Assembly: GCA_039024555.1 (NCBI GenBank)
Contig: JBCCQQ010000105.1
Coordinates: forward strand, 1 to 11,731
Direction: 5' to 3'
Origin: Cyanobacteria bacterium P01_D01_bin.156
Lineage (GTDB): Bacteria; Cyanobacteriota; Cyanobacteriia; Phormidesmidales; Phormidesmidaceae
DNA length: 11,731 bases
Shown: positions 1-11,731 of the stretch, one piece after another
How the letters are laid out: each line of letters begins with the position of its first letter
Position numbering within the stretch: position 1 is the stretch's first letter
The notes under the pieces: model-generated
What the model was told of the DNA's origin: nothing
The model's database searches: none
Seen by the model: only the letters and a program-made list of their open reading frames with translations
Program-made: the position numbers and the translations under genes

Positions 1-103
1 ATTTCAAGCTTTTTGACCAGGATTAAATGGCTGATTTATCTACGCGCAATGGCTGAGTCGCGCTGCTCTTACGGTTGGTTGTAGATGGAGCGCAAAGCTG
101 AAT

Positions 104-114
104 TGTGATAGCCT
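104..114 (+). promoter_or_regulatory. Putative extended -10 promoter of the tRNA gene (TGTGa-TAGCCT)
   Basis: TGTGATAGCCT at 104-114 fits TRTGn-TAnnnT and ends 12 nt upstream of the tRNA 5' end; no convincing -35. Confidence 0.4.
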
Positions 115-126
115 AGACAAATATTA

Positions 127-200
127 CGGGATGTAGCGCAGCTTGGTAGCGCACTTCGTTCGGGACGAAGGGGCCGCTGGTTCGAATCCAGTCATCCCGA
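127..200 (+). tRNA. trnP: tRNA-Pro (anticodon CGG); probable integration site of the element
   Basis: Cloverleaf: acceptor CGGGATG/CATCCCG, D-arm GCGC-AGCTTGGTA-GCGC, anticodon stem CTTCG/CGAAG with loop TT-CGG-GA, T-loop GGTTCGAATCC, discriminator A. No encoded CCA. Confidence 0.97.
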
Positions 201-240
201 TTTTTCTAAAACCCACTGCTGAAGCGCCTTAGGGCTTATC

Positions 241-256
241 CATCAACCTGTTGATG
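241..256. promoter_or_regulatory. Palindromic operator-like site CATCAAC-CT-GTTGATG upstream of the integrase
   Basis: Perfect 7-bp inverted repeat; related 16-mers at 9389-9404 and 9935-9950. Confidence 0.55.
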
Positions 257-321
257 ACTCTTGCTTATTGTCAAAAACAGGGTAAATGTTGGGTACTTTT
301 GGGCGCTTTTGGATATCAAAG

Positions 322-342
322 TGGTAGGAAATTGGTAGGAAA
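322..342 (+). repeat. Direct repeat TGGTAGGAAA x2 (11-bp period), candidate integrase arm-type sites
   Basis: Exact copies at 322-331 and 333-342, abutting the integrase start. Weaker GGGTA pair at 280 and 291, also 11 bp apart. Confidence 0.5.
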
Positions 343-1497
343 ATGAGCAGAGCATTTGCGTCGGTTGCGGGCTTCTCGCCCACTAGCAATGAGGCCAGGC
401 AGAGCACGGTCAAGATTGAAAGTGATGATGGCAGACTCAGATTGCGCTTTAGCTATGGGGGTAAGCGATATGCTATGGCAGTTGGCTTACCGGATTCTAA
501 GGTCAATCGCATTGTGGCACAGCAAAGGGCCGCCCAGATTGAGTTGGATATCGTCTCTGGGAACTTTGACCTTACATTAAAGAAGTACAAGCCACCCAAG
601 GGTGGGGGCAAAAAAGCCGAAGTCTCCCAGGTAACGGGTCTTTTCCAGAAATTTACGAAAGTTCAGACTAAGGCCAAAGGGTTAGAGGTGGGCAGTCTGT
701 GTCGCTACAATGCCACGCTGAAGCATTTGGAAACCTTCTTTTCTAATAAAGAGTCTGAGGCAGTGGAGGAGTCAGATGCGCAGGCATTTGTAGCCTACCT
801 GCGGAAAAATGTCAGTGAGCGGACGGTTAAGGAGTATGTGACGCTGGTGCAATCTTGCTGGGTTTGGGCTGCGAAAAACTTACCAGATAATCCCTGGATA
901 GCGGTCTTGACCCAGGTAAAGCCTGCCCCCAAGCAAAAGGTAAAGCCTTTTACCTTGGAAGAGGTGCAGAAAATCTTAGAGGGGTTCAGAACCGATCGCT
1001 ATTATCGGCACTATGCAGATTTCGTGACATTTCTGTTTGGAACCGGGTGCCGATTTGGAGAAGCGGTCGCCCTACAGTGGAAGCACCTGGCGGATGATTT
1101 CTCAACGGTGTGGATTGGTGAATCGGTGTCTCGGGGGGTGAGGAAGACGACCAAGACAGGTAAGGATCGGACGGTGACACTGACGGGTAAGGTGGCTGAG
1201 ATGTTGGTGGCTCGGAGGTCGAACAAATGGAAGCCAGATGATCTGGTGTTTCCAGCTCCTCGGGGGAAAACAATTAATGATCGAAGCTTTCGGCGGCGGG
1301 CATGGAAGAAGGTTTTGAAAAAATCAGAGATTGAGTATCGAAAGCCTTATGCGACCAGGCATACGGCGATTAGTCATGCGCTTGCCAATGGGGCGAATCC
1401 GCTGGCGGTGGCGGAGCAGACAGGGCATGATCCACAGATCTTGTTTAAGCATTATGCGTCTGTGATTCAGCAGTCAGCAGTAATGGTTGAGTTCTAG
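343..1497 (+). CDS. Tyrosine recombinase/integrase with N-terminal arm-DNA-binding domain (cyanobacterial type)
   Basis: N-terminal three-stranded arm-binding-like segment (GRLRLRFSYGGKRY). Catalytic motifs TGCRFGE (R), KTTKT (K), PYATRHT (YxxR variant of HxxR), QTGH (H) and KHY (Y nucleophile). Confidence 0.95.
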   Translation: MSRAFASVAGFSPTSNEARQSTVKIESDDGRLRLRFSYGGKRYAMAVGLPDSKVNRIVAQQRAAQIELDIVSGNFDLTLKKYKPPKGGGKKAEVSQVTGLFQKFTKVQTKAKGLEVGSLCRYNATLKHLETFFSNKESEAVEESDAQAFVAYLRKNVSERTVKEYVTLVQSCWVWAAKNLPDNPWIAVLTQVKPAPKQKVKPFTLEEVQKILEGFRTDRYYRHYADFVTFLFGTGCRFGEAVALQWKHLADDFSTVWIGESVSRGVRKTTKTGKDRTVTLTGKVAEMLVARRSNKWKPDDLVFPAPRGKTINDRSFRRRAWKKVLKKSEIEYRKPYATRHTAISHALANGANPLAVAEQTGHDPQILFKHYASVIQQSAVMVEF

Positions 1498-1564
1498 ATA
1501 TAGGCCATCTTTAGACGCTGTCAGCGTAGAAAAGTCCAAATATCTACAAAAATGTCTTTATTTG

Positions 1565-1603
1565 CTGACAAACAAAATTTGAGCACCATATTTTGTTTGT
1601 CAG
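1565..1603. promoter_or_regulatory. 14-bp perfect inverted repeat between integrase and NLR gene (operator or terminator)
   Basis: CTGACAAACAAAAT (1565-1578), 11-nt spacer, ATTTTGTTTGTCAG (1590-1603); directly followed by TATGAT (1604-1609). Confidence 0.55.
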
Positions 1604-1741
1604 TATGATATCTATTGATTCGGAAATTTGTGATTATGATAGCGTTTTGAGGCGATTAGTTGTTGAAAAGGTCCAGCTAAATTAGAAGGCTGACTCGATA
1701 TAGACTGTTCTGTCGCTGGTTGTGCATCCGGTTCCCTAGCT

Positions 1742-4700
1742 ATGCCAAATATGCCCCAAGATGAGGAAAAGTTGGCTACTGGCCAGACTAACCAACAAAA
1801 TGTAGCTAATAATTTTGGCCATGTCATTTGGCGGGTAGACAATCTTTCAATCTACTATTCCAGTCCACCAGATACGGAACCACCCCCTCTTCAAGCGACG
1901 AATACTTCAGAAATTGGTCCCAATCCCTATCGAGGGCTGCGAGCATTCCGAGAAGAAGACCATGCCGTTTTCTTTGGTCGCCGTCAGCAGACATATCAGC
2001 TCTGGAAAAGGTTGAAGGCTCTGTATGACCACCCTTCAGCAGTTCGGTTTTTGCCGGTATATGGACCATCGGGTTCAGGTAAGTCGTCGCTAGTGAGAGC
2101 AGGGTTACTGCCGGTAATTGGTCGGCATTCCCTGTCTAGCCAGGAGCATACTCGGGTTGCGATTCTGGAGCCTCGGACTCAACCATTAAAGGGGTTAGCC
2201 TTAGCTTTGGCACGGATGGCAACGGGAGATGATTCGCCTGTGGCAAAGGCGAGAGAGTTTTATAAGGAATTGCAGCAACGAAATAATCAAGCCCAATATG
2301 ACGGGCTATGGCACATTGTCAGATCACTGCCGGGTACTGAATTTTCACCTGTGATTGTGGCGGTAGATCAGTTTGAGGAGATTTACTCTCAGTGTAAGGA
2401 CAAGCGCCAGCAACAGATTTTTATCAATAACCTGCTGACAGCAGCGGCGGATCAGTCGCGGTTGGTAATTGTGGTGGTAACGCTACGCAGCGACTTTTTA
2501 GGAGAAACCCAGGCTCATCCCTGGCTGAATAGGCTGTTTTCTAAGCATGGCTATCTGGTTCCGACAATGAATAAGGTGGAACTGCGACAGGCGATTAGCA
2601 AACCAGCGGAAAAGGCGAGGCATCCGCTAGATACAGCCACGGTGACGCTGTTGATTCAGGAGACTCAGCAGCGGGAAGGGGCGTTGCCACTATTACAGGT
2701 GGCGCTGAGTGATATTTGGAATGGACTGCGGGACGGGAAGGAACCCGGCCAAACTCTGCAAGAGATTGGCGGCGTGGGCGGAGCGTTGGCGAAGAAGGCG
2801 GAAGCAATCTTCCAGGCGTTAACACCGGAGCAACAGGCGATTGCACGGCGGGTATTTTTGGGGGTAATTCAGCTAGGGGAAGGTACTCGGGATACTCGGC
2901 GTCGGGCGCAGGTAAGTGGCTTAGTAGCGCAGCGAACGACGGTTGCTCAGGTGCGGGAAGTGATTGAACGGTTTTCCTGGCGAGAGGCGAGATTGTTGAC
3001 CTTGGCAGCAGACAATGAGGGAAAGGAGACAGTTGAGGTGACCCATGAGGCACTGATTGAACATTGGCGACGTTTAAATGATTGGCTTGACAACAACCGC
3101 GATGACATCCGATTTCAGCGACAACTAGAGTCAGCTATTCAGAACTGGCAGATCAAAGGACAGGCAGAAGGTTTACTATGGCGTCCTCCTGATTTAGATC
3201 TTCTGCAGGACTTCCATCAGCGGGCTGGACAAAATATGACATTGAACCAACTTACTTTCTTCCAGAAATCTCAGTTGGCAGAAAAACGACGCAAGCGAAT
3301 GCGCCAATTAGGGTTGGGTGGTCTGATAGCAGGTCTTACAATTACTACAATAACAACCGCATTGTCTGTGTGGTATGCCCAAGCTGCTAATCGTAGTCGT
3401 GAAGAAAGTATATTACAGGTTGCTCAAGCCCAAATTGAAACCTCTGCAAGGCTGAACGCTGTCGGAGAGAACTATGATGCTCTGATCAATGCTTTGCAAA
3501 GTATTAAGTATCTGGATAAGAACAAGATAGATAGGCCGCTTGTGCTAGCTCAAGCAAAATCTAAAATGCTCTCCTCTTTTCTAGAATTACGGGAAATAAA
3601 ACATATTTATGAATCTAATGTTAATGATCTAAGCTTTAGCCTTGACGGTAACATTATTGCCATTGCTGGTGAAACCACCGCAGCGCTGTGGAGTCCTGAT
3701 GGTGAGCTTATTAACGAGTTCAAACTACGGGGTTTTGAACTAGGAGATGCTGAAGCTATTCGATTTAGCCCTAATGGCAAAACCATTGCCATTTCTACAA
3801 AGGAATTGGTAATGATGTACGGACTTAATGGTGAGTTAATTGACGATATTGAAGTAGACCATGAACACTTTATCCACGACATACACTTCAGTCCAGATGG
3901 AAATGTTCTAGCTGTAGCCTATAGTAGTGGAATAGTAATGCTATGGAATTATCAAAAGCAAATTATCACATATATACCAAAGGACGCTAGTAGAGTTTCA
4001 CCTTTGACCACATTTGTCCTTCCTTCAAATATAATTGACTTCAGTCAAAATGGGGATATCATTGCCACAGCCGATCTCCATGGAAATCCAAAGTTGTGGA
4101 GCCTGGATGGTCAACTCATTGCATCTTTGCAAGGACATAATGGTATCGTTTCCCAGGTACGTTTTAGTCCAGATGGAAACATAGTTGTTACTTCTGGTTC
4201 AGACGAGACCGTTAAGTTATGGCGTCGCGATGGTCAGCTCATAACCTCCTGGCAAAGCCCTATCGGTAGAATATCTGATATACGTTTTAGTCCTGATGGA
4301 AAGATCATTGCCATAGCCAGTTTTGGAGGATCAGTAAGACTATTAACTCATAATGGTCAAATCATTACCTCTTTACAAGGGCATAGTGATCAGGTCAATG
4401 AAGTACGCTTTAGTGCTGATGGCGATATTATTGCTACTGCTAGCGGAGACGGGACAGCAAAGCTATGGAGTCTTGATGGTAAACTCATCGCGTCATTTCA
4501 AGAGAATGGTGTTCCTATTTCGGGTGTACACTTCAGCCCTGATGGAAGCACCATTGCAACTCTGACTAATCCAGATCTGACTAATCCAGCATCTAGAGAC
4601 CCTTCTACAGTATCAGGGGAAAGAAAGGCAACGATCTGGTATTCCGATAAAACTCTAATCCCATCTTTGCGTGTAAATGATGAAATAGTCAATTATTTAG

Positions 4701-5872
4701 ATATCAGCCCTGATGGTAAAACCATCGCTACAGCTGGTGCTGACGGAATAACAAGGTTGTGGGATCTTAATGGTCGGCTCATCACATCCCTTAAAAAACA
4801 CAATGGTGAAGTATATCAGGTAATCTTCAGTTCCGATGGTAACACCATTGCTACAGCCAGTACCGATAAGACAGTAAAGCTGTGGAACTACACTGGAGAA
4901 CTTTTAGTATCTCTACCAGGAGAAGACAATCAGGATGTTCCCTTAGATGACTATGATTTTATATATCCTGATTTTAGCCCCGATGGAAACCTTCTTATAA
5001 CTATTCTTCAGGGTGATGATGATCAAGTAATGTTGTGGAATCGCGACGGTCAATTTATTACATCTTTTGAAAATTCTGGTGAATATTTTTTTAGGCCGCT
5101 CTTCAGCCCAGACAGTAATAATATTTTAACTACTGATAAGAACGGAAAAGTTTATTTATGGAACAAAAAAGGTCAACTTATTACTTCCTTGACTAAACAT
5201 GCTAGCAGAGTGACTTCAGCAGCTTTCAGTTCTGATGGTAATATTGTAACCGCTAGCGAAGATGGGATGATATTTTTGTGGAGTCAAGACGGCCAATTTA
5301 TAACCTCTCTAAAACAACATAGTGATCAGGCAGCTTACAATATATTCTTTGCCCCTGATAGTAGCTTTGTAGGTGCGACTATCAATGATGAGACAAAATT
5401 ATGGAACCTACGTGGAGAAATCGTTGCTTCTATGAAAGGTAGATATTCAGGTTTAAGTTCTGACAGTAATATTATTGCTACTGTTGATAGTGGCACTGTA
5501 AAACTCTGGGGATTCAGAGGGAATTTTATAAATTCTATTAAAGGAACTAATGTTCGATTCAACCCTGGTGGTAATACTATTTCTATTTTTGATAACGGAA
5601 CTGTGGAACTATGGAGCATTGATGGGACTCCTTTGATTTCCCTTGAGGAACAGAATAGTGAACTTAGATTTATAAGATTAGTTCCTGGTGAGGATACAAT
5701 TATTACGAATAATGCACAAGGTATAGTAAGACTTTGGAAATGGAACCCTGATTGGGTTGTAAACAAAGCATGCCAACAAATACAAGCACACTTTTCTAAA
5801 AAATCTCCTGATTTGGAAGAAGATAAGAATTTATGCATTGATACAGCTTCAGATTCTGAAAGTGTTTTTTGA
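1742..5872 (+). CDS. NLR-like STAND NTPase (nSTAND1 type) with N-terminal amyloid-like motif, predicted TM helix and ~17 WD40 repeats
   Basis: PYRGLRAF...FFGR N-cap, Walker A GPSGSGKSS (aa108), Walker B VIVAVDQFEE (aa204), TLRSDF, GALPLLQ, EVTHEALI..W motifs. Hydrophobic segment aa523-546 after KRRKRMR. Repeated GH/FSPDG/ATAS.D.T.KLW WD40 units. Confidence 0.93.
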   Translation: MPNMPQDEEKLATGQTNQQNVANNFGHVIWRVDNLSIYYSSPPDTEPPPLQATNTSEIGPNPYRGLRAFREEDHAVFFGRRQQTYQLWKRLKALYDHPSAVRFLPVYGPSGSGKSSLVRAGLLPVIGRHSLSSQEHTRVAILEPRTQPLKGLALALARMATGDDSPVAKAREFYKELQQRNNQAQYDGLWHIVRSLPGTEFSPVIVAVDQFEEIYSQCKDKRQQQIFINNLLTAAADQSRLVIVVVTLRSDFLGETQAHPWLNRLFSKHGYLVPTMNKVELRQAISKPAEKARHPLDTATVTLLIQETQQREGALPLLQVALSDIWNGLRDGKEPGQTLQEIGGVGGALAKKAEAIFQALTPEQQAIARRVFLGVIQLGEGTRDTRRRAQVSGLVAQRTTVAQVREVIERFSWREARLLTLAADNEGKETVEVTHEALIEHWRRLNDWLDNNRDDIRFQRQLESAIQNWQIKGQAEGLLWRPPDLDLLQDFHQRAGQNMTLNQLTFFQKSQLAEKRRKRMRQLGLGGLIAGLTITTITTALSVWYAQAANRSREESILQVAQAQIETSARLNAVGENYDALINALQSIKYLDKNKIDRPLVLAQAKSKMLSSFLELREIKHIYESNVNDLSFSLDGNIIAIAGETTAALWSPDGELINEFKLRGFELGDAEAIRFSPNGKTIAISTKELVMMYGLNGELIDDIEVDHEHFIHDIHFSPDGNVLAVAYSSGIVMLWNYQKQIITYIPKDASRVSPLTTFVLPSNIIDFSQNGDIIATADLHGNPKLWSLDGQLIASLQGHNGIVSQVRFSPDGNIVVTSGSDETVKLWRRDGQLITSWQSPIGRISDIRFSPDGKIIAIASFGGSVRLLTHNGQIITSLQGHSDQVNEVRFSADGDIIATASGDGTAKLWSLDGKLIASFQENGVPISGVHFSPDGSTIATLTNPDLTNPASRDPSTVSGERKATIWYSDKTLIPSLRVNDEIVNYLDISPDGKTIATAGADGITRLWDLNGRLITSLKKHNGEVYQVIFSSDGNTIATASTDKTVKLWNYTGELLVSLPGEDNQDVPLDDYDFIYPDFSPDGNLLITILQGDDDQVMLWNRDGQFITSFENSGEYFFRPLFSPDSNNILTTDKNGKVYLWNKKGQLITSLTKHASRVTSAAFSSDGNIVTASEDGMIFLWSQDGQFITSLKQHSDQAAYNIFFAPDSSFVGATINDETKLWNLRGEIVASMKGRYSGLSSDSNIIATVDSGTVKLWGFRGNFINSIKGTNVRFNPGGNTISIFDNGTVELWSIDGTPLISLEEQNSELRFIRLVPGEDTIITNNAQGIVRLWKWNPDWVVNKACQQIQAHFSKKSPDLEEDKNLCIDTASDSESVF
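4561..4589 (+). repeat. In-frame 15-bp tandem duplication within a WD40 loop (LTNPD-LTNPA)
   Basis: TCTGACTAATCCAG at 4561-4574 and 4576-4589. Confidence 0.85.
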
Positions 5873-6024
5873 AATTTTACGATCATTAAAATATTTACCT
5901 TCTAAGCGCAACCGCCTCGAAGAGAGGGGCAGACCCACCACAGTCAAGATTTCTATTTCCCTTCTGCTTAAATTGAACGAATTCAAGCTAAAAAGATTGT
6001 GAAAAAAATTCTGGTAAAGACATA

Positions 6025-6059
6025 GAGTATCAGCTCTAAAAAGGAAAGAACTGATACTC
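6025..6059 (-). terminator. Stem-loop 3' of the MACPF gene, between convergent genes
   Basis: Minus strand: GAGTATCAGTTCT / AGAGCTGATACTC, a 13-bp stem with one G-U pair, 15 nt past the stop and followed by TATGTCTTT. Confidence 0.6.
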
Positions 6060-6074
6060 CACTTTATTTATAAA

Positions 6075-7760
6075 CTAGAACAGCTCACGTCGAATAAACA
6101 ACACCCAGACCTCCCAAGTCTCATGCCGCTTTGCATGAGACCGGAAATCAGCAAAATACCACCACCGATTATCCCGCTCATAGGGATATACCTGAACAAT
6201 ATCCCCCCGATCATGCTCCTGAATATCACCTCCTAACGCTCGAAAACCAGCAATTGTGGCAATCCAGCTACGGGTCGAAAACCCCGTATTCACCCGATTG
6301 CCCGTATACTTCCGCAGCACCATCGCCGAGCCACCCCGCACCCGAATACTCCCATTCACATCCAGCTTGCCTTTAGGGTTCGTGGTACCAATACCTACCT
6401 CACCATTCACCAGCAGATCCGGCGTGCCCATCAGGTGTAGATTCTTGCCATCGTTGAACTTAGCCCAAACCTGATTTCCCTGTTCAGGCTCCCGAATTTC
6501 TAGGTCGTTGCCATCGCTCCGCAGCAGCCAGTCCCCTCGTTTTGCTTGAAACCCATCATCCGCAATCACCTTACCGCTGACGCGAATATCGCCATTCTCA
6601 TTCGGGTTCACCGCACTTTGCAGCAGGTTTACCTGCTCACGCACCTTGGCCAGTTGTTCTTCCAGTTGCTTCAGCATCATGTTTTCCTCCGAAAATTCAG
6701 GTAAGGGTTCAGTCGCGACAAAATAAGACGTGGGCAGTTCACAGGCATCGAACGAGGCTCGACAGGCTTTAGCTCGACGCTGCAACTCATTCAGCTGTTC
6801 GCTGACAAGTTCAAAATCCTGCCGATAGCGGTCTTTCTTAGCAATTTGCTCCTCCGGTGTCAGCACCAGATGGTCTTCAAAGCTGTAGAAGTTATCCAGC
6901 ACATAGCGCAGGTTGGCGCGGTAGTCCTTGTAGCTCCAGTACTTCAGCCCTAGTTCCTCCATCATCGCGAGCCGATGGGCGCGGGAGAAGGCACTTTCAC
7001 CTACTGCCGGGGGTAGTGGCACCGTCTTGCGATACTCCTCGAAAATGCCCTGGAACTCAACAGGATGATTCTTCACCAGCTTCGGGAAGCTCTTCGCCTG
7101 AGCAATCATTTCCTCCAGCGTGGTTTCCACCGGGTCGCCACTGCCGCCGCTTTGCAGCACCGTGACCTTGAGTTCTTTGTTTGAGATCGCCTGCTTCAGC
7201 TTCAGGTCTAAACTGCCCGATGCCTTAAACAGGCCATAGCTAGCACTCACCGCCACAGCGATATCTTGCTGCTCCTGCTTGCTGAGGGTTTTAATCTCAA
7301 TTAGCCCGTAGTAGCTGCCACCCGTGATCACTCCGGCCATATACTCTGGCCCGTAGTGACTCTCAAACCAGTCCCAGCCTCGTTCAGCCAAAAGCTTGTA
7401 AATCTCTGGCTTAAACCGAGGATTACGAATCATCAAATTGGGGTTCTTGACCTCCACGCTCACCAGCAAATAGGTGCTGTACTGGTTCACTGATTGCTGC
7501 TGGGCGTAGTTCACCTCTGCCGAAGCACTGAATAGACCAAAGCCCACAGAGGCCGACGCTGAAACATTCAGCATTTTACTGAGTTCTACCGAACTGGTAA
7601 TCTGTTGCAGATTAAACCGCACTCGCTGTCCCAACTGCTGGTTGTCAATTAGCGAAGTAGGAGGGTCATAGGCGATGGCATAACCATAGCTTTCCCCCAT
7701 CTCAGCATCCACGCCTTTACCAAGAGTGGCACCGGCAGGTATTGGACGAATTGTGGCCAT
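6075..7760 (-). CDS. MACPF/CDC-like pore-forming domain protein with coiled coil and C-terminal tail-fibre-like region
   Basis: N-terminal LGKGVD; MACPF-like signature YGPEY-x6-GG (aa136-148); two alternating amphipathic TMH-like segments (aa64-85, 167-186); coiled coil ~aa361-384; fibre-type VGIGTTNPKGKLDVNGSIRV motif; SD AAGGAG at 7769-7774. Confidence 0.8.
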   Translation of the reverse strand: MATIRPIPAGATLGKGVDAEMGESYGYAIAYDPPTSLIDNQQLGQRVRFNLQQITSSVELSKMLNVSASASVGFGLFSASAEVNYAQQQSVNQYSTYLLVSVEVKNPNLMIRNPRFKPEIYKLLAERGWDWFESHYGPEYMAGVITGGSYYGLIEIKTLSKQEQQDIAVAVSASYGLFKASGSLDLKLKQAISNKELKVTVLQSGGSGDPVETTLEEMIAQAKSFPKLVKNHPVEFQGIFEEYRKTVPLPPAVGESAFSRAHRLAMMEELGLKYWSYKDYRANLRYVLDNFYSFEDHLVLTPEEQIAKKDRYRQDFELVSEQLNELQRRAKACRASFDACELPTSYFVATEPLPEFSEENMMLKQLEEQLAKVREQVNLLQSAVNPNENGDIRVSGKVIADDGFQAKRGDWLLRSDGNDLEIREPEQGNQVWAKFNDGKNLHLMGTPDLLVNGEVGIGTTNPKGKLDVNGSIRVRGGSAMVLRKYTGNRVNTGFSTRSWIATIAGFRALGGDIQEHDRGDIVQVYPYERDNRWWYFADFRSHAKRHETWEVWVLFIRRELF

Positions 7761-7904
7761 TGTTATTTCTCCTTAAGATTTCAAGGGTGTAAAAAAGCGC
7801 AGCCTTCCCCTTCCTGAGCAGCAGAGGGCCGCTCAGCAGAGGCAAACTATGCAAAGAGGAAGGAAGTTTTGGTAAACTGGCTCTAATGCAGAGAACCAGT
7901 TTGA

Positions 7905-8087
7905 CTATTCAGCCAATGAGTTTGACTCCACGGCTTCAGTGGAAGGCACGTCGCTAAGGAGCATCTCACCGACGACGATACAGATCTCTTGAATGCCTCC
8001 CTTTGTAAACAGAATCAGGACAGACAGAACCATCTGTAAGGCCATCATCTGACGATGGGAAAGGCGACGACGCTTCGGTTGTTTCAT
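7905..8087 (-). CDS. Small putative membrane protein, co-oriented upstream of the MACPF gene
   Basis: 60 aa with basic N-terminus (KQPKRRR), hydrophobic core MMALQMVLSVLILF and acidic tail. Lies between a candidate -10 (8121-8126) and the MACPF gene. Confidence 0.5.
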   Translation of the reverse strand: MKQPKRRRLSHRQMMALQMVLSVLILFTKGGIQEICIVVGEMLLSDVPSTEAVESNSLAE

Positions 8088-8147
8088 GGCATTTCAGCCC
8101 CCGTTGAACGCTACAATTCCTTTATAGGAGGCGGGTCCCGCTGTTCT

Positions 8148-8202
8148 GCCGTAGTAGACCCGGAGTAAAACCGGACTTCTCCAGGACTTTTCCAGGAGTT
8201 TG
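8148..8202. repeat. Five imperfect 11-bp phased direct repeats (candidate operator array)
   Basis: GCCGTAGTAGA, CCCGGAGTAAA, ACCGGACTTCT, CCAGGACTTTT, CCAGGAGTTTG; the GGA core sits at 8162, 8173, 8184 and 8195. Confidence 0.7.
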
Positions 8203-8299
8203 CTTAACCATGTCAAATGACGTGATTTTGTTGATTCAGGAGCATCACTTTCAGAAATCACCGATATACTGAAGGGCAAACTACTATGCAAGATGTCAC

Positions 8300-8647
8300 A
8301 TGTCGGATCGTACTCTCCAAGTTCATCCCAGCCGTATCGAAATAGTCAAAAAAGCTTACAAGACCAGTGGTCATACCAACCAAATTGAGTTTGCCAGAGA
8401 AGTTGGCTTCAGTGACGACGCCCTCAGGGCATTCTTGAATGGCAAACCCGTATATCGCGAAACCTTTATGAAATTCTGCGAAGCGCTGGAACTTGATCAC
8501 AAAGAGCTGCTTGGGGAAGCAGCACCTAATAACTCTTCAAATGCGACAACCGGCACACAGATTAATCAGTCTGTTGAAAACAATTATGGTTTTGTGATTG
8601 GCACTGTCGGTACGCTAAATCAGAACAACTCAGACAAAAGTTCTTAA
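8300..8647 (+). CDS. XRE-like HTH protein (resembling the N-terminal HTH of cyanobacterial STAND proteins) with C-terminal amyloid-like motif
   Basis: RTLQV...QIEFAREVGFS..AL.AFLNGKPV..ETF.KFCEALELD HTH pattern, low-complexity N/S linker, then QINQSVENNYGFVIGTVGTL. Confidence 0.85.
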   Translation: MSDRTLQVHPSRIEIVKKAYKTSGHTNQIEFAREVGFSDDALRAFLNGKPVYRETFMKFCEALELDHKELLGEAAPNNSSNATTGTQINQSVENNYGFVIGTVGTLNQNNSDKSS

Positions 8648-8683
8648 CGCCCACAAACAGTCCACAAAACCGAGTACAAATCA

Positions 8684-9319
8684 CTACAGCTTGTGTCCTA
8701 TCCAAACAACTTTACCCATAATGCTTAGACTACTGGGCCTATCCGACAATTCAATTGAAAAAGTCTCATAAGCAGGATTGTCACTGAGCACTTGAAGCGT
8801 ATTATCTACCCAATATTGCAATCGCTTGATCAGCAATCGATCCCCCAACTTAAGCAAGTAAACCCCGTGGTCAATGGCATCCAGGTCTCGGATATTGGTG
8901 TCTACCAAGATCAAATCGCCGACATTCAGCGTGGGCTCCATGCTTTCATCCTTGACCTGAGTCAGGAGAAGATTTTCAAATGAAGTTGGAAACTGGGCCT
9001 TTAGCCAATCTGCCTCAAAAGCCAAGGTTTCTTTGTAAATGTATTTCTGAGCGAGAATATCCGTTGAGTTTTCGGAAGCTGTCTGCCCGGCTGCCAACCA
9101 CTCCAGACTGACGTCAGCGGCGCGGGCAATAGCGAGAAGCACAGGTCGGGTTGGCTCACTTTGCCCATTAAGATACTGGCGCAGTACCGTATCCGAGAAA
9201 CCGCACTCACGGGCAAAACCTCGAATGCTTTTATCTCCAACTGCTTTTTTCAATCGACTGGGAAAATCATCAGACTCGTTAACATCAGACTGCTTCTTTT
9301 TGGATGATGGATTACTCAT
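8684..9319 (-). CDS. CI/LexA-like repressor (XRE HTH + S24 peptidase-like domain)
   Basis: HTH SIRGFARECGFSDTVLRQYLNGQSEP...WLAAG; S24 motifs ESMEPTL..GD.ILVD (Ser) and LLIKRL (Lys), LSDNPAY, I.GKVVW. Confidence 0.92.
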   Translation of the reverse strand: MSNPSSKKKQSDVNESDDFPSRLKKAVGDKSIRGFARECGFSDTVLRQYLNGQSEPTRPVLLAIARAADVSLEWLAAGQTASENSTDILAQKYIYKETLAFEADWLKAQFPTSFENLLLTQVKDESMEPTLNVGDLILVDTNIRDLDAIDHGVYLLKLGDRLLIKRLQYWVDNTLQVLSDNPAYETFSIELSDRPSSLSIMGKVVWIGHKL

Positions 9320-9349
9320 AAGGCATCAGCATATTGTCAACGACTGCAA

Positions 9350-9378
9350 ATTATAGCGCTTGACATGCAATTTTTTAA
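9350..9378 (-). promoter_or_regulatory. Leftward promoter for the repressor gene
   Basis: Perfect TATAAT on minus strand (9355-9350); TTAAAA 17 bp upstream (9378-9373); overlaps the rightward promoter. Confidence 0.55.
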
Positions 9379-9388
9379 TTGCTAATTT
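9360..9388 (+). promoter_or_regulatory. Rightward sigma70-type promoter for the ner-xis(-rep) operon, with a palindrome in the spacer
   Basis: TTGACA (9360-9365), 17-bp spacer, TG-c-TAATTT (9383-9388). The spacer holds GCAATT-TTTT-AATTGC (9367-9382). Confidence 0.75.
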
Positions 9389-9419
9389 CATCGGTATGTT
9401 GATGTAGCTTTGTAATCTT

Positions 9420-9719
9420 ATGCACGTAGAAGATATTAAAGCAGCTTTGCGAAAACAAGGCTGGACTTTGGCAAGCATTGCCAAAGAGTTAGAGATTGGC
9501 CCCTCGGCTGTCTCCCACGCTTTGACCAGACAGCGCTCTCGCCGGATTGAGCGCGTGATTGCGAGCAAGCTTGGGCTTGCCCCCCGAGAGATATGGCCCC
9601 AACGATACAAAGGAGGAAAAGCTCGTGAGCGAATTTGTCAGCAAACAGGAGGCATTGGAATATCTCAAACTCAGCAGCACCACTCTGAAAAAGTACCGCT
9701 TGAAAGGGTTGCTGGTTGA
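9420..9719 (+). CDS. Ner/Nlp-family (phage Mu Ner-like) DNA-binding protein
   Basis: MHVEDIKAALRKQG.TL...SHAL...ERVIA.KLG..PREIWPQRY follows the Ner pattern (H.ADI.AALRK.G ... EIWPSRY); divergent from the CI-like gene. Confidence 0.88.
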   Translation: MHVEDIKAALRKQGWTLASIAKELEIGPSAVSHALTRQRSRRIERVIASKLGLAPREIWPQRYKGGKARERICQQTGGIGISQTQQHHSEKVPLERVAG

Positions 9720-9921
9720 AGGCATCCATTGGGTTCGCATTAATAGTCGCTGCATTCGCTACAACCAGGAACTGATCAAAGACTGGGTACAAAATCGTCA
9801 CGATCCGGCAGCCCATCAACGAGCCATCGAGATTTATCAAGCCGGTTTACTCAGCAACCAAATCAAGTCATCTAAAGCGACTGTAAAATCGCGCTCCAGG
9901 CCCCCAGTCAAGCACCATTGA
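9625..9921 (+). CDS. Excisionase-like/MerR-type winged-helix DNA-binding protein (GTG start)
   Basis: Same frame as track ORF 9559-9921, but SD AGGAGG (9611-9616) precedes GTG at 9625. FVSKQEALEYLKLSSTTLKKYR..G.L.EGIHW...RYN...IKDW is Xis-like. Confidence 0.75.
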   Translation: MSEFVSKQEALEYLKLSSTTLKKYRLKGLLVEGIHWVRINSRCIRYNQELIKDWVQNRHDPAAHQRAIEIYQAGLLSNQIKSSKATVKSRSRPPVKHH

Positions 9922-9986
9922 CAACTGCACGTTTCATCACGTTGTTGATGGCTTCATCGAGCTATATCCAGAATTAAACGCTCAAT

Positions 9987-10019
9987 AAAAAACACCCAGC
10001 TGATTACCAGTTAGGGTGT
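9987..10019 (-). terminator. Intrinsic terminator on the antisense strand
   Basis: Minus strand ACACCCTAACTG-GTAAT-CAGCTGGGTG hairpin followed by TTTTTT. Confidence 0.55.
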
Positions 10020-10117
10020 CTGACCGTGAACTTTAGTTTTTCGAGCTGGGTTAATTTACTTTTCTGATTGGTTTTACCAGAACCGACCAGGCCATTAACC
10101 TGCTACTAAATTTGTGT
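9987..10117 (-). ncRNA. Candidate counter-transcribed antisense RNA upstream of the replication gene
   Basis: Minus-strand promoter TAGACA (10151-10146), 16 bp, TGc-TATAGT (10129-10124), plus the minus-strand terminator at 9987-10019. The 5' end is approximate. Confidence 0.45.
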
Positions 10118-10237
10118 TCTTCAACTATAGCAAACTAGCTCAAAATGTCTACAAAGATAGGACCCTCATCAATATAAATTGAGCCCAGTAGCAGGTCCAG
10201 ATGGATAGCCCAGCTCCCAACCCATCAGGAGCTGACC

Positions 10238-11731
10238 ATGGCACAGTACCAATATTCAGGCCGATCGCATCCCTGCCCGATCTGCGATCGCACCAAAGAT
10301 CAAGACTGCCGCTGGAATGAGGAGGTGGTCTTCTGCCACACCCACATTGATCAGGACGTACAGGTAGCGGGCTACGTCTACCGGGGCGTAACCGCTGATG
10401 GCCTGTGGGGACAATACTTCGCAGCGGCTGCCGAGCCCGCCAAGCCGGTGCGGCCCCGCCGCAAACAGGACTATTTCTACCCCAGTCGGGACGGTCAACC
10501 ATTGGTGAGGGTGACCCGAGTGGATCAGGGCAATGGCTCGAAGTATTTTGTGCAGCAGCGCTGGGATGGGCAACATTGGATCAAGGGGCTTACCCCAGAG
10601 GTGAAGCAGCAGGTACCGATCTATCGCTATCGGGAAGTGCAGGGTGCGATCGCAGCCGGACGCCCTATTTGGATGGTGGAAGGAGAAGGTTGCGCTGATG
10701 CACTCTGGCAACTGGGGGTTCCGGCGACGACGACCCTGGGTGGGTCCAAAAAATATCGCAGCTATGGGAACTATAACGCGGATCTGAAGGACGCTCGCCT
10801 GGTGCTGTGCCCCGATCAGGATCAGGTGGGGCTGGCCCACATGGCGGAGGTCTATCAGGATTTTCCCCAGGCGCAGTGGTGCTATGTCTACCCGGATAGC
10901 TGGCGCTGGCAGAATTTGCCCAAGCATGGCGGTCTGGATATTGCTGATTGGATTGCGGATGGGGCGACGGCGGAACAGATTCGGGCAGCGGTGGGGGCGC
11001 GGCGACAGCTTGACCCGCCAGGGGCCAACCAATCCCTGGATGTGCCAGCGCTCCAGGCCCAGATTCGGGATTATCTGGCCCAGGCCCCCTCGGAGCTGGA
11101 GCTATCGGGGCAGGTGGTGCAGTGGCATCGGGAGGTGGGGCTCTCGGCCAGAGATCTGTGGAGTTTGATTAAGCCGATCCAGGCGGAGCTGGAGCAGACA
11201 GAAGAAAGAGATGATCGCATCGCTGAAATCAGTCAGCTCTTAAAGATTGGGGATTATGAGTTACAGCTCAACGACTATCTCCACCCCGACCTGGCGGAAC
11301 CGCTGACTCGTATTGCCAACTGGATTGGGGCCACCCCAGCGGCCATGCTGGTGACCCTGCTGCCGGTGGCGGCATCCCTGCTGCAGATGGGGACGGAGTT
11401 GGAAATTGATGCAGGGATGGGCTTCTATGTGCCGCCGATTCTGTTTACCGGGCTGGTGGCCCCCTCGGGTAGTAAGAAGAGCCCCATCCAGCGGCAGATT
11501 CTGAAGCCCCTATCACGATTGCAGGAAGAGGCAGATCAGGACTATGACTGGGCGGTTTCAGAGTATGAGGTGGAGCTGCGAGAGTGGGAGCTGACGAAGA
11601 AGGAGGACAGGTGCGATCGCCCCCGGAAACCCACCCCACGGGAGTATCACACCTCGGATGCGACTCGAGAGGCACTGGCGCGAATTCAGTCGCAGCAGCC
11701 GACGCGGGGGATTTTGGTGACGCCGGATGAG
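10238..11731 (+). CDS. Replication protein: Zn-finger + TOPRIM primase + DUF3987/YfjI-like NTPase (3' truncated by window end)
   Basis: Hand-translated open frame from ATG 10238 (SD AGGAG 10227-10231): CPICDRTKDQDC...FCH Zn finger; WMVEGEGCADAL and LCPDQD TOPRIM motifs; GLDIADW; LVAPSGSKKSP P-loop-like; SDATREAL; GILVTPDE. Not in the ORF track because no stop falls inside the window. Confidence 0.9.
   Translation, partial: MAQYQYSGRSHPCPICDRTKDQDCRWNEEVVFCHTHIDQDVQVAGYVYRGVTADGLWGQYFAAAAEPAKPVRPRRKQDYFYPSRDGQPLVRVTRVDQGNGSKYFVQQRWDGQHWIKGLTPEVKQQVPIYRYREVQGAIAAGRPIWMVEGEGCADALWQLGVPATTTLGGSKKYRSYGNYNADLKDARLVLCPDQDQVGLAHMAEVYQDFPQAQWCYVYPDSWRWQNLPKHGGLDIADWIADGATAEQIRAAVGARRQLDPPGANQSLDVPALQAQIRDYLAQAPSELELSGQVVQWHREVGLSARDLWSLIKPIQAELEQTEERDDRIAEISQLLKIGDYELQLNDYLHPDLAEPLTRIANWIGATPAAMLVTLLPVAASLLQMGTELEIDAGMGFYVPPILFTGLVAPSGSKKSPIQRQILKPLSRLQEEADQDYDWAVSEYEVELREWELTKKEDRCDRPRKPTPREYHTSDATREALARIQSQQPTRGILVTPDE

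Follow-up and report, generated by a model that had tools for sequence, protein, structure and literature searches.

Fungal NLRs that signal through amyloid motifs act on effectors that are membrane-targeting (HeLo) or enzymatic. STAND-family transcription regulators of the MalT and AfsR type carry a fused DNA-binding domain, which in MalT is a C-terminal HTH of the LuxR type. As far as the accessible part of their work goes, Dyrka et al. (2020; 10.1101/2020.01.06.895854) describe a logic of fused versus split forms for Bell, TIR2, CHAT, hydrolase and cyclase effectors, where most described NLR/effector pairs are colinear neighbours. Bab/Agp of E. coli (BASS11) is presented in the accessible part of Ibarlosa et al. 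(2024; 10.1101/2024.11.07.622273) as a system of antiphage abortive infection. Our literature searches turned up no account of NLR amyloid signaling with an HTH effector, in agreement with an earlier note on this DNA, which knew of no described relay from NLR through amyloid motif to transcription factor. The locus reported here suggests a new coupling of an immune-sensor-like protein to gene switching beside a pore-forming toxin gene. The window, which is the whole stretch of DNA analyzed, comprises 11,731 nt of contig JBCCQQ010000105.1 from Cyanobacteria bacterium P01_D01_bin.156, whose own genome is denoted as G000, and contains the following features.

127..200, plus strand: tRNA-Pro(CGG), likely the integration site of the island (ARAGORN)
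343..1497, plus strand: tyrosine integrase, left island end, context (Pfam Phage_integrase, E 1.3e-20, and Arm-DNA-bind_2)
1742..5872, plus strand: NLR-like sensor with a short head, nSTAND1 NTPase (residues 62-476) and WD40 propellers (Pfam)
1754..1855, plus strand: NLR head motif, residues 5-38, core QQNVANNFGHVIWRVDNL, matching the HTH tail and no Pfam domain
6075..7760, minus strand: 561-aa protein of predicted MACPF/CDC fold (profile versus PDB, AF2, Foldseek)
7905..8087, minus strand: 60-aa ORF upstream of the MACPF gene, conserved in loci L016 and L044
8088..8299, no strand: divergent intergenic region from the 60-aa ORF to the HTH gene (read directly; aligned with L016 and L044)
8162..8200, plus strand: four GGASTW copies at 11-bp spacing, a candidate operator (pattern search)
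8300..8647, plus strand: 115-aa protein with a putative Xre-type HTH (residues 1-72), a linker and a C-terminal tail motif (Pfam HTH_26, AF2, Foldseek)
8525..8626, plus strand: HTH tail motif, residues 76-109, core NQSVENNYGFVIGTVGTL (conservation; related tails on other stand-alone HTH proteins)
8684..9319, minus strand: CI/LexA-like repressor of the island, HTH_3 and Peptidase_S24 (Pfam; PHROG 4, E 2.4e-35)

The integrase gene lies directly 3' of the tRNA gene, and its product matches the PHROG 1 integrase (E 3e-51). The CI/LexA-like repressor is island context outside the cassette, and the homology with L016 stops at 8605, short of the repressor gene. Since a single 7,377-nt Logan contig, the run of which is possibly the window's own source, spans 1458-8834, the order of the genes is not an artefact of assembly. 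We regard the system as a split NLR that a tRNA-integrated mobile island carries as cargo, and the whole relay set out below is a tentative reading of it.

The NLR is a protein of 1376 aa in which nSTAND1 (E 2.6e-108) is followed by the WD40 propellers, and the region ahead of the NTPase is a 61-residue head only. In line with the earlier description of a STAND-WD40 protein devoid of an N-terminal effector domain, residues 1-63 gave zero Pfam matches, even at E 10. The head stands in place of an effector domain. The same holds for 116 of the 120 nearest nSTAND1 relatives listed, in which the NTPase begins at most 110 residues from the N-terminus; the head motif is kept in the close orthologues P0212-P0214. 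The HTH gene begins 2428 nt past the NLR stop codon, as the noted distance of 2.4 kb implied, with two opposite-strand genes in between. Its product matched Pfam HTH_26 at threshold (E 1.1e-4, 22.8 bits versus a cut-off of 22). In the AF2 model, residues 1-70 were confident, and the tail, which sits after the globular domain and linker, was modeled as disordered with pLDDT below 50 over residues 76-112. The model had no Foldseek match at E 0.001, and the closest matches (best E 0.03; TM 0.62-0.74 on the target) were the Xre/Cro-type DNA binders HipB, 434 repressor and lambda cI. The protein is a putative Xre-type DNA binder, assigned at threshold. It has homologues of 60-72% identity (P0002-P0004); outside the HTH core, the tail is the best-conserved part of the protein, and G85-S91, N95, G97, F98, I100-T102, G104 and T105 do not vary among four homologues. 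The tail matches the NLR head, as had been claimed: NLR residues 5-35 and HTH residues 76-106 are identical at 12 of 31 positions with a BLASTP E of 3e-4, which at the scale of the 66,379 six-frame ORFs of the genome becomes only 0.4-0.6. The motif resembles the kind used in amyloid signaling, which suggests, judging from sequence, a putative amyloid fold.

On the other side of the intergenic region, the 60-aa ORF and the MACPF gene diverge from the HTH gene, the arrangement originally noted. The 561-aa protein matched no Pfam, NCBIfam, PHROG or PADLOC family, and the Pfam MACPF model was also unmatched. Its family profile found Aegerolysin-L pore chain 9uj0 in the PDB (E 4.8e-10), and its AF2 model (pLDDT 70.6) gave 58 Foldseek PDB matches at E <= 0.001, with all of the approximately 40 matches listed being MACPF/CDC. 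Based on the modeled fold, the protein is a MACPF/CDC. Across 17 homologues, Y136, G137, G147 and G148 are invariant, and these are the Y-G...G-G signature positions of MACPF/CDC. The 60-aa ORF has a basic N-terminus, a single hydrophobic stretch and an acidic tail, and family searches (Pfam, NCBIfam, PADLOC, PHROG) returned no match. It is conserved in L016 and L044 (90% over 60 aa), with 20 synonymous and 14 non-synonymous codon differences from L016, and was not found next to the distant MACPF homologues in L045-L047. In the intergenic region, zero promoter-like consensus sites were called. The phased array described earlier does consist of four GGASTW copies spaced by exactly 11 bp on the same face, but the third copy only is kept in L016 and L044, and the shuffle control overstates the array because the pattern was chosen post hoc from the sequence. 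An automated repeat-family search did not report the array as a family.

Taken together, we propose a relay in which the nSTAND1-WD40 protein would be the sensor. Binding of a trigger and oligomerisation would gather the N-terminal heads into a cross-beta template, which would convert the matching C-terminal tail of the 115-aa protein so that the HTH protein polymerises. The many clustered HTH domains would then alter transcription of the divergent operon adjoining the HTH gene, the candidate target, which encodes a membrane-type peptide of 60 aa and a cytoplasmic pore-former of MACPF fold, and the pore-former may then kill or lyse the cell, one possibility being abortive phage defence. The evidence for the step from HTH protein to MACPF transcription is the gene arrangement. 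The sign of regulation would be activation through induced proximity, not loss of repression. An activator is easier to tolerate here than a repressor, because the genome of L044, which has a close copy of this island with NLR and MACPF, keeps an intact MACPF ORF and the HTH-tail gene was not found in it; however, this argument is weakened by an IS element at about 8208 in L044, since the insertion alone could have shut the operon down. The relay as a whole seems to us possible, somewhat short of probable.

Regarding linkage of the three genes in other genomes, which the earlier note had proposed as a check, the answer is mixed: NLR, MACPF and HTH were seen together in the window only, and each pair was found once elsewhere: NLR with MACPF in L044, MACPF with HTH in L016, and NLR with HTH in G511. 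A rather unlikely alternative is that the NLR and the HTH-tail protein do work as partners, but that the HTH does not regulate the MACPF operon specifically. The polymerised HTH would then act directly on DNA, for example by coating or silencing that of the host or an invader, or regulate other genes, and the MACPF gene with the 60-aa ORF would be separate cargo, such as a toxin released against competitors. In agreement with this, no MACPF-domain homologue was found in G511, the distant MACPF homologue of L046 lies amid unrelated neighbours with no regulator or NLR read alongside. Against the relay, too, the other distant homologue read, L047, has a LuxR regulator next to it instead. Beyond its MACPF part, the 561-aa protein has a coiled coil, a fibre-like stretch that matches Bdellovibrio fibre proteins (8ond, E 1.9e-4) and a C-terminal beta domain, and the latter two suggest cell-surface targeting. 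The HTH family is also fused to the conflict-system modules CHAT, TRADD-like_N and TIR_2. However, the MACPF / 60-aa ORF / HTH block (6079-8605) recurs in a second lineage, L016, at 81% nucleotide identity with unrelated flanks, and since it keeps sharp borders in two genomic settings, an HTH unrelated to the operon it faces is hard to explain. Release of the MACPF protein as separate cargo is disfavoured by its N-terminus, where no signal sequence was seen by eye.

In the proposed relay, the MACPF link is weaker than the NLR-HTH pairing through the shared tail motif, which comparative sequence data support. In 39 of 61 related genomes, a count with the window's own included, long open frames begin with a match to the A1 profile of the HTH family. 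The family is often the N-terminal module of STAND NTPases ('all-in-one' forms): among 41 representatives of at least 400 aa, 18 contain NB-ARC or NACHT and 4 contain AAA_35, and the fusions carry TPR, WD40 or pentapeptide repeats. Among the 109 listed representatives below 400 aa, 10 have tails of this kind, forming about 10 clusters at 50% identity that differ in their linkers. In G511, an HTH-tail gene lies 5 nt upstream of an nSTAND1 gene (E 1.4e-68) as a colinear, canonical pair, in which tail-head similarity is not above chance (reached by 3672 of 20,000 shuffles). Seven further loci (L019, L020, L022, L026, L066, L067 and L069) encode a small protein of 149-163 aa upstream of a related nSTAND1 gene, and its tail resembles the head of the nSTAND1 protein encoded next, the same layout as in the window with a known type of partner. 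The relay reading put forward earlier is supported in part: its NLR-HTH side has gained independent evidence, from the fused forms, the tail clusters and G511, and the step to MACPF transcription has the gene arrangement behind it.

The match itself may be fortuitous, with two N/Q/G-rich low-complexity stretches that happen to be alike, although we give this a low probability. The HTH would then be a local Xre-type repressor of the toxin cassette with a disordered tail of other use, and the NLR would act alone or with an unseen partner. The genome-wide E-value fits such a reading, as do the family profiles, which do not join head and tail: a profile from four HTH tails alone failed to recover the NLR head, and a profile from the seven small-protein/nSTAND1 pairs ranked the HTH tail top in the genome at E 0.057 only and missed the head. 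Moreover, the L016 cassette has no NLR on its 5.1-kb contig, the L044 genome has the NLR without the HTH gene, and in the window the two genes are parted. On the other hand, head and tail align with a Smith-Waterman score of 55, a value that none of the tail shuffles and two of the head shuffles attained (20,000 composition-preserving shuffles each). Head and tail are reciprocal best non-self hits among the six-frame ORFs, a motif profile search of G000 returned these two matches only, and no further candidate partner for the head was found in that genome. Conservation of the tail, its recurrence on about 10 HTH clusters despite variable linkers, and the abutting genes of G511 also argue against coincidence.

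It is most improbable that the HTH-tail protein instead acts on the NLR, as a brake or decoy capping the head or as a DNA sensor upstream of the NLR that seeds it by clustering on foreign DNA. A shared motif is by itself directionless, and the DNA binding of Xre-type proteins could serve to sense DNA. However, every system described in the accessible parts of 10.1101/2020.01.06.895854 and 10.1101/2024.11.07.622273 has the NLR acting first and the protein with the tail as its effector, and the fused forms place the HTH N-terminally, where described NLRs hold the effector domain.

Compared with the Bell/NLR pairs of BASS1-10, in the accessible part of their description, the locus shares a short G/N/Q/hydrophobic motif located C-terminally in a small protein and N-terminally in a STAND-repeat protein encoded within 5 kb, a cyanobacterial host and an effector domain that is also NLR-fused. 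Unlike in those pairs, the effector is a putative Xre-type HTH rather than Bell, alpha/beta-hydrolase, TIR2, CHAT or guanylate cyclase, the NTPase is nSTAND1, outside the NACHT/NB-ARC set of the Dyrka et al. screen, and the genes are not neighbours. As in fungal NWD2/HET-S, so far as Dyrka et al. (2020) could be consulted, NLR oligomerisation is proposed to template an amyloid motif on a separate effector, whose domain occurs in fused and split versions. The proposed effector here differs in working through DNA binding, with the pore-former one step further down. Like Bab/Agp, in the accessible part of its report, two proteins have an amyloid-type motif in common and the proposed outcome is cell death on phage infection, whereas the tail here is on a putative DNA-binding protein and the pore-former is without the motif. 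The window HTH differs from that of MalT in type. The cyanobacterial HTH-NB-ARC/NACHT/AAA_35 proteins carry the same HTH family N-terminally, and their oligomerisation would cluster DNA-binding domains; unlike in these fused regulators, the window HTH is a separate protein, tied to its sensor only by the shared motif. The predicted fold of the MACPF protein resembles those of Aegerolysin-L 9uj0, stonustoxin 4wvm, Bacteroides 3kk7, Photorhabdus 2qp2, perforin and complement C8/C9, with profile-level similarity to 9uj0 and conserved Y-G...G-G positions. Unlike known MACPF/CDC proteins, it has neither a Pfam MACPF match nor a signal sequence by eye, its C-terminal half consists of the coiled coil, fibre-like stretch and beta domain, and its gene lies beside those of a putative HTH-tail regulator and an NLR.

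The entire window is one contig of a 6.6-Mb genome, and the whole contig is a mobile element integrated at a tRNA-Pro gene. Four genes, encoding the NLR, the MACPF protein, a 60-aa product and the HTH protein, are carried as cargo of ~7 kb between the integrase and the repressor, and the features are arranged as follows.

127-200: tRNA-Pro(CGG), the first feature of the contig
343-1497: tyrosine integrase, left part of the element
1742-5872, plus strand: nSTAND1-WD40 protein (NLR), 1376 aa, assigned by Pfam
6075-7760, minus strand: predicted MACPF-fold protein, 561 aa
7905-8087, minus strand: 60-aa ORF, preceding the 561-aa ORF
8300-8647, plus strand: HTH protein, 115 aa
8684-11731: right side, with a CI/LexA-like S24 repressor, a Ner-like HTH_35 ORF, an excisionase-like ORF and a primase/DUF3987 gene running off the contig end

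In a second assembly of a run that is possibly the window's own source, one 7,377-nt contig spans 1458-8834, and therefore the gene order is not an assembly join. On the right side, the HTH_35 ORF and the excisionase-like HTH_17 ORF (9420-9719 and 9559-9921) overlap by ~160 nt in different frames, and one of their starts is probably mis-set.

In the NLR, the nSTAND1 domain (PF20703; the family was named by Kaur et al. 2021, PMC8195603) occupies residues 62-476 with an E value of 2.6e-108 and 363.5 bits against a cut-off of 27.1, and WD40 propellers follow. The first 63 residues matched no Pfam family, in agreement with the earlier note, which had described an NLR that carries a short motif and no N-terminal effector domain. 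A search for relatives returned 1203 proteins at E <= 1e-20, and the best 120 of these were compared. The NTPase begins within 110 residues of the N-terminus in 116 of the 120 (median 64), and the short heads before it are rich in G, N, Q, V and I and fall into few types, that of the window being present in four (P0211-P0214). Two other types were seen among the same 120 proteins (P0211-P0330), GDRNQxIGQVLGGxVVYVSGGQA-like in 40 and SAIISGxGNxVVIYQYQ-like in 36. Within the NLR gene, the G+C content of the WD40 part (3500-5900) is 0.35-0.43, far below the 0.50-0.56 of the NTPase part, and nucleotide identity to the sister island L044 is 72-77% in the WD40 part and 83% in the NTPase part; the low G+C and the greater divergence would fit a fast-evolving or exchanged sensor region. 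PADLOC gave only weak partial matches for the NLR.

The 115-aa protein passed the HTH_26 model narrowly (22.8 bits against a cut-off of 22) and matched the transcriptional regulator family PHROG 2967 with an E value of 4.8e-6. In its AF2 model, residues 1-70 are confident and residues 76-112 are disordered. Foldseek returned no match at E 0.001 (best E 0.03), and the top matches were the Xre/Cro-type DNA binders HipB and 434 repressor, with a best rmsd of 1.5 Å over 56 residues. Based on these matches and the model, the protein has an Xre/Cro/cI-type HTH domain of five-helix fold, with predicted DNA binding. PADLOC assigned no defence family to it.

That the HTH protein ends in a motif matching the NLR head, as the earlier note had it, was borne out by alignment. 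Residues 5-35 of the NLR and 76-106 of the HTH protein are identical at 12 of 31 positions (BLASTP E 3e-4), with the common skeleton Q-x-V-x-N-N-[FY]-G-x-V-I-x-x-V-x-x-L, and the alignment score was reached by none of 20,000 shuffles of the tail and by two of 20,000 shuffles of the head. Among 66,379 six-frame ORFs of the genome, head and tail are reciprocal best non-self matches, at an E value there of only 0.4-0.6, and a profile built from HTH tails alone did not retrieve the NLR head. Judged from these alignments, the match is real but modest, and its weight comes from its position in the two proteins. A complex prediction for NLR residues 1-60 and HTH residues 66-115 scored 0.01, which is uninformative either way. 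The tail is modelled as disordered, and amyloid or prion-like propagation of the motif is a prediction.

Matches to the HTH profile were present in 39 of 61 related genomes, the window's own (G000) included. Leaving aside the gene of G000 itself, they align to the HTH portion of the profile, and the majority are situated in long open frames; in the two long proteins inspected, the HTH starts an NB-ARC and pentapeptide protein and an AAA_22/TPR layout, respectively. An exhaustive search of 1.84 billion representatives found 410 proteins at E <= 0.001, and the best 150 of these comprise 41 of at least 400 aa and 109 of fewer than 400 aa. Among the 41 long proteins, 18 carry NB-ARC or NACHT (one of the NB-ARC proteins with an additional TIR_2), four carry AAA_35, and 11 showed TPR or WD40 only, for most of them among the best five domain matches listed. 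The remainder include CHAT with AAA_5, TRADD-like_N with pentapeptide repeats, one pentapeptide-repeat protein, three HTH-only proteins and two without a match. Other arrangements noted in the family (P0062, P0063, P0064, P0149, P0176) are two or three tandem copies and fusions to CHAT and AAA_5, to TRADD-like_N and pentapeptide repeats, and to NB-ARC and TIR_2.

Ten of the 109 shorter proteins stand alone and end, after a variable acidic linker, in a tail that fits Q-x-[VIA]-x-x-N-x-G-[FLIK]-[VM]-I-G-x-[VI]-x-G. A pattern search recognized eight of them (P0004, P0124, P0065, P0066, P0069, P0071, P0072, P0135), and P0073 and P0067 were added by eye. In the genome G511, a 165-aa gene of this kind ends 5 nt before a colinear nSTAND1 gene (E 1.4e-68), which is the canonical pair layout with an HTH protein replacing Bell; the similarity between its tail and head is at chance level, being reached by 3672 of 20,000 shuffles. 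In this locus (L058 1512-2627), 860 nt devoid of long ORFs precede the HTH-tail gene, and beyond them is a divergent gene that has a signal-peptide-like start and is cut by the contig end. This divergent gene could be a regulated target of the pair. Considering that both fused and split forms exist, the HTH would be a plausible NLR effector. A profile search with the HTH alignment found nothing in genome contigs or viral contigs, and two other short HTH frames (L038, L043) have no such tail. A second metagenome locus, L017, was discarded as an unrelated gene with 30% identity.

A second type of pair was found in seven loci (L019, L020, L022, L026, L066, L067, L069), where a protein of 149-163 aa is encoded directly upstream of an nSTAND1 gene and its tail (e.g. 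GVQINQTVTNNEGQVIGQMTGG) resembles the nSTAND1 head (RQTVDQNQGQAIAQMVGG). Only by size and position do we take these small proteins to be Bell-like. The one from L019, the only one scanned, matched no Pfam model. The layout of the seven loci is the same as that of the Bell/NLR pairs in the preprint text of Dyrka et al. (bioRxiv 10.1101/2020.01.06.895854). In its first half (GTQINQSVENNYG), the window's HTH tail closely resembles the tails of the seven small proteins, but a profile of the seven pairs ranked the HTH tail first in the genome, with an E value of only 0.057, and missed the window's NLR head. Based on that result, the head and tail of the window appear to constitute a variant of their own. 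Wider sampling (401 genomes from the class and 401 from the order of G430) revealed small-protein/nSTAND1 pairs only and no further HTH-tail gene. Eight of the weak matches to the motif profile in the class sample (L021, L023, L024, L028, L030, L031, L034, L035) were dismissed as noise, L037 being a repeat of L023.

The 561-aa protein matched no family in Pfam (E <= 0.01), NCBIfam, PHROG or PADLOC; the curated Pfam MACPF model was not matched, and the sole match at E <= 10 was FapA (0.36). The earlier assignment to MACPF is nonetheless well founded in profile, structure and signature. A profile of 17 homologues matched the pore chain of Aegerolysin-L (9uj0) with an E value of 4.8e-10. The AF2 model (pLDDT 70.6) gave 58 Foldseek matches in the PDB at E <= 0.001, and every one of the ~40 listed is a MACPF/CDC protein, among them stonustoxin, 9uj0, the MACPF proteins of Bacteroides and Photorhabdus, complement C8/C9, perforin and cholesterol-dependent cytolysins; the predicted fold has the bent central sheet and flanking helical clusters of this superfamily. 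The MACPF signature is Y/W-G-x-x-F/Y-x6-G-G, which fits residues 136-148 (YGPEYMAGVITGG), a stretch that aligns with the same stretch of 9uj0 and in which Y136, G137, G147 and G148 are invariant in the 17 homologues. Pore formation by the protein is a prediction.

The MACPF domain lies at the very start of the 561-aa protein, with no signal sequence by eye. A long coiled coil comes next, then a fibre-like stretch and, at the C-terminus, a beta domain. The fibre-like stretch resembles Bdellovibrio fibre proteins (8ond, E 1.9e-4; also 8ol4, 8oml and 8on4), which suggests that the C-terminal part is a surface-binding module on a protein without a signal sequence by eye. The sequence GIGTTNPxxKLDVNG in the C-terminal third (window 6075-6500) is also present in a large number of unrelated proteins, 300-980 aa long. 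A literature search for 'Aeg-L' found nothing relevant. The search for MACPF loci used an alignment of eight closer sequences; a search of viral contigs with the MACPF alignment gave no match. The 60-aa ORF is kept in L016, a related metagenome locus, and in L044, and is absent beside distant MACPF homologues; PADLOC assigned its product to no defence family.

In the window, the NLR and HTH genes are on the same strand and 2.4 kb apart, with two opposite-strand genes between them. Window 6079-8605, which begins at the MACPF stop and ends close to that of the HTH gene, forms one block with L016, a 5.1-kb contig, at 81% nucleotide identity. The flanks of L016 are unrelated to the window, one carrying a porin-like gene and the other a PIN-type toxin-antitoxin pair, and thus the genes for the MACPF, 60-aa and HTH-tail proteins move together as one unit. 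The alternative that the HTH gene belongs to the adjoining repressor module of the island was rejected, since the homology ends at 8605 and the neighbours differ there. No NLR is present on the short L016 contig.

The Leptolyngbya-labelled contig L044 is a copy of the same island with an integrase, an NLR (head AVNQTNQQNVATNYGHVIWRVENL), an IS element, the MACPF gene and the 60-aa ORF. Its homology stops at window ~8208, inside the divergent promoter region, where a DDE_3 transposase begins, and the HTH-tail gene was not found in its genome. Two IS elements were seen in L044 (2684-3787 and 3-386), an rve-type transposase between the NLR and MACPF genes and the DDE_3 element, and the system in L044 appears to be in decay. 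No homologue of the MACPF domain is present in G511, and the more distant MACPF homologue L046 lies among unrelated genes. In L047 (8642-9676, 9920-12052), an actinobacterial MACPF homologue (34% identity) is preceded by the divergent gene of a LuxR/GerE-type regulator, so that another member of this pore-former family adjoins its own HTH regulator. The expected linkage of the three genes in other genomes was thus seen in part: each pair was seen once elsewhere (MACPF and HTH in L016, NLR and MACPF in L044, HTH and NLR in G511), but the full trio was seen in the window only.

Between the divergent genes, four copies of GGASTW, a pattern defined after inspection, lie at a spacing of exactly 11 bp (8162-8200). 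The phased array described earlier is thus present in the window, but a repeat-family search did not report it and the third copy alone is kept in L016 and L044. We regard it as a candidate operator and no more. A sigma-70 consensus scan of 8088-8299 found no promoter-like site.

The evidence best supports a split NLR system in which the HTH protein would be the effector. Through oligomerisation of the sensor, the tail would be templated and the HTH protein driven to polymerise, and the polymer would then alter transcription of the divergent operon of the 60-aa ORF and the MACPF gene. We consider the NLR and the HTH-tail protein to be probable partners and, given that partnership, control of the divergent operon by the HTH protein would be reasonably likely. 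The whole chain, with either sign of regulation, can be proposed from sequence only tentatively, at somewhat below an even chance. With regard to the sign, activation driven by clustering is favoured, because the fused HTH relatives imply it, because direct repeats on the same face are better suited to a polymer than to a dimer, and because the genome of L044 tolerates an intact MACPF gene without an HTH gene. Equally, the operon of L044 could have been silenced by the IS element at 8208, as an alternative to the logic of an HTH activator. The specific relay in which the NLR sensor templates an amyloid, a stand-alone transcription factor polymerises and a cytoplasmic MACPF pore-former is switched on remains doubtful as a complete sequence of events. 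Its link between NLR and HTH gained ground from the fused and split HTH forms and the G511 pair, while its MACPF step is a reasonable but unproven extension.

If the relay were true, it would place a prion-like switch over transcription in a prokaryotic immune or cell-death pathway, and HTH-tail proteins would form a new effector class under amyloid control, parallel to the fused cyanobacterial HTH-NLR proteins. A DNA-binding effector would give the amyloid signalling mode a transcriptional output, would offer a simple, testable bacterial transcription factor governed by templated aggregation, and would suggest a role for many cyanobacterial HTH-NB-ARC/NACHT proteins. Were the MACPF protein the final effector, a perforin-type pore-former would act from inside the cell; the 12 top-ranked results of a literature search on this point included no comparable case. 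The cassette is suited to reporter, toxicity and phage-challenge tests, since it is small (~7 kb, four genes).

The top-ranked results of full-text literature searches contained neither an NLR-amyloid-transcription-factor relay nor an antiphage role for MACPF proteins. Neither 'HTH' nor 'helix-turn-helix' occurs in PMC12261475, in PMC9815663 or in the preprint text of Dyrka et al., and 'amyloid', 'MACPF' and 'perforin' are absent from Kaur et al. 2020. In Kaur et al. 2021 (PMC8195603), an ECF-like HTH in TRADD-N systems hints at a transcriptional response, without amyloid motifs. The NLR amyloid-signalling effectors listed in the texts covered are membrane-targeting or enzymatic, namely Bell, HeLo, hydrolase, TIR, CHAT, cyclase and phosphorylase.

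Compared with BASS-type pairs, which carry the same motif on the effector C-terminus and the NLR N-terminus, the window pair is alike in placing its motif (12/31, E 3e-4). The genes of BASS-type pairs lie within 5 kb and are usually colinear neighbours, as in G511; those of the window are 2.4 kb apart on the same strand, with two opposite-strand genes between them. The defining screen in the preprint text combined NACHT or NB-ARC with TPR or WD repeats, whereas the NTPase of the window is nSTAND1 with WD40, a different STAND family. The fused HTH-NTPases correspond to the 'all-in-one' counterparts that were used there, and for fungal systems, to argue for split effectors. Finally, the BASS-type effector in that text is Bell, a hydrolase, TIR2, CHAT or a guanylate cyclase, whereas that of the window would be an Xre-type HTH protein. 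The system is best filed under NLR-associated amyloid-type signalling, as a putative new variant whose effector binds DNA.

Follow-up and report, generated by a model that had tools for sequence, protein, structure and literature searches.

Matching amyloid-like motifs in an NLR-like receptor and a Cro/C1-type HTH protein of a cyanobacterial mobile element: a candidate split STAND regulator

In the window, which is the whole stretch of DNA analysed (11,731 nucleotides, one whole contig of Cyanobacteria bacterium P01_D01_bin.156), an NLR-like receptor and a small Cro/C1-type HTH protein were found to carry matching amyloid-like motifs, at the N-terminus of the former and at the C-terminus of the latter. 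Amyloid coupling of this receptor to this HTH protein, whatever the direction of regulation, is considered probable. A more specific reading, namely, a split STAND-type transcription regulator that is wired by amyloid signalling and activates a divergent operon, is put forward tentatively, with somewhat less than an even chance of being correct. The features concerned were as follows:

1742..5872, plus strand: NLR-like receptor, 1376 aa (Pfam nSTAND1 2.6e-108, WD40 5e-74)
1778..1846, plus strand: receptor-side amyloid-like motif, aa 13-35 of the 1376-aa receptor, 61% Q/N/G/V/I
8300..8647, plus strand: Cro/C1-type HTH protein, 115 aa, candidate effector (Pfam HTH_26 1e-4, above cut-off; AlphaFold2; homologues)
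8549..8617, plus strand: effector-side amyloid-like motif, aa 84-106 of the 115-aa HTH protein, 61% Q/N/G/V/I

The earlier note had described an identity of 11 of 23 residues between the two motifs, and this was confirmed together with the translations of 1778-1846 and 8549-8617 (ungapped BLOSUM62 score 47). Its statement that the conservation is at the protein level agrees with the finding that 35 of the 69 nucleotides match and that eight of the 11 shared residues are encoded by different codons; because of these synonymous differences, a recent duplication of the motif was rejected. Each copy contains one K/P/L residue. In an ungapped scan of 3,485,067 six-frame 23-mers of the window's own genome (G000, 99% complete), the receptor and HTH motifs were reciprocal best non-self matches, with runner-up scores of 37 (NLR motif as query) and 42 (HTH motif as query) versus 47, and no equally good match, such as the earlier note had asked about, was found elsewhere among these 23-mers. 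When 75 nSTAND1 N-termini were compared with the HTH tail, the window receptor ranked first (pair score 44), and this score was reached by none of 300 composition-preserving shuffles; two Bell/nSTAND1 control pairs scored 74-80 versus 44 for the window pair. Conservation among four close relatives was 81% in the HTH tail versus 46% in the linker, and among four relatives of the receptor it was 72% in the motif versus 44% in the flanks on both sides. A chance likeness of two N/Q/G-rich low-complexity ends is thus largely refuted and is regarded as highly improbable: both ends are compositionally biased and the motifs are short, but the shuffles never reached the observed score, the match outscored every other one of the 3.49 million windows whichever motif was the query, with the motifs only 6.8 kb apart, and a conserved HTH-tail family as well as independent adjacent pairs exist elsewhere. 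The linkage of the two motifs is not an artefact of contig joining, since a contig from another assembly pipeline, built from the probable source run and therefore not independent data, covers 1458-8834 at even depth.

The receptor consists of the N-terminal motif, a linker, the nSTAND1 domain (62-476), a hydrophobic segment and WD40 repeats, so that the motif (aa 13-35) precedes nSTAND1 (from aa 62), as in BASS receptors. Its closest named relative belongs to Leptolyngbya, a filamentous cyanobacterium. In a FastTree phylogeny of 66 nSTAND1 domains, the HTH-linked receptors were grouped into one clade (support 0.80); an IQ-TREE phylogeny of 42 of these 66 domains, with low support throughout and flat identities, did not contain this clade.

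Several further observations were made on the receptor and its kin. The hydrophobic segment (aa 523-545, window 3308-3376; hydropathy peak 1.63) lies between nSTAND1 and WD40 and, if it spans the membrane, would place the sensor outside and the motif inside. The G+C content of the WD40 region (window 3600-5872) was 35-43% versus about 50%, and the identity of this region in four close relatives was 32%, compared with 86% for their nSTAND1 domains, suggesting fast sensor turnover. In a second class of nSTAND1 loci (L124, L129, L130, L141 and L042), a helical protein of about 139 aa is encoded upstream, with an N-terminal amyloid-like motif and a C-terminal hydrophobic helix, i.e., the reverse of the Bell architecture. 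At loci L039 (genome G005) and L040 (genome G008), an integrase located at tRNA-Gly is accompanied by a cargo of tandem nSTAND1 genes, with a Bell partner in G008.

The HTH protein comprises a domain of about residues 1-72, a linker and the tail. AlphaFold2 predicted residues 10-70 to be folded and gave pLDDT < 50 for residues 75-115, which is consistent, for this copy, with the disordered linker proposed previously. HTH matches in 41 related genomes were nearly all located at the start of long frames, followed by P-loop NTPases. Among 36 longer homologues, chosen from 150 listed and scanned for the top five families each, NB-ARC, NACHT or AAA-type matches were detected in 21, TPR or WD40 only in 11, and neither NTPase nor repeats in four. 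Judged from these matches, the HTH domain is an NLR effector-type domain that in most cases occurs as an N-terminal fusion to a cyanobacterial STAND NTPase.

A profile search with the HTH domain gave 410 hits, of which 150, clustered at 50% identity, were listed; at least 13 clusters among these 150 (picked by eye) represented a stand-alone HTH domain with a variable linker and a tail, and two stand-alone clusters had doubled motifs (P0133 and P0179). In 15 aligned HTH-tail members, Q90, N95, G97, G101 and G104 were at least 90% conserved, and the linker was not conserved. Ranking of 78 short HTH homologues by composition score placed 12 members of the HTH-tail set among the top 14, together with P0235 and P0150. 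When the presence of the tail was mapped onto a tree of the HTH domain (74 rows, 71 columns), seven changes were counted versus 14.7 for shuffled labels, i.e., the tails are clustered and do not have one origin. The tail of P0148 consists of two repeats and, compared by eye, was identical at 22 of 38 positions to one entry of the published BASS set C06; P0150 has a Bell-like domain, and its tail was identical at 13 of 19 positions to one entry of set Ccya03 (also by eye). By set size in the available data of PMC8086366, these two sets would correspond to BASS4 and BASS9. Because of these two tail matches, the same HTH domain, as far as its sequence tells, has been combined with at least two motif families during evolution. 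Since BASS effectors also occur in an "all-in-one" fused form (10.1101/2020.01.06.895854), the fused HTH-STAND homologues and the stand-alone HTH proteins, at the level of sequence, reproduce the split-versus-fused pattern of BASS with a DNA-binding effector.

Other tails were also seen on the same HTH domain: P0235 has an Asn-rich tail, and in P0161 a motif is followed by a helical domain. A search of class genomes revealed no loci for P0148. A Bell-like 118-aa protein with a tail similar to the HTH tail (L112:6910-7266, contig C89 of G000) ranked fourth in the genome by PSSM; it has no adjoining NLR and may be a cross-talk target or an orphan.

The receptor motif keeps Q, N and the first G of the HTH-tail family, and has W and D at two positions where the HTH tails have nearly invariant Gly. 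Its family-level scores are modest: with the HTH-tail profile, it did not appear in the 25 best HMM hits of G000, and with the HTH-tail PSSM it ranked 7th of 73 N-termini and was unremarkable genome-wide. This modest score counts in favour of another reading, which is unlikely, namely, that the motifs are genuine amyloid motifs of one lineage but belong to shuffled cargo, so that the HTH protein, which would then be an orphan, and the NLR of the window have ceased to be, or never were, functional partners. The receptor and HTH genes are indeed not adjacent, and each was found apart from the other elsewhere (the HTH gene without NLR at L016, the NLR without a detected HTH gene in G019). On the other hand, the window HTH tail matched the receptor clade with scores of 36-44, whereas the tails of its three closest relatives scored weakly against the same clade (21-25), which is what co-adaptation predicts, and the 99% complete genome offers a better partner for neither motif.

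In the window, the receptor and HTH genes are collinear and 2427 nt apart, with the HTH gene downstream and two genes between them; thus, they lie within the 5 kb that applies to BASS pairs, which are usually collinear, and differ in order, with the effector downstream. Published BASS pairs are mostly adjacent (10.1101/2020.01.06.895854). Loci with a tail-bearing HTH gene were searched for with HTH queries in 401 class genomes (A2, P0128 and P0148) and 173 family genomes (A1 and A3), and the listed short frames that were fetched yielded no more than G448, G505 and a truncated copy in G022. Query A1 gave no such loci in the genome and viral contig collections, and the contig search with A3 gave only the G505 contig. 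L017 was rejected as a spurious match. In all, four other loci were obtained (G505, G448, L016 and G022). In G505, only 5 bp separate the HTH-tail gene from a collinear nSTAND1 gene downstream of it, and the N-terminus encoded by the latter shows the Q..N-x-G-x-h-h-G spacing of the HTH tail, although the score of this pair was only 19 (rank 9 of 75; reached by 72 of 300 shuffles). In G448, the HTH-tail gene lies upstream of, and at most 10 nt from, an nSTAND1 frame that is devoid of its first roughly 90 residues and hence of any motif. At L016, the HTH gene, the 60-aa ORF and the MACPF-like gene are arranged as in the window, and the NLR is absent from the 5.1-kb contig; in G022, the HTH-tail copy is cut by the contig end. 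Consequently, a receptor adjoins the HTH gene in two of the three loci with downstream sequence (G505 and G448, not L016). In G019, the integrase, a receptor that carries the motif of the window receptor, the MACPF-like gene and the array are followed by an IS break at a contig junction, and window segment 8209-8689, which contains the HTH gene, was not found in this genome.

The region upstream of the HTH gene contained the following features:

8149..8203, plus strand: 11-bp repeat array of about five units, candidate operator, with GA[CG]T[TA] cores at 8163, 8174, 8185 and 8196
7905..8087, minus strand: 60-aa hydrophobic ORF, first gene of the divergent operon (hydropathy 1.79), conserved in L016 and G019
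6075..7760, minus strand: 561-aa protein with a predicted MACPF/stonustoxin-like fold (Atlas structure search), candidate regulated output

The array is located in the 212-nt spacer that separates the HTH gene from the divergent operon; its period-11 matches numbered 32 of 44, which was equalled by none of 1000 shuffles, and numbered 26 of 44 in L016 and 23 of 44 in G019. Phased chains of at least three GA[CG]TT cores, a core chosen after inspection of the first 69 upstream regions of HTH-family genes, preceded 16 of 67 other HTH-family genes, always on the sense strand, versus one of 2847 genes of G000, and preceded seven of 23 HTH-family genes fetched later versus none of 250 control genes at the loci of the latter, although related genomes inflate these counts, as kin are not independent. 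Chains on the opposite strand were found for 11 of the 250 control genes, as expected of divergent neighbours. The strict chain was absent upstream of the tail-bearing genes of G505, G448 and G022 and was broken in L016. MalT and AfsR target tandem direct repeats, and this feature of STAND regulators was found near the HTH gene in the form of the predicted operator. It should be added that phased GA[CG]TT arrays occur family-wide upstream of fused HTH-STAND genes (L045, L053, L055, L065, L086 and others), and that varied divergent genes lie beyond them.

Pfam and NCBIfam contained no family matching the 561-aa protein, PADLOC gave none that was convincing, and its single-sequence structure prediction had a pLDDT of 35; the Atlas model matched MACPF_SNTX clusters with a TM of about 0.5, so that the pore-forming assignment should be taken as a lead only. 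A relative of its N-terminal part (52% identical) was noted on a 2.2-kb contig (L161, G470:C575).

The sign of regulation could also be the opposite, which is possible yet rather unlikely: the soluble HTH protein would act from the array as a repressor both of the divergent operon and of its own gene, and the templated amyloid would sequester it and thereby free the MACPF-like gene. Cro/C1-type HTH proteins are frequently repressors, and all of the pairing evidence fits this version equally well. The Rho prion, for its part, loses function on aggregation (PMC13506858). However, G019 retains the array and an intact MACPF-like gene (95% identical to that of the window) where the HTH segment was not found, a state that would be more readily tolerated if the HTH protein were an activator. 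In addition, in the fused homologues the NTPase would be expected to oligomerise the HTH domains rather than remove them, as in MalT/AfsR-type regulators.

The cargo described above lies within a mobile element with the following genes:

127..200, plus strand: tRNA-Pro(cgg) (ARAGORN), likely integration site
343..1497, plus strand: tyrosine integrase (Pfam Phage_integrase 1e-20, Arm-DNA-bind_2), directly after tRNA-Pro
8684..9319, minus strand: CI/LexA-like repressor of the element (Pfam HTH_3 and Peptidase_S24)
9420..11731, plus strand: Ner-like HTH, excisionase-like HTH and a primase-like gene that runs off the contig (Pfam HTH_35, HTH_17, DUF3987, weak Toprim_2)

The window thus probably represents an integrated satellite-like element with its cargo between the integrase and the repressor. 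The tRNA copy on contig C45 is surrounded by chromosomal genes, and a search for the right att site revealed none. Between the integrase and the receptor, an inverted repeat (1565-1603; 17-bp arms, 94% complementary, 5-nt spacer) is present as a single copy in G000. A sister element on contig C124 of G000 (reverse strand, 3622-4988) has a frameshifted primase 85% identical to that of the window, and its 146-aa and 287-aa genes both start with N/Q/G-rich beta-type motifs, which is another probable amyloid pair.

According to the preferred reading, i.e., amyloid-wired activation of the divergent operon, the WD40 sensor would bind a trigger, probably derived from an invader, and nSTAND1 would oligomerise; the clustered N-terminal motifs would adopt a cross-beta form and template the HTH tails; several HTH domains, aligned in this way, would bind cooperatively to the array with its one repeat per helical turn and switch on the divergent operon; and the MACPF-like product may damage membranes in a suicide or anti-competitor response. 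We infer every functional step of this mechanism, the amyloid step being modelled on the NWD2/HET-S and Agp/Bab precedents and the transcriptional step on MalT and AfsR. In broader terms, an NLR-templated amyloid would directly control a DNA-binding factor, the HTH domain of one-component STAND regulators having been detached and re-coupled through several BASS-type motifs, here so that a phased operator would drive a pore-forming gene; this proposition appears to us equally likely to hold or to fail. Bacterial amyloid signalling has so far been described, in the accessible part of the literature, with membrane-attacking or enzymatic effectors, and if the proposition is true, such signalling gains a transcriptional, possibly heritable, output beyond the direct execution of cell death. 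According to a 2021 review, the signalling outcome in filamentous bacteria had yet to be explored (PMC7889193). A small soluble HTH protein with a candidate operator would allow a direct reporter readout of templating, which is mostly missing in the field, and would give a first target sequence to the large uncharacterised cyanobacterial HTH-STAND family.

The motifs had been likened earlier to both RHIM and BASS elements. The likeness to BASS is upheld by the reciprocal best match, the position and composition of the motifs, the stand-alone HTH-plus-tail family and the G505 and G448 loci, whereas the likeness to RHIM was dropped: the G-hydrophobic-Q-hydrophobic-G core of the RHIM type (10.1101/2020.01.06.895854) is present in neither copy. 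BASS motifs are about 20-25 aa long, rich in Q/N/G/V/I and poor in K/P/L (10.1101/2020.01.06.895854). Compared by eye with the available data of PMC8086366, the window motif came closest to part of set C01 and to one C02 entry. It is improbable that the motifs bring the HTH protein to the receptor oligomer as plain docking elements (a beta-strand or a short beta-solenoid) with no self-propagating amyloid; sequence matching and gene linkage do not separate such docking from amyloid, and the receptor copy is devoid of two conserved glycines, but in length, composition and terminal position, as well as in their disordered linkers and doubled repeats, the motifs are BASS-like, and the BASS motifs tested all formed fibrils (10.1101/2020.01.06.895854).

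In comparison with known systems, the window pair resembles RHIM, PP and BASS3 in having a short Gly-containing beta motif common to two signalling proteins, and differs from them in that its copies are devoid of Q at the central position. Like the Bab/Agp BASS11 antiphage system, which is an experimental precedent for defence, it is a motif pair carried as mobile-element cargo (10.1101/2024.11.07.622273). In the open literature on amyloid signalling, as far as it was covered and with subscription papers outside this scope, no amyloid-coupled HTH effector and no such array were found; the term "HTH" is absent from the available portions of the texts examined, including 10.1101/2024.11.07.622273, PMC12261475, PMC7889193, PMC13506858 and PMC8086366. 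MalT, GutR and AfsR are named as STAND transcription regulators (PMC13581612). With such regulators and with the fused cyanobacterial HTH-NB-ARC/NACHT/AAA_35 proteins, the window pair shares tandem direct repeats and an HTH output that would here be under the control of STAND oligomerisation, whereas its HTH domain is of the Cro/C1 class and is separated from the NTPase, the two polypeptides being presumably joined by amyloid. The resemblance to BASS1-10 lies in the short Q/N/G/V/I-rich motif that an NLR has at its N-terminus and a small linked protein at its C-terminus, in the cyanobacterial host and in an effector domain that is also NLR-fused. The differences are that the effector is a Cro/C1 HTH instead of Bell, hydrolase, TIR2, CHAT or guanylate cyclase, that the NTPase is nSTAND1 instead of NB-ARC or NACHT, and that other genes lie between the two; matching motifs are also present in Bell/nSTAND1 pairs of G008 and G002. 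Thus, since both the effector type and the NTPase type differ, the window pair, as its sequence suggests, works like a BASS pair yet stands outside BASS1-11 as a variant of amyloid signalling.
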